Source of the DNA: Deltaproteobacteria bacterium
GTDB taxonomy: Bacteria > Desulfobacterota > Syntrophia > Syntrophales > Smithellaceae
Assembly: GCA_022703375.1 (NCBI GenBank)
Contig: JAKLDS010000001.1
Location: forward strand, 13,540-77,539
Direction of reading: 5' to 3'
DNA length: 64,000 nucleotides
Every line of letters starts with the position of its first letter. Positions within the stretch are counted from its first letter, which is position 1. The notes under the pieces were generated by a model, which worked only from the letters and a program-made list of their open reading frames with translations, searched no databases and had not been told where the DNA came from. Both the position numbers and the translations under genes were made by a program. Positions 1 through 64,000 of this stretch are shown here, piece after piece.

Positions 1-834
1 TTACAGCAGCCGGATATTAAAAAAGCGGAAGTTCTGATTGTCAAAGATGAGAATTTCAAAAAAGAAAATGTCTGTCTGGTTACCGGTGCGGCAAGCGGCA
101 TTGGCCGGGCGGTTGCTATCGCAATGGCTGCCAATGGAATTTCTGTGGCTGCCCTGGATATTGATGAGAACGGTGGCAAAGAAACAGTTACTATGGCCAA
201 GAAACTGGGTGGCAATGTCCAGTTTATCAAAACTGATTTTACTAACGATGCTCATATTGAAAACTGCGTTAAACAGTCGGCAAAAATGGGCAGTATCAAG
301 TTTCTGGCAAATATCGCCGGATTGCAGCACATTGATTCGGTGGAAAATTTCCCCATGCAAAAATATGATTTAATGCTTTCCATTATGCTTCGTGCGCCAT
401 TCTACCTCTCCAAGCTTGTTATCCCTCATATCAAGAAGAGTAAAAACGGTGTGGGTGCCATTGGCAACATGGCTTCCATTCATGCTCATATATGTACAAT
501 GAATAAACCGGTTTACAATATTACAAAATTCGGTCTGCGCGGTCTCACGCAGTCCATCGCCGCTGAAGGCGAGGGGAAAATCCGGTCTTTTTCCGTCAGC
601 ACCGGTTTCATCAAAACTCCGCTGGCGTTAAAGCAGATTCCGGCTCAGGCTGCCCAGCGCGGCATCACCGAAGAGGAAGTGGTGGTCAATGTCATGCTGG
701 GGAAATCCAGAGTTAAAGAAATGATGAATCCTGTAGAAGTGGCTAATTTGTTCGTATTTGGATTTTCCAAACATGGTAAATACCTGGTCGGCAACGATCT
801 GCTCTTCGATGGTGGTGTCGTAAAAACTTATTAA
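1..834 (+). CDS. Short-chain dehydrogenase/reductase (3-hydroxybutyrate dehydrogenase-like), 5' end outside window
   Basis: Frame 1 is open from nt 1 with no start codon before the Rossmann motif VTGAASGIGRA (nt 79-111). Catalytic YNITK (YxxxK) and a C-terminal DGG are present; stop TAA at 832-834. Confidence 0.85.
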   Translation, partial: LQQPDIKKAEVLIVKDENFKKENVCLVTGAASGIGRAVAIAMAANGISVAALDIDENGGKETVTMAKKLGGNVQFIKTDFTNDAHIENCVKQSAKMGSIKFLANIAGLQHIDSVENFPMQKYDLMLSIMLRAPFYLSKLVIPHIKKSKNGVGAIGNMASIHAHICTMNKPVYNITKFGLRGLTQSIAAEGEGKIRSFSVSTGFIKTPLALKQIPAQAAQRGITEEEVVVNVMLGKSRVKEMMNPVEVANLFVFGFSKHGKYLVGNDLLFDGGVVKTY

Positions 835-1075
835 TGAGACCCAAATTTCAGAAGCGAAGTGCACTGAAATTTGATGGTCGTAATGAATCTCAATTTTCAG
901 AAGCACCGACGAAGCGGGGCGAACTGAAAATTGTAAGCTGAATTATCCAATTCCGATGCAGAGGAATTGGGAATTATCCCCGAGGCGAAGCCTCAGCGGG
1001 ATTATTTGGGGTTTAATTCTCCGCCCCTCGGGGGGTAAATTCCTTTTGATACCCCGCTGCTTGCGGCGGGGTGGT
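832..1075 (+). repeat. Modular intergenic hairpin repeat (TAATGAGAC family), copy A
   Basis: Begins TAATGAGAC at the SDR stop codon. Units: taatgagac+ccaaatttcag/ctgaaatttg hairpin; taatgaatc+caattttcag/ctgaaaattg hairpin; then an AATTATCC terminal module (ccaattcc/ggaattgg and ccccgaggcgaagcctcagcggg hairpins). Related copies at 37835, 49349 and 50559. The 3' end is approximate. Confidence 0.8.
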
Positions 1076-1102
1076 TCATTTCGCCGGATATTTTTTAACC
1101 TG

Positions 1103-1146
1103 AATCCACATGGCGCTTTTTAGCAATGCCATGTGGATTTTTTTAT
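1103..1146 (+). terminator. Rho-independent terminator
   Basis: 11-bp perfect stem atccacatggc/gccatgtggat followed by a T-run (tttttttat). Confidence 0.75.
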
Positions 1147-1267
1147 CTCCGCCTGTCCGTTCTGCAGAATTAGTTACTAATCAGGTCTGATTACAGCAAT
1201 TTTTGTTGCCTAGTGCATAAAAAAACAGTATAGATAATACATAGTTTTAAAAAGGAGGAGGGCTAGA

Positions 1268-2353
1268 ATGAAAAAATTCTATGGAATTATCGTTATAGTT
1301 TTTTCGGTAACTTTATTTGCCTGTAGTGTTCTCGCTGAACCGATAAAATTAACAATGGTTAGTTGCTGGTCCAGCCATATGACCAATTTCGAGAGTGATA
1401 AGCGCTTTGCCAAATCTGTCTATGAGCTTTCCGGCGGTCGTCTGCAAATCAGTGTTAATGCCGCCGGAACCCTTGTCGCTCCAATGTCTGTTTTTGATCA
1501 GGTTTCCCGCGGCGCCTATGAAGTGGGATCCGATACACCTGCCTATTGGTCCGGAAAAAATTCCGCTTTTGATCTTTTTGCTTCCTTTCCCATGGGATTA
1601 AGCCAGCATGATGTTATCAACTGGTATTTCCATGCCGGCGGACAGGATATGGTCAATTATGTCTACGGCAAATACAACATGATTTATTTTATTACTTCGG
1701 TTGCTCCAGCCGGTTCCGGAATCCGTTCCCGGATGCCCATTCGCAGTATTTCTGACTATAAAGGGAAAAAAATAAGAATGTCCGGCAAGGCTCAGGGCTA
1801 TATTCTTAACAAGCTGGGTGCCGCGCAGGTGATGTTGGCCGGCAATGAAATTTATCAGGCGTTGCAAATGGGTACTATAGACGGAGCGGAGTTTGCCAGC
1901 CCCTCGATTGACTGGAGTATGGGGCTGGGTGAAGTAACGAAATACAGTATCGGACCGGGATGGCATCAGCCTTCTTCTGTTTACGGCATTATGATTAACA
2001 GGGAAGCTTGGAACAGGCTGCCGGCTGATTTGAAAAAGATTATCGAAGTGGCGGCCAACGAAAATATTGTTTACATGAGCTCCTGGTATGAGACGAAAAA
2101 TATGGATGCCTTCAACTACTTCAGCAAACGCAATGAAATAGCCAGACCTTTATCCGATAAGGATTTAACGATGATAGAGAACTGGGCGTGGGAGTATCTG
2201 CTTGCCGAAGCACGAAGAAATCCCGATTATGACAAGGTGGCTACCTCCATGTTTCAGTATCTGAAGGATTTCCGCATGACCCGCGATTCGCAGAAACCTT
2301 TCAGTCAGGGGCGTACCCCCGGCAGCATTCCCAAACTGCCGAACCTGAAATAA
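1268..2353 (+). CDS. dctP: TRAP transporter substrate-binding protein (DctP family)
   Basis: 361 aa with an N-terminal signal peptide and DctP-like sequence. RBS aaggagg lies upstream. The small and large TRAP permease genes follow directly. Confidence 0.85.
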   Translation: MKKFYGIIVIVFSVTLFACSVLAEPIKLTMVSCWSSHMTNFESDKRFAKSVYELSGGRLQISVNAAGTLVAPMSVFDQVSRGAYEVGSDTPAYWSGKNSAFDLFASFPMGLSQHDVINWYFHAGGQDMVNYVYGKYNMIYFITSVAPAGSGIRSRMPIRSISDYKGKKIRMSGKAQGYILNKLGAAQVMLAGNEIYQALQMGTIDGAEFASPSIDWSMGLGEVTKYSIGPGWHQPSSVYGIMINREAWNRLPADLKKIIEVAANENIVYMSSWYETKNMDAFNYFSKRNEIARPLSDKDLTMIENWAWEYLLAEARRNPDYDKVATSMFQYLKDFRMTRDSQKPFSQGRTPGSIPKLPNLK

Positions 2354-2434
2354 TGATTTATTCGGTCTTAAATTTTACCAGGACTGAATGGAAGCAATAA
2401 TAATTTATATTTTTTGCTGAGAATGAGGTGCTAT

Positions 2435-2968
2435 ATGAAGGAAAGTTTCGTTGTTAGCCTATGCAATAAAATAGATAATGTCAGCGATTGGCTGGGAAAG
2501 ATATTTTCCTGGCTTATTGTTTTACTGACCCTGCTGGTGGTTTTCGAAGTGGTTACGAGATCATTGAATGCTCCGACAACGTGGAGCTTTGAACTGCGCA
2601 ACTATGTTTTCGGTGCTTATTTCATGCTGGTGGCGAGTTATGCCCTGCTCTACGGATCGCATGTCCGCATTGACATCATCACCAGCCGGTTGTCAAAAAA
2701 GACGGAATCAATTATCTCGCTTCTCTGCTATCTTTTCCTTTTCTTTCCTTTTATCAGTGTCTGGTTTTACTTCGGCTGGAGCTATTTTTCCACTTCGTGG
2801 TCCATCAGTGAAAGATCGTGGAGCGTCTGGGGGCCGCCGATTTGGCCTGTCAAGCTTGTCATACCACTAGCGGCGCTGTTTCTTATTTTACAGGGCATAT
2901 CCGAACTGATAAAAACTATCGTCATGATTCGCATTCTAAGTGTAGCGTCCAAGGAGGTGTCCCGATGA
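2435..2968 (+). CDS. dctQ: TRAP transporter small permease (DctQ family)
   Basis: About 177 aa with 4 predicted TM segments. ATG at 2435 is preceded by gaggtg. The stop overlaps the dctM start (ATGA at 2965-2968). Confidence 0.8.
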   Translation: MKESFVVSLCNKIDNVSDWLGKIFSWLIVLLTLLVVFEVVTRSLNAPTTWSFELRNYVFGAYFMLVASYALLYGSHVRIDIITSRLSKKTESIISLLCYLFLFFPFISVWFYFGWSYFSTSWSISERSWSVWGPPIWPVKLVIPLAALFLILQGISELIKTIVMIRILSVASKEVSR

Positions 2969-4293
2969 GCATAACAATAATTGCCATATTAATGTTCATA
3001 GTGCTTATCGTCTGTTTCTTCCTCGGACATCCGCTGGCTTTTGTTCTGGGTGGTGTGGGCACATTATTCGGTTTGTTTTTAACGGGGCCTTCTTTTTTCC
3101 ATGCTTTTATTGACCGGATTTTTGCCGGCACCATGAGTAACTTTACGCTGGCAGCCATCGTGTTGTTTATTTTCATGGGCAATCTGCTCACTGTTTCCGG
3201 AATAGCGGACAGGTTGTTTGCGTCTCTTCGTTATCTTTTAGGTTCCTTGCGCGGCGGATTGGGCCTCGCGGTGCTGTTTGTCAGTATCATTTTTGCGGCC
3301 TGTACGGGAATTGTCGGCGCTTCGGTTGTTACAATGGGCCTTCTGGCGGGCCCGATGCTGCTGCGCTATGGCTATCAAAAAGAACTATCCATGGGCATAA
3401 TCACCGCAGGTGGTACCGTCGGGCTTATGATACCGCCCAGCATTATGCTGGTTATCATGGGCGATCAGGCCAATGTCGCTGTCGGCAAGCTTTTTGCCGC
3501 GGTTATCATTCCCGGATTGGCCATGAGCTTAGCCTATATGCTTTACGTGGCAATACGCTGCACAATCAATCCTAAAGTCGGGCCGCCGATTCCCGCCGAG
3601 CAGTTAGCCAAGGTTTCCTTCGGCCGCCGGGTTTTTACCGCCATTATTTATGCTTTGCCGCCGATATGTTTAATTTTGTTTGTTTTGTTTTCTATTTTTC
3701 TGGGTTACTTTACACCGGCGGAAGCTGCGGGCATCGGCTCTTTTCTCGCCATAATTTTGGTTCTGGTTTATCGCCGTTTTACCTGGGCGGGATTCCTGAC
3801 CACCATCTATCAAACGGCCAAGGCCAGTGCGATGGTTTTAATGATAATTGTCGGAGCATCCTGTTTTACCAGCGTTTTTATCGGAATGGGTGGTGGAACT
3901 GCCCTGGTGGAAGCTGTAATGGCTACAGGACTGGGTAAATGGGGTATTTACACTCTGATGATGATTATTCTACTGATTATGGGATGTTTTATTGACTGGG
4001 TCGGACTTGTGCTGATTGCCTTCCCCGTATTCCTGCCGATAGCCAAATTGCTGGGGTTCGACATGCTCTGGTATGTTACGATGATGGCGATGGTGCTGCA
4101 GATTGCTTTTCTGACTCCTCCCTTCGGTTATGCATTGTTTTATATGGCGGGATTGAAATTCGAAGGAGTCACCTTCCCGCATCTTTATCGGGGAGTGCTG
4201 CCTTTCGTTATCATGCAGGTTATCGGCTTCGTAATTCTTACTATTTATCCGGAGATAGTTTTATGGCTGCCTTCCATTATGTTTGATAAATAG
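2965..4293 (+). CDS. dctM: TRAP transporter large permease (DctM family)
   Basis: ATG at 2965 is preceded by aaggagg (2951-2957). The product is a polytopic membrane protein of about 442 aa. The ORF-track start at 2818 would overlap dctQ by 150 nt and is unlikely. Confidence 0.85.
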   Translation: MSITIIAILMFIVLIVCFFLGHPLAFVLGGVGTLFGLFLTGPSFFHAFIDRIFAGTMSNFTLAAIVLFIFMGNLLTVSGIADRLFASLRYLLGSLRGGLGLAVLFVSIIFAACTGIVGASVVTMGLLAGPMLLRYGYQKELSMGIITAGGTVGLMIPPSIMLVIMGDQANVAVGKLFAAVIIPGLAMSLAYMLYVAIRCTINPKVGPPIPAEQLAKVSFGRRVFTAIIYALPPICLILFVLFSIFLGYFTPAEAAGIGSFLAIILVLVYRRFTWAGFLTTIYQTAKASAMVLMIIVGASCFTSVFIGMGGGTALVEAVMATGLGKWGIYTLMMIILLIMGCFIDWVGLVLIAFPVFLPIAKLLGFDMLWYVTMMAMVLQIAFLTPPFGYALFYMAGLKFEGVTFPHLYRGVLPFVIMQVIGFVILTIYPEIVLWLPSIMFDK

Positions 4294-4324
4294 CTGAAGG
4301 GGTTATTTGCCGGTTATTGCGCCG

Positions 4325-4357
4325 GAGGGGAAGCAAAATACTTCCCCTCTTTTTTTA
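4325..4357 (+). terminator. Rho-independent terminator after the TRAP operon
   Basis: Stem gaggggaag/cttcccctc followed by ttttttt. Confidence 0.8.
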
Positions 4358-4451
4358 TCTAGGCAATTGTAAAATCTTGTGATACTCAAATTACGATATC
4401 TGTCAATATTGCGATATGGTTAACCGGTAGCTGTTATAAGGAGAAATCACA

Positions 4452-5303
4452 ATGGCGGGAGTGCTGCACAGAACATTAAAAACAATCGAGGATTATAAAT
4501 CAGCCAATCCTCATTACACTGAACTTCTTGATATTCTGGGAGAGATCATGATTCTCCGTGAAGAATACCGGAAGAATATGAAGGAATCAATATTCACTGT
4601 GGACGAAAATCTTATCGAGCAGAAAATGAAGGGGGGCCTGCCTTTAATTGATTTTGCCGGAGGAAAATACGACTTGACACGTCCGGAAAAATATTTTCAT
4701 TCGCTCATTGTTATTGCGGAAAAGAAAATGCCTCCGGAAGCAGTTAATATTATTAAAACAATTAAGGACAACAAATTTGACTGGGAAAAAATGATCCGGG
4801 CTTCCTTTGACGGAACTGATGTTGAGCCCGTTCTGGATAAAACAAAGACAGAAGGCGCATCGGAGGATGAGCTCGATTTGATTGATTTGTTTGTGGAAGA
4901 AAGCCTGCGACCGGAATTAGAGTGTGTGGCGGAGCAATACGGCAAAATTGTCGCTAAATCCGGCTGGACGGAAGGCTATTGCCCTATCTGCGGCAAAGAG
5001 CCGAAAATAGGCGAAATCAGGGAAAGCGAGGAGGGCAGGCGCTATCTGTTTTGTCACCAGTGCGGCCATAAATGGCATTTCCGGAGAATCAAATGCCCTT
5101 TCTGCGGCAATGAAGAACAGCATACCCTCGCTTATTTCATAGTGGAAGGCGAAGAACGCCACCGGGTGGATGTCTGCAAGAAATGCCGCCGTTACATCAA
5201 GATGGTTGATTTGCCCAAAACCGGTGAAGAGCTTAACCTCGACGTCGAAGATATCGCCACCCTGCATCTGGATATGCTGGCTTATGATGAAGGATACAAC
5301 TGA
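4452..5303 (+). CDS. fdhE: FdhE-like protein (formate dehydrogenase accessory family, rubredoxin-like Cys clusters)
   Basis: C-terminal CxxC pairs: CPICG...CHQCG...CPFCG...CKKCRRYIK, the typical FdhE architecture; 283 aa. Confidence 0.7.
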   Translation: MAGVLHRTLKTIEDYKSANPHYTELLDILGEIMILREEYRKNMKESIFTVDENLIEQKMKGGLPLIDFAGGKYDLTRPEKYFHSLIVIAEKKMPPEAVNIIKTIKDNKFDWEKMIRASFDGTDVEPVLDKTKTEGASEDELDLIDLFVEESLRPELECVAEQYGKIVAKSGWTEGYCPICGKEPKIGEIRESEEGRRYLFCHQCGHKWHFRRIKCPFCGNEEQHTLAYFIVEGEERHRVDVCKKCRRYIKMVDLPKTGEELNLDVEDIATLHLDMLAYDEGYN

Positions 5304-5325
5304 TAATAAATACGGCAGGCTGAAG

Positions 5326-7092
5326 TTAGATTGTAGCGACCGTCAGACCTCTATTTTTTAAGGGAAAAAACAGGGATACTTCAGTTCCGCGTCCCAGGTG
5401 GCTGGTTATTTCCATTTTTCCTGCGTGGGCAATCATCAGGTGTTTCACTATTGACAATCCCAACCCGGTGCCGCCCAGTTCCCGCGAACGATTTTTGTCC
5501 ACGCGATAAAAACGTTCGCCCAGCCGTTCAATTTCTTCCGGCGGAATCCCAATTCCCGTATCGCTGACGGTTACGGCGACAAAGTTACCCGCTATTTCCG
5601 CGCCGACGGTTACTTTGCCGTTTTCTGGAGTGAATTTTACCGCATTATCCAGAATGTTGACGAATATCTGTGACAGTCTGTCTTTATCCGCCCGGATAGG
5701 GGGCAATATCTCCGCCACCAGATTAACGATTTCGATATTTTTCATTTTTGCTTTCGTTGCAACCAGCGGCAGAATATTGTTTACGGCATCAGCTAAACAG
5801 CATTCTTCCCAGTGAAAATTTGTTTCTCCCAGTTCAATTTTTGATATTGTCAGTAAATCCTCCACCAGACGGTTTAACCGCTCTGCATGCTGCAATATTA
5901 TATCAATAAATTTTCGTGTCTCTTCGGTGTTGGCGAGCGCGCCGTCCCGGATTGTTTCCAGATAGCCCAGGATTGCCGTGAGCGGTGTTCTGATTTCGTG
6001 GGTGACATTAGCGACAAAGTCAATTTTGATGCGTTCCAGTCTTTTCAACCGGGTGATGTCATGAAATACAACCATGGTCTTTTTATTTTCCTCATTGCCC
6101 TGAATTCCGGAAATGCTGATTTTTAAAATTACATGCTGCAGATTGCCCAGCGTGATTTCGCCATAGACCGGCTGACATGTTTCTTTAAACTTCAGGAAGG
6201 CCTTCTGCAGCTCCACGCTGCGAAAAGCCTCCAGCAAAGTTTTACCGATAACTTCTCCGTATTGTGCCGTTAGTATATTGCTCATTGCCGGATTGACAAC
6301 TTCAATCCTGTCGGTTTCATCCAGAATTATGACTCCTTCATTCATGCTGCCGAAAGCCGTCATCAGTTTACTGCTTTCTTCATTGGCCAGACGAATTTTG
6401 GTTTCCAGTTCGGCGACCAGATAATTAATATTGTCCGCCAGTTTCTTAGTTTCATCGGAAGTTTTAATAAAGACAGCCCCTGCAGCCTGTCCCTGCCGCA
6501 GTTTCTCCGTAAATCTTTCCATCGCCTTGATGGGCAGCGCCAGCCGGTAGGCAAAGATAATCGCAATTATTAACGAGCAGACGGCAACCAGGAACAGCGC
6601 CAGGAAGAATGAATTGTAGACTTTTTCAATAGTGTTACGGACATCGAAAAGCGGACGCGCCAGCCTGACGTACCCGGTTATCCTGGAGCCGGACTTTATT
6701 GGTACGGCAACATAGAGCATATCCACGCCGATTGTTGCGCTGTAGCGGATGGCATTGCCCTTTCCTTTGAGCCTCGCTTCCTGTATTTCGGGACGGTTTA
6801 AATGATTTTCCAAAACAGTGATTGCTTTTTCGGAATCGGCAAAAACCTTTCCCAGTGCATCAACAAGAGTTACCCGGGCGCCTGATATGCCGGCGATTTG
6901 TTTCAGCTGCTGAGAGATATTTTCTGCAGAGCTTAAATCCAGCAACTGGGCATACGTCATTAATTGATTCTCAATCTGCCCGGTCATAATATTCTTTATT
7001 TCATCCCGGGCGAACAGATTCAAAATAATGAAAGAAAGCGCAACTATCGCGAGATAAGTGCCGAATATTTTGAAAAAAAGGCTTCGTTTCAT
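5326..7092 (-). CDS. phoR: Phosphate regulon sensor histidine kinase (PhoR-like; TM-HAMP-PAS-HisKA-HATPase)
   Basis: H-box VTHEIRTPLT and G-box GGTGLGLSIV are present. It lies at the end of the phoB-pst-phoU cluster. Confidence 0.85.
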   Translation of the reverse strand: MKRSLFFKIFGTYLAIVALSFIILNLFARDEIKNIMTGQIENQLMTYAQLLDLSSAENISQQLKQIAGISGARVTLVDALGKVFADSEKAITVLENHLNRPEIQEARLKGKGNAIRYSATIGVDMLYVAVPIKSGSRITGYVRLARPLFDVRNTIEKVYNSFFLALFLVAVCSLIIAIIFAYRLALPIKAMERFTEKLRQGQAAGAVFIKTSDETKKLADNINYLVAELETKIRLANEESSKLMTAFGSMNEGVIILDETDRIEVVNPAMSNILTAQYGEVIGKTLLEAFRSVELQKAFLKFKETCQPVYGEITLGNLQHVILKISISGIQGNEENKKTMVVFHDITRLKRLERIKIDFVANVTHEIRTPLTAILGYLETIRDGALANTEETRKFIDIILQHAERLNRLVEDLLTISKIELGETNFHWEECCLADAVNNILPLVATKAKMKNIEIVNLVAEILPPIRADKDRLSQIFVNILDNAVKFTPENGKVTVGAEIAGNFVAVTVSDTGIGIPPEEIERLGERFYRVDKNRSRELGGTGLGLSIVKHLMIAHAGKMEITSHLGRGTEVSLFFPLKNRGLTVATI

Positions 7093-7125
7093 AAAAATCC
7101 CGTTTTAACAATGTGCAGTGCGCTA

Positions 7126-7806
7126 TCAACCACGCGGAACTTCATGCCGGACGCTCTGGCCGGTGACCATATAAATAACTATATCCGCGATACCTTTGGC
7201 ATGGTCGGAAATCCGTTCCAGATTCTTGGAAATCTGAGTGATAATCATCGCCCGATGAATGGAACGCGTGTCTTCCATCATAAATGTGAGCAACTCTCGA
7301 AATACCTGCTCATTGAGGCTATCAATTATCTCGTCATCTTTTCTTACTTTGTTGGCAAGAGCAATATCTTCGCGGATCAGTGAATCAATGCTCTCACGAA
7401 TCATTCCGCGGGCGACTTCCGCCATGTGCGGTAAATCAATGTATGGTTTTAACTGCGGCTCCGCATTGAGAATGATGATTTTTTCGGCAATATTAGACGC
7501 CATGTCCCCGATTCTTTCCAGATGGCCGTTAATTTTAACTGCCGTTGTAATAAACCGCAAATCCCTGGCCGCAGGTTGCCTCAGGGCCAGCAGACGAATG
7601 CATGTCTCTTCAATTTCGATGTCCAGAGAGTCAATCTGGTCGTCTTCTTCAATCACCATTCTGGCCAGCTGGGAATCTCTTTTCAACAGAGCTTCAATAT
7701 CTTTGGCAATTGCTTTTTCCGCCAGTGCAGCCATATAAATAAGACTTTCCTTGATTTTCCGCAATTCTTTTTCATACTGAATGCTGGTGTGCTGCTTTTC
7801 TTCCAT
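7126..7806 (-). CDS. phoU: Phosphate signalling complex protein PhoU
   Basis: 226 aa from the ATG at 7806, preceded by caggagg. Two PhoU repeats are present (ERIGDMASNIAE / ERISDHAKGIAD). Confidence 0.9.
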   Translation of the reverse strand: MEEKQHTSIQYEKELRKIKESLIYMAALAEKAIAKDIEALLKRDSQLARMVIEEDDQIDSLDIEIEETCIRLLALRQPAARDLRFITTAVKINGHLERIGDMASNIAEKIIILNAEPQLKPYIDLPHMAEVARGMIRESIDSLIREDIALANKVRKDDEIIDSLNEQVFRELLTFMMEDTRSIHRAMIITQISKNLERISDHAKGIADIVIYMVTGQSVRHEVPRG

Positions 7807-7974
7807 TATAATTCCTCCTGAATAAATACCGCCTGCAAAATTAAAAGGCTTTGCCAATAGCTCCAGCTGCAAGGCGCGCCAAGCATTGGGAGTGAGGCGT
7901 ACTTTTGACGTACGCCGCAACGACATAAGGCTGCAGCACAACGCAGCAGATGGTCTATTTCCAAAGACTTCATA

Positions 7975-8736
7975 TCAGCCGAACCTGCCTGTTATATAAT
8001 CTTCCGTATGCTTCACATCAGGCTTCGTGAATATTTTTTCCGTCTTGTTATATTCTATTAGCTTCCCGATATAGAAGAAAGCGGTTTCATCGGAGATACG
8101 CGCCGCCTGCTGCATATTATGCGTTACAATAATTATTGTATAGTGTTTTTTCAGTTCCTCAATCAATTCTTCAATTTTGGCGGTGGATATGGGGTCGAGC
8201 GCTGATGTCGGCTCATCCATCAGCAGAACATCCGGCTTCATCGCCAGGGCCCGGGCGATGCAGAGACGCTGTTGCTGTCCACCGGAAAGAGTCATGGCTG
8301 ATTTATGCAGAATGTCCTTGACCTCGTTCCACAAAACGGCTTGCCGTAGGCTGTATTCCACAAGTGTATCCAGATCGTTCTTCTTGTGAGCCCACGTAAG
8401 AAGAGGGCCATAAGCGATGTTGTTATAAATAGTTTTGGGAAAAGGGTTGGGTTTCTGAAAAACCATGCCGATTTTTTTTCGTATTTCCACAGGGTCAATA
8501 TCTTCCGAGTAAATATTTTTACCTGCAAAAAGGATTTCTCCTTCCACCCGTGTGCCGTCAATAAGGTCATTCATCCTGTTGAGCAGACGCAGGAGCGTTG
8601 ATTTGCCGCAACCGGAAGGGCCAATCAGAGCTGTAACTCTATTTTTGTTGAAATCCATTGTAATATCTGTCAGCGCCTTTGTCTGGCCGTAATAGAAATT
8701 AACATTATGCAAATTGATAATAGGTTTTCCTTCCAT
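7975..8736 (-). CDS. pstB: Phosphate ABC transporter ATP-binding protein PstB
   Basis: Walker [10 protein letters not shown], signature LSGGQQQRL and Walker B LLMDEP are present. ATG at 8736 lies just after the pstA stop. Confidence 0.95.
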
Positions 8737-8738
8737 GC

Positions 8739-9617
8739 TTACCACCTTTTCTGTTTTCTCATGTAACTGCGGATTACTATCGCGATTAAATCAATACCGA
8801 GCACCAGCGCCACCAGAACGAGCACTGTTCCATACTGCAGCGGCCTGGTTTGTTCAATATTAGTTCCGGCGGTAGCTAAAACATAGATATGATAGGGCAG
8901 AGCCATCACCTCATCGAAAAGGGAGCCGGGTAATTTTGTTGTAAAATAAGCGGCAGCCGTAAACATAATAGGTGCTGTTTCACCGGCGGCGCGGCCTATT
9001 CCGAGAATGGAGCCGGTTAAAATCCCCGGCAACGCTGCGGGCAGAACAATACGCAGGGTTGTCTGCCATTTGGATACGCCGAGCGCGAGCGATGCCTCCC
9101 GGAAAGTCTGTGGCACCGCTTTCAGTGCCTCTTCGGCAGCGCCGATGATGGTCGGCATTATTAAAAAGCCCAGTGTCAAAGAGCCCGCCAGAATGCTGGA
9201 GCCGAATTTTAAAAATACGACAAAAAAGCCGAGGCCAAAAAGGCCGAAAACAACCGAGGGCACACCAGCCAGACAGTTGATGCCGATTTTAATTATTCTG
9301 ATTATCCGGCCCTGTCTGGCATATTCCGTCAGATAAATTGCGGAAACAACACCCAGCGGCAAACCGATAGCAATGGCTCCCACAGTCAAATAAATGGTGC
9401 CCACTATCGCCGGCATTATACCGCCCTTCGTCATTGAATCAGTCGGAGGCTTCGTAATAAAATCCCAGCTGATGGCGCCGATGCCGTTAACAATAATATA
9501 AAACAGCAGTCCCCCCAGGGCCGCGGCAATGATTAAGGCGGATAGACGCACAATACCAAAGAAGGCATGCTGCCTGAAGTAGCGCCATTTCATGGCTCGG
9601 ATTTTTGTTTCTATCAT
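8739..9617 (-). CDS. pstA: Phosphate ABC transporter permease PstA
   Basis: 292-aa polytopic permease with an EAA-like motif ([13 protein letters not shown]), located between pstC and pstB. Confidence 0.9.
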
Positions 9618-9689
9618 ACTGTTACCTTGTCATGCCATAAGGGCGAAGCGCCGCCAACAAAGTTAGCCTGTGAAAGCAAATGCTGTAGG

Positions 9690-10577
9690 TCATAATGTTG
9701 CCGATCCCGATTGCCTGAACTTATGAGACACATAATCGGCAATCAGATTAAAAATTAATGTCAGTACAAAAAGCACAATACCCGTCGCGAAAAGAGCCTG
9801 ATAGTGCAGGCCGCGATACGGCGCTTCGCCCATTTCCGCGGCAATGCTTGCCGGCATGGGGCGCACCGAATCAAACAGGCTCTCCGGAATCGCCGCGGCG
9901 CCGCCCGCCACCATCAACACAACCATTGTTTCCCCAATCGCCCGGGACATCCCCAGAATGACGGCAGTGGAAATCCCGGACAGCGCGGAAGGCATGATAA
10001 CCCTGGTAATGGTTTCAAATTTTGTCGCGCCCAGCGCATAAGACGCCTCCTTGAATTCACGGGAGACGGCGTAAAGAGCGTCTTCGGAAATGCTGGAAAT
10101 GGTGGGAATAGCCATGATAGCCAGAATAACGGAAGCATTAATTATATTAAGGCCGGTCGGCAGATCGAAAGTTTCCTGCAGCCAGGGTGCGACAACAATC
10201 ATCCCGAAAAAACCGAGCACTACGGAAGGAATGCCCGCCAGAAGCTCGATTAATGATTTGAGAATCTCTTTGATGGAGCCGGGCGCAATCTCGGCAATGT
10301 AAATCGCCGAAAGGACGCCCAGCGGCACCGCTATAAGTGTGGAAAAAAAAGTTACAATAAATGATCCGACAATCAGCGGAAAGATGCCGAAGAGCGGCGG
10401 CTCAGATGTCGGATACCACTCCATGCCCAGCAGGAAATCCCGCAATGATACTTTCTGGAATATGGGCAGGCCTTCCCGGAAAAGAGAAAAGACAATCAGC
10501 GCCAGCACCAGCACGGAGACGAGCGCGAACAGGAATAAAACATATTTAATAATATTTTCTTTTATCCGCCTGGTCAT
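9690..10577 (-). CDS. pstC: Phosphate ABC transporter permease PstC
   Basis: 295-aa permease with motif EASYALGATKFET, adjacent to pstS. Confidence 0.9.
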   Translation of the reverse strand: MTRRIKENIIKYVLFLFALVSVLVLALIVFSLFREGLPIFQKVSLRDFLLGMEWYPTSEPPLFGIFPLIVGSFIVTFFSTLIAVPLGVLSAIYIAEIAPGSIKEILKSLIELLAGIPSVVLGFFGMIVVAPWLQETFDLPTGLNIINASVILAIMAIPTISSISEDALYAVSREFKEASYALGATKFETITRVIMPSALSGISTAVILGMSRAIGETMVVLMVAGGAAAIPESLFDSVRPMPASIAAEMGEAPYRGLHYQALFATGIVLFVLTLIFNLIADYVSHKFRQSGSATL

Positions 10578-10588
10578 GAGATGCTTTC

Positions 10589-11404
10589 TTATTTACCGGT
10601 TTTAATCGGCACAAACCCTTCTTTCTGGACAATTTTCTGACCTTCAGCGCTTTTTAAAAAAGCGATGAACTTGGCCACCTCTCCTTGCGGCTCGCCGTCG
10701 GTGTACATATAAAGCTCCCGGGAATACGGATATTGCTTGGATAGAGCGGTTGCGGCCGAAGCGGCAACACCGTTTACTTCCAGAGCTTTGACATTTTTAT
10801 TCAAATAACCCATCCCCGCATAGCTGATGGCATACCTGTTTTTGGCAACTGCCGTGACGACTGCGCCATTGGAAGCCAGCATCTGGGCGCGCGGTGTGAC
10901 TTTGTTTTTCTTCATGACAAAGTGATCCCAGGACTCAAAAGTGCCGGAGGATGAATCCCGGGAGATGACGACGATTTTCAGGTCGTCTCCGCCCACTTCT
11001 TTCCAGTTGGTTATCTTACCCTGATAAATCAGGCTGAGCTGATCGGTGGATAACCCCTTTACTTTGTTCTGCGGGTGAACAATCGGAATTAAAGCATCAT
11101 ATGCGACAACGTGCGCTAAAGGTTTTACCCCTTTGGCGGTGGCCAGCGCAATTTCTTCTTTCTTGATTGACCGCGAAGAGTTTCCGATGTCGCAGGTTTT
11201 ATCAATCAGGGCTTTAATTCCTTCACCCGAACCGCCGCCCGAAAGGGATATTTGCACTCCCTTGTTGGTTTTCATGTAGGCTTCCAGCGCCGCCTGAGAA
11301 ATCGGCAGTACCGTAGTAGAGCCTTTTATTACGATGGAATCAGCGGCCATGGACAAACTCGCCGTAAAAAGGACTAAAACCATACTGAATATTGTTTTCT
11401 TCAT
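10589..11404 (-). CDS. pstS: Phosphate-binding protein PstS
   Basis: 271 aa with a signal peptide and PstS-family motifs (GSTTV, SGGGSGEG, SRDSSSGT). Confidence 0.9.
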   Translation of the reverse strand: MKKTIFSMVLVLFTASLSMAADSIVIKGSTTVLPISQAALEAYMKTNKGVQISLSGGGSGEGIKALIDKTCDIGNSSRSIKKEEIALATAKGVKPLAHVVAYDALIPIVHPQNKVKGLSTDQLSLIYQGKITNWKEVGGDDLKIVVISRDSSSGTFESWDHFVMKKNKVTPRAQMLASNGAVVTAVAKNRYAISYAGMGYLNKNVKALEVNGVAASAATALSKQYPYSRELYMYTDGEPQGEVAKFIAFLKSAEGQKIVQKEGFVPIKTGK

Positions 11405-11448
11405 TTACTCCTCCTGAACTATAATTTGGGAGCAGTATATAGATTAAA

Positions 11449-11467
11449 TGTTACAATTTGATGACAG
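11449..11467 (-). promoter_or_regulatory. Candidate Pho box upstream of pstS
   Basis: The minus strand reads CTGTCATCAAATTGTAACA, two 7-bp direct repeats with 11-bp periodicity as in the E. coli Pho box. A tatata/tatact -10-like hexamer lies about 8 nt downstream. Confidence 0.55.
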
Positions 11468-11483
11468 GATGATGAAAAAATTA

Positions 11484-12182
11484 TTATTTTGTTTCCACGA
11501 ACTTATAACCAATGCCGCGGACGGTAATGATGTATTGAGGATTATCGGCGTCTTTTTCAATCTGGCTGCGCAGTCGTTTGATATGAACATCAACTGCCCT
11601 TGGCGTGACAAAGGTATCATCACCCCAGACGTAATCTAAAATCTGGTCTCTACTATAGACTCTGCCGGGATGCTGAGTGAAAAAGAAAAGCAGTTTTATT
11701 TCGGTGGGACTGAGGGTTACTTTTTTCCCGTCCGCCGTCACAGTATAAGAAGTGTAATCTATCTGCAATCCGCGATACGAAAATTTTTCCTTCGCGGATT
11801 GCTTGCTGTCATCACGGCTGCGGCGCAGCATTGCCCGTACGCGCGCCACAAGTTCTTTAACGCTGAATGGTTTTGTGATGTAATCATCGGCGCCCATTTC
11901 CAAACCGATTATTTTGTCCGTTTCTTCCGCTTTGGCTGTTACCATGATAATGGGAAGGGATGCCGTATCCGGATTATTGCGCAGCGCCTTGCAGACATCA
12001 ATGCCGGACATTTCGGGAAGCATTAAGTCGAGAATCAGCAAATCCGGTTTTTGGGTTTTGACCAGCCGCAAAGCGGCTTCACCATCGTAGGCCTTGCTGA
12101 CGGAAAATCCTTCCTTCCCCAGATTATAGGAAATGAGTTCGACAATGTCTTTTTCATCATCGGTAATCAGGATTTTTGTCAT
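11484..12182 (-). CDS. phoB: Phosphate regulon response regulator PhoB (OmpR family)
   Basis: Receiver domain (DDEKD...LDLMLP) plus a winged-helix C-terminus (RGIGYKF), adjacent to the pst operon. Confidence 0.9.
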   Translation of the reverse strand: MTKILITDDEKDIVELISYNLGKEGFSVSKAYDGEAALRLVKTQKPDLLILDLMLPEMSGIDVCKALRNNPDTASLPIIMVTAKAEETDKIIGLEMGADDYITKPFSVKELVARVRAMLRRSRDDSKQSAKEKFSYRGLQIDYTSYTVTADGKKVTLSPTEIKLLFFFTQHPGRVYSRDQILDYVWGDDTFVTPRAVDVHIKRLRSQIEKDADNPQYIITVRGIGYKFVETK

Positions 12183-12194
12183 AAATTCCTGTTT

Positions 12195-13100
12195 TCAGCC
12201 TTCCGCCTTCTTCTGGTATTCCTGCCACTTGCTGTCCACCATTTTTTGCAGGCTTTCTATCTGATCCATGCTCATTTTCTGAAACCTTTCCTGCTTCTCC
12301 AGATAATTAACAACGGGAAGCCGGCGGCCTCTCTGAGCAATTGTTTTGCTGCGGCTGGTGAAATGAAATTTGCCGTCTTCAATTTCGAAAAGAACAAAGA
12401 TTCCTGTTTCGATGGCGAGCCTGGCGATTTTCACCGTATCGCGCGGCGGATAGCCCCAGCCCGGGGGGCAGGGCGCCTGAATCTGCAGATAGCGCGTTCC
12501 CACGATGCGTTTGGCCTTGACGAACTTGTCATAAAGGTCAATCGGATAAGCGGGCGACGTTGTGGCGATGTAAGGAAGATGATGCGCTTCCATGATTTTC
12601 AACATGTCTTTTTTGTGCTGCACTTTAGTTAAAATCGGTGTGGTTGTCGTCAGCGCGCCCAGCGGCGTGGCGCTGGAACGCTGCGTGCCGGTATTCATGT
12701 AACCTTCATTGTCATAACAGGCGAAAATAAAATCAGTCCCTCTTTCCGCAGCGCCGCTTAAGGCCTGAATGCCGATATCATAAGTGCCGCCGTCTCCCGC
12801 AAAGGCGACGACCGTTGTGTCCGTCTGGCCGGTGGCAGCCAGTCCCGCCACTAAGCCGGCAGCCGATGCCGCTGTGCTGGCAAAGGTGCAGTTCAGGCAC
12901 GGAATCATCACCGATGTTGTCGGGTAAAGGCCGTGCAAAACGGTGAGGCAACTGGCGGGAATAGTTAATATGGTTTTTTGATGCAACGCTTTAGTGGCGT
13001 AACGGTAAGCCAGAGAAAGGCCGCAGCCCTGACAGGCGCGGTTTCCCGGCAGCATGTATTCTTCTTTTTTAACCTTGAATAAATTTTCGGGCATAAACAA
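12195..13100 (-). CDS. porB: 2-oxoacid:ferredoxin oxidoreductase, beta (TPP-binding) subunit
   Basis: CQGCG near the N-terminus and TPP motif GDGGTYDIG; 301 aa. Substrate specificity (pyruvate vs other 2-oxoacids) is not determinable from sequence. Confidence 0.85.
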   Translation of the reverse strand: MFMPENLFKVKKEEYMLPGNRACQGCGLSLAYRYATKALHQKTILTIPASCLTVLHGLYPTTSVMIPCLNCTFASTAASAAGLVAGLAATGQTDTTVVAFAGDGGTYDIGIQALSGAAERGTDFIFACYDNEGYMNTGTQRSSATPLGALTTTTPILTKVQHKKDMLKIMEAHHLPYIATTSPAYPIDLYDKFVKAKRIVGTRYLQIQAPCPPGWGYPPRDTVKIARLAIETGIFVLFEIEDGKFHFTSRSKTIAQRGRRLPVVNYLEKQERFQKMSMDQIESLQKMVDSKWQEYQKKAEG

Positions 13101-13140
13101 TCCTTTAAAATCAACCGCTAACAGTATTTTCCGGCGTTAT

Positions 13141-14346
13141 TCACTGGCGGCAGTTCAGCCAGTGAGTTTTAAAACGGGATTCCTGTCCTTTCATTTCCGC
13201 GAGAGATTTTTTCACGGCTTCGCAGATTTCGGAAGCTTTGACATCCCGGCCTCCCAAACCCGCGACAATATTATGCAGAGGAGCATTGATTGCCGTGCCG
13301 TAGAGGGCCGCTTTGATATCAGAACAAAGAGCGCCTTCATAACCGTAGCTGATATCTTTTTCCAGAACAATGATGGCCTTTGCTTTGCCCAGAGCTTTTT
13401 GCACTTCCGCCCGCGGAAAAGGGCGATAAACGCGAATGCCAACGACACCCGCCTTTATTCCGGCCTCCCGCAGCATATCCACTGCGACCGTTGCTTCGGA
13501 GGCAATGGAACCCATGCCGGTTAGAATGATTTCGGCATCCTTGTCTTGATAGCTCCAGAGCATTTCCCGGTAATCGCGGCCCGTCAGTTCCGAGTATTTC
13601 CTGCCGGCTTCAACAATGACTTCTCTGGCTTTTTCCAGAGCCTCCTGCAGCTTATAGCGCATTTCCATGTAGCCATCGCATAAAACGCCTGCGGAATTCT
13701 TCCGCAAAACGGCAAACATCACGGGATTGATATTACGGACATTGTCCGGCGATAAAATAGTATGCGGCCGGTAGGGCGATAGATAGGAATCTACCATATC
13801 GGCTTGCGGCACGGCCACGGGCATCATAGTGTGGGAAAGGACAAAACCGTCATAACATACCATGACCGGCGCATATACTTCTTCGGCAATCCGGTAGGCC
13901 TGAATGACAGTGTCAATGATTTCCTGATTGTTCCGGCAGTAGAGCTGAATCCAGCCGGTGTCGCGCTGCGCGATGGAATCCTGCTGATCATTGAAGATGG
14001 ACCAGGGGGCGCCGACACCGCGGTTGACGCAGCACATCACAATCGGCAGCCGCGAGCCTGCCGCCCAGTGGAGTTGCTCGTGCATGTAAAGGAGTCCGTG
14101 TGAACTGGTGGAAGTGAATGCTCTTGCTCCCACGGTGGAAGCAGAGATGCAAACTGTCATTGCCGAATGTTCGCTTTCCACGCGAACGTATTGGGCGGGC
14201 AATTCGCCGCTTTCCACATATTGGGAAAGTGTTTCAGTAACCGATGTCTGGGGGGTTATCGGATAGGCAGCTATCACCTGCACCCGGCAGAGACGGGCGG
14301 CGGTGGCGGCGGCGGTATTGCCGGTCATGATAATTGTTTTACTCAT
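13141..14346 (-). CDS. porA: 2-oxoacid:ferredoxin oxidoreductase, alpha subunit
   Basis: 401 aa with the typical N-terminus GNTAAATAARLCRVQVIAAYPITPQT. It overlaps the delta subunit gene by 8 nt. Confidence 0.85.
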   Translation of the reverse strand: MSKTIIMTGNTAAATAARLCRVQVIAAYPITPQTSVTETLSQYVESGELPAQYVRVESEHSAMTVCISASTVGARAFTSTSSHGLLYMHEQLHWAAGSRLPIVMCCVNRGVGAPWSIFNDQQDSIAQRDTGWIQLYCRNNQEIIDTVIQAYRIAEEVYAPVMVCYDGFVLSHTMMPVAVPQADMVDSYLSPYRPHTILSPDNVRNINPVMFAVLRKNSAGVLCDGYMEMRYKLQEALEKAREVIVEAGRKYSELTGRDYREMLWSYQDKDAEIILTGMGSIASEATVAVDMLREAGIKAGVVGIRVYRPFPRAEVQKALGKAKAIIVLEKDISYGYEGALCSDIKAALYGTAINAPLHNIVAGLGGRDVKASEICEAVKKSLAEMKGQESRFKTHWLNCRQ

Positions 14347-14632
14347 CGTTATCTCCTTCGGGAACCATCGAGATAGCTTTAGCCGGGCATTCTTCCGCGC
14401 AAATTCCGCAACCCTTGCAGTAATCCATGTCTATTTCCACAGGAATGCCGGTTTTGATAACTCCTTCCGGGCAATAAAGCCAGCAGAGATAACAGGCCGC
14501 TTTGTTCTTCACGGTCGGAATACATTTGCTGTGATTAATAACCGGTTTTAAATCACGCCAGTCGCCGGTTCTTCCGGCCTCGCCCACGGCCACCGTGCTC
14601 ATCGCCGAGATGTTTTCGTCTTTCTTTTCCAT
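14339..14632 (-). CDS. porD: 2-oxoacid:ferredoxin oxidoreductase, delta subunit (2x[4Fe-4S] ferredoxin)
   Basis: 97 aa with Cys clusters CYLCWLYCP and CKGCGICAEECP. Confidence 0.8.
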   Translation of the reverse strand: MEKKDENISAMSTVAVGEAGRTGDWRDLKPVINHSKCIPTVKNKAACYLCWLYCPEGVIKTGIPVEIDMDYCKGCGICAEECPAKAISMVPEGDNDE

Positions 14633-14730
14633 GTCATTATTCCAGCACCTTATCGCTTTAAAGTCAATATCAACATATTCCCCGGCTCGGATTCCCTGCC
14701 TGCAAATGATGAAAAGCTCTGCGAGAAATG

Positions 14731-16047
14731 CTATGCCGGGAAAATATCTTTCGCTATCCTCCTGACTTCAGCCATCGCCTCATCAATGTCAATAGTCAGC
14801 AGCTTTCTGTCTTTCATCACAATTTTGCCGCCGATAATGCTTGTTTTAACATCAGCGCCGCCTGCGGCATAAACAATCTGGGAATAGCAGTTATAAAGCG
14901 GCGTGAGGTGGGGCTTGTTCATGTCCAGCAAAATAATGTCGGCATCTTTGCCGATTTCGATTGAACCGATGCAATCTGCCATACCCAGCGTTTTAGCGCC
15001 GCCCCGAGTTGCCAGAGTTACGACAGTTTCCGCGTTCATTACCGTGGGGTCCATGGCGGCAATTTTGTGAAGTTTCGCTGCCGTATTCATTTCGCCGAAC
15101 ATATCGAGATTATTGTTGCTGGCGCAACCATCGGTTCCCAATCCACAGGTGATTCGCCTGGCAAGCAAAGCGGGAACGGGCGCAACACCGGCGGCCAGCT
15201 TCATGGAGCTTTCCGGATTGTGTGAGACCGCTACGCCGCGCTCAGCCAGAATATCCAGGTCTCTGTCAGCAAGCCAATTGCAGTGAACTGCGATTGTTTT
15301 TCCATCCAGAACTCCCAGATTATCAAGATGCTGAACGGGCGCTCTGCCATAACGCTTCTCAATATCCTGCGACTCATCTTTGTTTTCCAGCAAATGAGTA
15401 AAATATAAAACCCCGGTTTTCCTCGCTATTTTTTTAATTTCAATCAGTGTTTGCGGTGAGCAGGTGTAGGGGGCGTGGCAAAATAACGCCGGGCTGATGA
15501 GAGGATGAGCGTTATGCCAGCGATTAATGAATCGTTCGGCAACGACTGATTTTTTTGCCGGCTCAGGATTATCCGGTGTCGGGAAATCAAGAAATCCCTG
15601 CGCTATAACCGCTCTCATTCCTGCCTTAATGGCAGCAGCACCGACCGCGTCTTCATAGAAATAACCGTCGCAAAAAGTGGTTGTGCCGGAAAGAATCATT
15701 TCCGCCATCGCTAAAAGTGCGCCTGAATAAACCGCCTCTTTATTGATGAAACGCTTTTCCGCGGGAAAGATGAAATTGTTGAGCCAATCCTGCAGCGGCA
15801 GGTCATCAGCCATGCCGCGAAAAATAACCATCGGCAGGTGGGTATGGGTGTTGACCAATCCCGGCATAACAAGACAATCGCCGGCTTCTATTGTACACCC
15901 GGCGTTATACGCTGCTTCTTCGTTGCCGATATGGATGATTTTACCGTCTTTGATGCCGATAAGATGATTCCGGAGAATATCCATTTTCTCCGACATTGTT
16001 AAAATAATGCCGCCTTTGATTGCGATATCCCAATTGTTGATTGTCAT
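14731..16047 (-). CDS. mtaD: Amidohydrolase, 5-methylthioadenosine/S-adenosylhomocysteine deaminase-like
   Basis: Metal-binding HTHLPM motif and length and sequence typical of MtaD/SsnA-type deaminases. The start is ambiguous: ATG at 16047 or TTG at 16065. Confidence 0.75.
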   Translation of the reverse strand: MTINNWDIAIKGGIILTMSEKMDILRNHLIGIKDGKIIHIGNEEAAYNAGCTIEAGDCLVMPGLVNTHTHLPMVIFRGMADDLPLQDWLNNFIFPAEKRFINKEAVYSGALLAMAEMILSGTTTFCDGYFYEDAVGAAAIKAGMRAVIAQGFLDFPTPDNPEPAKKSVVAERFINRWHNAHPLISPALFCHAPYTCSPQTLIEIKKIARKTGVLYFTHLLENKDESQDIEKRYGRAPVQHLDNLGVLDGKTIAVHCNWLADRDLDILAERGVAVSHNPESSMKLAAGVAPVPALLARRITCGLGTDGCASNNNLDMFGEMNTAAKLHKIAAMDPTVMNAETVVTLATRGGAKTLGMADCIGSIEIGKDADIILLDMNKPHLTPLYNCYSQIVYAAGGADVKTSIIGGKIVMKDRKLLTIDIDEAMAEVRRIAKDIFPA

Positions 16048-16051
16048 GAAT

Positions 16052-16522
16052 TCAGATGTAATCAATGAGCATTCCGCTGGTCATCCTTAACCTCTGGCTG
16101 ATTAGTGTGCCCAGCTTGTGAAGAAGTTTTATACCCAATTTCGGTGATTCTTCCAACAGTAAGTTCAGCTTATCTCTTGTCAGGACCAGCATTACGGTCT
16201 GTTCGGCGGCTTTTACCGAAGCCGATCGCGCTTCGCCGTCGAACAGAGTCATTTCACCGAAGGTTTTTCCTTTCTTAACGGTGGAAAGGATTTTGTTCTG
16301 GCTGGCCATGTTTTCCTTGATTACACTGACACTGCCTTCCGCAATAATGCACATATAGGCGTCATGTTCACCTTCGTTAATGATTGTTGCGCCGGCGGCA
16401 GCTTTGGCTACATGAAAGTATTTGACCAGATTTTCAATTTCTTTCCAGGAGAACTCATCTGCCCAGTTGGTCTTATCCAGCATCTCCGCTTTTTTGCCGA
16501 TAGGAAGGTTTATGTTTTCCAT
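16052..16522 (-). CDS. Cyclic nucleotide-binding domain protein
   Basis: 156 aa with cNMP-binding signature FGEMTLFDGEARSASV and no attached output domain. Confidence 0.75.
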   Translation of the reverse strand: MENINLPIGKKAEMLDKTNWADEFSWKEIENLVKYFHVAKAAAGATIINEGEHDAYMCIIAEGSVSVIKENMASQNKILSTVKKGKTFGEMTLFDGEARSASVKAAEQTVMLVLTRDKLNLLLEESPKLGIKLLHKLGTLISQRLRMTSGMLIDYI

Positions 16523-16557
16523 GAAAAATTATATTTCCCCGACAAGATAATTAGAAA

Positions 16558-16869
16558 TTAATTCTCAGTTTTCTGGCTGTTTTCCGCTTTAGCTTTTAAC
16601 TTTTCCAACTCTTCTTTGTAGCGTTCCGCCTGTGCTTTGACTGTTTCAATTTCTTCTTTGGCTTTTCCCAGCTTTTCATCCTGTTTTTGTCTTTCTTCCC
16701 GGATTTTCTCCTGCATTTCGTCAATCCCTACATAAACAGCGAGGGCGCCGCCCAAAAGCAGAAAAATGGGAAAAGCTCCGCGAATAATGGTCATGAAATC
16801 ATCCCACCAGAAAATCAGGCTGATTAACCCGATAATAGCAGAAACAATACCGCCAACGAGTAAAGACAT
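16558..16869 (-). CDS. Small membrane protein with a Lys/Glu-rich coiled-coil tail
   Basis: ATG at 16869 is preceded by ggagg (8-nt spacing). Two hydrophobic helices are followed by QEKIREERQKQDEKLGKAKEEIE... The function is unknown. Confidence 0.55.
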   Translation of the reverse strand: MSLLVGGIVSAIIGLISLIFWWDDFMTIIRGAFPIFLLLGGALAVYVGIDEMQEKIREERQKQDEKLGKAKEEIETVKAQAERYKEELEKLKAKAENSQKTEN

Positions 16870-17271
16870 AATTAAACCTCCGGTCTGAATAGAAATTAAT
16901 GACAATTTTATCCCGTCAGAGATAACGGGATACCGGCTATGGGAAAAGTTCCCCGATTCCTGGCGGAGGAACTTCATAAATTTCATCATTTTTTATCATG
17001 AAAGAAACTCCGAGGCAAGTTGGAAATAAATGAAATAAAAGAAATATTAATGCTAAAATATTGCTTGATTTAAAGTTATTCATCATTTAAGTATCTCTAT
17101 TTTAGCGTGAGAGTCTGATTTCCCTGATGTGGTTAAGGGATAAATGCTGGCGGGCCGCTTTGCTGAGACGGAATTTGCTGGCCGAATTATGCCGGATAAG
17201 AAGCTGTTTGATAGCGAAAATACTACGGATTTTATGCCGTAAGTCAACGATATTGAAGCATGAGGATGTAT

Positions 17272-17646
17272 ATGATTTTACTTGATTTTGGAAAGAGCGA
17301 CGGATTGATTCCCGTCATAGTACAGGATTACGAAACAAAAGAAGTTTTAATGCTGGCTTACATGAATCAGGAAGCCTGGGAAGCCTCCCTGAAAACAGGC
17401 AAGGCGACTTACTGGAGCCGTTCACGCCGGAAACTGTGGCTCAAGGGAGAAACTTCCGGCCACTTTCAGATTATTCACAATATTTTTATTGATTGCGATG
17501 ATGATACTGTTTTGTTGCAGGTGAAACAGTTGGGTGAGGCCGCCTGCCACACCGGCTATAAATCCTGCTTTTACCGCAAGGTTGAGGGTGGTGGATTTAA
17601 GATCATCGGTGAAAAGGTGTTTAATCCGGAGGATGTTTATAAATGA
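17272..17646 (+). CDS. hisI: Phosphoribosyl-AMP cyclohydrolase
   Basis: Conserved [17 protein letters not shown] and CHTGYKSCF motifs. ATG at 17272 is preceded by gagga. Confidence 0.9.
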
Positions 17647-18518
17647 GTATTTTAAAAATAGGTATCCCGAAAGGGAGCCTGGAAGCCAATACGGTTGATT
17701 TATTCAAGAAGGCCGGATGGCGCATTAATTATGACAGCAGGAGTTATTTCCCTGATATTGATGATGACGAGCTTTCCTGTTCCCTGGTGCGGGCGCAGGA
17801 GATTTCGCGCTATGTGGAGGACGGCACGCTGGATTTGGGATTGACCGGGATTGACTGGATTCTGGAAAATTCGTCTGATGTGGTTGCCGTACAGGATCTT
17901 GTTTATTCCAAAGTTTCCACAAGACAGGCGCGCTGGGTGCTAGTTGTCCGTGATGATTCTCCTTATCAGTCTATCGAAGATATGGAAGGCAAAAAAATTT
18001 CGACCGAGCTGGTAAGTTTTACCAGAAAGTATTTTGCCGACAGAAAGATTAACGTTCATGTTGAATTTTCCTGGGGCGCCACAGAGGCTAAAGTCGTTGA
18101 AGGCCTGGTGGATGCGGTTGTGGAAGTTACGGAAACCGGTTCGACTATCAAGGCTAATAAATTACGGATTATTCATGAACTGATGAAAACCAACACGCAG
18201 CTGATAGCCAATCGGGCTGCCTGGAATGATCCCTGGAAGCGCAAGAAGATTGAACAGGTGAAAACTCTGCTGATGGGATCGCTCCTTGCCATGGGGAAAG
18301 TCGGCATTAAATTGAACGTTGCCAAAAAAAATCTGGGAGCGGTGATGCTGCTTTTGCCTTCGCTTAAATCTCCAACCGTTTCAACGCTTTATTCCAACGA
18401 AGAATGGTTTGCCGTGGAATCAATAGTGGCGGCCGGGGTTGTCCGGGATTTGATTCCCGTTCTTCTGGAAGCAGGCGCGGAGGGTATAATTGAATATCCT
18501 CTGAACAAGGTCATCTGA
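17643..18518 (+). CDS. hisG: ATP phosphoribosyltransferase (long form)
   Basis: 291 aa with a typical HisG N-terminus ([10 protein letters not shown]) and a C-terminal regulatory domain. The start overlaps the hisI stop. Confidence 0.9.
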
Positions 18519-18533
18519 TGAGGAGCGTATTTT

Positions 18534-19121
18534 ATGACACGCAAGGCAAAGATTGTCCGCAAGACAACGGAAACGGATATCAGACTGGAAATAGATCTTG
18601 ATACGAAAGCGGGAAGCAAAATTGATACGAGTATTCCGTTTTTCGACCACATGCTGGAACTGTTTGCCCGGCATGGATTATTTAAGCTGATTGTTAAAAG
18701 CAAGGGCGACACGGAAATTGACGATCATCATCTCGTGGAGGATTTGGGGATTTGTCTGGGGATGGCTGTAGGCCAGGCTCTGGGAAAAAAGGCGGGAATT
18801 AACCGTTACGGGTCGGCCGCCGTTCCCATGGATGAAACGCTGTGCCGGGTTGATCTTGATATTTCCGGCAGACCGTATCTCGTTTACAAGGTTAGTTTCG
18901 AACGCAGAAAAATAGGCGGATTCGATCCTGCCCTGGTCAAAGAATTCTTCAAGGCCTTTACTGATCACAGTGGTATTACCCTGCATATCAATCTTGCTTA
19001 CGGAAACAACAGCCATCACATTATCGAAGCGATATTCAAGGCATTCGCCCGAGCGTTAAGCGTCGCTTGCAGCATAAACAGCAATATTGACGGCGTCCTT
19101 TCCACCAAAGGAAGCCTCTAA
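18534..19121 (+). CDS. hisB: Imidazoleglycerol-phosphate dehydratase
   Basis: 195 aa with motifs TGIPFFDHML-like (DTSIPFFDHML), DDHHLVED and HHIIEAIFKA. Confidence 0.95.
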   Translation: MTRKAKIVRKTTETDIRLEIDLDTKAGSKIDTSIPFFDHMLELFARHGLFKLIVKSKGDTEIDDHHLVEDLGICLGMAVGQALGKKAGINRYGSAAVPMDETLCRVDLDISGRPYLVYKVSFERRKIGGFDPALVKEFFKAFTDHSGITLHINLAYGNNSHHIIEAIFKAFARALSVACSINSNIDGVLSTKGSL

Positions 19122-19147
19122 GAGAGGTGTCAATCTTGATTAACATC

Positions 19148-19825
19148 ATGCGGAAAATTAGCGGTTGGACCGTTGTCTTTTTAGCGGCGGCACTCTTCTT
19201 CTCGTCTGCCGCCGTGGCTGATGAAAACAAGCAGGAAGCCGGTGATGTTTCCTTGCGCATTGCAGTTTTTCCTTTTCGGGCGCTGACAGCGCCGGAAGGA
19301 TCGGCCACAGTTACCTGTCCCGTCTGCTCCACGAGTTTTTCACCGGGCAAAATATTGCCGGGCGCGGAAAAAACAGTTGAGGCGGTCTTGATTGAAACAT
19401 TACAGGGATATAAACATATCGGAATAATCTCCACGGAAAAGGCGGAGGGCGTGTTTAAGCGCATCGAAACGGAATCGCTGAAGAGCAATCTGCTGAACGT
19501 TTATAAAATGGCGGGGCGGGAACTCGCAGCTGATTATGTGGTGTTCGGTTTTGTTTTTCGTTACGTGGAAAGAATTGGTTATGATTATTCGGTGGAGAAA
19601 CCCGCTTCGGTTGGTTTTGGTATTCATGTCGTTCAAATTAAAGATGGCGGGGCTCATTGGCATGGTGTTTTTGATAAAACTCAGAAATCTCTCATGGAAG
19701 ATGCTTTTCAGATATCTTCTTTTTTTAAGGGCGGCGGAAAGTGGCTGACAGTTCGCCAGTTGACGAAGCAGGGCATTGATCAGGTACTGCAAAAAGTCCC
19801 CGTATTGGAACGGGAAAAAAATTAG
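19148..19825 (+). CDS. Secreted hypothetical protein (signal peptide, CPVC motif) inside the his cluster
   Basis: MRKISGWTVVFLAAALFFSSAAVA is a signal peptide. IAVFPF is a beta-strand motif as seen in TolB-N/LpoB-like periplasmic proteins. No confident family assignment is possible. Confidence 0.6.
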   Translation: MRKISGWTVVFLAAALFFSSAAVADENKQEAGDVSLRIAVFPFRALTAPEGSATVTCPVCSTSFSPGKILPGAEKTVEAVLIETLQGYKHIGIISTEKAEGVFKRIETESLKSNLLNVYKMAGRELAADYVVFGFVFRYVERIGYDYSVEKPASVGFGIHVVQIKDGGAHWHGVFDKTQKSLMEDAFQISSFFKGGGKWLTVRQLTKQGIDQVLQKVPVLEREKN

Positions 19826-19881
19826 CGCCCGCATCATTTTTTGAACTGAATTGCGTATTATTATTTTTCGGGGATGTATAT

Positions 19882-20622
19882 TTGGTAATAATTCCGGCGA
19901 TTGATATTAAAGAAGGTAAATGTGTCAGGCTGGCCCAGGGTGATTTTAACCGGGTCACAGTTTACGGAGATGATCCTGTCCGGATGGCAAAGCTGTGGGC
20001 GGCAAGCGGCGCCGAACTTATTCATATCGTCGATCTGGACGGCTCTGTTGCCGGTTTGCCCCGCAATGCCGCAATTGTTCTTGATATTGCCAAAAAAGTT
20101 AAAGTTCCGGTGCAGATAGGCGGTGGTATCCGCAACATGGAAACGATTGCCTATTACCTGAATAACGGTATCGCCAGTGTGATTATGGGCACAGCCGCTC
20201 TGCAGGACGAAAAATTTGTGAAGACCGCAGGCAAAGCATATGCTGGCCGGATTATTCTGGGTATTGATGCGCTCGATGGCCAAGTGGCAATTCGCGGCTG
20301 GACGCAGAAAACATCTGAGACGGCAATCGAACTGGCTTGCCGCTATTCAGGCTGCGGCATCAAAGCTATTGTTTATACCGACATCAAGCGCGACGGAATG
20401 GAAACCGGTGTTAATATCGAAGCAACACAGGCGCTGGCCACGGCAGTTGATATCCCCGTCATCGCTTCGGGCGGCGTTGCCGGCATCGGGGATATTGACA
20501 AGTTGCTGGCTGTTGAAAATACCATTATTTACGGAGTGATAATCGGCCGCGCTCTCTACAATGGCGCAATATCTCTGAGCGAAGCAATTAACAGGGCGAA
20601 AGCCTTAAAAAACAATAACTAG
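19882..20622 (+). CDS. hisA: ProFAR isomerase HisA
   Basis: TTG start. The N-terminus IIPAIDIKEGKCVRL and the C-terminal GVIIGRALY are typical of HisA. Confidence 0.9.
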   Translation: MVIIPAIDIKEGKCVRLAQGDFNRVTVYGDDPVRMAKLWAASGAELIHIVDLDGSVAGLPRNAAIVLDIAKKVKVPVQIGGGIRNMETIAYYLNNGIASVIMGTAALQDEKFVKTAGKAYAGRIILGIDALDGQVAIRGWTQKTSETAIELACRYSGCGIKAIVYTDIKRDGMETGVNIEATQALATAVDIPVIASGGVAGIGDIDKLLAVENTIIYGVIIGRALYNGAISLSEAINRAKALKNNN

Positions 20623-20639
20623 CAATAAGGAGGTGCGCT

Positions 20640-20984
20640 ATGTCCGATTGCATTTTCTGTAAAATAATCAGGGGAGATATTCCCTGCGCTAAAGTTTATG
20701 AAAATGATAAAATTCTGGCTTTTGATGACATTAATCCGATGGCGCCGGTTCATGTTATCATCATTCCCAAACGGCACTTTTCCACTCTGCTGGATCTTGA
20801 TGCTGAAAATATTGATTTGGCCGGTGATTTGATTGCGGCGGCACAGAAAGTCGCTGAAATTAAGGGTATTGAGGGCAGAGGATTCCGCACGGTTATCAAC
20901 TGCAATGCTGAAGGAGGCCAGGTTGTGTTCCATCTGCACATGCATGTTCTGGGCGGTAGGAAGTTATCAGACGAATTAGGTTAA
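20640..20984 (+). CDS. HIT family (histidine triad) protein
   Basis: 114 aa with CIFCKI and the HLHMHVLGG histidine triad. Confidence 0.9.
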   Translation: MSDCIFCKIIRGDIPCAKVYENDKILAFDDINPMAPVHVIIIPKRHFSTLLDLDAENIDLAGDLIAAAQKVAEIKGIEGRGFRTVINCNAEGGQVVFHLHMHVLGGRKLSDELG

Positions 20985-21004
20985 TTAATTATAAGGTGAT
21001 GAAT

Positions 21005-21451
21005 ATGGATATCAATGAAAAATTAAACGCGGAGATGATTGTTGCGGCAAAAGCAAAAGACAAAATCCGTCTTTCCGCAATCCGGATGCTGAAAACGGCA
21101 CTGCATAACAAGGAAATTGAATTGATGCGACCACTGAATGAAACGGAGATCCTGCAGTTGCTTTCCGCCGTGGTAAAACAGCGTCGGGATTCCATTGAGC
21201 AGTTCGCCAGAGGAAACCGGCCTGATTTGGTGGAAAAAGAAGAAGCGGAGTTGAAAGTAGTACAGGAATTCATGCCCGCCCAGATGTCGGAAGAAGAAGT
21301 GGAAGCGGCCATCAAAAAAGCCATTACGGAATGCGGAGCGGTATCCGTCAAGGATATGGGTAAGGTAATGAAAATACTGATGCCGCAATTAACGGGCAAA
21401 GCGGACGGCAAAATGGTCGGAGAGAAGGTTAAAACACTTTTGTCTCAGTGA
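21005..21451 (+). CDS. GatB/YqeY domain protein
   Basis: About 148 aa of YqeY-like sequence (LSAIRMLKTAL, EAELKVV, GKADGKMV). RBS aaggtga lies before the ATG at 21005. Confidence 0.8.
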   Translation: MDINEKLNAEMIVAAKAKDKIRLSAIRMLKTALHNKEIELMRPLNETEILQLLSAVVKQRRDSIEQFARGNRPDLVEKEEAELKVVQEFMPAQMSEEEVEAAIKKAITECGAVSVKDMGKVMKILMPQLTGKADGKMVGEKVKTLLSQ

Positions 21452-21520
21452 GCTTGTTAATTTAAATTTCCGGTCAGTAAGGCACCGGATTACTATGCTT
21501 TGGGGCGGGAAGAATAATCA

Positions 21521-23287
21521 GTGCGCTTCGATGACAGCAAGATTGAGGAAATTAAAAGCAGGCTGGATATTGTTGAACTCGTTTCGGAATATCTGACGCT
21601 GAAAAAAGCGGGGCGTAATTTTGTCGGATCCTGCCCTTTTCATCAGGAAAAAACACCGTCTTTTACAGTTAACCGCGAAAAACAGATTTTTTATTGTTTC
21701 GGTTGCGGCGAAGGCGGCAATGCCATAACTTTTCTGATGAAGATTGCCAATATGACTTTTCCGGAAGCCCTGAAGTCTCTGGCGGAAAAAACGGGGGTTG
21801 TTCTGCCGCCCCGGACGGCATCGCGGGAAGGCCGCGGGAAGGATTCCTTAAGGGAAAGCATCGTTGATTTAAACAGACGCGCGGCGCAGTATTACGTGCG
21901 GGAACTTTATGGGCCGGCCGGCAGGGAAGCCCGTGAATATTTGCAGAAAAGAGAAATAACCGAGGAAACAATAAATAATTTCCGGTTGGGTTATGCGCCC
22001 GAGAACTGGCGTTCTTTGACAGATTATCTGGATGGTAGCGGCTTGTCTCTGAAAATAGCCGAACAAGCCGGGCTTGTTGTGGCCGGCAAGGATGGCGGCT
22101 ACTATGACCGTTTTCGCGGCCGGTTGATATTTCCCATTGAGAATATTTTTGGCGAGGTTATTGCTTTCGGCGGCCGGATTCTGGCTAAAGGAGAACCAAA
22201 ATATCTCAATTCTCCGGAGTCGCCGGTTTATATCAAGGGTAAAAATTTATACGGTTTGGTCAAGGCGAAAGAGGAAATCAGGAAAAAGGGCTGTGCGCTG
22301 ATTGTCGAAGGTTATTTCGATTTGATTTCACTCTGGAATGCCGGTATCGGCAACGTTGTTGCCACGCTGGGAACAGCACTGACCAGAGATCATCTGGATC
22401 TTTTACGCCGTTATACGGTTGATGTTGTCGCCCTTTTTGATCCCGATGAGGCCGGGCGCAAAGCGCTGGATCGCAGTCTTGATTTATTTCTGGCTGCCGA
22501 TATGCGCGCCCGGGCGCTGATTCTGCCGGGCGAAGATGATCCCGACGACTATGTGAGAAAAAACGGGCGGGATAAACTGGAGGAACTGATTGCCGGCGCC
22601 CCGACCATCAGCGATTATTATATTGATAATGTGCTGGGGGGAGGCAAGACTTTTGAAGATAAAAAAGAAATGGCCAAGGCGGCGCTGGAATTTATCGCTA
22701 AAATCGGCGATGAAATGGAAAAGAATCTTTTTCTGAAAAGAATATCGGAAAAACTGGGAATTGAGCAGGAACTGTTAAAAAAGGAGAGTCATAGGAAAGA
22801 AAGCAGGATAAAGACCGGAGAGGCTGAAGCGGTAACGCCAAATCAGCAAGTCGGGATTGATCCGTTGGAAGTTAATTTAATCAGGCTGTTGATTGAGTAT
22901 CCTCAGAAGATAGCGCCGCTGGAAAGGGAAAATGTCTTCGATTTCTTTTTACGGCCGGAACTGAAAAAGCTGGCTTATGAAATAGCCGAGTCTTACCGGC
23001 GGCTGGGATTTGTGGATATCAATGTTATCCTGGCAGCGGCGGAAGATAGACCGCTGCGGGAAAAAATATACAAGCTCAGCATCGAAGCGCTGGCGGTTGA
23101 CGATGTAATGCTGGAGAAGATATTTGCCGATAACATAAAACAGATCAGGAAAAAATGGTATAAATATCAAAAAGGGCAGATCCAGTTTAAAATGGCGCAG
23201 GCACAGCAAAGCGGTGATGAAGCTCTGCTCAAAGAGCTGCTCAGGAAAAAAGACGAGCTGGTGAACAGAGAAAAGGAATTACGCTAG
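21521..23287 (+). CDS. dnaG: DNA primase
   Basis: GTG start, zinc finger CPFHQEKTPSFTV...CFGCGEGG, and a TOPRIM region EGYFDLISL. Confidence 0.95.
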   Translation: MRFDDSKIEEIKSRLDIVELVSEYLTLKKAGRNFVGSCPFHQEKTPSFTVNREKQIFYCFGCGEGGNAITFLMKIANMTFPEALKSLAEKTGVVLPPRTASREGRGKDSLRESIVDLNRRAAQYYVRELYGPAGREAREYLQKREITEETINNFRLGYAPENWRSLTDYLDGSGLSLKIAEQAGLVVAGKDGGYYDRFRGRLIFPIENIFGEVIAFGGRILAKGEPKYLNSPESPVYIKGKNLYGLVKAKEEIRKKGCALIVEGYFDLISLWNAGIGNVVATLGTALTRDHLDLLRRYTVDVVALFDPDEAGRKALDRSLDLFLAADMRARALILPGEDDPDDYVRKNGRDKLEELIAGAPTISDYYIDNVLGGGKTFEDKKEMAKAALEFIAKIGDEMEKNLFLKRISEKLGIEQELLKKESHRKESRIKTGEAEAVTPNQQVGIDPLEVNLIRLLIEYPQKIAPLERENVFDFFLRPELKKLAYEIAESYRRLGFVDINVILAAAEDRPLREKIYKLSIEALAVDDVMLEKIFADNIKQIRKKWYKYQKGQIQFKMAQAQQSGDEALLKELLRKKDELVNREKELR

Positions 23288-23320
23288 ACGATTATAAAAT
23301 AAATGTTCGGGAGTGAACAG

Positions 23321-25072
23321 ATGGCTAAAGAAATACAATCGGATGAATTTAAAAAATTAATTTTGCTCGGTGAAGAAAAGGGATTTTTGACGTACGACGA
23401 TGTCAATGACATGCTGCCGCCGGATGTGACGTCTTCCGATCAGATAGACGATATTATCATGATCTTCGGAGAGAAAAACATTGATATTATTGATACCGAG
23501 CAGGGTGAGAAACTGATCGTTAAAAAAACGACTGAGGACGCCGTCCTGACCAAGTTTCCGGAAAATCTTGTGCTGATGCCGATGGCCGGGAAAACCGGAG
23601 ACCCGGTAAAAATGTATTTGCGCGAAATGGGCATGGTTTCTCTGTTAAGCAGGGAAGGCGAGGTGGAAATCGCCAAGAGGATTGAAGAAGGCGCCCGCGA
23701 AACGATGTTCTCTATCTTCAGCCTGAACGTTTCCATGATGGAGGTGCTCAATATCGGCGACAAGCTGGCGACAGGGGAAATACGGATTAAAAATGTTGTG
23801 GACAATATTGAAGATGAAGAAGGATTTGTTGAAGAAGATGAGCATAAAGAAAGGGTTTTAAAGCTTATTGGCAGAATTCGTCTGTTTAACAACAGAAATG
23901 AAGTTCTTCGTGAAAAGCTCAAATCAAAAACAATGCGTCCGAAACAGCGCGAATTGCTGACAGCCGAACATGAAAAAAATATCAAAAATATTATTACCCT
24001 CTGCCGGAAGATTCGTTTCAGCAAAAAACAAAGCCATCGTTTTGTCGCCCGTTTGCGCAATTACGCCGACGAAATCGAAAGAGCGGAAAAAGTTATCAAT
24101 CAGTATAAAAAGGAAACCGGATTGACGCTGACCCAGTTGGAGAAATTATGGGTGAGGATGAAAAAATCCAAGGCCGATGAAAAGAAAGCGGCAAAGGAAG
24201 CCCGGCTTTCCGTGGAAGCGCTGAAGAAAAGCCAGCCGGCGATACTTGATGCGCAGAAGAAAATCAGGCTCATCGGCCGCGAGGTCGGCATACCCACGGC
24301 GACATTGAAGAAAGTTGTGGATACCATTGAAGAGGGTGAAAGCAAGGCAGAAACAGCCAAAAGGAAGCTGGTGGAGGCTAATTTAAGACTAGTTGTCAGC
24401 ATTGCCAAGAAATACACCAACCGCGGCCTGCAGTTTCTGGATTTGATCCAGGAGGGCAATATCGGTTTGATGAAGGCTGTTGACAAGTTCGAATACCAGC
24501 GCGGCTACAAATTTTCCACCTACGCAACCTGGTGGATCAGGCAAGCCATCACCCGCGCCATCGCCGATCAGGCCAGAACCATTCGTATTCCCGTGCACAT
24601 GATTGAAACAATCAACAAGCTGATTCGGACTTCCCGCTATCTGGTGCAGGAACTGGGTCGCGAACCTACTCCGGAAGAAATAGCCAATAAAATGGAATAT
24701 CCTCTGGAAAAGGTGCACAAAGTTCTGAAGATTGCCAAAGAGCCGATTTCTCTGGAGACCCCTATTGGGGAAGAAGAAGACAGCCATCTGGGTGATTTTA
24801 TCGAAGATAAGAAAATCATGTCTCCCTCGGAGGCGACAATCAGCATGGATCTGGCGGATCAGACGCGCAAAATTCTTGCCACGCTGACGCCTCGGGAAGA
24901 AAAGGTGCTGCGGATGCGCTTCGGCATCAGTGATCGTTTGAATACCCTTGTGGAGGAACTGGCCTCTGAGGTCAGTCCGCTGGAAATAACTGATGAAGAC
25001 GAACCGGACATCGAGGAATTACCTGTGACAAAAAAGACTAAGAATTCTTCGAAGATACGATCTGCAAAATAA
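23321..25072 (+). CDS. rpoD: RNA polymerase sigma-70 family primary-type factor with a non-canonical C-terminus
   Basis: Regions 1.1 to 4.1 are canonical ([63 protein letters not shown]; [15 protein letters not shown]). The last 47 aa (from nt 24929) show no recognisable region 4.2 HTH. ATG at 23321 is preceded by gggag. Confidence 0.85.
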
Positions 25073-25074
25073 TA

Positions 25075-25103
25075 TTGACAAGCATGGTATTTGGGTATAT
25101 CAA
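25075..25103 (+). promoter_or_regulatory. Candidate sigma-70 promoter for tRNA-Met
   Basis: TTGACA (25075-25080), a 17-nt spacer, then TATCAA (25098-25103), about 37 nt upstream of the tRNA. Confidence 0.35.
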
Positions 25104-25139
25104 ACCAAACTTTGCAAGCCAAACCGTGGAAGTATCGGC

Positions 25140-25215
25140 GGGCCCATAGCTCAATTGGTAGAGCCACCGGCTCATAACCGGTAGGTCCCTGGTTCGATCC
25201 CAGGTGGGCCCACCA
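25140..25215 (+). tRNA. tRNA with anticodon CAT (elongator tRNA-Met; tRNA-Ile2/lysidine not excluded)
   Basis: Cloverleaf: acceptor GGGCCCA/TGGGCCC, anticodon stem ACCGG/CCGGT with loop CTCATAA, T-arm CCTGG-TTCGATC-CCAGG, encoded CCA. The G1-C72 pair argues against an initiator tRNA. Confidence 0.9.
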
Positions 25216-25358
25216 TATTATAATCAGAGAATAGTTATCATGAAAAAAACGTTAATCTGCAATAGATGTTCAAAGTGTGCTGTTATAAATGCCTTAAAAA
25301 TGCAGATGACGTCATCACTGCAAGGCAAGGCAGACCGGAAAGCAGGCAAAACTACTAA

Positions 25359-25390
25359 AATGCACCCATAAGAGGTGCATTTTTTTTATC
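25359..25390 (+). terminator. Rho-independent terminator
   Basis: Stem atgcacc/ggtgcat followed by tttttttt. Confidence 0.7.
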
Positions 25391-25425
25391 TGATACAAAG
25401 CGAAAAGTATAAAAGGAGAAAATTA

Positions 25426-26145
25426 TTGAAAGAGCAATTATTGTTGTTGGTAAGCTTGCAGGAAGCGGATTCAGAGTTGATTCAAATAACTACGCGGAGA
25501 AAAGAACTGCCGGAAAAAATAAAAAAGCTCGATGAGGATTTCCTTGTCTTTAAAGAAGCAACGGGAAAAAACAAAAGAAATTATGACGAGCTGAAAATTC
25601 GCCATACGGAAAACGAGGGCAAGATTAAAAAAATAAACGATGGTGTGGTGAAAACAAAGGAAAGATTGCTTGAAGTCAAAAATAACAAGGAATATCAGGC
25701 GATGCTCAAAGAAATAGAAACAGCGGAAAGTTCCCGCGGCAATGTTGAAGCGGAAATTATTTTACTGCTGGACGAGCTCGATAAGCTGGCTGTGCTCGTG
25801 AAGAAGGATCAGGCAATCATTGACGAACAAAGCCGGAATTATGAAGAAAAGAAAAAAGATATGGAGAATGAGCTGAATTCGCTGGATGCCGAAGCCGGCA
25901 AATGGGATAAGAAACGCAAGGAGTTGAGAGGCGCTATTCCGGCAGACGTGCTTGCCAAGTATGATAAAATTCGCGGGCGCAGCCGCGGCATCGCTGTAAT
26001 TTCAGTCTGGAAGGGAATCTGCAACGGCTGCCATATGAATCTGCCGCCGCAGTTATATAACGAATTGCAGAAATCGGCCGAATTGATGATTTGCCCCAAT
26101 TGCAACAGAATTATTTATTTTCAGAATATTGACAAGCCGGCCTGA
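25426..26145 (+). CDS. Zinc-ribbon coiled-coil protein (COG1579/DUF164 type)
   Basis: TTG at 25426 is preceded by aaggag. A long coiled coil ends in a C4 zinc ribbon CNGCHMNLP...CPNCNRIIY. Confidence 0.75.
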   Translation: MKEQLLLLVSLQEADSELIQITTRRKELPEKIKKLDEDFLVFKEATGKNKRNYDELKIRHTENEGKIKKINDGVVKTKERLLEVKNNKEYQAMLKEIETAESSRGNVEAEIILLLDELDKLAVLVKKDQAIIDEQSRNYEEKKKDMENELNSLDAEAGKWDKKRKELRGAIPADVLAKYDKIRGRSRGIAVISVWKGICNGCHMNLPPQLYNELQKSAELMICPNCNRIIYFQNIDKPA

Positions 26146-26150
26146 ATACT

Positions 26151-26561
26151 ATGAAAAGAACCTATCGTTTGTACAGTGACGGAGCCTGCCGGGGCAATCC
26201 CGGCGAAGGCGGTGCCGGTGCCGTAATAACCGACGACGCCGGTAATGCTATCTGGGAGGGCCAAAAGTATCTGGGGCAGTGCACCAATAATGTCGCGGAA
26301 TACCAGGCGCTCATTCTGGGGCTGGAGGGCGCGCTCGCCGCAGACTGCAAGAATCTAGAAATATTCATGGATTCGGAACTGCTGGCCAGACAAATAGCAG
26401 GCTCGTACAAAGTCAAGAATGAAAAACTGAAAATACTAATGCAGGAAGTCAGGAGACTTCTTTCTTTATTCAGTTCAGTTCAGGTCAAACATGTTTTGCG
26501 TTGCCACAACAGCCATGCCGACAGACTGGCCAATCAGGCAATTGACAGCCATCATAAATAA
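26151..26561 (+). CDS. rnhA: Ribonuclease HI
   Basis: 136 aa with motif SDGACRGNPGEGGAGAVI plus NNVAEYQALI and a C-terminal HADRLAN. Confidence 0.85.
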   Translation: MKRTYRLYSDGACRGNPGEGGAGAVITDDAGNAIWEGQKYLGQCTNNVAEYQALILGLEGALAADCKNLEIFMDSELLARQIAGSYKVKNEKLKILMQEVRRLLSLFSSVQVKHVLRCHNSHADRLANQAIDSHHK

Positions 26562-26853
26562 TATGTTGCCCGTTCAGCTTATTGCCCCGCTTCTCAGCGC
26601 GCTGTTCCTTGAGCATTTCGGTATTCAATATCCCGTAATTACACAATTCCGTCAAAAAGTTGAAACCGGTAACAGAAAATAAGAAAAACATCTGCCGGTT
26701 TGCGCAGCTCAAGCATAAGAAAAACCAGATTTCATCAATCCCTGTTGAGAAATCGGCTTTCATTATTACCAATTGACGCGTGACTGATTATACCCCGCTG
26801 CTATCTGTAAAGAAAGAAACAAGGCCAGCCATTTGCGGGAATTACTCTGCTGA

Positions 26854-27051
26854 TTAATCACCTGTCTCGGCGGGTTGTTTTGCGGCAGATCCCTTCTTCG
26901 CCATTCCTTTGGCGATGGCAACGAGTACCAGAGCAATCACGATAACAACGAGTAAAGCCGAAATTACTCCCGGAAGCTCCAGCATTTTGATGCCGCCGAT
27001 TGCAGCCATACCAACGATTGCGGAAACGATACCGACGATTACACCTTTCAT
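26854..27051 (-). CDS. Small membrane protein (65 aa)
   Basis: Two hydrophobic helices. RBS ggaggaa lies upstream (minus strand). It shares a G-IVSAI-G motif with the 16558-16869 product. Confidence 0.5.
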   Translation of the reverse strand: MKGVIVGIVSAIVGMAAIGGIKMLELPGVISALLVVIVIALVLVAIAKGMAKKGSAAKQPAETGD

Positions 27052-27395
27052 TTTTTCCTCCTTCTAGTAATAGGTAATTTTCTTTGAAACGCAGATTCTC
27101 GAATATACGTAAGTGAATGTTAACTTAATTATAGTAAATGCTCACTTACATGTCAAGGTAAAATGTTGGCTGGATAAATAAACGGAATAACTGAATAATA
27201 TCAAAGAATCGTTTCTCTAAGCCTGATTACTTAAAAATGCACGATGAACGTCACTGCGGCGGTTTTGCTTTGGAATGATTTAACCTTCGGGGGCCGGAAG
27301 ATGCGGTTTAATTGCGAAAACTCTCCCGTGCAAGGATTAAATAGAAGGCGGTTGCCAAAACCAGCAAATTGTTTTGCTCTATGGTGGTCAGGATA

Positions 27396-27998
27396 TCAGC
27401 GCGGTACTATTGCCTCGCGCAATATTTGCCAAAGGGACTCAAACTTTTCGTTCAGGATGAAATTGCAGTTATTCAGAGCCCAGATGTTGACAATAGTCTG
27501 AATCATGCTGAAGAGAAGCATGGCTGTTGCATCCAGATCTATATCACGCCGAATGCAGCCGCTGTCAACACCCCGCAGCAGCAGTTGCCGGAGAGCGGAA
27601 ACATATTTGGTAATGGTCACCGCCGTTTTTTTGTTAAGATTTTTGTCCCCGAGGCTGATGATTTCGGCAATTACCTGGAAAGCCATGCCTTTGCGGATGT
27701 CTATCGAGGAAAAATGATTTTTTATGGCATGTTCGATTGTTTCTATCGTTACGGCACTGTTTTCGACATCCTTGGGGGTGATATCCGCTATCAGAACGTT
27801 TTCTATATGGTTGAGAAGAAAATAAAGAATGCTGCGCTTGCTCTTAAAATGACGGTAGATGGCCGCTTCGGAGATGCCCACCTCTGCGGCAATCCGTTTG
27901 ACAGTCAGATGCTCACTGCCGTACTTGAAAATTAATTTTTGCACGGCTTCCAAAATCTGCTGTTGCCGGATTTCAGTTGTTTGTCTCTTCCTGATCAT
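27396..27998 (-). CDS. TetR/AcrR family transcriptional regulator
   Basis: N-terminal HTH LTVKRIAAEVGISEAAIYRHFKSK; 200 aa. Confidence 0.85.
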   Translation of the reverse strand: MIRKRQTTEIRQQQILEAVQKLIFKYGSEHLTVKRIAAEVGISEAAIYRHFKSKRSILYFLLNHIENVLIADITPKDVENSAVTIETIEHAIKNHFSSIDIRKGMAFQVIAEIISLGDKNLNKKTAVTITKYVSALRQLLLRGVDSGCIRRDIDLDATAMLLFSMIQTIVNIWALNNCNFILNEKFESLWQILREAIVPR

Positions 27999-28384
27999 AA
28001 ATCATTTTCGTCGAAGGCTTCTGATTTCTTCAATGATAACCGGCCGGCCCGCTCAGGACAGCTATCAATAATGATGATGCTTTGCGTTGCTGATATTGCT
28101 AATGCAAGAACTTTAAAAGTGACTAACATTCCTGAAACATTATGTCAAGAGACGTAATTGATTATCCTGCTTTGGTGCAGTGCTGATAAAAAATTTAGAT
28201 GAATATTCAGTAACTTTGTTAAGGGGTGTCTGCTTTTACCTTGTCATTGCCGGGCAATTGGTTTAAAAAACATGTATTGCAAAAGAGGGATTCAAAATAT
28301 GGCTAATAAACTGGCGGGCAACCACCGGCAAACAGCCGGAATTAATTATGTCCGGATAATGTCATCTTAGAAAAAGAAATAAGC

Positions 28385-28425
28385 TTGACAAATACCTGTA
28401 ATTGTATAATCTGAACACTCGTTCA
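28385..28425 (+). promoter_or_regulatory. Candidate promoter plus operator of the TetR-efflux operon
   Basis: TTGACA at 28385-28390 and an extended -10 TGTATAAT at 28403-28410 (spacer only 14 nt), directly followed by the palindrome TGAAC-N4-GTTCA (28412-28425). Confidence 0.4.
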
Positions 28426-28467
28426 AATTATTGAATGTATATTCATGGAGAGGCGGTATTTATTTTC

Positions 28468-29088
28468 ATGGTGCGGGAAGAGCGAAAAGAACGGGAATTT
28501 CAGACGCGGCGCACGGAAATTCTGGAACAGGCGGAAAAGATATTTGCCGCCAGGGGATATCACAACGTAACCATGGCGGAAATTGCCAGCGCCTCCGGTT
28601 TTTCCACCGGTTCTCTGTATCAGTACTTCACAGGCAAAGAAAATCTTTATTCAACAATGATCTGCGACAAGCTGGATTTAATGTATCGGCGGGTGCGAGA
28701 TCAGGTCAAGAAAGCGGAGGGCATTGAAGGCAAGATAGAGGCCATTATCAGCGCTCATTTCCTGTTTGTGGAAGAAAATACCGATTTTTGCCGTTTGTTT
28801 TTACCCGGAGAAAACACCATTATTTCCGAAGTAATGTTGTCAATGCGGGAAAAGATGATTGCTGATTACAGGCAGCATTTAATATTCATTGAAAATATAT
28901 TGAAGGTGGGAACGAAAAACGGTTATTTACGGAATCTGCCCGTTGATGCTTTAGCCAGGGCTCTTTTCGGCTTAATCAGAACAACAGCCATAGACTGGAT
29001 GATAAAGCCTGCAACGAAAAAAATGACAATGCAGAAAGATTTTATTTTGGAAATATTCCTGCGGGGGGTAAAACAAAATGAGAAGTAA
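28468..29088 (+). CDS. TetR/AcrR family transcriptional regulator (first gene of the efflux operon)
   Basis: HTH VTMAEIASASGFSTGSLYQYFTGKENL. The start could be 28435 or 28468. The 3' end overlaps the OMF gene. Confidence 0.85.
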   Translation: MVREERKEREFQTRRTEILEQAEKIFAARGYHNVTMAEIASASGFSTGSLYQYFTGKENLYSTMICDKLDLMYRRVRDQVKKAEGIEGKIEAIISAHFLFVEENTDFCRLFLPGENTIISEVMLSMREKMIADYRQHLIFIENILKVGTKNGYLRNLPVDALARALFGLIRTTAIDWMIKPATKKMTMQKDFILEIFLRGVKQNEK

Positions 29089-30430
29089 ATATCTGTTGTC
29101 GGCCTTGGTATTATTGCTGGGCATTACTTTTTTTGCCGTGTCCGGATGGACGGAGGAAATATTAACATTGGATTCCAGCATAGAATTGGCATTGAAAAAC
29201 AGCAGCGTAATTAACATCGCCAAAGAAGGCGCCAAAAGCGCCGTTGCCCGCAAGAAGGAAGCGTTTACCGGTTTTCTGCCGAAATTCAGCACATCATATT
29301 ATTATCAATACCTTAATGATCAGCCCAGTATGATTTTTCCGGGTGTGCCGCCTGCCATTCCCGCCAGCACGATTATTCTGGGGACTCAAAATAATTATAA
29401 TTGGGTAACGGAAGTTAAACAACCGCTTTTTACCGGCGGCGGTATTCTGGCCAATTATCAGGCCAGCAAAATCGGTGAAGATATTGCGATGCTGGAGGTG
29501 GAAGCCAGCCGCCAGGATGTCGTGCGGGAAGTAACAATAGCCTATTTTGATATTCTCCGGTCGCAGAAGATTCTCGAAACGGCTCAGCAATCAGTCGCAA
29601 TGCTCACGGCGCATCGGGAAAGAGCGCAAAACTATTTTAAAGTTGGGATGATTCCCAAAAATGATTTGCTGCACGCGGAAGTAGAACTGGCCAACGGACG
29701 GCAATCTCTTACCAAAGCGGCTAACGCCGTCGAAATGGCTAAATCGCATATGAATATCGTTTTAAGACGCAGTATCGCAGCTCCGGTGCGGGTGGAGGAT
29801 AATCTTGTTTACAGACCGTTAGGCAGTTCTCTGGCAGAATGCCTGGAGACGGCAGCAAAAAGAAGGCCGGAAGTAAAAATATCAGAATTAAAGGCGGCAC
29901 AGGCCGGAAAAATAGTAAGGGCGGCGCAAAGCGAATACCTGCCGACGTTGAGTGCGCTGGGCAACTACTCGAGATATGGCGATGATTTTTCCGTTTCCGG
30001 CAGCAATTATAAAAATATGGAAAGCTGGTATATCATGGCCGTGGCGAGCTGGAACTTCTGGGAATGGGGCAAAACGAAACATAAAGTTGATGCAGGCAAA
30101 TCCAGAGAAAACCAGGCTTTGGAAGCGGCGAAGGAATTAAACGATCAAATAACGCTGGAAATTAAGGGCGCATATCTGAACATGCGGGAAGCGGAAGCGC
30201 AAATTACCGTTTCGGGAAAAGTGATTGAGCAGGCCGAGGAAAATTATCGTATTGCCGAAGAACGCTTCCAGGAAAGAGTGGCAACGACAACGGAAGTGCT
30301 TGATGCGCAGACGCTGCTGACAAAAGCGAAAGCGCAATACGCCAACGCCCTTGCCGACTATAATATCAGCGGCGCCAGGTTGCAACGCGCGATGGGAACA
30401 ATCGGGAAACAAGCAGGCAGTGAGGATTAG
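29078..30430 (+). CDS. TolC-like outer membrane efflux protein (OMF) 1
   Basis: 450 aa with a signal peptide and the typical OEP repeats (LTLDSSIELALKNS, ...YNISGARLQRAMG). Confidence 0.85.
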   Translation: MRSKYLLSALVLLLGITFFAVSGWTEEILTLDSSIELALKNSSVINIAKEGAKSAVARKKEAFTGFLPKFSTSYYYQYLNDQPSMIFPGVPPAIPASTIILGTQNNYNWVTEVKQPLFTGGGILANYQASKIGEDIAMLEVEASRQDVVREVTIAYFDILRSQKILETAQQSVAMLTAHRERAQNYFKVGMIPKNDLLHAEVELANGRQSLTKAANAVEMAKSHMNIVLRRSIAAPVRVEDNLVYRPLGSSLAECLETAAKRRPEVKISELKAAQAGKIVRAAQSEYLPTLSALGNYSRYGDDFSVSGSNYKNMESWYIMAVASWNFWEWGKTKHKVDAGKSRENQALEAAKELNDQITLEIKGAYLNMREAEAQITVSGKVIEQAEENYRIAEERFQERVATTTEVLDAQTLLTKAKAQYANALADYNISGARLQRAMGTIGKQAGSED

Positions 30431-31732
30431 ATGATGAAGAAAATAATTGTCCTGATGGCAACGGCAGCGGCGGCTTTGTTATTCGTTTGGGAAGCCGCGG
30501 CACAGGAATATTCTCTTGGTGATTTATATCAGCAGGCGCTGAAGAATTCCGAAAAAATAAAATACGCCGAAGAAAATCTTTTTATTGCAAAGACCGGCAA
30601 GGATAAGGCCTGGTCATTGTTAATGCCCAGGGTCACCGCTTATGGCACATACAATCGTTTTTCCGAAGATAAGTATAATCCGACAGGCATTCTTATTCAG
30701 CCTTATGAATCGGGCAACTGGGGCGTCCGGATTGACGAATCATTTTCGCTTTCCGCCCGTGAGCTCAAAGCCCTGAAAATTGCCGGTCAGATTATCACCA
30801 AAAGCGAATTTGACCTCGATGCGGCAAGAACCGACTTTGTGCTGGCTGTTGCGGCTTCCTATTACGATGTAATGAAAACAAGAAAGGCTCTGGAAATAGC
30901 GGCTGCCAATATGGAGCGCTTGACACAATATCGTAATTCCGTGGAAAAGAAATTCAAGGTCGGTGAATTAACGAAGACAGCTCTGCTGCGTGCGGAAGGA
31001 GAACTTTCGGGGGCCCGGTCGGTTTATCTTAAAGCCACCAATGCTCTGAAAATTGCGCGTGCCGCTCTGGTGCGGGCAACTGGCATTGAAGAGAATTTCC
31101 GTCTGAAAGAAACGCCGCTGCCCGGAGAAGATAAGGCCCTGCTGGAAAGTTTGCGCGCGGACGCCCTTGCCGGGCGAGCTGATTTAAAAAGTTATGACGT
31201 GAACAAAAATATGGCCGAAGAACAGGTTGGTTTTGCCCGCGGCGCCTTCTGGCCTAATGTGGGATTATTTGCGATTTATAACCGTGCCGATCAGGATCCC
31301 AGCGGAGCAACGCTCAACGGGGAAAGTGTTCTGGCCGGTGTCAGCCTGACGTTTCCCTTTTTTGAAGGAGGGTTGAGGATGGCAGAACTGCGCGAAGCGA
31401 AGGCCAGGCAAAGACAGGCGCAGTTGGCCTACGATGATTTCCGCAAAAGCGTTGATATCGAATTGCAGGCGGCATATCTGGACGTGCAAACGCAAAGAGG
31501 AACTCTCAAGTTTCTTGAAGATCAACTGGCCTTTGCACAGGACAATTATAATGCTGTGATGAGGCAGTTTGATAACGGGTTGGCCACCAGTCTGGATGTG
31601 ATGGATGCCAATTCGCTGCTTTTGTCCGCCGATAATAATGTCGCGGAAGCGCTTTATAACTATCAGCTGGCGCATCTGAAGCTGAAAAAATCCAGCGGTA
31701 CTCTTTTGCATTTTGTGAACATGAGTAAATAA
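30431..31732 (+). CDS. TolC-like outer membrane efflux protein (OMF) 2
   Basis: 433 aa with a signal peptide and OEP repeats (YSLGDLYQQALKNS ...YNYQLAHLKLKKSSG). It starts immediately after the stop of OMF1. Confidence 0.85.
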   Translation: MMKKIIVLMATAAAALLFVWEAAAQEYSLGDLYQQALKNSEKIKYAEENLFIAKTGKDKAWSLLMPRVTAYGTYNRFSEDKYNPTGILIQPYESGNWGVRIDESFSLSARELKALKIAGQIITKSEFDLDAARTDFVLAVAASYYDVMKTRKALEIAAANMERLTQYRNSVEKKFKVGELTKTALLRAEGELSGARSVYLKATNALKIARAALVRATGIEENFRLKETPLPGEDKALLESLRADALAGRADLKSYDVNKNMAEEQVGFARGAFWPNVGLFAIYNRADQDPSGATLNGESVLAGVSLTFPFFEGGLRMAELREAKARQRQAQLAYDDFRKSVDIELQAAYLDVQTQRGTLKFLEDQLAFAQDNYNAVMRQFDNGLATSLDVMDANSLLLSADNNVAEALYNYQLAHLKLKKSSGTLLHFVNMSK

Positions 31733-31775
31733 CAGGCCGGCAAGAACGCGCCTGCGGACTAAAGGAGATATGTTA

Positions 31776-32897
31776 ATGCATTACTGGAAAGAAAATTACG
31801 CCCACAATTATTTGGCAGGAAATATCGCCGATCTGCTGTTGATGATTTTAATATTGGTTTTTGCCGGCACGTTTTTGGTTTCCTGCGACGGGAAAGAAAA
31901 GAAAGGCGATGCGGAAAGAGCTGTCAATGTAAAAATTGCGCTGGCGGAAAAAAAGAAGGTTCAGCCTTATATTGAAACAACAGGGACGCTGCGGCCGGAT
32001 AAAGAGGTTATAATAAGCTCGGAAGTTGACGGGAAGATTAAGAACATAACGGTTGATGAAGGCTCTTTCGTGCATCCGGCAATGGTGCTGGTGGAGATAG
32101 ATGAAACAGTTTACCGCCAGGACGAAATGCGCTCGGCAGCAGCGCTGAAACAGGCCCAGGCAAGCCTTACCAATGTCCGTTCCGATTACCAGAGAAAAGA
32201 AACTTTATATAAGGAAGAGCTGATAACCAAGCAACAATTCGATGATGCAACGGCAAGACTGGCGCTGGCGGAAGCCGAACTGGAAAGGGCTAAAGCCACG
32301 CTGGCCATTTCCAGAGAAAAACTTGCTCAGACGAAAGTATATTCGCCGCTGCAAGGCGCGGTAAAAGAAAAAAAGGTTACGGCCGGCGATTATGTCCGCA
32401 ACGGCACACCGCTCCTGCTGCTGATTAAAATAGATCAGCTCAAACTAAATTTTACCGTCGGTGAAAAGGACTCGGCTCTGGTAAAGCCGGGGCAGGAAGT
32501 ATCTTTCACGGTTGACGCTTACAACAACAGAGAATTCAAAGGCCGCGTCAGCCTTCTTTTCGCCAATGTCGAAGAAAGAACAAGAACGATGCAGGTCGAA
32601 GCAATTGTTCCCAACGGCAAAGGTGATTTAAAGGCGGGATTTTTTGCTCGGACGTTTATCTATACGAAAGCGCCCGACGACGCCGTTCTCATTCCCATTA
32701 CCGCTCTCATCTACGACAATGACAGTGTCCGTATTTTTATCATCGAGGGAGACAGGGCAAGAGAAAAAAAGGTCAGGTTGGGCAATAAGTACGGTGAACA
32801 AATAGAAATTGTCGAAGGCGTTAAAGAGGGCGAGCAGATTGTCGTTGTCGGTCAGAACAATTTATCGGAAGGGGTGAAAGTAAATGTGGCTCGCTGA
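31776..32897 (+). CDS. RND efflux membrane fusion (periplasmic adaptor) protein
   Basis: HlyD/AcrA-type sequence with a coiled-coil hairpin (QAQASLTNVRSDYQRKE...AEAELERAKATL) and beta-barrel motifs (KVYSPLQGAV). Confidence 0.85.
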   Translation: MHYWKENYAHNYLAGNIADLLLMILILVFAGTFLVSCDGKEKKGDAERAVNVKIALAEKKKVQPYIETTGTLRPDKEVIISSEVDGKIKNITVDEGSFVHPAMVLVEIDETVYRQDEMRSAAALKQAQASLTNVRSDYQRKETLYKEELITKQQFDDATARLALAEAELERAKATLAISREKLAQTKVYSPLQGAVKEKKVTAGDYVRNGTPLLLLIKIDQLKLNFTVGEKDSALVKPGQEVSFTVDAYNNREFKGRVSLLFANVEERTRTMQVEAIVPNGKGDLKAGFFARTFIYTKAPDDAVLIPITALIYDNDSVRIFIIEGDRAREKKVRLGNKYGEQIEIVEGVKEGEQIVVVGQNNLSEGVKVNVAR

Positions 32898-35800
32898 TAC
32901 ATCGGTCAAACGTCCTGTTTTCGCCACGATGTTCATCATGGCGCTCGTGGTGCTGGGAATTGTCAGCTACCCCAATATCGGAGTGGATCTTTTTCCGAAA
33001 GTCGATTTTCCTATAGTCAATGTTACAACAGTGCTGAAGGGCGCGAGCCCCGATGTCATGGATGTGGATATCACCGACCGGATTGAAGGCGCGGTCAACA
33101 CAATCAATGGAGTGAAGAGCATTGTTTCGAGCAGTACGGAAAGCACTTCACGGGTAACTATTGAATTTGTTCTGGAGCGGGATATTGATCTGGCCGTACA
33201 GGATGTGCGCGAAAAAATATCGGCGATCCGCTCTAAACTGCCTGCTGATATTGATGAACCCCGCATTGCCAAAGTTGACCCGGACGCCACGCCGATATTA
33301 TGGATGAATCTATCCGGCAATAAGTCCGTCCGCGAATTATCAACTTACGTGGATGAGATTTTAAAAGAACAATTTCAGAGAATCAATGGCGTCGGCGATG
33401 TCGTGATGTGGGGATTGCGTCTGCGGCAGGTGCGCATCTGGCTCGATTCGGCCCGCATGCAGGCTTATCAGGTGGCGCCGTCGGACATTGTCCGGGCATT
33501 GCAGCGGGAAAATATCGAATTGCCCGGCGGACGCATTGAAACGAAAACCAAAGAATACACAATCCGGATTAAAGGTGAATTCCCTCAGGTTAACGATTTC
33601 AATGATTTGATTATCAGTTACTACAAGGGAGCGCCGGTCAGGATAAAAGACATCGGACGCGCCGAAGACGGCATGGAGGAAAAACGCAGCCTTGCCCGTT
33701 TTAACGGCATTCCGGCCGTCGGGATGGGCATTCAAAAACAGTCGGGAACCAATACGGTTGTTGTTGCGAGCCGCGTCAAAGAAGAAGTGGAGAGAATCAA
33801 CAAAGTCCTGCCGCCGGGAATGAAAATCAACATTGCCATGGACCAGTCCGTTTTTATTCTCCGTTCGATTCATGAAGTGCAGTTTCATTTAATTATCGGC
33901 AGCATCTTTGCCGTTCTGGCGGTTTTCCTATTCCTGAAAAATATCCGGACAACATTAATCAGCGCCGTGGCTCTGCCGGTTTCGGTGATTTCCACCTTCG
34001 CCCTGATTAATGCTTTTGGTTTCACCTTCAACAATATGACGATGCTGGCGCTGTCGCTCTCGGTGGGGTTGCTCATTGACGACGCTATCATCGTCATTGA
34101 AAATATCTATCGCCATGTTGAGGAAGGCATGGCGCCCCGGGAGGCGGCCACATTCGCCACATCGGAAATAGGGCTGGCCGTCATGGCCACAACATTTGCC
34201 ATTGTCGGCATCTTTTTGCCCGTCGCTTTCATGAAAGGAATAATCGGCCGGTTTTTTCTCCAGTTTGCCTTGACGGTTGTTTTTGCCGTTTTGGTTTCTC
34301 TGCTGGTTTCCCTTACCCTAACGCCGATGATGGCCTCAATTTTTGTGAAGCATCATCAGCCCTCTCTGCCCGATCAACAGTCGGCTGGTATCGGCTCGTT
34401 CATTCATTCCAGCAGACACTGGTGGCAATGGCTGCCCGATTATCTGGAAAAATACTACCGCAAAATGGAGGACGGCTACCGGCGCCTGCTGGAATTTTCA
34501 CTGGGTTATCGCAAAACAATGTTGGCGGGCGCGCTTGTTATTTTCGCCCTGAGCATTTTGCTGGTGGTTTTTGCTTTGAAACTGGAGTTTGCGCCGCCGG
34601 AGGATCAGGGAAATTTTGTCATTCGCATGGAAGCTCCTTTTGATTATTCCGTTGACAATGTAGAAAAATTTTTCCAGCCGGCGGAGGATTTTGTCCGCAA
34701 AATTCCGGAAATAACTTCCGTTTATTACTCCCAGGGTTATGGCGGATATTCCAATAAAGCTGTCATGATTGTCGGATTGAAGCCGAAAGCCAAGCGGGAA
34801 AAAAGCCAGGAGGATTTAAAGAAAGAAGTAAGGCAGAAACTGCGAACCATTCCCGGCCTGAAGGTTTCGGCGGAAGACATCTCAGTGGTCGGAGGCGGGC
34901 AGCGGCAGGTTCCCATTCAATACAGCATCCGCGGCCAGGATTTGGCGGCGCTTACCGAATATGCCAGAAAAATATCGGCGGAATTTGCCAAGCGTCCGGG
35001 AATCGTTGACGTTGATACGTCTGTCGAGGCAGGCAAGCCGGAGTTCAAAGTATATATTGACCGCGACCGGGCTGCCGATCTGGGAGTGGATGTGGCGACA
35101 GTGGCCGAAGCAATTTATCTGCTGGTCGGCGGTGAAATGGATATTGCCCGTTATAAGGATGAACAAAAAGGCAAAAGATACGATATCCGCGTCCGGTTAA
35201 ATCCGCAGGATAGGGAAAGCTCCAATGGCCTGCAGCGAATTTATGTCCGGGCGCGCGACGGCAAACTGGTGGAACTTTCCAACGTGGTTAAAATTCAGGA
35301 GGGCAGCGGCCCCAGCGTTATCAACCGCGTGGATCGGCAGCGGGCGATTTCCATCTTTGCGGGATTGGAGAAAAAGGCTTTGGGAGAAGCTATGGACGAG
35401 TTGAACGAAATATCGGCACGCATCCTCCCGGCAGACTATATCCCGAAATATCAAGGTATGGGCGATGTTATGAAGGAATCGTTTATCAATTTGTTCTTCG
35501 CCCTGATTCTGGGAATAATCATGGCATATATGATTCTGGCTTCCCAGTTTGAAAGTTTTGTCCATCCTTTGACCGTTTTACTGTCAATGCCCCTTTCCTT
35601 CATCGGAGCTTTTGGCGCTCTTTATCTGACCGGCAATACAATCAATATTTACAGTATGATTGGTTTGATTCTGCTGATGGGTCTGGTCAAGAAAAACGCC
35701 ATCTTGCTGGTTGACTATACCAATGTCTGCCGGGAGCGCGGCATGTCGCGGCGGGATGCCATATTGCATGCCGGACCTGTCCGGATGCGGCCCATTTTGA

Positions 35801-36039
35801 TGACGACATTTGCCATGATTTTCGGCATGCTGCCGGTGGCCATCGGCGTCGGCGAAGGTGCGGAAACACGCGCGCCGATGGGCATTGCCGTTATCGGCGG
35901 GTTGATTACCTCATTGTTCTTAACGCTGATCGTTGTTCCGGCGGCTTATGACATATTCGATGACTGGCAGGAATATTTTAAAAAGAGAAAAGAGCGCCAG
36001 GTGTCGGTGACCGGTGAAATAAACACTGAAATCAAATAA
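32884..36039 (+). CDS. RND efflux transporter permease (AcrB/HAE family)
   Basis: 1051 aa with N-terminus SVKRPVFATM and 12-TM RND architecture including the conserved GLLIDDAIIVIENI motif. Confidence 0.95.
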   Translation: MWLADTSVKRPVFATMFIMALVVLGIVSYPNIGVDLFPKVDFPIVNVTTVLKGASPDVMDVDITDRIEGAVNTINGVKSIVSSSTESTSRVTIEFVLERDIDLAVQDVREKISAIRSKLPADIDEPRIAKVDPDATPILWMNLSGNKSVRELSTYVDEILKEQFQRINGVGDVVMWGLRLRQVRIWLDSARMQAYQVAPSDIVRALQRENIELPGGRIETKTKEYTIRIKGEFPQVNDFNDLIISYYKGAPVRIKDIGRAEDGMEEKRSLARFNGIPAVGMGIQKQSGTNTVVVASRVKEEVERINKVLPPGMKINIAMDQSVFILRSIHEVQFHLIIGSIFAVLAVFLFLKNIRTTLISAVALPVSVISTFALINAFGFTFNNMTMLALSLSVGLLIDDAIIVIENIYRHVEEGMAPREAATFATSEIGLAVMATTFAIVGIFLPVAFMKGIIGRFFLQFALTVVFAVLVSLLVSLTLTPMMASIFVKHHQPSLPDQQSAGIGSFIHSSRHWWQWLPDYLEKYYRKMEDGYRRLLEFSLGYRKTMLAGALVIFALSILLVVFALKLEFAPPEDQGNFVIRMEAPFDYSVDNVEKFFQPAEDFVRKIPEITSVYYSQGYGGYSNKAVMIVGLKPKAKREKSQEDLKKEVRQKLRTIPGLKVSAEDISVVGGGQRQVPIQYSIRGQDLAALTEYARKISAEFAKRPGIVDVDTSVEAGKPEFKVYIDRDRAADLGVDVATVAEAIYLLVGGEMDIARYKDEQKGKRYDIRVRLNPQDRESSNGLQRIYVRARDGKLVELSNVVKIQEGSGPSVINRVDRQRAISIFAGLEKKALGEAMDELNEISARILPADYIPKYQGMGDVMKESFINLFFALILGIIMAYMILASQFESFVHPLTVLLSMPLSFIGAFGALYLTGNTINIYSMIGLILLMGLVKKNAILLVDYTNVCRERGMSRRDAILHAGPVRMRPILMTTFAMIFGMLPVAIGVGEGAETRAPMGIAVIGGLITSLFLTLIVVPAAYDIFDDWQEYFKKRKERQVSVTGEINTEIK

Positions 36040-36053
36040 CAGGAGTATATCCC

Positions 36054-36344
36054 ATGAAGATGTTTTTGATAGTTTATTGCGAGGCGTCTGATGAGGATGT
36101 TGTTGCGAAATTCAAAAACGCCGGCTTCAAATCCTATACCAAGATGCAGGGAGCGATGGGTGAAGGGGAAGGCTCCGAACCGAAGCTCGGCACGCATTAC
36201 TGGCCGGGACGCAACAACACGCTGTTTTTTGCTGTGCCTGATGAGGAATTGCCGAAGCTCCATGAGCTCTTTCGGGAATTAAAAGCCGAACATCCCCGTG
36301 CCGGCTTAAAAGCCTTCACTTTTCCCTTAGAAGAATGCGTATAA
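36054..36344 (+). CDS. Small RND-associated cytoplasmic protein (possible PII-like fold)
   Basis: 96 aa, 14 nt after the RND gene stop, with no signal peptide. The beta-alpha-beta pattern (MFLIVYCEASDEDVVAKFKNAGF) suggests a PII-like fold; the family call is tentative. Confidence 0.5.
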   Translation: MKMFLIVYCEASDEDVVAKFKNAGFKSYTKMQGAMGEGEGSEPKLGTHYWPGRNNTLFFAVPDEELPKLHELFRELKAEHPRAGLKAFTFPLEECV

Positions 36345-36524
36345 TGTGGTATGTCAATATGGCCGGACAAAAAGTTACCCGCAGACAGAAAGATATTTCC
36401 CGCTTATTACGCGAAAAAAAACGACTTCTGCCCGGCGATAAGAAAAGCGGCAGACAAAACATGCCGGTTAAAAACAACAAAAGTTAATAATATTATTATA
36501 AATATTATGTAAGGAGGGAAAATT

Positions 36525-37166
36525 ATGAAACGCAGTGTATCAGTTATTGCCGTCATCGGGATATTTTTTCTGGTCGGTTGCGCAACAACACAGGAGCTGA
36601 CATCATCTATTTCATCAAAAGTAACTTCCATTACAGCTACCGTGGATCCGGCGCTGGTTAATCAGGTTCCTGCGGATAAGCGCGCGGGTTTTGCCAAAGC
36701 CGAGTTTGATTTGAATCTGGCGATAGAGAAAGAAAAACTGGCCGCATTGAAAACAGAATTAGCGGGATTGCAGAAAAAGAAAGCAGGTTATGAGGAAGAT
36801 CTGGCGAATAATTTCAAAAGAGAAGCGGAAAACGCCTATGACATCGTAAAAGTTGATGCTCTTCTCAATGCCGGTGTGGGCAAAAAAGAAGACAACATGA
36901 AAATCAGGGGAAATGTTGATTCGAAAAAATATAAAATTCTGGCTGACCGATCCAAAATTAATTATGATATAAGTGATACAAAGATGCAGATAGAAAATAA
37001 AACCGCTGAAATTGCGAATCTGGAGAAGGCAATCGGGGAAATTAAGTATGATGGCGGCAAAGCTTCTGATAAAGCCAGCGTTTCTCCTGCTCCGGCAGCA
37101 GATGCCAAGACGGAAGTAAAGCCGGTTCCTGCCGCCGCCGAACCAAAGAAAGAAGAAAAGAAATAA
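36525..37166 (+). CDS. Lipoprotein with a coiled-coil and low-complexity C-terminus
   Basis: Lipobox FLVGC after a signal peptide; RBS aaggaggg. The C-terminus is Ala/Pro/Lys-rich. Confidence 0.7.
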   Translation: MKRSVSVIAVIGIFFLVGCATTQELTSSISSKVTSITATVDPALVNQVPADKRAGFAKAEFDLNLAIEKEKLAALKTELAGLQKKKAGYEEDLANNFKREAENAYDIVKVDALLNAGVGKKEDNMKIRGNVDSKKYKILADRSKINYDISDTKMQIENKTAEIANLEKAIGEIKYDGGKASDKASVSPAPAADAKTEVKPVPAAAEPKKEEKK

Positions 37167-37258
37167 TCATTTTTCAGGACATTATTATTGATTTCTGGGC
37201 CGTTGACGAAGCGCATTGATGTTACTAAATTACCGGAAAATGAACAGGAGGAAGAAAT

Positions 37259-37837
37259 ATGGCAAAATCAATTAAAGGAACAAAAACGGAAAAAAATCTA
37301 CTGGCGGCTTTTGCCGGCGAAGCGCAGGCGAGAAACCGTTATACCTACTTTTCCAGTGCGGCAAAAAAAGAAGGTTTTGAGCAGATTTCCCATATCTTTT
37401 TAGAAACTGCCGAAAACGAAAAAGAACATGCCAAGGTGTTTTTTAAGCATCTGGAAGGCGGTGAAGTCGAAATAACCGCGGCGTATCCGGCAGGCATCAT
37501 TGGTGATACCAAGACAAATCTGGAAGCGGCGGCCGCCGGCGAAAACATGGAATGGACAACCCTTTATGCCGACTTCGCCAAAGTAGCCAAAGAAGAAGGT
37601 TTCCCGGAAGTGGCGCGTTCCTTTGAACAGATTGCCAAGGTGGAGAAATTTCATGAAGGCCGTTACCGGAAACTGGTTGCGAATATAGTTAATAAAGAGG
37701 TGTTTAAAAAGAAAACAACAACCAAATGGCACTGTATTAACTGCGGCTATATTTTCGAAGGCGAGGAAGCTCCCAATGAATGTCCTGCCTGCAAACATCC
37801 GCAATCATATTATGAAGTCCTGGCGGAAAACTTTTAA
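37259..37837 (+). CDS. rbr: Rubrerythrin
   Basis: Di-iron ferritin-like domain ([30 protein letters not shown]) plus a C-terminal rubredoxin CINCGY...CPACKHP. Confidence 0.95.
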
Positions 37838-37950
37838 TGAGACTAAGCCTTTTGCGCAGCAAAAGGCTTAGTCGAATTGTCCCGAGGAGCGTAGCGAATA
37901 ATCTAAAGGTCAAACGATGTCACACGTCGGGGTTAATGACACCCTAATTA
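37835..37950 (+). repeat. Modular intergenic hairpin repeat (TAATGAGAC family), copy B
   Basis: TAATGAGAC starts at the rubrerythrin stop codon. A perfect 13-bp hairpin gactaagcctttt-gcgcagc-aaaaggcttagtc follows, then an AATTGTCCCGAGGAGCGTAGCG module. The 3' end is approximate. Confidence 0.7.
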
Positions 37951-37963
37951 ATCTGCCTCTGGC

Positions 37964-38005
37964 AAAAAAAAGAAAAAGCGCAATTTCTGCAAATTGCGCT
38001 TTTTA
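37964..38005. terminator. Bidirectional Rho-independent terminator
   Basis: Stem agcgcaattt/aaattgcgct is flanked by an A-run on one side and a T-run on the other. It can serve rubrerythrin (+) and tRNA-Leu (-). Confidence 0.7.
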
Positions 38006-38015
38006 CTTTATTAAA

Positions 38016-38102
38016 TGGTGCCGAAGCCGGGATTTGAACCCGGACAGGCGTACACCCACTAGACCCTGAACCTAGCGCGTCTACCAATTCCGCCACTTCG
38101 GC
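38016..38102 (-). tRNA. tRNA-Leu (anticodon CAG)
   Basis: The reverse complement reads GCCGAAGTGGCGGAATTGGTAGACGCGCTAGGTTCAGGGTCTAG...GGGTTCAAATCCCGGCTTCGGCACCA. It has a long variable arm, anticodon loop TTCAGGG and an encoded CCA. Confidence 0.9.
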
Positions 38103-38211
38103 ACGCGAAGGGGTAACTATAACGATCGCGGCTTCTTGTCAAGAAAAATGAGCTTGAATTTAAGCACCAAAATGCTATGTTACCGCCCGGTTATTGACAG
38201 GGAATTAAAAT

Positions 38212-39153
38212 ATGATTGTATTTAGAGGAATTGAAAATATAACGGAAGATTTCCGCGGTTCGTATGTTACCATTGGAAACTTTGACGGCGTGCATTTAAG
38301 CCATCAGTTTATCTGCCGCAAGCTGGCTCACGAGGCCGAAGCCGCTTCTGCCCAATCGCTGGTTATTACATTTGAACCGCATCCGAAAATGATTCTGCAC
38401 CCGGCCATAAAACCATTTTATCTGATTACAACGCTGGAGGAAAAGCTGGAATTGCTGGAAAAGTGCGGCATTAACGGCGTTTTGATAATTCCCTTTTCCG
38501 CTGATTATGCCGGAACGACTGCTGCGGAATTTTGTCATGATTTATTATGGAAAAGACTGGCGATAAAAAAGATAATTATCGGCCATGATTATACTTTCGG
38601 CAAAGGCAAGGAAGGAAACAGCGAATATCTGAAGGTTTGCGGTCGCGGACTGGGATTTGCCGTCGAGGAGATTGATGCTTTCAAAGTTGGTGAAAATATT
38701 GTCAGCAGCACGCTGATTCGCAATTTGCTGCGGCAGGGAGACATGAAAGCAGCTGCGGGATTGCTGGGCAGGTATTATAATGCCGGTGGAATCGTTGTTG
38801 CGGGTCAGGGACGCGGGGTGATATTAGGATTCCCGACAGCTAATATTGTCTCCGAAAAAGAGTTGCTGCCGTCACCCGGCATTTATGCGGCTTTTGCCGA
38901 TTTGGAGGGACGGCGTTATCAGGCGGCTCTCAATGTCGGCGCTAAGCCGACTTTTAATGATTACATCTTTACTTTTGAGGTACATCTGCTCGATTTTGTG
39001 GGAGATATCAGAGGTAAAATAATAAATGTCTGTTTTGTGGAGAAAATCAGGGATATCGTAAAATTTGACAGTACCGAAAAGCTCAAAGAGCAAATTGCCT
39101 CAGATATTAAAACAGCCAGGAATATTCTGGCGGAATCTACGATTAAAAAATGA
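38212..39153 (+). CDS. ribF: Bifunctional riboflavin kinase / FAD synthetase
   Basis: 313 aa with N-terminal GNFDGVHLSH (FMN adenylyltransferase) and C-terminal GFPTANI...EVHLLDF (riboflavin kinase). Confidence 0.9.
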   Translation: MIVFRGIENITEDFRGSYVTIGNFDGVHLSHQFICRKLAHEAEAASAQSLVITFEPHPKMILHPAIKPFYLITTLEEKLELLEKCGINGVLIIPFSADYAGTTAAEFCHDLLWKRLAIKKIIIGHDYTFGKGKEGNSEYLKVCGRGLGFAVEEIDAFKVGENIVSSTLIRNLLRQGDMKAAAGLLGRYYNAGGIVVAGQGRGVILGFPTANIVSEKELLPSPGIYAAFADLEGRRYQAALNVGAKPTFNDYIFTFEVHLLDFVGDIRGKIINVCFVEKIRDIVKFDSTEKLKEQIASDIKTARNILAESTIKK

Positions 39154-39177
39154 ACATAAAAACGGGAGGTTATTGAA

Positions 39178-40257
39178 ATGTTGAAAATTGCTATCGTCGG
39201 CGCTACCGGCATTGTCGGTCAGCAGGCCATTGTCAGCCTGCTCGGACACCCCTGGTTTAAAATAGAGAAGCTTGTAGCATCCGAGCGTTCGGCGGGAAAA
39301 AAGTATCGTGATGCGCTGAAAGACGCCAGCGGTTCTTCCAAATGGTGGTGTACGGAAGAATTGCCGCAGCATATTGCGGATATGATGGTGGAAGAAGCGT
39401 CGGTTTTCGATCCGACATCCGTGGATATTATTTTTTCGACAATGGATACGGCAGTTGCCAAGGAGCTGGAACCGAAATATGCGAAGACCACGCCGGTTAT
39501 CAGCACTGCTTCGGCTTTCCGCTATGAGGATGATACACCGATTCTCATTGGCGGAGTTAATATGGAACATGCGGCGCTTTTAGCCGTACAGCAGAAAAAC
39601 CGCGGCTGGAAAGGATTTATTTCACCCAAATCAAACTGCACGATTGCGGGACTGACAGTTTCCTTAAAGCCGATTCTTGATAATTTCGGCGTCAAACAGG
39701 TGATGATGGTTTCCCAGCAGGCGATGTCCGGCGCCGGGAGAACTCCTGGCTTGTCGGCTATGGATATGACGGAAAACGTCGTTCCTTACATCCCCGGCGA
39801 GGAGCCCAAGGCGGAAACCGAACCGCAGAAGATTCTGGGAAAATTTACCGGAAGTTCTATCTCGCACGCGTCTTTCGGTATTACCGCTACCTGCACGCGC
39901 GTGCCGGTGCTGGACGGCCATCTGGTTTGCGCTTTTGTTCAGACCGAAAAACCCTGCACGCCGGAAGATGTCAAAAAGGCAATGATGAATTTCGGCAAAG
40001 AATTTGCGGAACTGGCATTGCCCAGTTCACCGAAACATTTAATTGATGTGACCGACGGTCCCTTCCGCCCGCAGCCGCGGGTAGACAGAGATAACGGCGG
40101 TGGCATGACGGTGACCGTGGGACGCATCCGCAAGGATCCGGTTATCGAAAACGGAATAAAATACGTTTGCCTGGCGCACAACACCAAACTGGGCGCGGCC
40201 AAAGGCGCCCTGCAAACTGCTGAATATCTGGTTAAAAATTATCTGAAGATGGTTTGA
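39178..40257 (+). CDS. asd: Aspartate-semialdehyde dehydrogenase
   Basis: N-terminal [10 protein letters not shown] and active-site SNCTIAGL; 359 aa. Confidence 0.85.
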
Positions 40258-40323
40258 TGAAACAAAAGTCAGGCGCGTTCACAAGGACGCGCCGCTTTTT
40301 TCTCAAAATAAAGAGGGAATTAC

Positions 40324-40911
40324 ATGATAAAGGAAGACGTATCTTTGCTGGAGCAACTTTACGGATTTCGCTATCGGGGCAGAGCGGCCCTGCTCTGTCT
40401 TGTTCTTTTTCTGATATTTACCGGTTTGTTTCAGTATTTAAGCACTTCTTACCGCGCCGCCGCCGATCCCACACTTGTTGATTTGCAACTGTCCTTCAGC
40501 GCGCGGCAGTTTCACGAAATAATTATGGTCTGGAGCAAATCGGTCGGCGGCGCCATTGACAATTACAAATTGATGACTCTATCGCTTGATTATTTCTACC
40601 CGATAATTTATTCGGTTATGCTGGCATTCGCCTATTCTTCCGCCCGGGGTAATGACAAACCCAATAAATTGGATATGGCGCTGTTTGTTTTACCCTTTGT
40701 CGCGGCTTTCTTTGATTTTTTCGAAAATACTTTTCATCTGGTTTTGCTCCGGAATGTGCATAATTTAGTTCACGCTATTATTGCCGGATATTCACCGCTG
40801 GCAGTGGGATTGTCGGCGGCGGCCGCCACTTTGAAATTTCTCTTTTTCTACGCCGGCATATTGGCGGTATCAGGAGCTGTCGTCTATCGAGTGAAAAAAC
40901 GATTCTGCTGA
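40324..40911 (+). CDS. Hypothetical integral membrane protein
   Basis: 195 aa with about 5 hydrophobic segments and no recognisable family. Confidence 0.5.
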   Translation: MIKEDVSLLEQLYGFRYRGRAALLCLVLFLIFTGLFQYLSTSYRAAADPTLVDLQLSFSARQFHEIIMVWSKSVGGAIDNYKLMTLSLDYFYPIIYSVMLAFAYSSARGNDKPNKLDMALFVLPFVAAFFDFFENTFHLVLLRNVHNLVHAIIAGYSPLAVGLSAAAATLKFLFFYAGILAVSGAVVYRVKKRFC

Positions 40912-40924
40912 TTTTGTCAAATTC

Positions 40925-42646
40925 TTATCCGGTTTTTTTGCCGACTTTCAGGAGCCGTTGGAGATTTGCGTTATAGTCGCTGTCGCGGTAGGCTTTTAAC
41001 CATCTTTTCATTATCGCCCCGGCGTAAGTTTTCACAAGTAGATTTCTCCAGCCCCGCTTGACGTCTCCCCAGGCATTAACCAGCGGTACCGTGAAAATGC
41101 TGTGCAGAGGGAGCGCGCCTTGCAGGATGTTTCTCGCCCGCTGTTTTTCCTGTAAATTGCGTACGAAACGCCGGATATAAAACGCGAGAAATTGGATAGG
41201 AAAACCAATAGTCGCAATATAAACCCAGTTGAGCCAGTTGCCGTAATTAAGCTTGCGGCTGAAAAATCCGCCGAGGTATCTTTTCTTCATCAGCATCTTG
41301 GGCATGTTTTGCAGGTCAAAGGCATCGAGGCCGTCCGGCCGGGGATCGTAACAAAGGAACAAACCGTCGTATTTATCCCAGCCGACCATCGAAAGAGGCA
41401 GGAGACGGCCTTCACTCTCCAGCCTCGCCCTGAGTTCGGAACCGGGCAGCGGCACGGCATTGAGCAGCTGGATAGTGTCTATCCCCGAACTTTTGAAAAA
41501 CTTTTTAAAATATCTGGCGCGCTCTTTGATGGTAAAAGAAGGCTTTTCCCTGCCAGCGCCACGGGCGGGATAACCGAAGATGAACATCCCGTGCAGATAA
41601 AAATAGTCGGATAGTTTTTGCGAACGCGCGCTTAGCTCCTCTACAGTTACACCCTTGCGCATCGCCCGCAATTCTTCGTTAATCGGGCTTTCGTAACCGA
41701 TGGCCAGCATAGCCACTCCGGCGTAGCGCATTGCCTCAATCAGTTCGTCATCATCCGCCGCTTCCGAGCGCACCTGCACGATAATTGAAATTTTTTTCCG
41801 GAATTTCCTCTTGTAATCGCCGATTCCCCGGCACAGCGAAATTGCCTCGGCCGGATTCTGGGCAAAATTATCGTCGGTGAAAAAGAAATCCTTATATCCC
41901 ATATCCGCATATTTGATTACCTGACGCAGGGCGCTTTCCACCGATGCTGATTTATACTTGCCGTATTGCGTGTTCACGACGCAGAATTCGCAATGATAAT
42001 TGCAGCCGCGGCCTCTGTTAATGGGAATGGCGCTCCATCTTTTTTTCAGGAATTTAACGAGTGTCAAGTCGGTTTCCACCAGGGCATTGAGATTGCATAT
42101 CGGCTCACGCTTGCCGGTTGTGACATAGCCGCCGGTTTCATCAAGAAAGCTTATTCCTTTTATCCTGGCCAACCCGGCCCTGTTTAAAATAACACTATTA
42201 TCTTTAACCAGGACATCCAGCAGTTCCAGGATTGTTTCTTCCCCTTCGCCGTGCACGACAATGTCAATGCCGGATTGCAGAGCCTCCTGCGGCAGGGCAT
42301 CAACATGGCTGCCGCCGGCAATTGTTATGGCGCCAAAGCCCTGGTATTGCCTCGCTACTGTAAACAAACGGGGTATCGAGTTACTCATGCCGCCGTAAAA
42401 CAGAGCCAGTTGCGCCGGTTGCCTCGCCTGTAAAAAGGAATGATCCGGCAAGCCCAGATAATCAAGCGGCCCGTTATAATTATTTTCATCAATCGCGTAA
42501 ACCTCCCGGCATTGGGGATGATGATTAATCTGGCTCATGACAGACAAAATACCCACGGGAGGCATTTTTATCTTGGCGTAGATATTGTTCTGTGAATGCT
42601 GGGGGTATTGCGGAATGATGCCGATAATAGTCAATTTTTCTTTCAT
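40925..42646 (-). CDS. B12-binding-domain radical SAM protein with a hydrophobic C-terminal extension
   Basis: N-terminal cobalamin-binding-like domain (ITIAGGSHVDALPQEAL), radical SAM cluster motif CNYHCEFC, and a C-terminal region with a hydrophobic helix WLNWVYIATIGFPIQFLAFYI. Confidence 0.8.
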   Translation of the reverse strand: MKEKLTIIGIIPQYPQHSQNNIYAKIKMPPVGILSVMSQINHHPQCREVYAIDENNYNGPLDYLGLPDHSFLQARQPAQLALFYGGMSNSIPRLFTVARQYQGFGAITIAGGSHVDALPQEALQSGIDIVVHGEGEETILELLDVLVKDNSVILNRAGLARIKGISFLDETGGYVTTGKREPICNLNALVETDLTLVKFLKKRWSAIPINRGRGCNYHCEFCVVNTQYGKYKSASVESALRQVIKYADMGYKDFFFTDDNFAQNPAEAISLCRGIGDYKRKFRKKISIIVQVRSEAADDDELIEAMRYAGVAMLAIGYESPINEELRAMRKGVTVEELSARSQKLSDYFYLHGMFIFGYPARGAGREKPSFTIKERARYFKKFFKSSGIDTIQLLNAVPLPGSELRARLESEGRLLPLSMVGWDKYDGLFLCYDPRPDGLDAFDLQNMPKMLMKKRYLGGFFSRKLNYGNWLNWVYIATIGFPIQFLAFYIRRFVRNLQEKQRARNILQGALPLHSIFTVPLVNAWGDVKRGWRNLLVKTYAGAIMKRWLKAYRDSDYNANLQRLLKVGKKTG

Positions 42647-42952
42647 GATTAGTACCCTTTATGCGGATAATAACCCACCGCCAGCCTCCGCAAGAATGGC
42701 TGGTAGCGGCAGAAAAAGAATGATTTTCTGTGTTCGGTTAAATTTTTTCACCAATGTACGCCGCTCTTTTTTGAAAATCAAACAATTATTGAATATGGCA
42801 AAGACAAAAAGCGCCAAGCCGGATATCTTTACCTGACTGGCGTCAAGACGAATTCTTTAATCCCGGCAACATAGCTGTATCTGAAAACATTTTTTTCCGT
42901 TTGCCGCAAGATAAAATATTAAGGCATGCTCTGTAAAATTTCCCTTCAGGTC

Positions 42953-43506
42953 TCAGGCAGAGAGCTTTTTCACCCAGGCGACATAACGTGTCATCCAGTT
43001 TTGCAGGAATTTTCTGCTGACCTCGCCGATATTGCCGGCTTCGTCAAATAAACCGTCCTTTACCTGAATAAATGCTTCGGGCTGGCCAAGAGTCGGAACA
43101 TTCAGGCAGGCCAGAATATTGCGTAAATGCTGTTGCGCCATGGCGGTGCCGGTGGCGCCGGGTGATGTCCCGAGAATTCCCGCCGGTTTGCCCCCCCCCA
43201 GACATTCTGACCGTGCGGGCGCGCCCCGTGGTCCAGCGCATTCTTCAGCGCGCTGGGGATTGTCCGATTGTGCTCCGGTGTTACGAACAGTAGGCCCTGA
43301 GCTTCCTTGATTTCGCTTTTCAGTCTTTGGACGGAAGCGGCCTGATTCTCATCATCATCCTGGTTGTAAAGCGGCAGATCGCTTATCTGCGACTGACGGA
43401 ACGTGAAATCAGGCGGCGCCAGCCGGACGATGGCATCGGCCAGTTTGCGGTTGAAGGAATCCCGGCGGATACTTCCGATGATAACGGCGATTTTGTATTT
43501 GTCCAT
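42953..43506 (-). pseudogene. NAD(P)H-dependent FMN reductase, interrupted by a frameshift in a G9 (coding-strand) homopolymer
   Basis: ORF 43102-43506 (MDKYKIAVIIGSIRRDSFNRKLA...FVTPEHNRTIPSALKNALDHGARPHGQNVWGG) and ORF 42953-43141 (MAQQHLRNILA...) are the N- and C-terminal parts of one NADPH-dependent FMN reductase. The frames switch at the C9 run at 43191-43199. Confidence 0.8.
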
Positions 43507-43565
43507 GCCTACCTCCTTTATCGGTTAAAAAAGTTATGGTTTAATTTTATCAAAAGGCAATCGAA

Positions 43566-45401
43566 TTACATTTCCACCCGCATGACAATTCCCTGCAAAC
43601 GGGTGGCCGGTAACTTGCTGAATTGAACGAAATTGGGGGTTATTCGTTTAATCAAACTGAATATGCGCCAGAGCAGTTTATTTGTTACAATGTCTTCCAC
43701 GCCATAAAATATGACTTTTTCCTGAATTCCGTGTTCTCTTATCAAATTCTCAATCTCCAGGATTTCGCGGTAGCCGGCCAGGATTTCAAAAGATTCAAGA
43801 CCGGGAGCAATATCCTTTGTCGTTTTAACCTCAACGCCAAATGGCTCTTCCGTGCGGTTAATGGAAATCAGAATATTGCGTTCGTAAATAATATTGCTGC
43901 GGAAGATGCTGTGAACAATATAGGGAGAAATCATTTCGTGCCCCCGGCAGAAATACAGGGCTGTGCCGGCGATATTCCTGCCTTTGGCATAAATCTGCTC
44001 GTAACTGATGAGAAAGGTTTCCAGATCCAGCGACCTCAGAGAACGGTAAAGCTGTTTTTGGCCTTTTGTCCAGATGATAATCAATGTCAAAGGCACGGCG
44101 GCGAGGATAAGAGACCAATAGGCGCCATGGGGTATTTTGCTGAGTGTTGATACGAAAAAGATAAAAGCGATACAAGTGACGATGACAGCGATAAACTGTT
44201 TCCATTTCAGTTTTTTAATCTGGGAAAACACTAAAATCATCATCAAACCGGTAATGGTCATCGAGCCTGTTACCGCCATGCCGTACGCGGCGGCGAGGTA
44301 TTCCGATTTTTTGAATATCAATATCATTAAAATAACTGCGCAGAACAAAAACCAGTTAACAACCGGAATATGAATCTGTGATTTAATACGGCTCGATGTG
44401 TATTCGACTTTCATCAGAGGCAGCAGCCTTGTCGTGAGCCCCTGGTAAACAACAGAGAAAGTTCCGCTGATTATCGCCTGCGAAGCAATGACGGTTGCCA
44501 TAACAGTGAGCAGGAGAAAAGGAATGTAAAGATAAGGCGCCTGATGCTGGACCATGCCGAAGAGCAGATACTTTATATCCGGATGCTGAATGGCAAAAAT
44601 ACCCTGTCCCATGTAATTGAGGAGGAGGGCGGCGAAAACAAAATACCAGGCGTTCAGAATTGGTTTCTTGCCCAGGTGTCCCATATCGGCATACAGAGCC
44701 TCCCCCCCGGTGGCGCAAAGAATAACCTCGGAAAGAACAAAAAATCCCGCGAGTCCGTTTTCCGTCAGGAATTGGAAAGCATAATAGGGATTAACGGCTT
44801 TCAGTATGTGCGGCATGGTGACGACAGACGCCAATCCCGTTGCGGCAAGACAGATAAACCAGATCAGCATCACCGGGCCGAAGATTCGGGCGACTTTATC
44901 CGTTCCCCGGGATTGAAAGGCAAAAAGCCCGATGGCAATTACTACGGCAATCAGAATCAGAATTTCCAGCCCCAGGTTTTCCAGGCCGGGAACAAGCAGA
45001 ATTCCTTCCACCGCGGACATGATTGTAATAGCGGGAGTTATTACTCCATCGCCCAGCAGCAGAGATACGCCGATAAAGGCCAGAAAGCCGGCGAAAGCCA
45101 GTTTGCGGCCTGGCTTGAGCATCCTGGTCAGAATTTCCCGCAGCATTATTTCTCCGCCCTGTCCTTTATAGGAAAGGCTCATGGCGAGCCAGGCATATTC
45201 GACTGTAACCAGAATGAGCATTGTCCAGACAACAAGAGAAAGGATGCCGAGAACGCTTTGCTCCGTTCGCGGGGTAAGGGCAAAGACAACGGTCAGGGTG
45301 TAGATGGGGCTGGTGCCGATGTCGCCGAACACAATGCCCATCGAGCGAATGACACCACTCCAGAAAGAATCGGGATTGCTATTATTCACAAATATCCTCA
45401 C
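43566..45401 (-). CDS. kup: KUP family potassium uptake protein
   Basis: 611 aa with the GDIGTSPIY signature, 12-TM architecture and a cytoplasmic C-terminal domain. GTG start. Confidence 0.9.
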   Translation of the reverse strand: MRIFVNNSNPDSFWSGVIRSMGIVFGDIGTSPIYTLTVVFALTPRTEQSVLGILSLVVWTMLILVTVEYAWLAMSLSYKGQGGEIMLREILTRMLKPGRKLAFAGFLAFIGVSLLLGDGVITPAITIMSAVEGILLVPGLENLGLEILILIAVVIAIGLFAFQSRGTDKVARIFGPVMLIWFICLAATGLASVVTMPHILKAVNPYYAFQFLTENGLAGFFVLSEVILCATGGEALYADMGHLGKKPILNAWYFVFAALLLNYMGQGIFAIQHPDIKYLLFGMVQHQAPYLYIPFLLLTVMATVIASQAIISGTFSVVYQGLTTRLLPLMKVEYTSSRIKSQIHIPVVNWFLFCAVILMILIFKKSEYLAAAYGMAVTGSMTITGLMMILVFSQIKKLKWKQFIAVIVTCIAFIFFVSTLSKIPHGAYWSLILAAVPLTLIIIWTKGQKQLYRSLRSLDLETFLISYEQIYAKGRNIAGTALYFCRGHEMISPYIVHSIFRSNIIYERNILISINRTEEPFGVEVKTTKDIAPGLESFEILAGYREILEIENLIREHGIQEKVIFYGVEDIVTNKLLWRIFSLIKRITPNFVQFSKLPATRLQGIVMRVEM

Positions 45402-45672
45402 CGCAAAATTCGCGTATCAATATCACCGAAAAATGGACTAGTCAAGACCGGCAACTGTGTCTTGGGGGGTGGGGTGGCGGCAGGGCTGAGTAAAAAATTG
45501 TTTGTATTCCAACAGGTTTCATTCAACTATCCTTTATCTGTTGAAAGTTGCCATTAACACAAAAAAATAAACATGACGATAGCACTGATTTGGGAAATTT
45601 ACAGATTGTATATTCGGCAATAAGACAACTGATATAAGGTGCCGAAAAGAAATAATGTACTTCTTCCCTTCT

Positions 45673-46242
45673 TCAATTTCCCGGCTTAACTTTCCTCATG
45701 AACTCGCCCGATGTCATAATTTGGAAAAGGGGATAAAGCGGGTTCTTGCGATAAAGTTTCAAGGTCGTTTCGTGTATCTCTTTGGTGAAGGCAGCACAGC
45801 AGTCTTCAAGAATGCAAACCTGAAAATCATTCGCCAGGGCATCAAGGGCGGTGCTGAGAACGCACCAGTGAGTGCTAATTCCGCATATGACAACCATGTC
45901 CACCCCATGCAACCTGAGAATCTGATCCATGTCCGTCTTGTAGAAAGCGCTGAACCTTCGTTTGGGACTGTAAATATCAGAAGCCGTTTGAACCAGGAGA
46001 TCCGTAACCTCCGCATCGGGCGTCCCCCGTATGGATCGTTCTTTCATCTTTCCCCGGAAAATAAAATCTCCCTTCAAAAAACTGTCCATGGAGAAAATTA
46101 CCGGGATGGAAATACTTCTGGCGAATTCCGTGAGATGGTTGATGACGGGACAAATATCGCGGGCAAAAGGGGTAATAGGTAATCCCGGTTCAACCTCCAG
46201 AGAGTCCTTCAGCATATCGACAATAACAATAGCAGGCTTCAT
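45673..46242 (-). CDS. Isochorismatase-family cysteine hydrolase
   Basis: 189 aa with N-terminal AIVIVDMLKD, catalytic-Cys region VVICGISTHWCV, and the typical length. Confidence 0.8.
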   Translation of the reverse strand: MKPAIVIVDMLKDSLEVEPGLPITPFARDICPVINHLTEFARSISIPVIFSMDSFLKGDFIFRGKMKERSIRGTPDAEVTDLLVQTASDIYSPKRRFSAFYKTDMDQILRLHGVDMVVICGISTHWCVLSTALDALANDFQVCILEDCCAAFTKEIHETTLKLYRKNPLYPLFQIMTSGEFMRKVKPGN

Positions 46243-46297
46243 TTAATAATCTTTCCGACAATATTGAATATGCCTTTTGGCCAAGTTACCACCCTAA

Positions 46298-46915
46298 TTA
46301 TTTTCCACAGGTTTTAATCTCAATATTTTCCAGGTATTGAAGCATCGCATTAATATGTGTGTTCAGCAGCGTTTTTGATTTGCTCGCTGAATGAAACACT
46401 GAAGTTCCTATTATGCTGGAAAAAATCATGGCGGCAACATGTTCAGTAGAAACATCCGAGCGAATTTCCCCTTTTTCTTTTGCGCGTTCCAGTAAATCTG
46501 CTGTTAATCTTCTTGCTTGTGTAAATCCTTCAGCCAAATCTGAATAACGGGGAAAATCTTCGTTCAACTCGACGGCGAGTGTTACAAATATGCAGCCGCC
46601 CGGAAAGTGCTCAACGTCCTTCAAATAACGATTTTTGAAATTCATGATGATTTTCTTAACTTTATCAATCTCCCGGGTTTCTTTATTAATATTGTGCAGC
46701 ATCTGAAATCGCCAGACCTTCCGCGCCTCAGTCAGAATTGAATCAAAAATTTTTTCTTTGCTTTTAAAGTAATTATAGAATGCTCCTTTGGAGAGATTGG
46801 TGGCCTTCAGGATATCGTTGAGAGAAGTGTCGTGAAAACCTTTAAGAGAAACAATTTTCATGGTTTCGCTCACTATGAGCTCACGAGAATTACTGCCCCG
46901 CCGTTCAGTCTTCAT
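46298..46915 (-). CDS. TetR/AcrR family transcriptional regulator
   Basis: HTH TSLNDILKATNLSKGAFYNYFKSKEKIF. Palindromes TATCAA-N4-TTGATA and GATATT-GA-AATATC lie just upstream (46950-46990). Confidence 0.85.
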   Translation of the reverse strand: MKTERRGSNSRELIVSETMKIVSLKGFHDTSLNDILKATNLSKGAFYNYFKSKEKIFDSILTEARKVWRFQMLHNINKETREIDKVKKIIMNFKNRYLKDVEHFPGGCIFVTLAVELNEDFPRYSDLAEGFTQARRLTADLLERAKEKGEIRSDVSTEHVAAMIFSSIIGTSVFHSASKSKTLLNTHINAMLQYLENIEIKTCGK

Positions 46916-47293
46916 ATCGTATTGATTGCCTCCTTATAGATATATATCAAATAGTTGATAGAGTCAGATATTGAAATATCAGATTACTCCCTTAAGCCGC
47001 ACGGGCTTTTACTCTGTAAACTTTCTCCTACGCTGCGCAGTCTTGACTTTAAAGTTACACCAGATATGCCACAACTTAAATGACTCTCTGAAGTATACTC
47101 GCAATTTATTGAAATTCAAATTATTTTTTTGAACCAGGCTGAGGATTGTAAAGATTATCCGGAATCAGCTGTTGAATTATCTAAATTACGGGTATAAATG
47201 GCCGAGCAGTTCCGCTAATTGGCGGAACTGAAGTTCCCAAAACAAAGATATGCTGCCGTACTCTGACAGATGAAGCTATCTTTGTTCAACGAC

Positions 47294-47411
47294 AGACGCG
47301 ATCACTTGCTTTTCACCTCAACTTCAAATGAAGGTCAATGATTTACCCCCTTAGACGCGATCACTTGCTTTTCACCTCAACTTCAAATGAAGGTCAATGA
47401 TTTACCCCCTT
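47294..47411. repeat. Perfect 2 x 59-bp tandem duplication
   Basis: agacgcgatcacttgcttttcacctcaacttcaaatgaaggtcaatgatttaccccctt occurs at 47294-47352 and again, identical, at 47353-47411. Confidence 0.95.
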
Positions 47412-47512
47412 TTTTGCGGTAACAAGTTAATAAGTTGACAGCGTTCCGCTATTCGCAATTAATTTTTTTATGATGGCTGACACAGACAGCAAACAATGAT
47501 ATATTTGCATCA

Positions 47513-48181
47513 ATGGACAGCAAACTTTTTTCCCCCATCATAATATTGCTCTTGTCTTTTTGCTTGAGCGCTTGCTCGCCCGGCATCAGGCCGGCCTATG
47601 TCGTGCCGGAGAAAAATAAGGATGCGCCAGCAACAAAAGCAGCAGCATCGCCCGGTGAGAATCCGGAGACGGGTGAAAGTGAAAAGCCGGATACCCTTAA
47701 ATCGCGTTTGCTGAACATCAGTATTCGGACACGCTTCTCCAGCACTGATGTGATAGGCAAAGTGGCGGCCGAGGAATTCTGGGAACACTCTGCGGCGGCA
47801 AACTTCCGGCTGCCCTGGGAGCGGTATTCTCAGTCAGGCTGGGGAGTGGGCACAAGACTGATGGCCAGCGCCGGCGTCCTTTACGGTTCCGGGGATACCG
47901 CACTGGTTGTTTCTCTCATTCCGTTGATTGCTTTCGGCAGTAAAGATGGCCGCTTCTCGGTTGATCTGGGAGCCGGCGGGGCACTGCTGAGCCGGCAGCG
48001 CTTTGGGATACAAGACTATGGAGGATTGTTCCAGTTTGCCCTGACCGCCGGCGCCAGTGTTCCAATTTATAAAACAATCGGGCTTGGCTACCGTTTTATG
48101 CACTATTCTGATGCCGCAATCTACGGGCCTCATAATACGGGGGTGGATTTTCACATGCTGGAGCTCATCTACCGATTTTGA
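47513..48181 (+). CDS. Outer-membrane acyloxyacyl hydrolase / lipid A deacylase (PagL)-like lipoprotein
   Basis: Lipoprotein signal LSAC, beta-barrel-like alternating pattern, HYSDA (HxS) motif near the C-terminus, and a terminal aromatic YRF. The family call is tentative. Confidence 0.5.
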   Translation: MDSKLFSPIIILLLSFCLSACSPGIRPAYVVPEKNKDAPATKAAASPGENPETGESEKPDTLKSRLLNISIRTRFSSTDVIGKVAAEEFWEHSAAANFRLPWERYSQSGWGVGTRLMASAGVLYGSGDTALVVSLIPLIAFGSKDGRFSVDLGAGGALLSRQRFGIQDYGGLFQFALTAGASVPIYKTIGLGYRFMHYSDAAIYGPHNTGVDFHMLELIYRF

Positions 48182-48364
48182 AGATATGGTTATTGCCCGT
48201 TAAATAAACCTTTGCCCATTTTGACAATATCCCGCAATTTTTTGCAGTTCAATTCGTTATCTGAAAGATTATGGAAGTTAACCGTCGCCTGTGCCCCGGC
48301 AACCGCTTTTTTCTCTATTCTGGTTTATACAGTTCGTTTTACAAAATCGTTTTTAGCATTATTT

Positions 48365-48928
48365 TCAGGATTTATAGTTTTTCCCAATACTCCAACAATC
48401 ACCAACCACATCTCCTAGGCGATAGTATTTGACGCTGTTCATATCAAAGAGCAGTGGATCAACTTTTTTGATATCTATCTTCCCGTTATTCAGGGCTGAA
48501 TCATCGGCATAGGTGGCCACTATTTCACCGATAAACACCTCATGGAGTTCCGTATCGTAAATATCTTTCAGCCGGCACTCCATCGAAAGCGGAGCCTGCG
48601 TGATGATGGGCGCCGTTTTCAATTCGCCGAAATAATGCTCGAAAACGGATGATTTATCCACCTTCTTGCCGGAGACAAGCCCGATATAATCCACCGCGAC
48701 AACATCTTTTTGCGAAAGCAGATTGACACTGAAAGTCTTGTTCTGCTTAATCCCGGCATTGGTGTAATGGACTTTGTTAAGCCCGATGGAAATCAGGTGA
48801 TTCCGCACGGCATTGAAAATGCCGACATGAGCGATATTAATAAAGTTGACCTTATTGTCGACGGTTGCCCCTACGATGGTCACCGGCATGGGATATAAAA
48901 CATTCATGTTTCCTATTTTCTGTTTCAT
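48365..48928 (-). CDS. Flavin reductase-like (FMN-binding split-barrel) protein
   Basis: About 187 aa with the N-terminus LYPMPVTIVGATVDNKVNF typical of the flavin reductase-like domain. ATG at 48928 is preceded by ggagaa. Confidence 0.65.
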   Translation of the reverse strand: MKQKIGNMNVLYPMPVTIVGATVDNKVNFINIAHVGIFNAVRNHLISIGLNKVHYTNAGIKQNKTFSVNLLSQKDVVAVDYIGLVSGKKVDKSSVFEHYFGELKTAPIITQAPLSMECRLKDIYDTELHEVFIGEIVATYADDSALNNGKIDIKKVDPLLFDMNSVKYYRLGDVVGDCWSIGKNYKS

Positions 48929-49095
48929 TTTCTTCTCCATTTATTATGAGATGTTGTATCTTTTTTGTCCAAGGCTCTGAAAGAAATATTGTAATTATAA
49001 CTCTTGAGTAAAAATTATCCAGAGTTTATTTTGTGCCAGATGTTAATTGCCGTTTGAGATAAATATTTGCATTTTGGAGATTATTGTATTAATCA

Positions 49096-49299
49096 TTTCC
49101 CGGGGTGCCGGTATAAGTCCGGTTTCAAATCGAAGATGATATCGAGGCGGCAAGAAGGAGGCGACGAGGCGTATTTATGTATACGTTGAGGAAGCCGACT
49201 ACGAAGCCAACAAAGATAGCGCTTTGATTTGAAATTGGCGGCGGCTGAGATCATACCCTTTGTACCTGACCCGGACAATGCCGGCGTAGGGATTGGAAA
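49096..49299 (+). promoter_or_regulatory. TPP (THI-box) riboswitch with a large inserted hairpin
   Basis: Conserved cores GGGGTGCC (49102-49109), CTGAGA (49245-49250) and ACCCTTTGTACCTGACCCGGACAATGCCGGCGTAGGGA (49255-49292). P1 pairs tttcc with ggaaa. A 112-nt hairpin (tttcaaatc...gatttgaaa, 49123-49234) lies between the first two cores. Confidence 0.85.
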
Positions 49300-49315
49300 A
49301 GCTTCGCATCATTTC

Positions 49316-49349
49316 GCCATATCCTTACGAGAGAAGGATATGGCTTTTT
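49316..49349 (+). terminator. Riboswitch expression-platform terminator
   Basis: 11-bp stem gccatatcctt/aaggatatggc with loop acgagag, followed by ttttt. Confidence 0.8.
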
Positions 49350-49525
49350 AATGAGACTCGAATTGTGCGAGCGCAGCGTAGCAGAATTCGTAATTCGTAA
49401 TGAGACTTCAATTTCAAAAACGCAGCGCATAACCTAAAGTTCACACGTTGAAATTGGTAAGCCGAATTATCCCGCAGTAATGCGGGGAACTATCCCCGGA
49501 GCGAAGCGGAGCGGGGGTAGTTATA
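49349..49525 (+). repeat. Modular intergenic hairpin repeat (TAATGAGAC family), copy C
   Basis: Two TAATGAGAC units (49349, 49398), each followed by a hairpin (cgaattgtgc.../...gcagaattcg; caatttcaa.../...ttgaaattg), then an AATTATCCC terminal module with ccccggagcgaagcggagcgggg. The 3' end is approximate. Confidence 0.8.
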
Positions 49526-49661
49526 CTATATGCGGGCGCGGCGATCTCCTGATATGAAAGAGTCCTCATTCCGGTATGATAAAAATTTGCAATGACAACT
49601 TTATTGCTTACTATTAATTCGGCAATTAAATAGTTGAAAAAATTGCATCATCGGTAATTGA

Positions 49662-49848
49662 TTTCCATCCGGTTGGTTTGGCGCCGCCGGAAATATTTTG
49701 GGATAAATCTAAGGCTTGCTTCCGACGATTCCAAAACTCGTCCGCCTTTTGCGGACTCAGACACTTGGAATCGCTTGCCTTCAGCTTCGCCTTGATTTAT
49801 TTGCCAAAATATTCCCTGATTGGCCACGCCAAACCAACCGGATGGGAA
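49662..49848. other. ~190-nt extended imperfect hairpin (long inverted repeat)
   Basis: 19-nt perfect arms ccatccggttggtttggcg (49665-49683) and cgccaaaccaaccggatgg (49827-49845). Pairing continues inward (ggaaatattttgg/ccaaaatattcc, ataaatctaaggc/gccttgatttat, cgattccaa/ttggaatcg) to the apical hairpin gtccgc-cttt-tgcggac. Confidence 0.75.
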
Positions 49849-49889
49849 AATGATTTTACATATATAATGGCCGGAGCATATAGACGTAG

Positions 49890-50561
49890 ATGGCAAAACA
49901 AATAATTATCATCAGCGGGGGCAGGTTAGGAGAGGCCGCTTTTTATCAAAAGCGTCTGGCCGGGATGCTGAATTTTCTTGTTGTCTGCTGCGACGGCGGC
50001 GTTCGCCATTTGGATAAGCTCAACATTAAACCGGACGTGATTATCGGCGATATGGATTCTGTCAGCCGCGTTGAACTGGAAAAAAGAGAGGAGGCGGGAG
50101 CCCAGATAAAGCGCTATCCGCGGGAGAAGGACGCCAGCGACACGCAGCTGGCTCTGGCTTACGCTCTATCTTTAAAGCCCGACGCCATGGAAATCTGGGG
50201 GGCGCTGGGCGGGAGAATTGATCATGCTCTGGCGAATGTATTTTTGCTGGATTGGGCGGATAAAAAGGGTGCGACGGCTAAATTAATTGATGAATACTGC
50301 GAAGTATTTCTGGTGAAAAAAGAAGCCGTTTTCCATAATGCGGAGGGGCAGACTGTTTCGATTTTTGCTCTCGATGAAAAAGCCGCAGGAGTATCGCTCA
50401 GCGGTTTTCAGTATCATCTTGATAATGAAACTCTGGCGGCTGACAGTTCTCATGGCATCAGTAACTTTATTATTGACTCTCCCGCGACGATAACAGTTCA
50501 GGCAGGCAAACTGCTCGTAATTCATTACTGGCAGCAGGATATTTTTCCGGAGGCGGATTAA
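49890..50561 (+). CDS. thiN: Thiamine pyrophosphokinase
   Basis: 223 aa with motifs GDMDS, KDASDTQLAL and GGRIDHALAN. Confidence 0.85.
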   Translation: MAKQIIIISGGRLGEAAFYQKRLAGMLNFLVVCCDGGVRHLDKLNIKPDVIIGDMDSVSRVELEKREEAGAQIKRYPREKDASDTQLALAYALSLKPDAMEIWGALGGRIDHALANVFLLDWADKKGATAKLIDEYCEVFLVKKEAVFHNAEGQTVSIFALDEKAAGVSLSGFQYHLDNETLAADSSHGISNFIIDSPATITVQAGKLLVIHYWQQDIFPEAD

Positions 50562-50728
50562 TGAGACTCGAATTACGCAAGTATAGCGAAGCGGAATTCG
50601 TAAGTCGTAATGAGTCCCAGATTTCAGAAACGTAGTGCGCTGAAATCTGCAGGACGAATTATCCAATTCCGATGTATCGGAATTGGGAATTATCCCCGAG
50701 GCGAAGCCGAGTGGGATTAATTTTGGGT
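50559..50728 (+). repeat. Modular intergenic hairpin repeat (TAATGAGAC family), copy D
   Basis: TAATGAGAC at the thiN stop codon, then the hairpin cgaattacgc...gcggaattcg. A second unit taatgagtc carries cagatttcag/ctgaaatctg. The AATTATCC terminal module is nearly identical to copy A (ccaattccgatgtatcggaattgggaattatccccgaggcgaagcc). Confidence 0.85.
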
Positions 50729-50751
50729 GTATATTATGAGTTCAGATTATT

Positions 50752-51558
50752 ATGACGCTTGTTAAAGTTTTATGCATCGGCGGTTCGGATACCAGCGGCG
50801 GCGCGGGGATTCAGGCGGATTTAAAAGCAGTTAACGCCTGCGGCGCCTGGGGAATGAGCGTGATTACGGCGGTAACGGCGCAAAACACCAAAGGAGTGCA
50901 GGGTGTCTTTGCCGTTTCCGCCGAATTTGTCGGGAAACAAATAGATGCTATCATGAGCGACATTGGCGCAGATGCGGTCAAAACAGGCATGCTGCTCAAT
51001 GCCGATATTGTGGCGATGGTTGCCGATAAGATTAAGCAGTACGGCATGGAAAAATTGATTGTTGACCCAGTGATAGTGGCCAAAGGCGGCAGATATTTAT
51101 TGCAGACCAAAGCAAGGCAAACGCTGGTGAAAAAGTTATTACCGCTGGCTTTGCTTGTGACGCCCAATATCCCGGAAGCCGAAATCCTGGCCGTAATGGA
51201 GATAAAAACAATCGCTGCGATGAAGAAGGCGGCGAAAGTAATTCAGGACTGCGGCGCAAAAAATGTTTTAATTAAAGGCGGCCATCTGCCGCTCAAAAAA
51301 GAGGCAATTGATATTCTCTATGACGGCCGGGAATTTTATGAATTTTATGCGCCAAGAATAAATACGCCGCATACCCACGGTACCGGTTGCACCTATGCTT
51401 CGGCAATAGCAGCACGCCTCGCCCGCGGGGAAGAAATCGCGGAAGCAGTATTTGCGGCCAAAGAACTGGTCACAGCAGCAATTAAAAATTCCGTCCAACT
51501 GGGAACAGGGCATGGCTCGGTTAATATATTAGGGGATTTAATAAAAAGTAAGAGGTAA
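50752..51558 (+). CDS. thiD: Hydroxymethylpyrimidine/phosphomethylpyrimidine kinase
   Basis: N-terminal IGGSDTSGGAGIQADLKA and C-terminal HGTGCTYASAIAA. Confidence 0.95.
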   Translation: MTLVKVLCIGGSDTSGGAGIQADLKAVNACGAWGMSVITAVTAQNTKGVQGVFAVSAEFVGKQIDAIMSDIGADAVKTGMLLNADIVAMVADKIKQYGMEKLIVDPVIVAKGGRYLLQTKARQTLVKKLLPLALLVTPNIPEAEILAVMEIKTIAAMKKAAKVIQDCGAKNVLIKGGHLPLKKEAIDILYDGREFYEFYAPRINTPHTHGTGCTYASAIAARLARGEEIAEAVFAAKELVTAAIKNSVQLGTGHGSVNILGDLIKSKR

Positions 51559-51562
51559 AGAA

Positions 51563-52834
51563 ATGACACAACTAGAACAAGCCCGTAAGGGGAAAATATC
51601 AGAGGAAATGAAAATATGCGCTGCGGTGGAAAATGTTTCGCCGGAATTTATACGCGACGGTATAGCTGCCGGGACGATCGTTATTTGCCGCAATGTGAAT
51701 CACAGAAAGATTAAACCGCTGGCCATCGGCGCGGGGCTCAAAACAAAAGTAAATGCGAATATCGGGACATCAAAAGATCATATGGATATTGAGATGGAAT
51801 TAGCCAAGCTGAAGATTGCCGAAGAAGCCGGAGCGGATGCGGTGATGGATCTTTCCACGGGCGGCAATCTGGCGGCAATTCGTAAAGCCATTATGGAAAA
51901 GGCAACAGCGGCCATTGGCACCGTGCCGATTTATCAGGCGGCCTGCAAAGTTCTGCAGGAAAAGAAGGCGATATCCGAAATGACGGCGGATGATATATTC
52001 AACGTCATTGAAGAAAACGGTAAAGACGGTGTTGATTTCATTACCGTGCATTGTGGTGTGACGCGTGCGAGCGTGGCGGCGCTGGAAGAGCAGGGAAGAA
52101 TCCTGGGGATTGTCAGCCGCGGCGGTTCCATGACCGCCAACTGGATGGCCTGCAACAATTCGGAAAATCCGCTCTATGAACAGTATGACCGGCTTTTGGA
52201 AATTGCCCGGCGCTATGACATGGTTCTGAGTCTCGGCGACGGATTGCGCCCCGGCGCTATAGCGGATGCCACGGACAGAGGGCAATTGCAGGAATTAATC
52301 ATACTGGGAGAATTGGCAAAAAGGGCGCGGGCTGTCGGCGTTCAGGTAATGATTGAAGGCCCCGGCCATGTTCCCATTAAAGATATTGAAGCTAATATCA
52401 AATTGCAAAAAAAGATTTGTGAAGGCGCGCCGTTTTATGTGCTGGGGCCGTTGCCCACGGATATCGCGCCGGGCTATGACCATATTACATCAGCCATCGG
52501 CGGAGCGATTGCCGGGGCTGCCGGAGCCGATTTCCTCTGTTATGTCACTCCAGCGGAGCATTTGCGCCTGCCTTCCCTTAACGATGTTCGCGAAGGTGTG
52601 ATTGCGGCGCGGATTGCCGCGCATATTGCCGACATCGCCAAGGGAATCAGTGGTGCGATGAAGAGAGATATTAAAATGTCCCAATGCCGGAAAAAATTTG
52701 ACTGGCAAGGTCAGGTGAATGTGGCAATTGATCCGGAAAAAGCCAAAGAATTGCTGGAGAAAAGTAAAAGCGCGCATGACGAAGGGTGTACGATGTGCGG
52801 GGAATTCTGCGCGATAAAATTAGGTAAAAGGTGA
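51563..52834 (+). CDS. thiC: Phosphomethylpyrimidine synthase (short, anaerobe-type ThiC)
   Basis: 423 aa with motifs DLSTGG, TVHCGV and GPGHVP, and the C-terminal cluster CTMCGEFCA. Confidence 0.95.
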   Translation: MTQLEQARKGKISEEMKICAAVENVSPEFIRDGIAAGTIVICRNVNHRKIKPLAIGAGLKTKVNANIGTSKDHMDIEMELAKLKIAEEAGADAVMDLSTGGNLAAIRKAIMEKATAAIGTVPIYQAACKVLQEKKAISEMTADDIFNVIEENGKDGVDFITVHCGVTRASVAALEEQGRILGIVSRGGSMTANWMACNNSENPLYEQYDRLLEIARRYDMVLSLGDGLRPGAIADATDRGQLQELIILGELAKRARAVGVQVMIEGPGHVPIKDIEANIKLQKKICEGAPFYVLGPLPTDIAPGYDHITSAIGGAIAGAAGADFLCYVTPAEHLRLPSLNDVREGVIAARIAAHIADIAKGISGAMKRDIKMSQCRKKFDWQGQVNVAIDPEKAKELLEKSKSAHDEGCTMCGEFCAIKLGKR

Positions 52835-53046
52835 CACAATTTCGCTTGTAATTGCCGCTTTGCAAGTGGTAGTTAATTACAGGGTTGGAAACTTGTTTAC
52901 CAGAAAAACCTTGTCAGCGGCTAACTTTGTTGGCATCGTTACCGGCTTCCTCCTCTTATCGGGAGTGTACCGGTGAAACTTACTCATTGCCGCCTAGTCA
53001 TTCTTCGCAAGCGAAGCGGCATTAACAGATCCGGAAAGGAGAAAAA

Positions 53047-53355
53047 ATGATTGCTGTAATCGCGACGGTTAATTGCAAAGAAGGAAAAAGAGACGCTTAT
53101 CTGGCGGAATTGCGCAAAATTATTCCTCTGGTACGCAAAGAAGAAGGCAATATTGAATATGCGCCCTACAGTGATTTGCCATCGGGAATTCCGGTGCAGC
53201 CGCCGCTGCGGCCGGATGTGGCAGTATTAATCGAGAAATGGGAAAGCCTGGACGCGCTGAAGAAGCATTTGACAGCACCGCATATGGCTCCCTATCGTCA
53301 GGCGACAAAAGATATTGTGGTGTCCATGCAGGTGCAGGTTCTGAATCCGGCCTAA
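53047..53355 (+). CDS. ABM-domain (antibiotic biosynthesis monooxygenase / YgiN-like) protein
   Basis: 102 aa with a ferredoxin-like fold pattern (MIAVIATVNCKEGKRDAYL ... EKWESLDALKKHLTAPHM). Confidence 0.75.
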   Translation: MIAVIATVNCKEGKRDAYLAELRKIIPLVRKEEGNIEYAPYSDLPSGIPVQPPLRPDVAVLIEKWESLDALKKHLTAPHMAPYRQATKDIVVSMQVQVLNPA

Positions 53356-53436
53356 AATAAGCAGCGGAAGAAATTACGGAAAAGATGGCAGGTTCCGCTG
53401 CGGCGGGACTTGCAGCGATGAAATAATAATGAACCA

Positions 53437-54447
53437 ATGAAAAACGGAAAAATCAATCGGACAGCAACAATGCCGGTGCGGGCGGCAAGTTTTCTGGGGC
53501 CGGCGCTGCTGCCCAATCAGGATGCCCAGTGGTCGGAGGCCTTGCTGCCTTTAAATGTTGATAATCTTGTTTTGCAAATCATGGGGCAGCCGGTGCGCCG
53601 CGCCGGACGTTTTATCAAGGTGGTGTGCTGCGGAGCGCTGGCTTGCCTGCAGAGTGTGCCGCCGGAAGATTTGCAGGATAAGAAAATCGGGATATTTCCG
53701 GCCACCGGTCTTGGTAATGTTGATGAAATACTGCCTTTCATTACCCAGGTATTCAAACATGAAGGCGGCTTCCCCAGCCCCAATCAGTTTGCCAATTCCG
53801 TGAGCAATGCCGCCGCCTTTTTTCTGGCTAAGATATGCGGAGTCCAGGGAGTTGTCCTGACAATCTCTCAGGAGGAAATTTCTTTTGAGTCGGCGCTGTG
53901 GCTCGCGCAGAGTTATCTGGAACAAGGTGAAATAGAGCTGGCGCTGGTTGGCGGCTGTGATGTCTTTACTCCTTCCGTTGCCGATTATCGCGAGCGGATG
54001 AATTTGTCCGCCGCTGATTCACGGATGCTGCCGGCCGGTGAAGGCAGCTCGTGGCTTTTGCTGGGCGGCGATAAGGAAAAGAGTTTAGGAAATATTTTAG
54101 CCGTAGATTTCAGCAATGAACTGACAGCGCCCGATTGTTTTGCCGCCAATGAGCAGATATTGCGTGTTTGCGACAATTTCAGTTTACGGACGACGATTAA
54201 TTGCGGTTTGTCGCAGCAGAGTATCCGGCGCCGTCTTTTGCCCGGTTTCCGCCTGACTGGCGCATTGAGTCCTATCTGGGAACAACACGGCTGGTACAGG
54301 GAAGATTATCTTCCACACTGCGGCATTCATCCCACGGCGGCGGCTTTCGGGCTGGCACGCGCTCTGCTGTCGGTGGAGCCGGCGCTTTATCTGCATTATA
54401 ATTGCCACGCTGCGGGGAAACTGGCAGTTGTGGCGGCCGCAAAGTGA
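53437..54447 (+). CDS. Beta-ketoacyl synthase N-terminal-like protein lacking the catalytic Cys
   Basis: 336 aa resembling thiolase-fold KS/chain-length-factor proteins (NSVSNAAAFFLAKICGVQG ... LALVGGCD ... GEGSSWLLLG). Ser-Asn occupies the position where KS enzymes carry the active-site Cys. Confidence 0.5.
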   Translation: MKNGKINRTATMPVRAASFLGPALLPNQDAQWSEALLPLNVDNLVLQIMGQPVRRAGRFIKVVCCGALACLQSVPPEDLQDKKIGIFPATGLGNVDEILPFITQVFKHEGGFPSPNQFANSVSNAAAFFLAKICGVQGVVLTISQEEISFESALWLAQSYLEQGEIELALVGGCDVFTPSVADYRERMNLSAADSRMLPAGEGSSWLLLGGDKEKSLGNILAVDFSNELTAPDCFAANEQILRVCDNFSLRTTINCGLSQQSIRRRLLPGFRLTGALSPIWEQHGWYREDYLPHCGIHPTAAAFGLARALLSVEPALYLHYNCHAAGKLAVVAAAK

Positions 54448-54463
54448 ACTTCAAAATAATATT

Positions 54464-54553
54464 CCCTCTCCCTCGACGGGAGAGGGAAAGGGTGAGGGTG
54501 AAAATGTTTTTGTAACCCCTCCCCTCAATCCCCTCCCACAAGTGGCGGGGAAG
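54464..54553. repeat. G/C-tract hairpin repeat (CCCTCTCCC...GGGAGAGGG, GGGTGAGGGTG type)
   Basis: Hairpin ccctctccc-tcgac-gggagaggg, then aaagggtgagggtg, then cccctcccctcaatcccctccc on the other arm. This resembles a short intergenic repeat seen in many bacterial genomes. Confidence 0.6.
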
Positions 54554-54743
54554 TTATCAGGTGGCATATTTAAAGAAATAACATGATTTCATCAGCACAG
54601 AAAAAACGCGTCGTTCTTGTTCATCCGCGCGGGTTTAACTGTTTTTCCGGCACGGCCGAGTTATTTGAAAAAAGATGGTTTTTTTAGTAATATGACGTAT
54701 ATATTATTAAAACATTATAATTGTTGGTTCAGTATCAGACTGG

Positions 54744-56147
54744 ATGGATTGTATGGAATTAGATCCGTTGCTGGCTCAGGAGATTATCAAAAGTATAGAT
54801 GCCTTAGCGGTATGTGATACCGAGGGGCGTTACATCTATGTTAACCAGGGTTGGGTAGAATGGCTGGGGATACGTCCGGAAGATGTTATGGGCAAATACG
54901 TAAGAGATGTTGTGAAAGATACCAAAATCGATATTGTCCTGAGAACGAAACAGCCTGTGGTAGGCGAGATCCTTATGACAAGCAAGGATAATCCCCATGT
55001 CGAGGAAACAACAATTGTCAATTATTATCCGATATTCAGGGAAGGAAAGTTCGTTGCCGCTATCGGCTTCATCATTGTCAAAAGCACCAATCTGGCTTTA
55101 AGCTTAAGGAAGAGGCTGTCGCATCTTGACAAGGAAGTTAAATTATTAAAGGGCGAACTGCATAAATTACAGGGATCGCGCTACAATATCGATAACATCA
55201 TCGGCGATAGTCCGCCCATGAGAAGAATGAAAAAACAAATTTTTCAGGCCGCACGGTCCAACTCGACAGTTCTCGTTGATGGAGAAACCGGCACGGGGAA
55301 AGAGTTAGTTGCCCACGCCATTCATAATGCCAGCCAGCGTAACGCCTCCAGCTTTATCAAAATCAATTGTGCGGCAATTCCCGCCGACCTGCTCGAAGCC
55401 GAACTGTTTGGCTATGAAGGAGGAGCGTTTACCGGAGCCATCAGGTCAGGGAGGCAGGGCAAATTTGAAATGGCCGATAAGGGCAGCCTGTTCCTGGATG
55501 AAATTAACCAACTGCCCCTGGCTTTGCAGCCCAAGCTGCTCAGAGTGCTGCAGGAACGGGAAGTGGACAGGATCGGCGGCAGGGCGAGTCTGCAGGTCGA
55601 TGTTCGGGTTATTGTCGCCACTAACGTGGCTTTGGATAAGCTGGTTGAAGAACAAAAATTCCGTAGTGACTTGTTTTACCGGCTGAATGTCATGTCAATC
55701 ACTGTCCCGCCTCTCCGGGAGAGGAAAGAAGATTTGCCACTGCTCATTGTCGAGTTAACCAACAGACTCAACCGCCAGCTGGGAGTTGATGTGAAAGGTG
55801 TAACGCCGGAAGTGCTTAAATTGTTTGCAGAGTATGATTGGCCGGGAAACGTGCGTGAACTCCAGAACGTTTTGGAACGGGCAATGAATATTGCCTGGAG
55901 AGGCACTTTGGAATTGAAGCACTTTGATTGGTTTATCAAAAACCGGCTAATACCTGTTGCGGCAGTTGCCAATGAGTCAACTGCGAACAGTTCCCTCAAG
56001 GAAATTAAAAATGCAAGTGAAAAGGCAGCTCTCGATGAAGCCCTGAGGAGTTGCGGTAATAATAAGACACATGCCGCGAGGAAGCTGAAAATTTCCCGCA
56101 CGATGATCTACAAAAAAATGCGTCACTTCGGCATGTCATGTAAATAA
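54744..56147 (+). CDS. Sigma-54-dependent transcriptional activator (PAS - AAA+ - Fis-type HTH)
   Basis: Walker A GETGTGKE, the GAFTGA loop (EGGAFTGA), and C-terminal HTH HAARKLKISRTMIYKKM. Confidence 0.9.
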   Translation: MDCMELDPLLAQEIIKSIDALAVCDTEGRYIYVNQGWVEWLGIRPEDVMGKYVRDVVKDTKIDIVLRTKQPVVGEILMTSKDNPHVEETTIVNYYPIFREGKFVAAIGFIIVKSTNLALSLRKRLSHLDKEVKLLKGELHKLQGSRYNIDNIIGDSPPMRRMKKQIFQAARSNSTVLVDGETGTGKELVAHAIHNASQRNASSFIKINCAAIPADLLEAELFGYEGGAFTGAIRSGRQGKFEMADKGSLFLDEINQLPLALQPKLLRVLQEREVDRIGGRASLQVDVRVIVATNVALDKLVEEQKFRSDLFYRLNVMSITVPPLRERKEDLPLLIVELTNRLNRQLGVDVKGVTPEVLKLFAEYDWPGNVRELQNVLERAMNIAWRGTLELKHFDWFIKNRLIPVAAVANESTANSSLKEIKNASEKAALDEALRSCGNNKTHAARKLKISRTMIYKKMRHFGMSCK

Positions 56148-56183
56148 TTGTTTACAGTTAACAAAAGTTTACGCCAAGATTAC

Positions 56184-56231
56184 ATGAAAACAGGCGTAAT
56201 TTGTAAACTTTATTATACACAACAAATTTCC
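56184..56231. promoter_or_regulatory. Candidate upstream activator sequence (inverted GTTTAC/GTAAAC repeats)
   Basis: aaagtttacgcc ... ggcgtaatttgtaaacttt lies 85-130 bp upstream of the -24/-12 promoter. Confidence 0.4.
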
Positions 56232-56313
56232 CGCATCAATCAGATTAGAACCTTGATTTTGCAATATATTGAAATAATGACGTTATTTTACGATAAGCTT
56301 TAGTTGGCAATCC

Positions 56314-56328
56314 TGGCATATGATTTGC
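56314..56328 (+). promoter_or_regulatory. Sigma-54 (-24/-12) promoter
   Basis: TGGCAT-atgat-TTGCT has the exact consensus spacing of TGGCAC-N5-TTGCW. It lies about 100 nt upstream of the MBL hydrolase gene and directly downstream of the sigma-54 activator gene. Confidence 0.7.
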
Positions 56329-56430
56329 TCTTATTGGTAGACGTGTTTGTCTGGGGAAATGAAGAGTGTCAAATGGTAATTTGACATAACACAATTTAGG
56401 AACTATTTTTTGCATAGGGAGCTAGCAGAC

Positions 56431-57243
56431 ATGTCGCAATGGCTTATCCGACCGTTAGTTTTTGGTGCTATCGAAGTTAAAAAAGATCAATTAACTGCCG
56501 GTCTGGATATTGGATTGCCGTTGCAGGTTCCGTATCTGGGCTTTTACTTGACGGAAGGCAATCGTAAAGTTCTCTGCGATACGGGCATTAATGCCAAATA
56601 TATTATTGATGGGAAGGCCTGGGCGGGCAGCCCTGCCGAAGGCGGAGAAAAATGGGTACTGCAGGCGCTGGCCGCAGAGGGTTTAACCCCGGATGAAATA
56701 GATACCGTAATTTACTCCCATCTTCATAACGACCATGCCGGCAACTGCCATCTTTTTCCGCACGCCCGCCACGTTTTTCAGGATGCCGAGTGGAAAGAAT
56801 TGCTCGATCCGCTGCCGTCAATGATGATCAGAGGGGATTTTGACCAAAGCCTGATTCCCGAAATGAAAAGCCTCAACTGTCAAAGAATAGTCGGAGATGT
56901 CGAATTATTCGATGGTTTGTCTCTTATCCTGACACCCGGCCATACGGCGGGCAGCCAGTGCCTGCTTGTATCAACCCGGCAAGGTGTTTATATTATCGCC
57001 GGTGATACTGTTCATGTTTTACCCATTGCTTTTCCGGCCATGAAGGAAATGACTCTGATGGATGGCTCTCGTCTGAAAATTACCCCGGCGCCGAAACACT
57101 GGGGGGCGGCAGTGCCGTCCAGCCTGGTATATGATCATTATGCGTGGTACCGCTCAGTTTATCGTATTCAGTCATTACTGAGAAGCCCGGAGTATCTTAT
57201 CGCCGGGCATGAGCCTTCAATTGTCGGCAAGGTTTTTGGTTGA
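56431..57243 (+). CDS. MBL-fold metallo-hydrolase (lactonase-like)
   Basis: HxHxDH motif (SHLHNDHAGN) and downstream TPGHTAGS. ATG at 56431; the TTG at 56410 is an alternative start. Confidence 0.8.
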   Translation: MSQWLIRPLVFGAIEVKKDQLTAGLDIGLPLQVPYLGFYLTEGNRKVLCDTGINAKYIIDGKAWAGSPAEGGEKWVLQALAAEGLTPDEIDTVIYSHLHNDHAGNCHLFPHARHVFQDAEWKELLDPLPSMMIRGDFDQSLIPEMKSLNCQRIVGDVELFDGLSLILTPGHTAGSQCLLVSTRQGVYIIAGDTVHVLPIAFPAMKEMTLMDGSRLKITPAPKHWGAAVPSSLVYDHYAWYRSVYRIQSLLRSPEYLIAGHEPSIVGKVFG

Positions 57244-57289
57244 TGTCTGTTAGTAGTTGCTGAATCATTAAAAGAGGAGGCGCCTGCAG

Positions 57290-58069
57290 ATGGAAAAACG
57301 TTTTGTAGATCTTAGTATCGCCATAGAAGCTGATTTGCCTTGTGATCCTCCCATGATGATTCCCCGGATTGATTACGTCGATCATGTCCGCGGGGCTGCC
57401 CAGATGATGGATTTTTTTCCGGGTCTCAGCCGGGAGCAACTTCCCGGAGGACTGGGCTGGTCAATTGAAACACTGACGCTGACATCGCACAGTGGAACTC
57501 ACCTCGATGCCCCTTATCACTATCACCCCACCCAGGATAAAGGAAAGCCTGCCCTTACAATTGATGAGATTCCCCTCGAGTGGTGCATGAGCGACGGAGT
57601 TATTCTGGATTTTCGTCATAAGGACGATGGCGAACGGATTACCGCGGCAGACGTGGAAAAGGAATTGGATAAAATCGGCTATCAGCTCAAGCCCCTCGAC
57701 ATTGTCCTTGTTCAGACCGGAGCCGATGCCGCCTGGGGAACGCCGCAATACCTGGTCAAGGGGCCCGGCATGACCCGGGAGAGCACCCTGTATCTCACCG
57801 AAAGGGGCATCCGGGTTGTCGGTATTGACGCCTGGAGCTGGGACCGTCCGTTGCCGTTTCTGGCCAGAGAGTTCAGGGAAAAAGGCAATCCCGAAGTTAT
57901 CTGGGAAGCGCACTTTGCGGGAATTGATATCGGGTACTGTCACATGGAAAAAATGGCAAACCTGGCTGCCATCGGCAGATCCTATGGCTTTACGGTCTGC
58001 TGTTTTCCTGTAAAAATTAAAGGTGCATCCGCCGGCTGGTGCCGTCCGGTTGCTATCGTTAATCCATAA
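57290..58069 (+). CDS. Cyclase family protein (kynurenine formamidase-like amidohydrolase) 1
   Basis: HSGTHLDAPYHY metal-binding motif; 259 aa; RBS agaggagg. Confidence 0.8.
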   Translation: MEKRFVDLSIAIEADLPCDPPMMIPRIDYVDHVRGAAQMMDFFPGLSREQLPGGLGWSIETLTLTSHSGTHLDAPYHYHPTQDKGKPALTIDEIPLEWCMSDGVILDFRHKDDGERITAADVEKELDKIGYQLKPLDIVLVQTGADAAWGTPQYLVKGPGMTRESTLYLTERGIRVVGIDAWSWDRPLPFLAREFREKGNPEVIWEAHFAGIDIGYCHMEKMANLAAIGRSYGFTVCCFPVKIKGASAGWCRPVAIVNP

Positions 58070-58086
58070 ATCAAGGAGTAAATACA

Positions 58087-59010
58087 ATGTCAAGAAAAGC
58101 AATTTTTACTGCGGCCATTACGGGAGGAATTCATACACCCACGATGACCCCTTATCTGCCGATTACACCGAAGCAGATTGCTGATGAAACAGTCAGGGCC
58201 TGGGAGGCCGGAGCATCCGTTGCCCATATCCATGTGAGAAACCCCGAAACAGGTCAGCCGGCTTCATCACTGGAGCTTTACCGCGAAGTCATCACCGATA
58301 TAAAATCTCGTTGTGACATCGTTCTTTGCATAACGACAGGCGGTGGGCTTGGCATGTCCACAGAACAGCGTGTGGCGGTGCTTCCCGCGTTCGAACCCGA
58401 ACTGGGATCATTTAATTTCGGATCAATCAACGTAGCTTTGTTCCCTCTGCTGTCTAAATACAGCGATTTTAAATTTCCCTGGGAGCCGGCTTATCTTGCC
58501 ATGACGGAAGATTATATTTTCCCCAATACATTTAAGAGCCTCAGGGAGTTTTCGGCGGTTTTTGAAAAGTATGGAACGAAGCCGGAAATCGAAATCTATG
58601 ATGTGGCTATGATCAACAATCTGGCTTACATGATTGAAAAAGGACACATTAAGAAACCCGTCTATCTCCAGTTTGTCATGGGCCTGTTGGGTGGCATCCC
58701 CGCCACAATCGAGAATCTGATGTTTCTTTACAAAACCGCGAAAGAAACAATCGGAGATTTTGTCTGGTCGGTCTGTGCTGCGGGTAAAAATCAATTAAAT
58801 ATGGGCACGGCCGCTCTTTTGCTGGGCGGAAACGTTAGGGTAGGCATGGAAGACAGCCTTTATGCGGGCAAGGGAACTTTGGCCAAAAGCAATGCCGAAC
58901 AGGTGGAAAACATTGTGCGGATTGCACGTCTGCTGGGTGTTGAACCCACAACTCCTGACGAGACCAGAAAGATATTGGGACTCAAAGGGCTGGACAAAGT
59001 AAAATATTAA
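58087..59010 (+). CDS. BKACE family enzyme (3-keto-5-aminohexanoate cleavage enzyme-like, DUF849)
   Basis: N-terminus IFTAAITGGIHTPTMTPYLPITPKQIADETVRAWEAGASVAHIHVR is typical of the beta-keto acid cleavage enzyme family; 307 aa. Confidence 0.85.
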   Translation: MSRKAIFTAAITGGIHTPTMTPYLPITPKQIADETVRAWEAGASVAHIHVRNPETGQPASSLELYREVITDIKSRCDIVLCITTGGGLGMSTEQRVAVLPAFEPELGSFNFGSINVALFPLLSKYSDFKFPWEPAYLAMTEDYIFPNTFKSLREFSAVFEKYGTKPEIEIYDVAMINNLAYMIEKGHIKKPVYLQFVMGLLGGIPATIENLMFLYKTAKETIGDFVWSVCAAGKNQLNMGTAALLLGGNVRVGMEDSLYAGKGTLAKSNAEQVENIVRIARLLGVEPTTPDETRKILGLKGLDKVKY

Positions 59011-59032
59011 TTGCTACGGGAGAGTTAAGAAA

Positions 59033-59803
59033 ATGATCGGCAATATAGAAATAATTGATTTGAGTGTGCCTACGGAGGAGAGCCCGAGCGAGGCGCTTTC
59101 TCTCAAGGTAATCCATCAGTCACATAAGGAAACAGCCCCTGTTCTGGCAAAATTTTTCGGCTGCGAAGAGAAGGATCTCCGGGATGGCCTGGGCTATGCC
59201 AATGACAGTGTGGAAATGATATCCCATTCCGGCACCCATCTTGATGCCCCCTGGCATTATGCTCCCCGGAGCGAGGGAAAAAAAGCTAAAACTATTGATG
59301 AGATTCCCCTTACGTGGTGTTACAGCGACGGCGTGGTTCTGGATTTCCGGCAAAAGCAACGAGGAGCAGTCATTACCAGCGAGGATTTGCAAAAGGAACT
59401 GGAGCGCATTGGTTATAAGTTAAAACCGTTCGACATTGTTCTTATTATGACGGGCGCCGATAAATTTTGGGGAAAAGCTGAATACTTTGATGCGGGTTGC
59501 GGTATGGGCAGGGAATCAACGCTCTGGCTTGTGGAAAAAGGCATCCGGGTTATGGGGATTGATTCCTGGGGATGGGACAGGCCTTTCTGGGCAATCAAAA
59601 AGGCTTTTGCCGAGACGGGAGACCGGAAAATTCTGTGGGAGGCTCATCTGGCAGGCATTGAACGGGAATATTGCCATCTGGAAAAGCTGGCTAATCTGGA
59701 TAAGCTGCCCCGACCGTTCGGTTTTAAGATTGCCTGTTTCCCCGTGAAACTTACCGGAGGCAGCGCCGGCTGGTGCCGGGCAGTGGCCATAATGGATAAA
59801 TAA
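59033..59803 (+). CDS. Cyclase family protein (kynurenine formamidase-like amidohydrolase) 2
   Basis: HSGTHLDAPWHY motif. It is a clear paralogue of 57290-58069 and collinear over the whole length (e.g. TIDEIPL.WC.SDGV.LDF, GIRV.GID.W.WDRP, SAGWCR.VAI). Confidence 0.8.
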   Translation: MIGNIEIIDLSVPTEESPSEALSLKVIHQSHKETAPVLAKFFGCEEKDLRDGLGYANDSVEMISHSGTHLDAPWHYAPRSEGKKAKTIDEIPLTWCYSDGVVLDFRQKQRGAVITSEDLQKELERIGYKLKPFDIVLIMTGADKFWGKAEYFDAGCGMGRESTLWLVEKGIRVMGIDSWGWDRPFWAIKKAFAETGDRKILWEAHLAGIEREYCHLEKLANLDKLPRPFGFKIACFPVKLTGGSAGWCRAVAIMDK

Positions 59804-59817
59804 AATTTGAGGCGCAA

Positions 59818-60570
59818 ATGGATTCAACAGAAAATGTAATTTTAAGCGGCAAAAAAATAACCAAGCGTTTCGGCGGCCTGACGGCTTTGTCTGAGGTTGA
59901 TTTCGATGTCCGGCGCGGCGAGATCGTCGGGCTTATCGGACCAAACGGTTCGGGAAAGACGACGCTCTTTAATGTCATCTCCGGTATTTACGATCCCGAA
60001 AACGGTGATTTGTTTTTCGGGAACCGGAAAATAACATCCATGTCGCCTCATAAGCGGGCGTGTTTGGGTATCGGCCGCACTTTTCAGATTGTCCGGCCTC
60101 TCGCCGGCCTGAATCTTATCGAAAATGTCGCCACAGGAGTTCTTTACGGCCGCGAAAAAAAGACAGGCGCCCGGGAAGCAAGGGAAAGAGCATTGGAAAT
60201 TCTATCCTTTACCGGTTTGAGTGACCGGGCCAGCAAGCTTCCCGGTGAATTGATTCTGGAAGACCGCAAGCGCCTGGAAATTGCCCGCGCGCTTGCCCTC
60301 CATCCGGAGCTTTTGCTGCTCGACGAGGTCTTTGCCGGTCTGAACAAAACAGAAATCGGCGCTGCCATTGATCTGACTTTCCGGATCAGAGAGGAATACG
60401 GCACAACTATTTTTATGATTGAGCATGTGATGAAGGCAATAATGAGCACCTGCAGCCGCATCATAGTGCTTAATTTCGGGATAAAACTGACCGAAGGATC
60501 GCCGGATGAAGTTGCCAATCATCCTGAGGTAATTTCCGCTTATTTGGGGGGCGCCTATGCTAAGTGTTGA
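59818..60570 (+). CDS. ABC transporter ATP-binding protein (LivG-like)
   Basis: Walker A GPNGSGKTT and Walker B LLLDEV, with a branched-chain amino acid type C-terminus (EVISAYLG). Confidence 0.9.
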   Translation: MDSTENVILSGKKITKRFGGLTALSEVDFDVRRGEIVGLIGPNGSGKTTLFNVISGIYDPENGDLFFGNRKITSMSPHKRACLGIGRTFQIVRPLAGLNLIENVATGVLYGREKKTGAREARERALEILSFTGLSDRASKLPGELILEDRKRLEIARALALHPELLLLDEVFAGLNKTEIGAAIDLTFRIREEYGTTIFMIEHVMKAIMSTCSRIIVLNFGIKLTEGSPDEVANHPEVISAYLGGAYAKC

Positions 60571-61261
60571 AAACCTGACAGTCTGTTACGGCCAGATGAA
60601 GGCCCTGCGCAGTGTATCCATCGAAATTTCCGCAGGCCAGATGGTTGCCCTCATCGGAGCCAACGGTTCGGGTAAGACAACTCTTTTGAACGCCATCTCC
60701 GGGCTTGTTCCGATAGAAGAAGGCAGGATTATCTGGGAGGATCAGTCGCTGAATGGCTTTCCTCCCGACAAGTTATGCCGGAAGGGAATTATTCAGGTCC
60801 CGGAAGGTCGCAAGCTGTTTCCCAGCATGACGGTGGAAGAAAATCTGATTATGGGAGCTTATCATCCCAACGTCCGTAAAAAGGCGCAGGAATCTCTGCA
60901 GAAAGTCTTTTCATCCTTCCCGCGTCTGGCAGACCGTCGCCGCCAGTTTGCCGGCAGCCTCTCCGGCGGGGAACAGCAAATGGTGGCAATGGGACGGGCA
61001 CTGATGGCCAAACCCCGCCTTCTTATGCTCGACGAACCTTCTCTGGGGCTCTCTCCGAAGGCGGCGGCGGAGATTTTTGAAATAATCAGGGAACTAAACA
61101 AAGAGGGAATAACGATTCTGCTGGTATCCCAGGAGGTTATGCAAACCCTGGCAATTACTACTTACGGATATGTCTTGGAAAACGGAGTCCTGGTTTTGCA
61201 GGGCGATTGCAAGCAATTGCAGGAAGACCCGAAAGTCAAGACTTCCTATTTAGGAATGTAA
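60557..61261 (+). CDS. ABC transporter ATP-binding protein (LivF-like)
   Basis: Walker A GANGSGKTT, signature LSGGEQQM, Walker B LMLDEP, and C-terminal VKTSYLG. Confidence 0.9.
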   Translation: MLSVENLTVCYGQMKALRSVSIEISAGQMVALIGANGSGKTTLLNAISGLVPIEEGRIIWEDQSLNGFPPDKLCRKGIIQVPEGRKLFPSMTVEENLIMGAYHPNVRKKAQESLQKVFSSFPRLADRRRQFAGSLSGGEQQMVAMGRALMAKPRLLMLDEPSLGLSPKAAAEIFEIIRELNKEGITILLVSQEVMQTLAITTYGYVLENGVLVLQGDCKQLQEDPKVKTSYLGM

Positions 61262-61297
61262 ACCGAATCATGAAAGCTTGGGAAAGGAGATTTAGTG

Positions 61298-62506
61298 ATG
61301 AAAGTAAAAAGGGGTAATTTTTTTTCGTTGCTGGTGATTGCGGCAATCATTTGTAGCTTCACTCTGATGACTCCCGCGGTCGGGTTTAGCGCGGGGAAAC
61401 CAATTGTTATCGGCGGCTCTTTGCCCCTGACGGGAGCATACGCTGAAACAGGGCAATGGATTGAAAAAGGCATGCGCTTCTGGGCGGATGAAATCAATTC
61501 TAAAGGCGGGATGTTGGGCCGCACCGTAGAATTTAAAATCTATGATGACCAGTCCGATGTCGGGAAGGCCGTTACCTTTGCCGAAAAGGCCATTACCGTG
61601 GACAAAGTTGACCTGCTCTTTGGCGGTTATCCCGGCACCGCAGCCCGGGCTGTCATGCCCGTGGCGGAAAAACACAAATTTGTATATGTCTCCATGGGAG
61701 GCCATATGAAGAGCTTCGAGCAGGGCTATACCTACTCGTTCGGCGCTCCGCCCCTGATGGGTGAGTGGTGGTATGAAGGATTCTTCCATTGGCTGGCGAC
61801 TGTTCCGGCAGACAAGCGGCCCAAGAGGGCAGCCGTTTACACAATAAATAATCCGGTTGGCCTTTCGTTAATGGACTCTATTAACCGCTGGACGAAGAAA
61901 CTGAATATCGAAATCGTAATCAATGAGAAGTATAATGCTCCGCTCACCGATGCTACAGCCCTGATAGTTAAGGCCAAGCAGTCGAGATGCGACATCCTTT
62001 TTGCCAATGGCTTTTTCCCTGATGGAGTTACGACTATGAAGGCGGCCAAAGCCCTTGGATACAACCCTAAAGCCATTGTGCAGGGAATCGGTTCCGTTGT
62101 TCCCGCGTGGGTCAAGGAACTGGGAAAAGACGGTGACTATGTCTTTTCCGGAACCTGTTTGTCCGGACAGCTTAGCTACCCCGGCAATGACAAGCTCAAC
62201 GCCTATGTCAAGAAGACATACAATCTGAACGAGTATCCTCTTTACTTTGGCTTCGGTTATTCCTGGATGCAGACTCTGGAGCAGGCAGTGGCGGGGGCCA
62301 AAGTTCTGGACCAGACTAAGATTCGCGATTGGCTGAAGGCAAATAAAGTAAATACCATTGCCGGACCAATGACCTTTGATAAACGCGGTTTGCCGGAACC
62401 GATTAACTTCGGGACGCAGATTATCAATGGCAAGGTCGAATTGATTTCACCGAAAAACGTTCAGACGAAAGAGCCGGTCTATCCGAAACCGGCCTGGGAA
62501 AAATAG
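61298..62506 (+). CDS. ABC transporter substrate-binding protein (LivK/type I periplasmic binding fold)
   Basis: Signal peptide followed by PIVIGGSLPLTGAYAETGQ, typical of Leu/Ile/Val-binding family receptors. RBS aaggag. Confidence 0.85.
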   Translation: MKVKRGNFFSLLVIAAIICSFTLMTPAVGFSAGKPIVIGGSLPLTGAYAETGQWIEKGMRFWADEINSKGGMLGRTVEFKIYDDQSDVGKAVTFAEKAITVDKVDLLFGGYPGTAARAVMPVAEKHKFVYVSMGGHMKSFEQGYTYSFGAPPLMGEWWYEGFFHWLATVPADKRPKRAAVYTINNPVGLSLMDSINRWTKKLNIEIVINEKYNAPLTDATALIVKAKQSRCDILFANGFFPDGVTTMKAAKALGYNPKAIVQGIGSVVPAWVKELGKDGDYVFSGTCLSGQLSYPGNDKLNAYVKKTYNLNEYPLYFGFGYSWMQTLEQAVAGAKVLDQTKIRDWLKANKVNTIAGPMTFDKRGLPEPINFGTQIINGKVELISPKNVQTKEPVYPKPAWEK

Positions 62507-62507
62507 C

Positions 62508-63386
62508 ATGGACGCTGTTCTTATCTTTCAGTCTCTGATCAGCGGGATTATGATGGGCATGGTCTACGCCCTGCTGGGCGTAGGCTTTTCCCTGACGTGG
62601 GGAGTGATGCATGTGATTCACATTTCTCATGGCGCATTCGGGCTTTTGGGCGCATATGCAGCCTACAGCCTCCTGCAGTACTTCGGGGTGGATCCTATTG
62701 CTTCGGCGGCAATGTCCGTGCCGCTGCTGTTCCTTATGGCCTGCGGGCTGTATCAACTTCTCATCAGGCCCATCACCAGAGCAAAGAATATTATTATGGC
62801 GTCAATGATTCTAACCTTTGGTCTGGCCATCATTCTGGAAAATATCATGGCCCTCATCTGGAAAGCGGATCCACGGGTTCTGACCCCTGCCTATTCCAGC
62901 GGCGCCTTAATCGTGGGCCCTTTCTATTTTCAGTATCCTCACCTCGTCGGTTTCGGTCTGTCCCTTGTGGGGATTACGGCTCTTTATCTCTTTCTGAAAA
63001 AAACATACACGGGGATGGCTGTAAGGGCAGCCTGGCAACAGCCCGAAGCCGCCAGGCTTTATGGTGTCAACCTGTTTCAGATCAGCATGATCACCTTTGC
63101 CCTTGCCGTCTCCACGGCCGGGGCAGGGGGGATCTGTCTGGCTCTCCTTAACTCATTTGAGCCCCATTCGCATAATCTCTGGCTGATCTACCTCTTTCTT
63201 GTTGTCATTGTGGGCGGTGTAGGCAATGTCATCGGCACGGCTCTGGCGGGACTGATTATCGGCGTAATCACCGGACTCTCCATGGCCTTTCTACCCTTCC
63301 AGTGGGTAAACCTGGTGACCTTCGGCCTTCTCATGGTATTTCTCATTTTCCGACCCCACGGAATCTTTAAGCAGGAGGGGTTATGA
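62508..63386 (+). CDS. ABC transporter permease (LivH-like)
   Basis: 292-aa polytopic protein with the N-terminus LISGIMMGMVYALLGVGFSLTWGVM typical of LivH. Confidence 0.9.
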   Translation: MDAVLIFQSLISGIMMGMVYALLGVGFSLTWGVMHVIHISHGAFGLLGAYAAYSLLQYFGVDPIASAAMSVPLLFLMACGLYQLLIRPITRAKNIIMASMILTFGLAIILENIMALIWKADPRVLTPAYSSGALIVGPFYFQYPHLVGFGLSLVGITALYLFLKKTYTGMAVRAAWQQPEAARLYGVNLFQISMITFALAVSTAGAGGICLALLNSFEPHSHNLWLIYLFLVVIVGGVGNVIGTALAGLIIGVITGLSMAFLPFQWVNLVTFGLLMVFLIFRPHGIFKQEGL

Positions 63387-64000
63387 TGAATAAATACTAT
63401 CCCGCCGCACTGGCAATTCTCATCATCCTTTTAGCCGCATTCCCTGCCATCGGGCCGGAGGTCTATTATCTTTCTTTCATGTTCTCCGTTTTCATGTATG
63501 TCATCCTGGCCTCCTCGTGGAATTTCATCGGCGGCTACGCCGGTTACCTGTCTTTCGGCCATGCCGCTTTCTTCGGCATCGGGGCCTTTGCCACAGCGAA
63601 AATGGCGACAGTGTTTCAGTTGCCGCCTCTGCTGACAATGCTGGCCTCTATACCGGCCGGCGGCATAGCCGCATTGATTGCGCTGATTGTCGGCTACCCC
63701 TGTCTTAAAATTCGGGGACCATATTTTTCCGTCGTGACCCTCTGTTTTGCCTTTGTTGTAGATCTGGCGGTGAAAAACATCGAGTATCTGGGCGGCGCCG
63801 AAGGCCTCTGGATGAAGTTTATGGACCTTCCGGAAAAGACAGCCCGTACCATTATGTATGAAGCCATGCTTCTGCTCATGGTGATTACGCTGGCCGCATC
63901 CTGGTTTCTCGGACGTTCCCGCTTCGGCACCGGGCTCACGGCAATTCGTTCCGACGAAGAGGTGGCGGAAACCATGGCTGTCCCTACAGCTATGCTCAAG
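63383..64000 (+). CDS. ABC transporter permease (LivM-like), 3' end outside window
   Basis: ATG at 63383 overlaps the LivH stop (ATGA). The frame is open to the window end (206 codons): MMNKYYPAALAIL...SWNFIGGYAGYLSFGHAAFFGIGAF... This ORF is not in the ORF track because no stop codon falls inside the window. Confidence 0.85.
   Translation, partial: MMNKYYPAALAILIILLAAFPAIGPEVYYLSFMFSVFMYVILASSWNFIGGYAGYLSFGHAAFFGIGAFATAKMATVFQLPPLLTMLASIPAGGIAALIALIVGYPCLKIRGPYFSVVTLCFAFVVDLAVKNIEYLGGAEGLWMKFMDLPEKTARTIMYEAMLLLMVITLAASWFLGRSRFGTGLTAIRSDEEVAETMAVPTAMLK

Follow-up and report, generated by a model that had tools for sequence, protein, structure and literature searches.

A family of small, modular, hairpin-forming DNA insertions in the genomes of Smithella-type syntrophs

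Introduction

Among described bacterial intergenic repeats, the REP/BIME/REPIN elements of Enterobacteria and Pseudomonas, which are associated with RAYTs, offer a close parallel to the family reported here. Both are extragenic, form hairpins and reach high copy numbers; each stem is preceded on its 5' side by a short, conserved, single-stranded motif, and the stems vary while remaining complementary; both lack target duplications, form mosaics of modules and are often transcribed in 3' UTRs. However, REP units measure 20-40 nt and carry the motif GTAG/GTGG, whereas the Smithellaceae units measure 49 nt and use the linker TAATGA/GAATTAT (the units being preceded by TAATGA/TAGTGA). BIMEs and REPINs alternate in orientation, whereas the Smithellaceae modules are all direct and, unlike REPs, the elements land at TTAAT, often on stop codons. 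Moreover, REPs have a cognate RAYT, usually itself flanked by REPs, as against no RAYT match for the Smithellaceae family in 714 kb of sequence. The non-autonomous IS200/IS605 derivatives (PATE-type) are comparable in lacking target duplications and in their size of 100-260 nt, and the Smithellaceae elements may also resemble them in inserting 3' of a short A/T-rich target and in bearing a strand-specific imperfect hairpin by each end. Unlike these, the Smithellaceae elements have internal tandem units that regenerate the target, some copies with an end-to-end inverted repeat and orientations that are mixed within 8 kb, and no TnpA or TnpB was seen in the 714 kb.

The BOX elements of Streptococcus pneumoniae (boxA-boxBn-boxC) share a modular plan of head, variable-number middle and tail, stable folding and an intergenic position within transcripts, and the mobilising enzyme is unknown for both families; their host and sequence are unrelated, the likeness being one of architecture, whereas each Smithellaceae module has its own hairpin and linker, with a unit fixed at 49 nt. 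MITEs of the Correia, ERIC and RUP type likewise insert near gene ends, are small and non-coding, and alter transcripts, but they show clear terminal inverted repeats and fixed duplications (e.g. TA), with none at the clean empty site found in the Smithellaceae. Finally, integron attC sites also lie just after ORFs, conserve structure while varying in sequence and act as single-stranded hairpins, as the present elements may do. Yet the Smithellaceae copies are without the R''/R' core sites, cassette array and adjacent intI/attI of integrons, have ends of the form TAATGA.../...TAAT and lie 1-37 kb apart among housekeeping genes, with no integrase in 65 ORFs.

A search of the literature on Smithella or Syntrophus repeats and MITEs, and on GCGAAGC, returned no published description of this family, while the genome paper of Geobacter bemidjiensis describes lineage-specific multicopy intergenic sequences as common in related bacteria (PMC2996986). 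The family is a new example of a familiar class of bacterial intergenic repeats and not a new kind of system.

Results

Architecture of the four loci

The window, i.e. the whole stretch of 64,000 nucleotides that was analysed, contains about one repeat locus per 16 kb. An earlier note made from its sequence had delimited four loci (A-D) with a shared modular architecture; inspection of each locus bears out both position and architecture, and the stems and loop motifs it had quoted agree with the sequence and with RNA and DNA folds. Each element consists of hairpin modules set head to tail on a single strand with short A/T-rich linkers between them: one or two U modules, M3 and M4 hairpins led by GAAYTATCC and sometimes a tail module. 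The features, with bit scores from a covariance model of the U unit, are as follows:

836-1080, + strand: element A, whole, a 245-nt insertion (relatives L123/L124 and L127/L128 are without it)
832-880, + strand: U unit A1, 49 nt (71.2 bits)
881-940, + strand: U unit A2, 60 nt, head TAATGAATC, enlarged apex (54.1 bits; RNA and DNA folds)
940-970, + strand: M3 of A, linker GAATTAT and hairpin CCAATTCC/GGAATTGG (inverted repeat I11)
971-1017, + strand: M4 of A, hairpin GAATTATCCCCGAGG-CGAAG-CCTCAGCGGGATTATT and right end TTTGGGGTTTAAT (fold)
1018-1080, + strand: M5 tail of A, two G+C-rich hairpins, ends GGTTCATT (follows TTTAAT)
37835-37874, + strand: U unit B, 40 nt (26.4 bits; DNA fold z = -7.7)
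37874-37937, + strand: M4-like module of B, GAATTGTCC...TCGGGGTTAAT, then TAATGACACC
49100-49348, + strand: TPP riboswitch aptamer (~130-nt P3 insertion) and terminator; context, outside the repeat
49349-49397, + strand: U unit C1 (58.9 bits)
49398-49464, + strand: U unit C2, 67 nt (20.4 bits; match 49404-49464)
49464-49527, + strand: terminal modules of C, GAATTATCC-CGCAGTAATGCGGG, then hairpin GAACTATCCCC...GGGGGTAGTT (right boundary approximate)
50559-50607, + strand: U unit D1 (64.1 bits)
50608-50656, + strand: U unit D2 (65.8 bits; RNA and DNA folds)
50656-50686, + strand: M3 of D
50687-50737, + strand: M4 and right end of D
50738-50753, + strand: degenerate partial unit of D, ends TTAT, just before the thiD ATG (50752)

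Element A lies between the stop codon of a 3-hydroxybutyrate dehydrogenase gene (TAA, 832-834, within TATTAAT, 829-835) and its native 3' flank. The relatives L123/L124 (89.9% identical in DNA) and L127/L128 align to positions 1-838 of the window and resume at 1080, revealing an empty site tatTAAT/TAGCCGGAT, in which the flank begins TAGCC, with no target duplication and a junction ambiguity of 0-1 nt. While the locus itself is real, this comparison replaces the previously proposed bounds of 832-1075 with 836-1080. Its first unit comprises TAATGA, a stem of GAC-CC-AAATTTCAG and CTGAAATTT-GATGG-TC, a GCGAAG apex and a G, and RNA and DNA folds yield the identical hairpin (DNA z = -5.6). The 31-nt M3 module is found in other genomes and is present in one and absent from the other of the syntenic loci L005 and L026. 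The M4 module keeps the same frame across the family with varying inner stems. The M5 tail, which is weakly terminator-like, also follows T(T)AAT in L004, L015 and L028, with similarity ending right after TTCATT. Past element A, a terminator-like hairpin with a T-run (~1103-1147) can be read from the sequence, and was left unflagged by the terminator scan.

The U unit of element B has a perfect 13-bp stem, GACTAAGCCTTTT/AAAAGGCTTAGTC, with the loop GCGCAGC, and its TAA is the stop codon of a rubrerythrin ORF (37259-37837). Its M4-like module carries a 28-nt apex insert at 37899-37926 (TAATCTAAAGGTCA...). In the syntenic L109 (88.8% DNA identity), the U hairpin and the M4 at this rubrerythrin stop codon are not those of element B, while the GGGAT-TAATGACACC end is the same. 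The terminator that follows B is separate from the repeat.

Element C begins right after the T-run of a TPP-riboswitch terminator (hairpin 49316-49344). The riboswitch matches Rfam RF00059 with 42 bits at 49177-49309, which is under the gathering score, and alignment with orthologous leaders places the 5' end of the aptamer, GGGGTGCC, near 49100. C1 is 96.6% identical to the orthologous unit of L120, whose counterpart of C2 is without exactly the 18-nt apex insert TAACCTAAAGTTCACACG (49430-49447). The terminal modules of C are conserved in L120, and their hairpin shows compensatory changes relative to loci A and D. The L120 leader element also contains a duplicated block.

Element D separates the thiamine pyrophosphokinase (TPK) gene from thiD, the TAA of D1 (50559-50561) being the stop codon of the TPK ORF (49890-50561). 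The head of D2, TAATGAGTC, pairs with GAC at the joint, forming a compensated outer stem. The insertion spans 50563-50753 (191 nt, junction ambiguous by 5-6 nt) and is absent from the nearest relative, L120, where the junction reads gatTAATGAttccgg and the site is a TPK/thiD stop-start overlap, TAATGA. It is also absent from ~70 other TPK-thiD loci, in which stop and start lie 0-5 nt apart.

The 49-nt unit and its covariation

A head-independent hairpin scan recovered 61 distinct copies of the U unit, all except one preceded by a T[AT][AG]TGA-like hexamer; the length is 49 nt in 59/61 distinct copies. The unit runs from TAATGA through an interrupted 14-bp stem with a fixed 2-nt bulge, an internal loop and a ministem to a final G. 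The internal loop is A/G-rich, with A22 invariant and G30 near-invariant, and the apex is a 2-bp ministem closed by a GNA triloop, with C-GNA-G on one strand only. The sequence d(GCGNAGC) forms an unusually stable DNA mini-hairpin, and the earlier remark on the GCGAAGC mini-hairpin fits this apex. The 9-nt head described before is a linker in part: TAATGA and the final G act as such, but GAC (7-9) belongs to the outer stem and covaries with the GTC of the presumed 'joint'.

Two-sided compensatory changes occur at 15 of the 16 pairs (174 double-change cells), and 93.4% of stem cells are paired, as against at most 38% in shifted-register controls; none of 500 shuffles reached the observed covariation values. 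These statistics substantiate a modular repeat family with conserved linkers and variable yet complementary stems. Five of the seven U units of the window stand out in DNA folds of the + strand (z from -3.9 to -7.7), while C1 (z -1.6) and C2 (z -0.6) do not. Conservation falls on the apex, which is strand-specific, and on the exact 49-nt module, and not on the termini. The ATG within TAATGA, read by eye, opens ORFs of 24-37 codons; we rejected this small-ORF reading on three grounds: a period of 49 nt throws the frame out, the ends are variable and the stems covary as pairs.

Enrichment and distribution

The exact 9-mer TAATGAGAC matches the window five times against a mean of 0.26 in 100 shuffles, none of which reaches five, and all matches are on the + strand and confined to loci A-D. 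For GAATTATCC, too, there are five exact matches against 1.05 expected, all within loci A, C and D. Neither 9-mer is enriched in the window once one mismatch is permitted, and the signal thus lies in the exact motif together with its context. An unfiltered search of the whole window with the covariance model returned seven units, all on the + strand and all at the four loci, with nothing in the remainder scoring better than E = 3.

The same architecture is present in ~15 Smithella/Syntrophaceae MAGs and in many metagenome contigs. In a scan of a genome collection, 25 of 26 matches fell in Smithella, Syntrophaceae or unclassified deltaproteobacterial MAGs, so that the enrichment beyond the window that the earlier note had called for is found at the level of the clade. 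In the sole Saccharibacteria match (L011) the covariance model detects no hairpin, and this match is due to chance. The model identified 75 further units in the loci from the genome scan and 24 in TPK loci. Against Rfam, the repeat at the window loci has no match at the gathering score and, with E up to 10 on both strands, only chance-level ones, in keeping with the view that no named family is involved. Taken together, these results confirm that the four loci are copies of a genuine family of small hairpin-forming DNA insertions, limited to Smithella-type syntrophs.

Insertion and landing sites

The elements are insertions, as close relatives carry the uninterrupted site; the earlier note had recognised neither this nor TAAT as (part of) the landing site at stop codons. 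At two loci, A and D, where TTAAT is native to the empty site, insertion took place directly 3' of TTAAT/TTART without target-site duplication, and this probably holds for the family. TTAAT/TTAGT precedes 35 of ~43 first units, most of the loci having been collected with a pattern that fixes TTAAT. Since TTAAT contains TAA, insertion frequently places an element beside a stop codon or a stop/start overlap. At A, B and D the upstream ORF ends with the TAA of the head, and in 8 of 45 elements this TAA coincides precisely with the upstream stop codon, no further class of overlap being present. In L038/L049 the sequence that adjoins the head TAGTGA is not native (ggcgg/TAGTGAGAC), implying that TA(A/G)T can travel with the element and is not purely target.

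These junctions bear on the possibility that the family is a MITE moved in trans by a DDE transposase, i.e. a cut-down insertion sequence with incidental internal hairpins. The size of 100-260 nt and the intergenic location would fit. Further, DDE-transposon MITEs more typically have inverted repeats at their termini, and in L015 an inverted repeat of 16 nt and 88% identity links the head AATGAGACCCAAATTT with the right end AAATGTGGGTCTAATT; the motif of this right end (AAATGTGGGTCTA, with variants) is found again in L004, L022, L025, L028 and window elements A and D; in three copies TTAA/TTAT follows the right end. However, the empty site of A is clean, and an exact-match test of 29 elements showed no systematic flanking repeat and no excess. 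A TTAA target duplication fits only 2-3 copies, and one of TAATGA fits B and D but not A. The variable, modular 3' ends, the conservation of apex and module over termini and the lack of a DDE transposase in the window also argue against a MITE, which we consider unlikely.

DNA- or RNA-level function

The window copies lie, by position, inside transcription units: two in 3' UTRs, one in a riboswitch leader and one in an intercistronic gap. They would therefore add stable hairpins to mRNAs and, at D, uncouple the translation of TPK and thiD. REP hairpins stabilise upstream mRNA in E. coli, and a host-selected structured RNA (a 3'-exonuclease barrier, RNase site or translational uncoupler), with spread of copies being secondary, is a conceivable alternative. 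It draws on the sense orientation of all four window copies, with A and B upstream of what read as the true terminators, on significantly stable RNA folds (z from -3.3 to -5.4) and on the leader copy, whose place behind the TPP riboswitch is shared by at least 15 lineages and which has changed less than the neighboring genes (93-97% identity between the window and L120, compared to 75% for the TPK gene). Judged from these identities, the leader copy could be under host-level selection.

Against a primary RNA role, G·T/T·G mismatches in the stems (18) show no excess over A·C/C·A (21), and the orientation of 45 elements relative to neighboring ORFs is approximately random (23 same, 20 opposite), with 8 of the 45 antisense to both neighbors, both by crude ORF calls. 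The lack of a G·T excess and the mixed orientation outside the window favor a DNA-level element, and the one-strand C-GNA-G apex and the DNA folds of five of the seven units point the same way. The co-orientation with flanking genes noted earlier holds in the window but not across the family. Compensatory pairing is overwhelming, but selection on structure in the sense of an RNA element finds no support. Moreover, presence and absence and whole-module replacement distinguish close relatives, and the leader site of C is empty in L032, L047, L054, L064, L065 and L121. An intrinsic-terminator reading was also discarded, as no U, M3 or M4 hairpin was flagged and the riboswitch terminator at C is separate from the repeat. 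On balance, we regard selection as a structured RNA as an improbable origin of the family; from their positions, the transcript effects are probably a side effect, with the copy at the TPK leader possibly exapted.

Turnover of modules

The syntenic loci L005, L021 and L026 differ module by module, the indels between L005 and L026 covering exactly one module bounded by 9-nt linker repeats. New units are nested within truncated older ones, and near-identical composite copies occur at non-homologous loci of different species. Diverged duplications of 17-60 nt of a gene 5' end or flank surround some elements (L030/L122 at thiD, L038/L049 at TPK, L109 at E2), and L049 has a 141-nt tandem block. A retroposition-like model, with a constant end at T-runs, a variable far end and long duplications, was dropped because many copies have no T-run and the diverged long duplications are better read as later recombination.

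Turnover might instead reflect recombination or template-switching at the linkers (TAATGA, GAATTATCC), with no transposition at all and with hairpin-templated repair restoring complementarity. The single-module indels, the module replaced at an identical site in L109 relative to the window, and the diverged flank duplications, together with the L049 and L120 blocks, are what it would lead one to expect. It leaves unexplained the de novo appearance of elements at unrelated sites directly 3' of TTAAT and the near-identical composite copies at non-homologous loci, and we rate it as distinctly unlikely. Chance similarity among a few spacers, to which the loss of 9-mer enrichment at one mismatch might point, is excluded for practical purposes by the exact-motif enrichment, the covariation, the covariance-model matches, the clade-level genome matches and the head-independent scan.

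Discussion

The reading that we favor, with a probability of about 0.5, is a non-autonomous mosaic hairpin repeat of Smithellaceae/Syntrophaceae, resembling REP and IS200 elements and moved as single-stranded DNA by an HUH/Y1 enzyme. Such an enzyme, of the IS200/IS605 TnpA type or RAYT-like and encoded elsewhere in the genome, would most likely recognise and move the modules as single-stranded hairpins. Many modules end in TAAT/TTAT and would thereby recreate the landing site and permit arrays to grow, which would account both for the 49-nt phasing of tandem units and for the way in which relatives differ one module at a time. None of the 65 window ORFs has a transposase, recombinase, integrase or DDE domain, bearing out the earlier statement that the window has no transposase, and queries with E. 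coli RAYT and IS608 TnpA, validated against PDB, found no match in the ORFs of the 714 kb. Copies A-D all fall on the strand of positive GC skew, but elements of opposite orientation coexist within individual 8-kb loci (L003, L006, L012, L021), at odds with the strict replication-strand bias that IS608-type elements show. The diverged flank duplications are likewise unpredicted by this favored explanation, and the L015-type inverted repeat, the non-native TA(A/G)T of L038/L049 and the close conservation of the leader copy are further points against it.

A more elaborate version, which we hold to be speculative and unlikely, joins several of these strands. Here the mobile unit would be the 49-nt hairpin module by itself, one of the smallest on record; it would insert as single-stranded DNA 3' of T(T)AAT and supply a new TAAT at its own 3' end, with consequent head-to-tail growth of arrays. 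Modules would be swapped, in the manner of cassettes, where genes end in a stop codon or a stop/start overlap, and an 18-28-nt 'loop-hopping' insert (TAACCTAAAGGTCAC...) would in turn settle in their apexes. The enzyme might be an HUH protein of novel specificity or a factor so far unconnected with such repeats, and the host would have co-opted the copy that follows the TPP riboswitch as a conserved part of the leader.

While the general picture of bacterial interspersed repeats is unchanged by this family, it matters for the study of its hosts. Smithella and related syntrophs, which are uncultured or difficult to grow, are important in methanogenic alkane and fatty-acid degradation, and their genomes are available almost only as MAGs. 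A dense clade-specific repeat matters for assembly and binning, as contigs break or rearrange at repeats, and it affects gene calling, as the element supplies or overlaps stop codons and gene 5' ends are duplicated. The repeat could also be of use in marking strains or clades. The 49-nt module, the one-strand GNA apex and the TTAAT site together predict a matching single-strand-DNA enzyme in these genomes, and the copies that would uncouple TPK from thiD, or that lie behind a riboswitch, are natural experiments on how insertions reshape expression.

A family of hairpin modules at four intergenic loci

Inspection of the four loci at which the earlier note had described a shared architecture recovered that architecture in each of them (plus strand throughout; for B, C and D the right boundary is approximate):

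832-1075, plus strand: locus A, after a 3-hydroxybutyrate dehydrogenase gene (insertion at 836-1080)
37835-37950, plus strand: locus B, after a rubrerythrin gene
49316-49344: terminator of the TPP riboswitch
49349-49525, plus strand: locus C, after the TPP riboswitch
50559-50728, plus strand: locus D, after the thiamine pyrophosphokinase (TPK) gene and before thiD

The decisive check of the reality of the family was an unfiltered run across the full window of R1, a covariance model, of the kind the note had called for, of the U unit (the hairpin module headed TAATGA). This returned seven units, all on the plus strand and all at loci A-D, with no other match in the window better than E = 3. Exact TAATGAGAC occurs five times in the 64 kb, on the plus strand and at loci A-D only (shuffles: mean 0.26, never five), and exact GAATTATCC five times against 1.05 expected, confined to A, C and D. 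With one mismatch allowed, neither 9-mer is enriched in the window, and the motif by itself is therefore weak evidence. A pairwise repeat finder independently linked A, C and D.

Elsewhere in the window, a PagL-like ORF (47513-48181) has a perfect 59-nt tandem duplication in its upstream region (47294-47411; 2 x AGACGCGATCACTTGCTTTTCACCTCAACTTCAAATGAAGGTCAATGATTTACCCCCTT). An ORF at 26151-26561 with RVT_3/RNase H domains is unrelated to the repeats and encodes an RNase H-like protein rather than a reverse transcriptase.

Anatomy of the modules

Across all the sequence gathered, the U unit is exactly 49 nt long in 59 of 61 distinct units. Its structure, written on an ungapped alignment of 58 units chosen by their linkers and not by folding, leaves TAATGA unpaired, pairs positions 7-20 with 33-48 around a fixed 2-nt bulge (43-44), and places beyond this stem an internal loop (21-22 with 30-32) and then a ministem of 2 bp (23-24/28-29) that closes a triloop (25-27); the units fold alike under RNA and DNA parameters. 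Standard pairs fill 93.4% of the cells in these 58 units versus 74% in shuffles, and pairing falls to at most 38% once the 3' partners are shifted by 1-3 columns. The stems vary while remaining complementary, as had been proposed, with two-sided changes in 15 of the 16 pairs (174 cells), and none of 500 shuffles matches any of these measures. The 9-nt head of the note, however, divides in two: TAATGA stands as a linker, and GAC belongs to the outer stem and in the linker-picked units covaries with the supposed joint (GAC/GTC, GGC/GCC, GTC/GAC, AAC/GTT, CAC/GTG). Conservation of the unpaired bases is strong (A22 58/58, G49 58/58, G30 56/58, A27 51/58), and the apex is C-GNA-G or an A-T-closed variant of the same. 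A head-blind hairpin scan of 714 kb, requiring at least 15 of 16 pairs together with A22 and G30, yielded 61 distinct copies; in 60 of these the bases just before the hairpin are TAATGA (45 copies), TAGTGA (10 copies) or a variant seen once.

The U units are followed 3' by hairpins led by GAAYTATCC, including the 31-nt M3 module (CCAATNCC...GGNATTGG), by M4 (TTATCCC...GGGATAA), whose inner stems are highly variable yet complementary, and in some copies only by a tail module, M5, terminating in GGTTCATT. One metagenomic lineage (L084, 2088-2320; L-numbers denote loci from other genomes and metagenomes) has in its TPK leader three successive pairs of U unit and M4 at a period of 77 nt, the later units beginning CAGAGAC and not TAGTGAGAC.

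Hairpin apexes of different module types (U, M4) also carry an insert of 18-28 nt beginning TAACCTAAAGGTCAC, seen in the window at 49430-49447 and 37899-37926 and in L003, L004, L006, L014, L015, L020, L022, L025, L050, L053, L057 and L060. Unit C2 of the window carries the insert; its ortholog in L120 lacks precisely these 18 nt. The motif is also present in L077, where it lies at the aptamer position of the TPP riboswitch ahead of TPK, and L121 and L122 have it in their TPK leaders. Either a very small secondary insertion or a structural add-on that recurs could account for it.

Insertions, empty sites and the landing site

The nearest relatives at locus A, L123/L124 (dehydrogenase 97% aa, DNA 89.9%) and L127/L128, align with window positions 1-838 and then again from 1080; their empty site reads ...tatTAAT|TAGCCGGAT..., and the window ...tatTAAT(836-1080)TCGCCGGAT.... 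Locus A is a 245-nt insertion without target duplication, and is the one clean site in this respect. At locus D, about 70 orthologous TPK-thiD loci have a stop-to-start distance of 0-5 nt, the nearest relative (L120) showing a stop/start overlap at the junction gatTAATGAttccgg, and in the window 191 nt separate gatTAAT from tTATGAcg. Locus C starts directly 3' of the T-run of the riboswitch terminator; a related element holds this position in at least 15 lineages, and the site is empty in L032, L047, L054, L064, L065 and L121. In the syntenic counterpart of locus B (L109, DNA 88.8%), an element lies at the same rubrerythrin stop codon with a wholly different U hairpin and M4 and a common end, GGGrT-TAATGACACC. 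Among the syntenic L005, L021 and L026 the differences are whole modules, and one intergenic region has a plus-strand copy in two genomes and a minus-strand copy in the third. Turnover is also seen in truncated older units that contain nested new ones.

First units are directly preceded by TTAAT or TTAGT in 35 of about 43 cases, a count to be read knowing that most loci were retrieved with a pattern fixing TTAAT, and internal units by G-TAAT. The empty sites of both A and D contain TTAAT natively. In 8 of 45 elements the upstream ORF has its stop codon precisely at the element's TAA, and there is no other class of overlap (crude ORF calls), as would follow if the landing site includes TAA. The M5 tail too is located 3' of T(T)AAT, and several modules terminate in TAAT or TTAT, which would recreate the landing site and thereby explain the in-phase tandem units. 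A further caveat is that in L038/L049 the head TAGTGA adjoins non-native sequence.

Several flanking regions have peculiarities of their own. The similarity of L109 (1917-2000) to the window (37973-38102) ends about 20 nt into the window's tRNA-Leu gene (aaatggtgccgaagccggga), downstream of the rubrerythrin repeats, which suggests a possible rearrangement adjoining them. Diverged duplications of the neighboring gene's start or flank border some elements (L030 3166-3400, L122 10672-10850, L038/L049 2250-2500, L109 1650-1850), comprising the first ~18 nt of thiD, the TPK leader with the first 11 codons, or a ~22-nt rubrerythrin 3' flank; in L049 the block of element, leader and start is in tandem duplicate with a period of 141 nt. 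Recombination between nearby element copies is a possible source. In Syntrophus sp. SKADARSKE-3 (L125/L126 2400-2470), the U/M element is absent 3' of the orthologous dehydrogenase, and in its place there is a long hairpin of another kind whose apex is GAAGCGAAGCGC (gtagggtggatgaagcgaagcgcatccacc...ccaccctac), possibly from another repeat family that has the GCGAAGC apex in common with this one.

A DNA-level or an RNA-level element

Functional RNA helices normally tolerate G·U much better than A·C. The stem mismatches here comprise 18 G·T/T·G versus 21 A·C/C·A, with no excess of G·T. The co-orientation with genes reported in the note holds for all four copies in the window but is not a rule of the family, as 23 elements share the strand of their upstream ORF, 20 lie opposite to it, and eight are antisense to both neighbors (crude ORF calls). 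The window copies are likewise all on the strand of positive GC skew, which there also follows gene direction; other loci have both element orientations within 8 kb. Only one strand has the GNA apex and the unpaired bases that are conserved, an indication that a single DNA strand is recognised. It is well established that d(GCGNAGC) forms a mini-hairpin of exceptional stability in DNA.

Effects on neighboring genes

A and B each follow a stop codon and precede a terminator-like hairpin, flagged by a scan after B and read from sequence only after A. C sits between the riboswitch terminator and TPK. Judging from position, D would separate a once-coupled TPK-thiD pair, with loss of a Shine-Dalgarno-like GGAGG from the thiD start. 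Window and L120 agree at 93-97% in the leader copy, compared with 75% in TPK DNA and 85% at the thiD 5' end, reflecting either selection at that site or homogenised copies. The TPP riboswitch before TPK-thiD-thiC (49100-49348) has a ~130-nt insertion in P3, which lowers its Rfam score to 42 bits, under the gathering score of 54.3, so that a default search misses it.

Mechanism and affinities

We favor, at roughly even odds (about 0.5), the reading that these are non-autonomous mosaics of hairpin modules. They would be mobilised as single-stranded DNA by a RAYT- or IS200/IS605-type HUH/Y1 enzyme, would insert 3' of TTAAT without duplication, and would later be reshuffled through recombination at common linkers; the type of enzyme, a single-stranded intermediate and the regeneration of the target are inferences. 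Against this mechanism count the lack of a Y1 gene both in the 714 kb of gathered loci and in the window, where the note had already seen no transposase, the 16-nt, 88% inverted repeat formed by the head and right end of L015, and the diverged duplications of gene starts and flanks beside some elements (17-60 nt). The family resembles both REP/BIME and IS200/IS605-derived elements in how it works, and BOX elements in layout. Unlike REP/BIME, it has neither a GTAG head nor alternating orientation; it is further without a fixed duplication, attC cores or a U-run after the hairpins.

Distribution and novelty

The window comes from an uncultured Smithellaceae bacterium, and its proteins are also found on a JGI digester metagenome contig and in an NCBI MAG. 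Of the 26 loci that matched the pattern TTAATGAGAC-N38-CGTAATGA in a single scan of 185,579 species genomes, 25 belong to Smithella, Syntrophaceae or unclassified deltaproteobacterial MAGs; the sole Saccharibacteria match has no hairpin and was rejected. R1 detects 75 units in the genome-scan loci and 24 in metagenomic TPK loci, a sample skewed toward two-unit elements. Composites of the form Ua-Ub-M3-M4 are near-identical at non-homologous loci of different species. Rfam holds no match, in line with the note's failure to place the element in a named family, and we found no description of it in the literature. The family appears to be undescribed and is filed within a known class, the interspersed hairpin repeats of bacteria; its unusual traits, namely the fixed 49-nt module, the direct tandem modules, the stop-codon landing site and the apex mini-insert, warrant moderate interest.

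Follow-up and report, generated by a model that had tools for sequence, protein, structure and literature searches.

The window, i.e. the whole 64-kb stretch of DNA that was analysed, contains a dnaG-rpoD pair with the following features:

21521–23287, + strand: dnaG (primase), the upstream member of the conserved dnaG-rpoD pair (ORF list)
23321–25072, + strand: rpoD, a group-1-type sigma factor of 583 amino acids (Pfam, NCBIfam and 80–89% identity to Smithella/Smithellaceae RpoD)
24368–24835, + strand: regions 2 and 3 (recognition of −10 and extended −10 elements, core binding), fully canonical (Pfam r2, residues 350–420; r3, residues 429–505)
24842–24928, + strand: region 4.1, two helices, kept intact; the sole part that matches Pfam Sigma70_r4
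24929–25069, + strand: tail of 47 residues, very probably the remnant of a region 4.2 that decayed in place (Pfam, own HMM, collinear alignments)
24953–25018, + strand: acidic segment of the tail, residues 545–566, with 11 Asp/Glu and no Lys/Arg (direct reading of the sequence)
25031–25069, + strand: basic C-terminal motif of 13 residues (family consensus KKxKxxSRKRAAK), which aligns with canonical RKLRHPSRSKKLK

The rpoD start was placed at position 23321, where the proteins of relatives begin (MAKEIQ), with a GGGAG Shine-Dalgarno sequence in front of it; a start at 23303, also an ATG in frame, would yield 589 amino acids. Regions 1.1 and 1.2 of group 1 sigma-70 factors are both present in the product (Pfam Sigma70_r1_1, 65.4 bits; r1_2, 47 bits), and r2 and r3 were matched with 85.6 and 105.2 bits, respectively. 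Of the NCBIfam models, the protein passes the RpoD equivalog NF004208 (610.2 bits; cut-off 555) and narrowly fails the RpoD C-terminal model TIGR02393 (340.6 bits; cut-off 354). The gene lies directly 3' of dnaG, and the initial annotation of a primary-type sigma factor at a dnaG-rpoD locus is right. The orthologous dnaG genes in related loci (L081–L086 and L088–L092) encode the Zn_ribbon_DnaG, DNAG_N and Toprim domains. The likeness to group 1 sigma-70 (RpoD/SigA) extends to the place beside dnaG and to every region from 1.1 to 4.1, the non-conserved region included. Unlike these proteins, RpoD of the Smithella type is without the helix-turn-helix of region 4.2, by which −35 recognition is defined, and the rpoD product does not possess the complete region 4 (4.1 plus 4.2) of the group. 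The absence of this helix-turn-helix had been proposed from the sequence alone and is borne out by Pfam Sigma70_r4, which scored 19.9 bits (cut-off 24.1) with a match confined to region 4.1 (profile positions 2–18 of 50, residues 519–535). Our own region-4 HMM, derived from 134 canonical sequences of the region, matches RpoD of the Smithella type at profile positions 2–42 only.

The last 47 residues read exactly as first quoted; they begin acidic and end basic. The acidic segment stands where a helix-turn-helix would have its first and its recognition helix. Where the recognition helix of canonical region 4.2 contacts DNA through Arg/Gln, the alignment shows Asp, Glu or Pro at every position. 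The statement that an acidic stretch takes the place of this helix holds, and the acidic character is kept across the Smithella-type tails. At the basic end, K571, K572, K574, K579 and R580 are conserved in ≥90% of the aligned Smithella-type sequences and K583 is invariant, and other Syntrophales retain RKLRNPSRRKxLKP. The faint echoes of region 4.2 pointed out previously are real, since phmmer found a collinear alignment between the tail and RpoD chains of known structure (7ye1_F). A frameshift does not rescue the domain, as had been concluded before: the other two frames reach a stop within 4 codons and 1 codon. The tail measures 46–49 residues (mean 46.5) in 33 aligned Smithella-type sequences. 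Its pN is 0.36 and its pS 0.75; synonymous sites are saturated, and pN was for this reason compared with pS in place of dN/dS. The excess of pS over pN, the near-fixed length and the conservation of SDR, several Glu and KK.K...RKR..K argue that the tail does not evolve neutrally. Two AF2 models of low overall quality (pLDDT 58.8 and 66.5) show the tail as coil (pLDDT ∼30) and contain no helix-turn-helix in it; the modelled tail is probably disordered.

The upstream regions are highly constrained. Within the Smithella type, the pairwise identity of regions 2 and 3 is 0.99–1.00 (pN 0.016), and a stretch of 34 residues with the canonical −10 and extended −10 contacts is invariant in the aligned sequences. 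The identity of region 4.1 in Syntrophales, 0.94–0.96, is like that in canonical lineages. Regions 1.1–4.1 are as conserved as in any primary sigma factor.

The same kind of tail was found in all of the best 120 homologues (80–100% identity), apart from the fact that a few of them end early or are frameshifted (P0057, P0063, P0093 and P0113). These homologues derive from JGI, ENA, NCBI and Logan assemblies, with contigs of up to 4.78 Mb and one other of 3.5 Mb. Syntrophales genomes with this allele that are complete or nearly so include ENA ERZ21831019 (contig ctg34076l, 4.78 Mb), ENA ERZ21878160 (contig_17), GCA_002840565.1 and GCA_002049765.1. A tail of 46–47 residues, acidic and then basic, thus recurs in more than 100 Smithella/Smithellaceae relatives from independent assemblies; its presence in related genomes had been named beforehand as the mark of a lineage-specific feature. 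The gene order his-HIT-yqeY-dnaG-rpoD-tRNA-Met-CT398-like-RNase H is conserved among the relatives as well. An assembly artefact, one of the possibilities raised initially, is refuted by the occurrence of the tail in four data sources, including the 3.5-Mb and 4.8-Mb contigs, and recurrent mis-assembly is very unlikely because more than 200 independent sequences are involved. The second possibility, a 3' end replaced or rearranged beside the tRNA gene, does not agree with a tail that is collinear with region 4.2 and of equal length, that is joined to the canonical form by graded intermediates, and that is followed by the same junction in outgroups with an intact region 4.2. Overall, there is only a negligible chance of an assembly error, of a 3' end that has become a pseudogene, or of one that an insertion or rearrangement beside tRNA-Met has replaced: the tRNA gene 67 nt downstream of the rpoD stop (tRNA genes are common integration sites) and the four truncated or frameshifted homologues speak for it, but the type, length and key residues of the tail are conserved in more than 100 independent sequences, pN lies below pS, the rpoD-promoter-tRNA junction is identical in outgroups, and no integrase, repeat or composition break is needed to explain the locus. 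The gene is a genuine, inherited, dnaG-linked primary-type rpoD of a Smithellaceae-like member of the Syntrophales.

Outside the Smithella type, region 4.2 is eroded in degrees. The tails of a further 119 homologues are divergent throughout, measure 45–53 residues and fall into several grades (types A–G); where a source name is given, it is 'Syntrophales bacterium' or 'Syntrophus sp.'. The series runs from near-intact recognition helices to the Smithella state, and Pfam r4 scores decrease stepwise from 77.1 bits (canonical) to 43.5, 36.7, ∼29, 23 and ∼19–24. Our own HMM spans the whole domain in L003 (58 bits) and L088 (55 bits) and region 4.1 alone in the Smithella type. The mean pairwise identity of region 4.2 is 0.90 in canonical lineages versus 0.48–0.49 in Syntrophales, where regions 2, 3 and 4.1 remain at 0.94–1.00. 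A sister lineage with the same synteny (L089) has a canonical region 4.2 and marks the boundary of the clade. These comparisons show that constraint on region 4.2 is relaxed throughout the Syntrophales and that the defect is not local damage; a real, lineage-wide decay of region 4.2 in place is very probable on the sequence evidence.

Whether −35 elements are still in use was judged from the promoters in the window and in related loci, first of all from the one directly downstream of rpoD:

25075–25103, + strand: tRNA-Met promoter, with TTGACA at 25075–25080, a 17-nt spacer and TATCAA at 25098–25103 (conservation across loci)
25140–25215, + strand: tRNA-Met (CAT) (ARAGORN; Rfam tRNA, 70.4 bits)
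25357–25383, no strand assigned: intrinsic-terminator-like hairpin with T-runs on both sides, which closes the tRNA-Met transcription unit (terminator scan)

The −35 box of the tRNA-Met promoter, TTGACAA, is invariant in 12/12 Syntrophales loci, and spacer positions 8–16 are unconstrained. The outgroups with intact region 4.2 have the same rpoD-promoter-tRNA-Met junction and the same TTGACA-17-TAnnAA layout. TATATC at 25096–25101 is an alternative −10 element; an altered promoter geometry with a 15-nt spacer was set aside in view of the identical 17-nt layout in the outgroups. The good TTGACA hexamers noticed earlier were found again, at 25075, 28385 and 47435. In addition, the window contains a perfect TTGACA-17-TATAAT (12/12 consensus) at 27156–27128 and several further intergenic TTGACA-N14–17-TAnnnT sites, and a conserved TTGATT/TTGCTT box lies 17 nt from a TAAATA-like hexamer upstream of hisI. 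The extended −10 motif TGn precedes 6 of 57 predicted −10-like hexamers in the upstream regions of the window (∼1/16 expected). The lineage is also rich in sigma-54 promoters and enhancer-binding proteins.

A protein that could read these boxes was searched for near rpoD. With region 4 of the E. coli and Geobacter type as query, tblastn detected no orphan region 4.2 segment in the 64-kb window, and our own HMM detected no sigma-4-like ORF besides rpoD in the six-frame ORFs of the window and 11 related loci; a second polypeptide with sigma-4 function was thus not found there. A canonical paralogue in the lineage was sought among the relatives of the closest canonical RpoD (P0123), a search that leaves room for a more distant paralogue: these relatives are orthologues from other Thermodesulfobacteriota, none of them is on a known Smithella contig, and L089 shows orthologous synteny. 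Some Syntrophales RpoDs give weak, sub-threshold helix-turn-helix matches at residues 270–350. A compensating helix-turn-helix in the non-conserved region was rejected, as this segment is collinear and of equal length in canonical sister lineages. As a lineage-specific partner, the CT398-like zinc-ribbon gene downstream of rpoD was likewise discarded; it has the same size beside canonical rpoD. In a full-text search of the literature, neither an account of a primary sigma factor without region 4.2 nor an inventory of the sigma factors of Syntrophus or Smithella came up.

We favour the following explanation as a whole, with a probability of roughly 0.55: region 4.2 has decayed, RpoD no longer sees −35 elements, and a second reader of the sigma-70 family is encoded elsewhere. 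RpoD would still bind core RNA polymerase, both through regions 2 and 3 and through the contact of region 4.1 with the β-flap, and would still recognise and melt −10 elements; it would be unable to read −35 hexamers. The last point, −35 blindness of the Smithella-type RpoD, is likely because Asp, Glu or Pro stands in place of every Arg/Gln contact of the recognition helix. By analogy with phage T4 gp33, the acidic stretch may hold upstream DNA off the flap region, and the retained basic end may provide a non-specific contact to DNA or a contact to a partner. The strict selection on TTGACA boxes in the lineage implies that another part of the genome must encode a reader of the region 4.2 type. 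Most likely, a further member of the sigma-70 family with intact region 4.2, also one of the possibilities raised initially, would serve the −35-dependent promoters; we give even odds to this reader being a second full-length sigma factor. Two observations weigh against a second sigma: none was seen in the window, the 11 related loci or the relatives of P0123, and takeover of housekeeping promoters, such as those of tRNA genes, by a paralogue should bring some relaxation to the whole of RpoD, whereas regions 2–4.1 are maximally constrained. As to −35 blindness, RpoD would be expected to lean on extended −10 elements, but the 6/57 does not represent a clear enrichment of TGn.

The combination of constrained regions 1.1–4.1, relaxation confined to region 4.2 and maintained selection on TTGACA would be fitted best by RpoD being the sole housekeeping sigma factor, with −35 elements read by a separate polypeptide. 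We nevertheless consider this unlikely. The partner could be an orphan sigma-4-like helix-turn-helix protein or another TTGACA-specific DNA-binding factor, and it could dock onto the retained region 4.1, the conserved basic C-terminus or the β-flap. The set of residues conserved in the tail, together with the RKLRNPSRRK/KKxKxxSRKRAAK motif, does resemble an interaction site, and precedents exist in T4 gp55 with gp33 (PMC2988020) and in Bacillus subtilis SigO-RsoA (PMC10141391). On the other hand, no candidate gene was found beside rpoD, in the window or in the 11 related loci, and the CT398-like gene is the same in lineages with intact region 4.2 and hence not lineage-specific. Moreover, a four-helix domain made from two chains, or two modules that compete for one flap, would be structurally awkward. 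To our knowledge, a trans-acting −35 reader of this kind is known in no bacterium. It is doubtful that housekeeping promoter recognition in Syntrophales is divided over two polypeptides, which would amount to a split primary sigma that is cellular rather than phage-encoded; RpoD would then retain binding to core, −10 recognition and its anchor on the flap (region 4.1).

Less probable still is that RpoD acts as the sole housekeeping sigma factor and is truly independent of −35 elements. Initiation would then rely on the −10, extended −10 and discriminator elements and on activators, and TTGACAA upstream of tRNA-Met would be kept as a regulator site or as a local promoter for an alternative sigma factor. 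Kumar and colleagues (1993) are reported to have found that sigma-70 of E. coli, cut off before region 4.2, can still start transcription in vitro from extended −10 promoters. The tRNA-Met promoters carry G at position −14 in 11/12 cases if the −10 element is TATAT[C/T], and the abundance of sigma-54 promoters and enhancer-binding proteins points the same way. Against this stand the TTGACA at the canonical 17 nt, in the layout of outgroups with intact region 4.2, the other intergenic TTGACA sites, the 12/12 consensus one included, the conserved box upstream of hisI and the lack of a clear TGn enrichment.

The preferred reading, a −35-blind RpoD next to another −35 reader, can be set beside known systems. 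T4 gp33 is an acidic, flap-bound mimic of sigma-4 that reads no DNA; it reduces the non-specific binding of DNA, and gp55 fused to gp33 acquires a dependence on the activator (PMC2988020). As in T4, where gp55 is sigma-2-like, the Smithella-type RpoD would combine a reader of the −10 type with a flap-proximal acidic module devoid of sequence-specific DNA binding, and the acidic tail may be a functional counterpart of gp33. The two are unrelated in sequence. The −35 element is absent from T4 late promoters but conserved in Syntrophales, and gp33 couples to the sliding clamp, a coupling for which RpoD of the Smithella type gives no hint. The truncated E. coli sigma-70 illustrates a plausible working mode, a holoenzyme without region 4.2 in which TGn compensates, but it is a laboratory construct, whereas the Smithella-type protein is a natural allele, and an enrichment of extended −10 elements is not detectable in the window. 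The genes for SigO and RsoA are adjacent, in contrast to rpoD, which has no partner gene nearby. In this system, functions of the sigma-2 and sigma-4 type reside on two polypeptides (PMC10141391), and SigO is an alternative rather than a primary-type sigma factor. Sigma-AB of Bacteroidetes and sigma-80 of Helicobacter/Campylobacter have a region 4.2 that is divergent yet keeps a folded helix-turn-helix, and the −35 consensus of their promoters is lost or changed. They share with the Smithella-type RpoD a lineage-wide departure of the primary sigma factor from canonical −35 recognition; the situation in the latter is the reverse, as the helix-turn-helix is gone and canonical TTGACA is kept.

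Among the modules with which bacteria read DNA, region 4.2 of primary sigma factors ranks with the most conserved. The −35/−10 promoter model rests on it, and so do class II activation, the action of anti-sigma factors and the binding of 6S RNA. The Syntrophales combine an eroded region 4.2, with erosion complete in the Smithella type, with maximally constrained regions 1.1–4.1 and intact −35 boxes. Their RpoD represents a natural test of the extent to which region 4.2 can be dispensed with, and of what may stand in for it. The relatives of Smithella and Syntrophus are syntrophic bacteria of environmental importance and key degraders of fatty acids and alkanes in methanogenic systems; Syntrophus species and Smithella propionica are in culture, and the question is directly testable in these organisms if they carry the decayed allele. 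The decay of region 4.2 also affects promoter prediction and automatic annotation in Syntrophales genomes. Some of the orthologues bear no more specific label than 'sigma-70 family RNA polymerase sigma factor'; failure to pass the RpoD models may be the reason.

The dnaG-linked primary-type sigma factor (RpoD) of the window was compared with Pfam and NCBIfam models. Its gene lies in the following setting.

21521..23287, forward strand: dnaG, the ORF directly before rpoD
23321..25072, forward strand: rpoD, 583 residues (an in-frame ATG at 23303 would give 6 more)
directly past the rpoD stop, forward strand: tRNA-Met promoter (TTGACAA, 17 nt, TAT/TAG-type −10)
starting 67 nt past the rpoD stop, beyond the rpoD 3' end: tRNA-Met(CAT)

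Regions 1.1, 1.2, 2 and 3 of sigma-70 were strong (Pfam). The Sigma70_r4 match, at 19.9 bits, missed the gathering score (24.1) and covered only profile positions 2–18 of 50, which is region 4.1. The protein was above the cut-off of the RpoD equivalog NF004208 (610 vs 555) and narrowly below that of TIGR02393, the RpoD C-terminal model (340.6 vs 354; both NCBIfam). The core-binding and −10-reading modules and region 4.1 are intact, and the helix-turn-helix is absent. Judged by its position and its regions 1.1 to 4.1, the protein is a group-1 sigma factor, without the region-4.2 feature that defines this family. The initial annotation had likewise described an RpoD lacking a recognisable region 4.2; its wording of the last 47 residues (the tail, 24929..25069) was exactly matched on re-reading, and no frameshift rescues the region, both alternative frames closing immediately. 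Within the 64 kb, no region-4.2 coding segment was found elsewhere by tblastn or with an HMM from 134 canonical region-4 sequences. Two AF2 models, both poor overall (mean pLDDT 58.8 and 66.5), agreed solely in showing residues ∼549–583 as coil (pLDDT ∼30) with no helix-turn-helix; canonical sequences in the alignment still did not lead these low-quality models to build one.

We take the tail to be region 4.2 decayed in place, real and lineage-wide, with a probability of roughly 0.9 on the comparisons that follow. It aligned collinearly with solved RpoD chains (phmmer); KKTKNSS pairs with RKLKHPS, and TLVEEL is among the aligned segments, so the “faint echoes” of 4.2 noticed earlier are borne out. 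In canonical sigma-70, Arg and Gln side chains contact the −35 hexamer. Because the tail is collinear with canonical 4.2, these contacts can be read as replaced: Asp, Glu and Pro stand at their positions. The acidic stretch (residues 545–566) holds 11 Asp/Glu and no Lys or Arg. The best 120 database homologues (80–100% identical; JGI, ENA, NCBI and Logan assemblies) have as named sources Smithella, Smithellaceae or ‘Deltaproteobacteria’ MAGs, on contigs of up to 4.78 Mb. Their common ending is ...RMRFGISDR, followed by a variable and strongly acidic stretch of ∼30 residues and by KKxKxxSRKRAAK, and nearly all are 582–583 residues long. This recurrence across assembly sources disposes of an assembly artefact, one option of the initial annotation.

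Eight loci of this Smithella type (with a window-like acidic-then-basic tail), read as DNA, share the order his genes-HIT-yqeY-dnaG-rpoD-tRNA-Met-CT398-like zinc-ribbon gene-RNase H. Synonymous sites are saturated between them (pS ∼0.75). The non-synonymous difference pN rises from 0.016 over regions 2 to 4.1, through 0.13 for the non-conserved region, to 0.36 for the tail. The tail thus evolves fast, yet not neutrally, because its pN stays below the saturated pS, its length is nearly fixed and residues are conserved (S537, D538, R539, several Glu, and basic residues 571, 572, 574, 579, 580 and 583). Four Smithella-type RpoDs (P0063, P0057, P0093, P0113) end early or are frameshifted, P0063 (597 aa) reading on through its frameshift into the promoter region behind rpoD. 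The tail thus tolerates truncation in assemblies, though a contig end or a sequencing error is the likely cause.

Among 1.84 billion cluster representatives, two more distant relatives turned up, P0121 and P0122 (64% and 60% identity), in which the recognition helix is recognisable but altered (DETMERAKKIEANALKKMR); of the best 150 representatives, 134 had a canonical region 4.2. With the intermediates as its seed, a profile search gave 119 further proteins, from ‘Syntrophales bacterium’ or ‘Syntrophus sp.’ where a source was named. All 119 have divergent tails of 45–53 residues in several grades, most with RKLRNPSRRKxLKP. The Sigma70_r4 score (Pfam) drops stepwise from 77.1 bits in a canonical sister lineage through 43.5, 36.7, ∼29 and 23 to ∼19–24 in the Smithella type. 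In an alignment of 142 sequences, the 4.2 segment had a mean pairwise identity of 0.90 in canonical lineages vs 0.48–0.49 in both Syntrophales groups, with regions 2, 3 and 4.1 at 0.94–1.00 in all groups. Since the intermediate P0122 lies in the same dnaG-rpoD synteny, and a sister lineage (L089) with this synteny has a fully canonical region 4.2, constraint on the region was released around the base of Syntrophales, with the window RpoD at the far end of the process. Replacement or rearrangement of the 3' end at the tRNA gene, also proposed initially, is unsupported, given the collinear tail and the graded intermediates.

Several single cases were noted. In L089 a DDE transposase (DDE_Tnp_1_4; 10042-11445, reverse strand) lies between rpoD and the tRNA-Met promoter, so this junction can take insertions with rpoD unaffected. 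A Syntrophales-clade RpoD (L002:10001-11752, G05_MAG_00005; 68% identical) has a purely acidic tail (...DDFNHDDEADDLADDYLRQDEYEQDDEE), so not every RpoD of the clade carries the basic C-terminal motif. Two Syntrophales orthologues (P0421, P0476) are named ‘sigma-70 family RNA polymerase sigma factor’, not RpoD, by the NCBI pipeline, likely because the decayed 4.2 puts them below equivalog thresholds. P0170 (L087:10001-11707, GCA_964505185.1, 482-kb contig), of an unrelated lineage with 44–45% identity to all others, has RpoD-like regions 1.1 to 4.1 and then an acidic-then-basic tail in place of 4.2 (...RLRFGITEGAEGIIERVEDEDGETEGVITFDPRALIRARMSARKRRKSSVE); its gene is not dnaG-linked and overlaps a GHMP-kinase gene at its start. 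It may be an independent erosion, in which case loss of 4.2 may recur, or a paralogue.

The tRNA-Met promoter bears on whether −35 elements are still read. Its TTGACAA is invariant in 12/12 Syntrophales loci (Smithella type and other tail grades), with the 9 spacer positions after it fully randomised and a TAT/TAG-type −10 at 17 nt. An equally placed promoter of this layout (TTGAC[A/T], 17–18 nt, TAnnnn) occurs in outgroups whose 4.2 is intact. Upstream of hisI in the window, a conserved TTGATT/TTGCTT box stands 17 nt before a TAAATA-like hexamer. The −35 hexamer is thus still under selection in Syntrophales, so that a canonical-specificity reader of region-4.2 type must still operate in these cells, in line with the earlier view that the cell reads −35 elements. 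The window RpoD itself is quite probably blind to −35, i.e. not the reader. Two further promoters were seen in the window.

27156..27128, reverse strand: 12/12 consensus TTGACA-17-TATAAT, intergenic, upstream of a 65-residue hydrophobic ORF (26854..27051, reverse strand)
38142..38137, reverse strand: TTGACA box of tRNA-Leu(CAG) (38016..38102, reverse strand), with CGT-TATAGT after the box

The perfect sigma-70 consensus is striking beside an RpoD without a −35 reader, and the tRNA-Leu layout (38142..38102) closely resembles that of the tRNA-Met promoter in a related locus (L003). Between tRNA-Met and a terminator hairpin (25357..25383) lies a 43-codon Cys-rich ORF (25240..25371, forward strand; MKKTLICNRCSKCAVINALK...) without an obvious ribosome-binding site, which is probably spurious.

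To our knowledge, departures from the canonical arrangement are of two kinds, divergent folded primary sigmas and laboratory truncations. Bacteroidetes sigma-AB and epsilonproteobacterial sigma-80 have changed promoters and, unlike the window RpoD, keep a folded helix-turn-helix; laboratory truncations of E. coli sigma-70 are active at extended −10 promoters. In a full-text literature search, no account came up of a natural primary sigma that lacks region 4.2. The role of region 4.1 on the β-flap is established. The window RpoD would form holoenzyme via regions 2 and 3 and via region 4.1 on the flap, and would initiate without contact to −35 DNA. In phage T4, gp33 is an acidic sigma-4 mimic that does not itself read DNA and that reduces non-specific binding; fusing it to gp55 gives a protein that depends on an activator (PMC2988020). 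By analogy with gp33, the acidic stretch may hold upstream DNA away from the flap region, and possible roles of the conserved basic end are non-specific DNA contact or partner contact.

As the −35 reader we favour, at about even odds, a putative second sigma-70-family protein with intact region 4.2, encoded elsewhere. A sigma-4.2-derived module is preferred because TTGACA specificity is continuous, and a second sigma because many bacteria carry group-1 or group-2 paralogues; starting from the closest canonical RpoD, a search returned orthologues of other Thermodesulfobacteriota only. The main rival, a putative trans-acting −35 reader that works together with RpoD, would better explain the maximal constraint on regions 1.1 to 4.1 with release of 4.2 only, and has precedents for split recognition in T4 gp55 with gp33 (PMC2988020) and the alternative sigma SigO-RsoA (PMC10141391). 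We consider it unlikely, as a candidate gene was absent from the window and 11 related loci (region-4 HMM), and the CT398-like gene conserved downstream is found beside canonical rpoD too. A truly −35-independent cell is more doubtful still, being hard to square with the conserved −35 boxes; nor was the TGn extended −10 clearly enriched (6/57 −10-like hexamers, picked by sequence in upstream regions).

Sigma-54-type matches in the window were not above chance (3 vs 6 expected at ≤1 mismatch). An exact one (56314..56329, forward strand; TGGCATATGATTTGCT, GG-N10-GC) lies ∼80 nt before an ORF starting at 56410. In three related loci (L081:15700-15745, L082, L085; alignment A4) a conserved sigma-54-type promoter (TGGCATATCTCGTGCAA, reverse strand) precedes an ATP-synthase-c-like gene. 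Some 200 nt beyond this promoter, a palindrome (ATGTTTTGTT...ATAAAACAT) is also conserved and is probably an enhancer-binding-protein site, and genes for sigma-54 activators and dCache sensor kinases adjoin the promoter.

Follow-up and report, generated by a model that had tools for sequence, protein, structure and literature searches.

GTAG-tagged repetitive extragenic palindromic elements (REPs) and their arrays (BIMEs) are thought to be mobilised by RAYT/TnpA-REP tyrosine transposases. Smithella, the organism with which we are concerned here, is an uncultured syntroph that is important in methanogenic alkane and propionate degradation. GTAG- and CGTC-tagged REPs were described by Di Nocera and colleagues (PMC3733652), and the termini of GTAG REPs were reported in 2013 to provide neighbouring ORFs with their TAG stop (PMC3733652). 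A REP of Pseudomonas fluorescens listed by Nunvar and colleagues starts TGTAGTGAGC (PMC2817692).

Here we analyse arrays of a hairpin repeat in a 64-kb stretch of DNA (64,000 nucleotides; hereafter the window) and in related loci, which are denoted by L numbers. In both, the 5' end of the array frequently coincides with the stop codon of the upstream gene. This overlap is not in itself new, having been noted for GTAG REPs in 2013. The repeats form an undescribed REP-like family of Smithella and related Syntrophaceae, arguably with a variant architecture; a full-text literature search returned no paper mentioning both Smithella and repetitive extragenic palindromic elements.

Results

Three of four array heads in the window lie on stop codons

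We found the exact motif TTAATGAGAC at four sites in the window (831, 37834, 49348 and 50558), all on the + strand and all at the heads of 110-240-nt arrays that are clearly homologous. Taken simply as a 10-mer and allowing one mismatch, the motif has 6 matches against 3.8 expected, which is no excess over chance. Despite this, a chance origin of the motif is ruled out by the homology of the arrays and by the large phase excess described below. The features of the four arrays (A to D) and of their surroundings are as follows:

832..837, + strand: tag TAATGA of array A; 832-834 is the SDR stop and 835-837 the second in-frame stop
832..880, + strand: array A, type-1 unit 1 (49 nt), with the tag, a stem GACC.../...GGTC and a GCGAAG-type apical loop
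881..939, + strand: array A, type-1 unit 2, with tag TAATGAATC and an enlarged loop
940..1012, + strand: array A, two type-2 units, each GAATTATCC plus a short hairpin, with a GCGAAGC loop in the second
1013..1075, + strand: array A, optional 3' module of two further hairpins; the 3' limit is approximate
37835..37840, + strand: tag TAATGA of array B; 37835-37837 is the rubrerythrin stop
37835..37873, + strand: array B, sole type-1 unit, with a perfect 15-bp stem GACTAAGCCTTTTGC / GCAAAAGGCTTAGTC
37874..37945, + strand: array B, degenerate type-2 part, GAATTGTCC..., with a terminal tag-like TTAATGACAC at 37933-37942
37973..38004, unstranded: native bidirectional terminator-like hairpin between rubrerythrin and tRNA-Leu
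49177..49309, + strand: TPP riboswitch aptamer, a sub-threshold Rfam match, upstream of the thiN-thiD-thiC operon
49316..49349, + strand: terminator-like hairpin (49316-49344) and T-run (TTTTT) behind the TPP-riboswitch match
49349..49522, + strand: array C; type-1 units at 49349-49397 and 49398-49463, type-2 units from 49464 and from 49487
50559..50564, + strand: tag TAATGA of array D; 50559-50561 is the TPK stop
50559..50751, + strand: array D, in the thiN-thiD gap; type-1 units at 50559-50607 and 50608-50655, type-2 units from 50656 and from 50687

At three of the four sites, the TAA of the motif is the stop codon of an ORF, namely a 3-hydroxybutyrate-dehydrogenase-like SDR (124..834), rubrerythrin (37259..37837) and thiamine pyrophosphokinase (TPK, thiN; 49890..50561). 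The initial annotation, which was made from the sequence of the window, had claimed that the element head provides the in-frame stop in all three gene-adjacent copies, and the ORF ends at 834, 37837 and 50561 bear this out. In each of the three ORFs the next codon is TGA, a second in-frame stop, so that the tandem stops it described are also present. The C-termini of the three proteins are those usual for their families: each of the 28 TPK orthologues that we read terminates ...FP(E/G/K)(A/E)(V/L/D/I) at the same position, and TPK is 223 aa long in most of the 120 matches listed; rubrerythrin is 192 aa long in about 110 of the best 120 homologues and 193-195 aa in the others; and the SDR alignment extends to 1-5 residues from where solved homologues end. 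An exact match to the TPK protein lies on a JGI metagenome contig, and the identical rubrerythrin carries the NCBI label Smithellaceae. The fourth copy (array C) was said to start directly on the T-run of a riboswitch terminator. We found that it adjoins the T-run of the terminator-like hairpin at 49316-49344, and the final T of this run (49349) is base 1 of the array C tag; the TPP-riboswitch match upstream scores 42 bits against an Rfam gathering score of 54.3 (E = 8e-5). The copies in the window thus abut coding or transcript ends with single-nucleotide precision, as had been stated. Many TAATGA sites in the window have no array, for example the stop at 2351, and any targeting must therefore be far from saturating.

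Three of the arrays lie inside transcription units: array B before a native terminator, array C in the riboswitch leader and array D in the thiN-thiD gap. Array B is sandwiched between the rubrerythrin stop codon and the terminator-like hairpin at 37973..38004, and its terminal tag TTAATGACAC also closes arrays in L005, L018 and L126. The 3' stretch of array D ends ...TTCAGATTATT, immediately 5' of the thiD ATG at 50752. The optional 3' module of array A is present also in L010, L011 and L020.

Arrays are built from direct hairpin units with an invariant tag

Each array consists of direct, head-to-tail units in one orientation throughout with a period fixed at 48/49 nt, and among 200 distinct tag-to-tag intervals in the related loci, 132 are 48 or 49 nt long. 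A type-1 unit comprises, in order, an invariant single-stranded tag TA(A/G)TGA, a ~14-bp stem and an apical C-GNA-G mini-loop, which is the chief loop type. The sequence of the stem is free and its pairing is preserved; RNAalifold predicted 13 pairs from 45 equal-length units, and 12 of these 13 carry compensatory changes. The last three bases of the head (GAC/GCC/CAC/GTC/GGC) pair with the 3' foot and are among the covarying pairs, and the first stem begins 3 nt after the stop codon. Type-2 units follow the type-1 units and have GAAYTATCC plus a short hairpin, frequently with a GCGAAGC loop; some arrays carry a further 3' module. The internal linkers between units read (C)G-TA(A/G)-TGA-G, and many arrays terminate in a tag-like TTAATGACAC or TAGTGACAC that no hairpin follows. 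The two termini of an array are not inverted copies of each other (5' TARTGAGAC... as compared to 3' ...CCCGTGR or ...TAATGACAC).

When we compared the window copies with shuffles, folding z-scores were –2.9 to –5.5. The better-folding strand is the tagged strand in 130 of 200 units and the complement in 68. Rfam 15 gave no family match over the arrays, whether gathering thresholds or an E-value limit of 0.1 were applied, and a known structured RNA family was ruled out on this ground.

Array heads are often in phase with upstream stop codons across related loci

To extend the survey beyond the window, we retrieved further copies by two scans. A genome collection scanned with a 3' pattern yielded 18 loci, and at least 14 of them come from MAGs labelled Smithella, Syntrophaceae or Deltaproteobacteria; one match is a typical array on a contig binned as Dehalococcoidia, and one, in a Kiritimatiellia MAG, has a flank without unit motifs and looks like chance. 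A metagenome scan with the type-2 double unit as the pattern gave 98 additional stretches. Because both retrieval patterns sit in the 3' part of the array, the heads were not preselected. Finding heads by "TGA.NC plus any hairpin" proved too permissive, and we instead chained upstream from the 3' anchors, which yielded 85 non-redundant array heads. There are 200 distinct units in the ~0.9 Mb of related loci and four arrays in the 64-kb window. A co-directional ORF lies upstream of 41 of the 69 arrays that have a callable upstream neighbour, and 34 heads lie 60 nt or less from where a co-directional ORF of 100 or more codons stops.

In 18 of these 34 non-redundant arrays, the TAR of the tag is the stop of the ORF (offset 0). 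Offsets of +10 to +19 were found in 6 of the 34, every one in frame +1, where the head is read xxT AAT GAG ACx and the stop falls inside the first hairpin. The remaining offsets are –3 and –5 (2 of 34) and –24 to –56 (8 of 34), and none of the 34 arrays behind a co-directional ORF overlaps it in frame +2. In all, 26 of the 34 lie within 5 nt of the stop or overlap the end of the ORF. The 18 in-phase arrays follow at least 12 different genes (SDR, rubrerythrin, TPK, Der/EngA and others), and those behind Der/EngA are found on six contigs with the unit order shuffled. The initial annotation had proposed such a catalogue of stop phases and had set arbitrary distances and phases against its own reading; in the copies retrieved from related genomes and metagenomes, the phase is not arbitrary. 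A second head finder, which did not require TAR, returned 94 heads, 65 of them with TAA or TAG, and the true non-TAR heads are mainly CAA, CAG, TCA and TTG.

As a null model we took one TA-targeted insertion anywhere between the stop and 60 nt downstream, with parameters from the genes of the window. Offset 0 was observed in 18 of 28 cases against 13% expected (p ~5e-10), and in roughly 13 of 21 cases after orthologous sites had been collapsed by hand (p ~3e-7); under a more generous null of 0.25, the corresponding values are p = 1e-5 and 4e-4. Part of this offset-0 excess could be due to constraint on the downstream spacer instead of targeting. The precision is specific to the head, since the 3' end of the array abuts the stop of a convergent gene in only 1 of 8 cases. 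Between tandem genes, 18 arrays are co-oriented and 12 anti-oriented, which is a mild bias. Further arrays lie upstream of genes, next to divergently transcribed genes at their 5' ends, on the T-runs of terminators and inside a gene. In L012 the array lies within a wecB-like gene; in L121 it lies a few codons into thiD, and the 3' end of the array provides a new ribosome-binding site and ATG.

These positions bear on the view that selection alone has shaped the distribution, with insertion either random or in need only of a TA, and with placement on the stop alone sparing both the protein and the downstream signals (terminator, ribosome-binding site, promoter). The predominance of frame 0 over frame +1 and the lack of frame +2 are what selection on C-terminal tails would give. 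Arrays in both orientations to genes, copies upstream of genes, on T-runs and inside a gene, and sites in operon junctions that are too tight to tolerate much else are likewise as this view would have it. It is at odds, however, with an offset-0 count that exceeds the TA-site null over 60 nt (18 of 28 as compared to 13%), and with array 3' ends that fail to accumulate where convergent genes stop; two further points against it come from the empty sites.

Empty sites show native stop codons at the same position

The initial annotation had also proposed a comparison with orthologous loci that lack the element. An array occupies the thiN-thiD junction in the window (190 nt) and in L121. The junction is empty in L119, which has the closest TPK orthologue (69% identity) and a stop/start overlap gat TAATGA ttcc, in L120 (gtt TGA aa ATG) and in L122-125 (ctt TAA ttt ATG). 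The leader array (array C) has an orthologue in L119 and L121 and is missing in L120. At the rubrerythrin stop, an array is found in four places (the window, L126-128, L015 and L004). The rubrerythrin of L126-128 is 98% identical, yet the first unit differs; L004 has a TAG stop together with a unit from a TAG subfamily. In two Smithella species the rubrerythrin site is empty and reads tat TAA, about 60-100 nt and the native terminator, and one of these two species has a solo unit exactly on the terminator T-run. Native stops stand at the same position in the empty sites. The spacer of about 100 nt before the rubrerythrin terminator counts against selection acting alone, since arrays begin on the stop in four lineages even so.

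A blastn search for empty sites with flanks only returned mainly other repeats and internal units. We instead used a colinear-HSP gap analysis among loci, and this identified two clean insertions of a whole element and two differences at the level of units. In the first whole-element case, L023 is filled and L097 is empty (GCTGTAATGAAAAGC) with flanks that are 93-94% identical; the empty site is a TAATGA overlap, in which the element of L023 is reversed. In the second, L109 is filled and L030 is empty (GTTGATTATCATT) with flanks that are 92-94% identical. These two clean recent insertions belong to one subfamily with the head TTG/TTGC rather than TAR. Their junctions have an ambiguous TT followed by A, and both insertions brought their own G(C)TGA to empty sites without a TGA on the strand of the element. 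At the unit level, L011 and L079 (flanks 97-99% identical) differ by one 69-nt unit at the array head with TAATGAGAC at both of its borders, and L074 and L034 differ by 77 nt within the array.

All five resolvable junctions read T-TA in the orientation of the element (L097, L030 and L119, with L012 and array B by inference). Two clean empty sites, L119 and L097, are both exactly TAATGA and have 6-7 bases in common with the element head. Because these bases are common to the end of the element and the target, the exact junction cannot be placed; the sequences are compatible with a duplication of 2 bp (TT or TA), with none, and with a crossover inside TAATGA. The 9-nt repeat ACCCCTAAC that flanks the array of L012 and the ~18 nt of thiD duplicated in L121 sit poorly with a fixed short target duplication, as they disagree with the TT of L023 and L109; in L012, a tandem TPN repeat may have been native, and the junction would then be at a TA. 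A TCGAATTA repeat around the second part of the L126 array was rejected as an 8-bp target duplication, being the type-2 linker sequence itself. The 6-7 shared bases also speak against selection alone, and we consider it unlikely that selection is the whole explanation. The suggestion in the initial annotation that only insertions at gene ends survive is thus correct in part: such filtering seems to contribute alongside a sequence preference, as the frame pattern indicates for the former (0 >> +1, no +2), but does not on its own explain the excess over TA sites.

The stop codon is at least partly supplied by the element

We found that the tag is equally conserved at internal linkers and at array heads. 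Its conservation is therefore not due to a need for a stop codon. The third base of TAR follows the subfamily of the unit: it is G in 13 of 13 GAC|TCTCTG units and 8 of 8 GAC|CAGTTG units, and A in 9 of 9 GAC|CCAAAT units and 9 of 9 GAC|TCAAAA units. The rubrerythrin stop is TAA at the empty sites and TAG where a TAG-subfamily unit sits. Taken together, the conservation of internal tags, the subfamily-tracking A/G and the G(C)TGA brought along by two insertions indicate that the stop is at least partly supplied by the element, with the sequence of the element laid over the native stop at the same position.

The equal conservation of internal tags also bears on whether the arrays are 3'-UTR or intercistronic RNA modules selected by the host, either as mRNA stabilisers or as modulators of termination or ribosome release, whose first hairpin must fall in the footprint of the terminating ribosome. 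The location of arrays B, C and D inside transcription units, the stem that begins 3 nt past the stop codon and the persistence of arrays at the der and rubrerythrin stops across species would all suit such a role. So would ribosome stalling at E. coli REPs; work by Liang, Rudd and Deutscher in 2015 is said to have found that REPs about 15 nt or less from a stop cause ribosome stalling and lower expression. There is no terminating ribosome at the internal linkers, however, and the orientation of arrays relative to transcription is weakly biased, some copies adjoin divergent genes at their 5' ends or lie within a gene, and the arrays have no Rfam match. The polymorphisms in presence and in unit number between near-identical strains are, moreover, typical of mobile DNA. 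We regard selection for such modules as very improbable and a purely RNA-level role as an unlikely primary cause; an effect on RNA can be a secondary consequence of the arrays.

A second reading on which these data bear is insertion of the IS200/IS605 type ("peel and paste"), which the initial annotation had offered for an element that targets TAA/TTAA at gene ends. TA(A/G) or TA(A/G)TGA would then be an external target and left cleavage site, the element would start at the stem and insert 3' of the target without duplication, and the 3' site of a unit would permit the array to grow by repeated insertion behind the tag. The exact TAATGA of the empty sites in L119 and L097 fits this scheme, as do array ends in a tag-like TTAATGACAC or TAGTGACAC with no hairpin after them, strictly direct arrays of fixed 48/49-nt period, the single-unit difference between L011 and L079 with TAATGAGAC on either side, strand-specific GNA-type loops that suit a hairpin in single-stranded DNA, and the lack of a clearly visible target duplication. 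In contrast, the empty sites of L023 and L109 lack TGA on the strand of the element and G(C)TGA was imported, the A/G of TAR tracks the unit subfamily and not the locus, the element of L023 is reversed inside TAATGA, and plenty of TAATGA sites in the window are vacant.

The enzyme that such a scheme calls for was also sought. In ~915 kb of related loci we found no RAYT or IS200-like ORF by motif search (including HUH...Y) or with E. coli RayT as the query of tblastn and phmmer, and no full-length Y1-transposase partner, with or without TnpB, that has matching ends. A search of the ~915 kb for genes flanked by inverted units likewise gave no candidate, the sole inverted pair enclosing a sigma-factor-like ORF, and no transposase of any kind could be linked to the element. 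A sample of ~915 kb is too small to exclude a single-copy RAYT or transposase gene of a 3-Mb genome, which could easily lie outside it. No Y1/HUH transposase was found in ~915 kb, and among described elements GTAG-tagged REPs come closer than IS200/IS605 insertion sequences. The data do not establish an IS200/IS605 assignment, and we think it improbable that the arrays arise in this way. What stands of the target claim in the initial annotation is the T-TA at every resolvable junction and the two TAATGA empty sites; what does not is the idea of TAA as a target outside the element, given the internal linkers, the subfamily-tracking A/G and the imported G(C)TGA.

Discussion

We read the unit anatomy and covariation, the in-phase excess, the native stop positions and the presence/absence polymorphisms observed here as those of a REP-like, non-autonomous mobile family. 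Probably, its 5' terminus overlaps a native T-TA(A/G), the stop is rebuilt and selection culls harmful placements. The 5' end would need, or strongly prefer, a match to T-TA(A/G) at the target. Where the target already reads T-TA(A/G...), the 5' terminus of the element would overlap it by 2-3 bases and occasionally by a whole TAATGA; if the target is a TAA or TAG stop, the A(A/G) of the element would complete the stop, leaving the protein unchanged and a TGA behind it. Purifying selection would cause most other placements near gene ends to be lost: frame +1 would add only 3-6 residues and may sometimes be retained, and frame +2 would lead to read-through of the entire unit. The frame pattern (0 >> +1, no +2) is a prediction of this selection on C-terminal tails. 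Arrays would then stay at a site, where units beside the tag would be gained, lost and shuffled. We infer that overlap at the junction causes the in-phase excess and that the element acts on single-stranded DNA, and our leading guess for the kind of enzyme is a RAYT or another HUH-type tyrosine transposase. Effects of the arrays on termination or mRNA stability are plausible as side effects, because arrays B, C and D form part of transcription units and have their first stem 3 nt behind a stop.

More tentatively, TA(A/G)TGA may be both the element's own end and a homing signal. An enzyme, plausibly a HUH tyrosine transposase, would add 48-nt units beside a tag-like sequence, and its preferred targets would be stops, especially TAATGA overlaps, and the tags of resident units. 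We think this possible but doubtful. If true, it would be a mobile element with genuine stop-codon specificity, and head-to-tail hairpin arrays would be built and renewed at gene ends with the frames of both neighbours intact.

The family accounts for many gene stops in Smithella that look repeat-derived, and it is relevant to gene calling, to operon and 3'-UTR prediction, and to metagenome assembly and binning in the Smithella group. Its clean features (rigid unit length, invariant tag, direct arrays and unit polymorphism) could illuminate the spread of REP-type elements, which is poorly understood.

Comparison with known systems

The T-TA junctions resemble those of miniature elements such as Correia, ERIC and RUP (IS630/Tc1-like, with TA duplication) and Tourist-type elements (TAA/TTA), and TA/TTA-targeting miniature elements are, like the Smithella arrays, small, non-coding, structured, mostly intergenic and near gene ends. 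Unlike TA-duplicating MITEs, the Smithella element is a modular direct repeat without terminal inverted repeats, and the ambiguous bases in two recent insertions of the family are TT rather than TA. With IS200/IS605 elements and PATEs it shares hairpins near the ends and no terminal inverted repeats, no clear target duplication, a short conserved sequence directly 5', and strand-specific features that suggest a single-stranded DNA substrate. In contrast to IS200/IS605 elements, no tnpA or tnpB is associated with it in ~915 kb, the conserved 5' sequence travelled with the element in two recent insertions, and a tandem multi-unit array takes the place of one left and one right end.

REPs differ from the Smithella family in several respects. 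The units are 48/49 nt long here and 20-40 nt in REPs, and the arrays are strictly direct, whereas REPs/BIMEs usually have inverted pairs or alternating orientation. The family has a second unit type (GAAYTATCC) and optional 3' modules, a conserved GNA apical mini-hairpin, and a tag TA(A/G)TGA that yields TAA as well as TAG with a second stop after it. In the known REPtron a RAYT is flanked by REPs, whereas no RAYT was found here in the ~915 kb sample. The tetranucleotide itself is GTAG in the TAG subfamilies and GTAA in the others, TGA intervenes before the stem, and array heads have flanking sequence in place of the G. Like GTAG REPs, however, the Smithella family is a hairpin palindrome repeated many times per genome (with 12 of 13 pairs compensated here), is restricted to a lineage, and occurs as many interspersed and often clustered copies, chiefly just past the 3' ends of genes and occasionally inside them. 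As in GTAG REPs and BIMEs, a short conserved single-stranded tag lies immediately 5' of the palindrome, and GTAGTGAG is common to the start of the Pseudomonas fluorescens REP and the Smithella internal linker.

Placement of arrays on terminators and within genes

In loci L129-L136 from related genomes and metagenomes, the T-run of the native rubrerythrin terminator, about 95 nt past the rubrerythrin stop, is the exact position of a solo type-1 unit (ATTGTGAGAC followed by the hairpin). Array C of the window, which lies behind the terminator-like hairpin of a riboswitch leader, and the arrays in related loci L005 and L121 are likewise placed on terminator T-runs. Taken together, these placements indicate that terminator T-runs are a second recurrent landing place.

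Arrays are also found inside genes or at their start. In locus L012, on the minus strand at about 6978-7150, a wecB-like (UDP-GlcNAc 2-epimerase) gene has an array within it; the ORF stays open in frame +2 across the entire array, and the stop is a TAA at the array 3' edge. The 9-nt sequence ACCCCTAAC flanks this array on both sides and reflects either a long duplication of the target or a tandem TPN repeat that is native. In L121, thiD carries an array a few codons in (3673-3850), with a leftover thiD start (GTGAAACCGGTTAAAGTC) upstream of the array, and a new ribosome-binding site and start codon come from the array 3' end (GAGGTCAGATTATTATG). The L121 array shares its 3' terminus, TCAGATTATTATG, with array D of the window, which lies between thiN and thiD.

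Other repeats

Separate from the hairpin arrays, we observed a second repeat family with the pattern ...TACGTTGAGGAAGCYGAC-(variable)-CAACAAARATAGCGCTTTGATTTRGAATTGG, copies of which are found at the following places:

Window, about 49140-49238
L047
L083
L089
L103, 6928-7074
L122-125, near 2852

Most copies have a ribosome-binding site and start codon directly downstream, and the equivalent place to the L103 copy is empty in L028. Directly downstream of the window copy is the TPP riboswitch that precedes thiN (49177-49309), which matches the full length of the model but scores only 42 bits, short of the 54.3 that Rfam sets as its gathering score; the matched stretch exceeds the model by about 28 nt.

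Elsewhere in the window, a 59-nt unit is present as two perfect tandem copies (47294-47411) upstream of a PagL-like ORF (47513..48181), and this pair may stem from a recent duplication or from misassembly.

Unit turnover, host range and gene order

The der/engA stop is occupied by arrays in six contigs (L028, L030, L043, L096, L103 and L105), and these arrays have units in common that vary in order and number between contigs. In L028, for example, the array opens with the TCAGGTTGCAG unit; in L103 this unit takes the third and the final position, and in L096 the final one. Thus, units shuffle or duplicate inside a resident array.

A typical array with both type-1 and type-2 units is present in L007 (CAITCX010000158.1), a contig binned as Dehalococcoidia. 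The likeliest account is mis-binning of a Syntrophaceae contig, not a spread of the repeat family into another phylum.

Immediately 3' of the rubrerythrin array, synteny breaks between the window (37946-38210) and L126 (3400-5579), a relative whose rubrerythrin is 98% identical: past the array, tRNA-Leu(CAG) and a ribF-like gene come next in the window, whereas L126 has TRAP transporter genes there. Arrays may mark rearrangement breakpoints.
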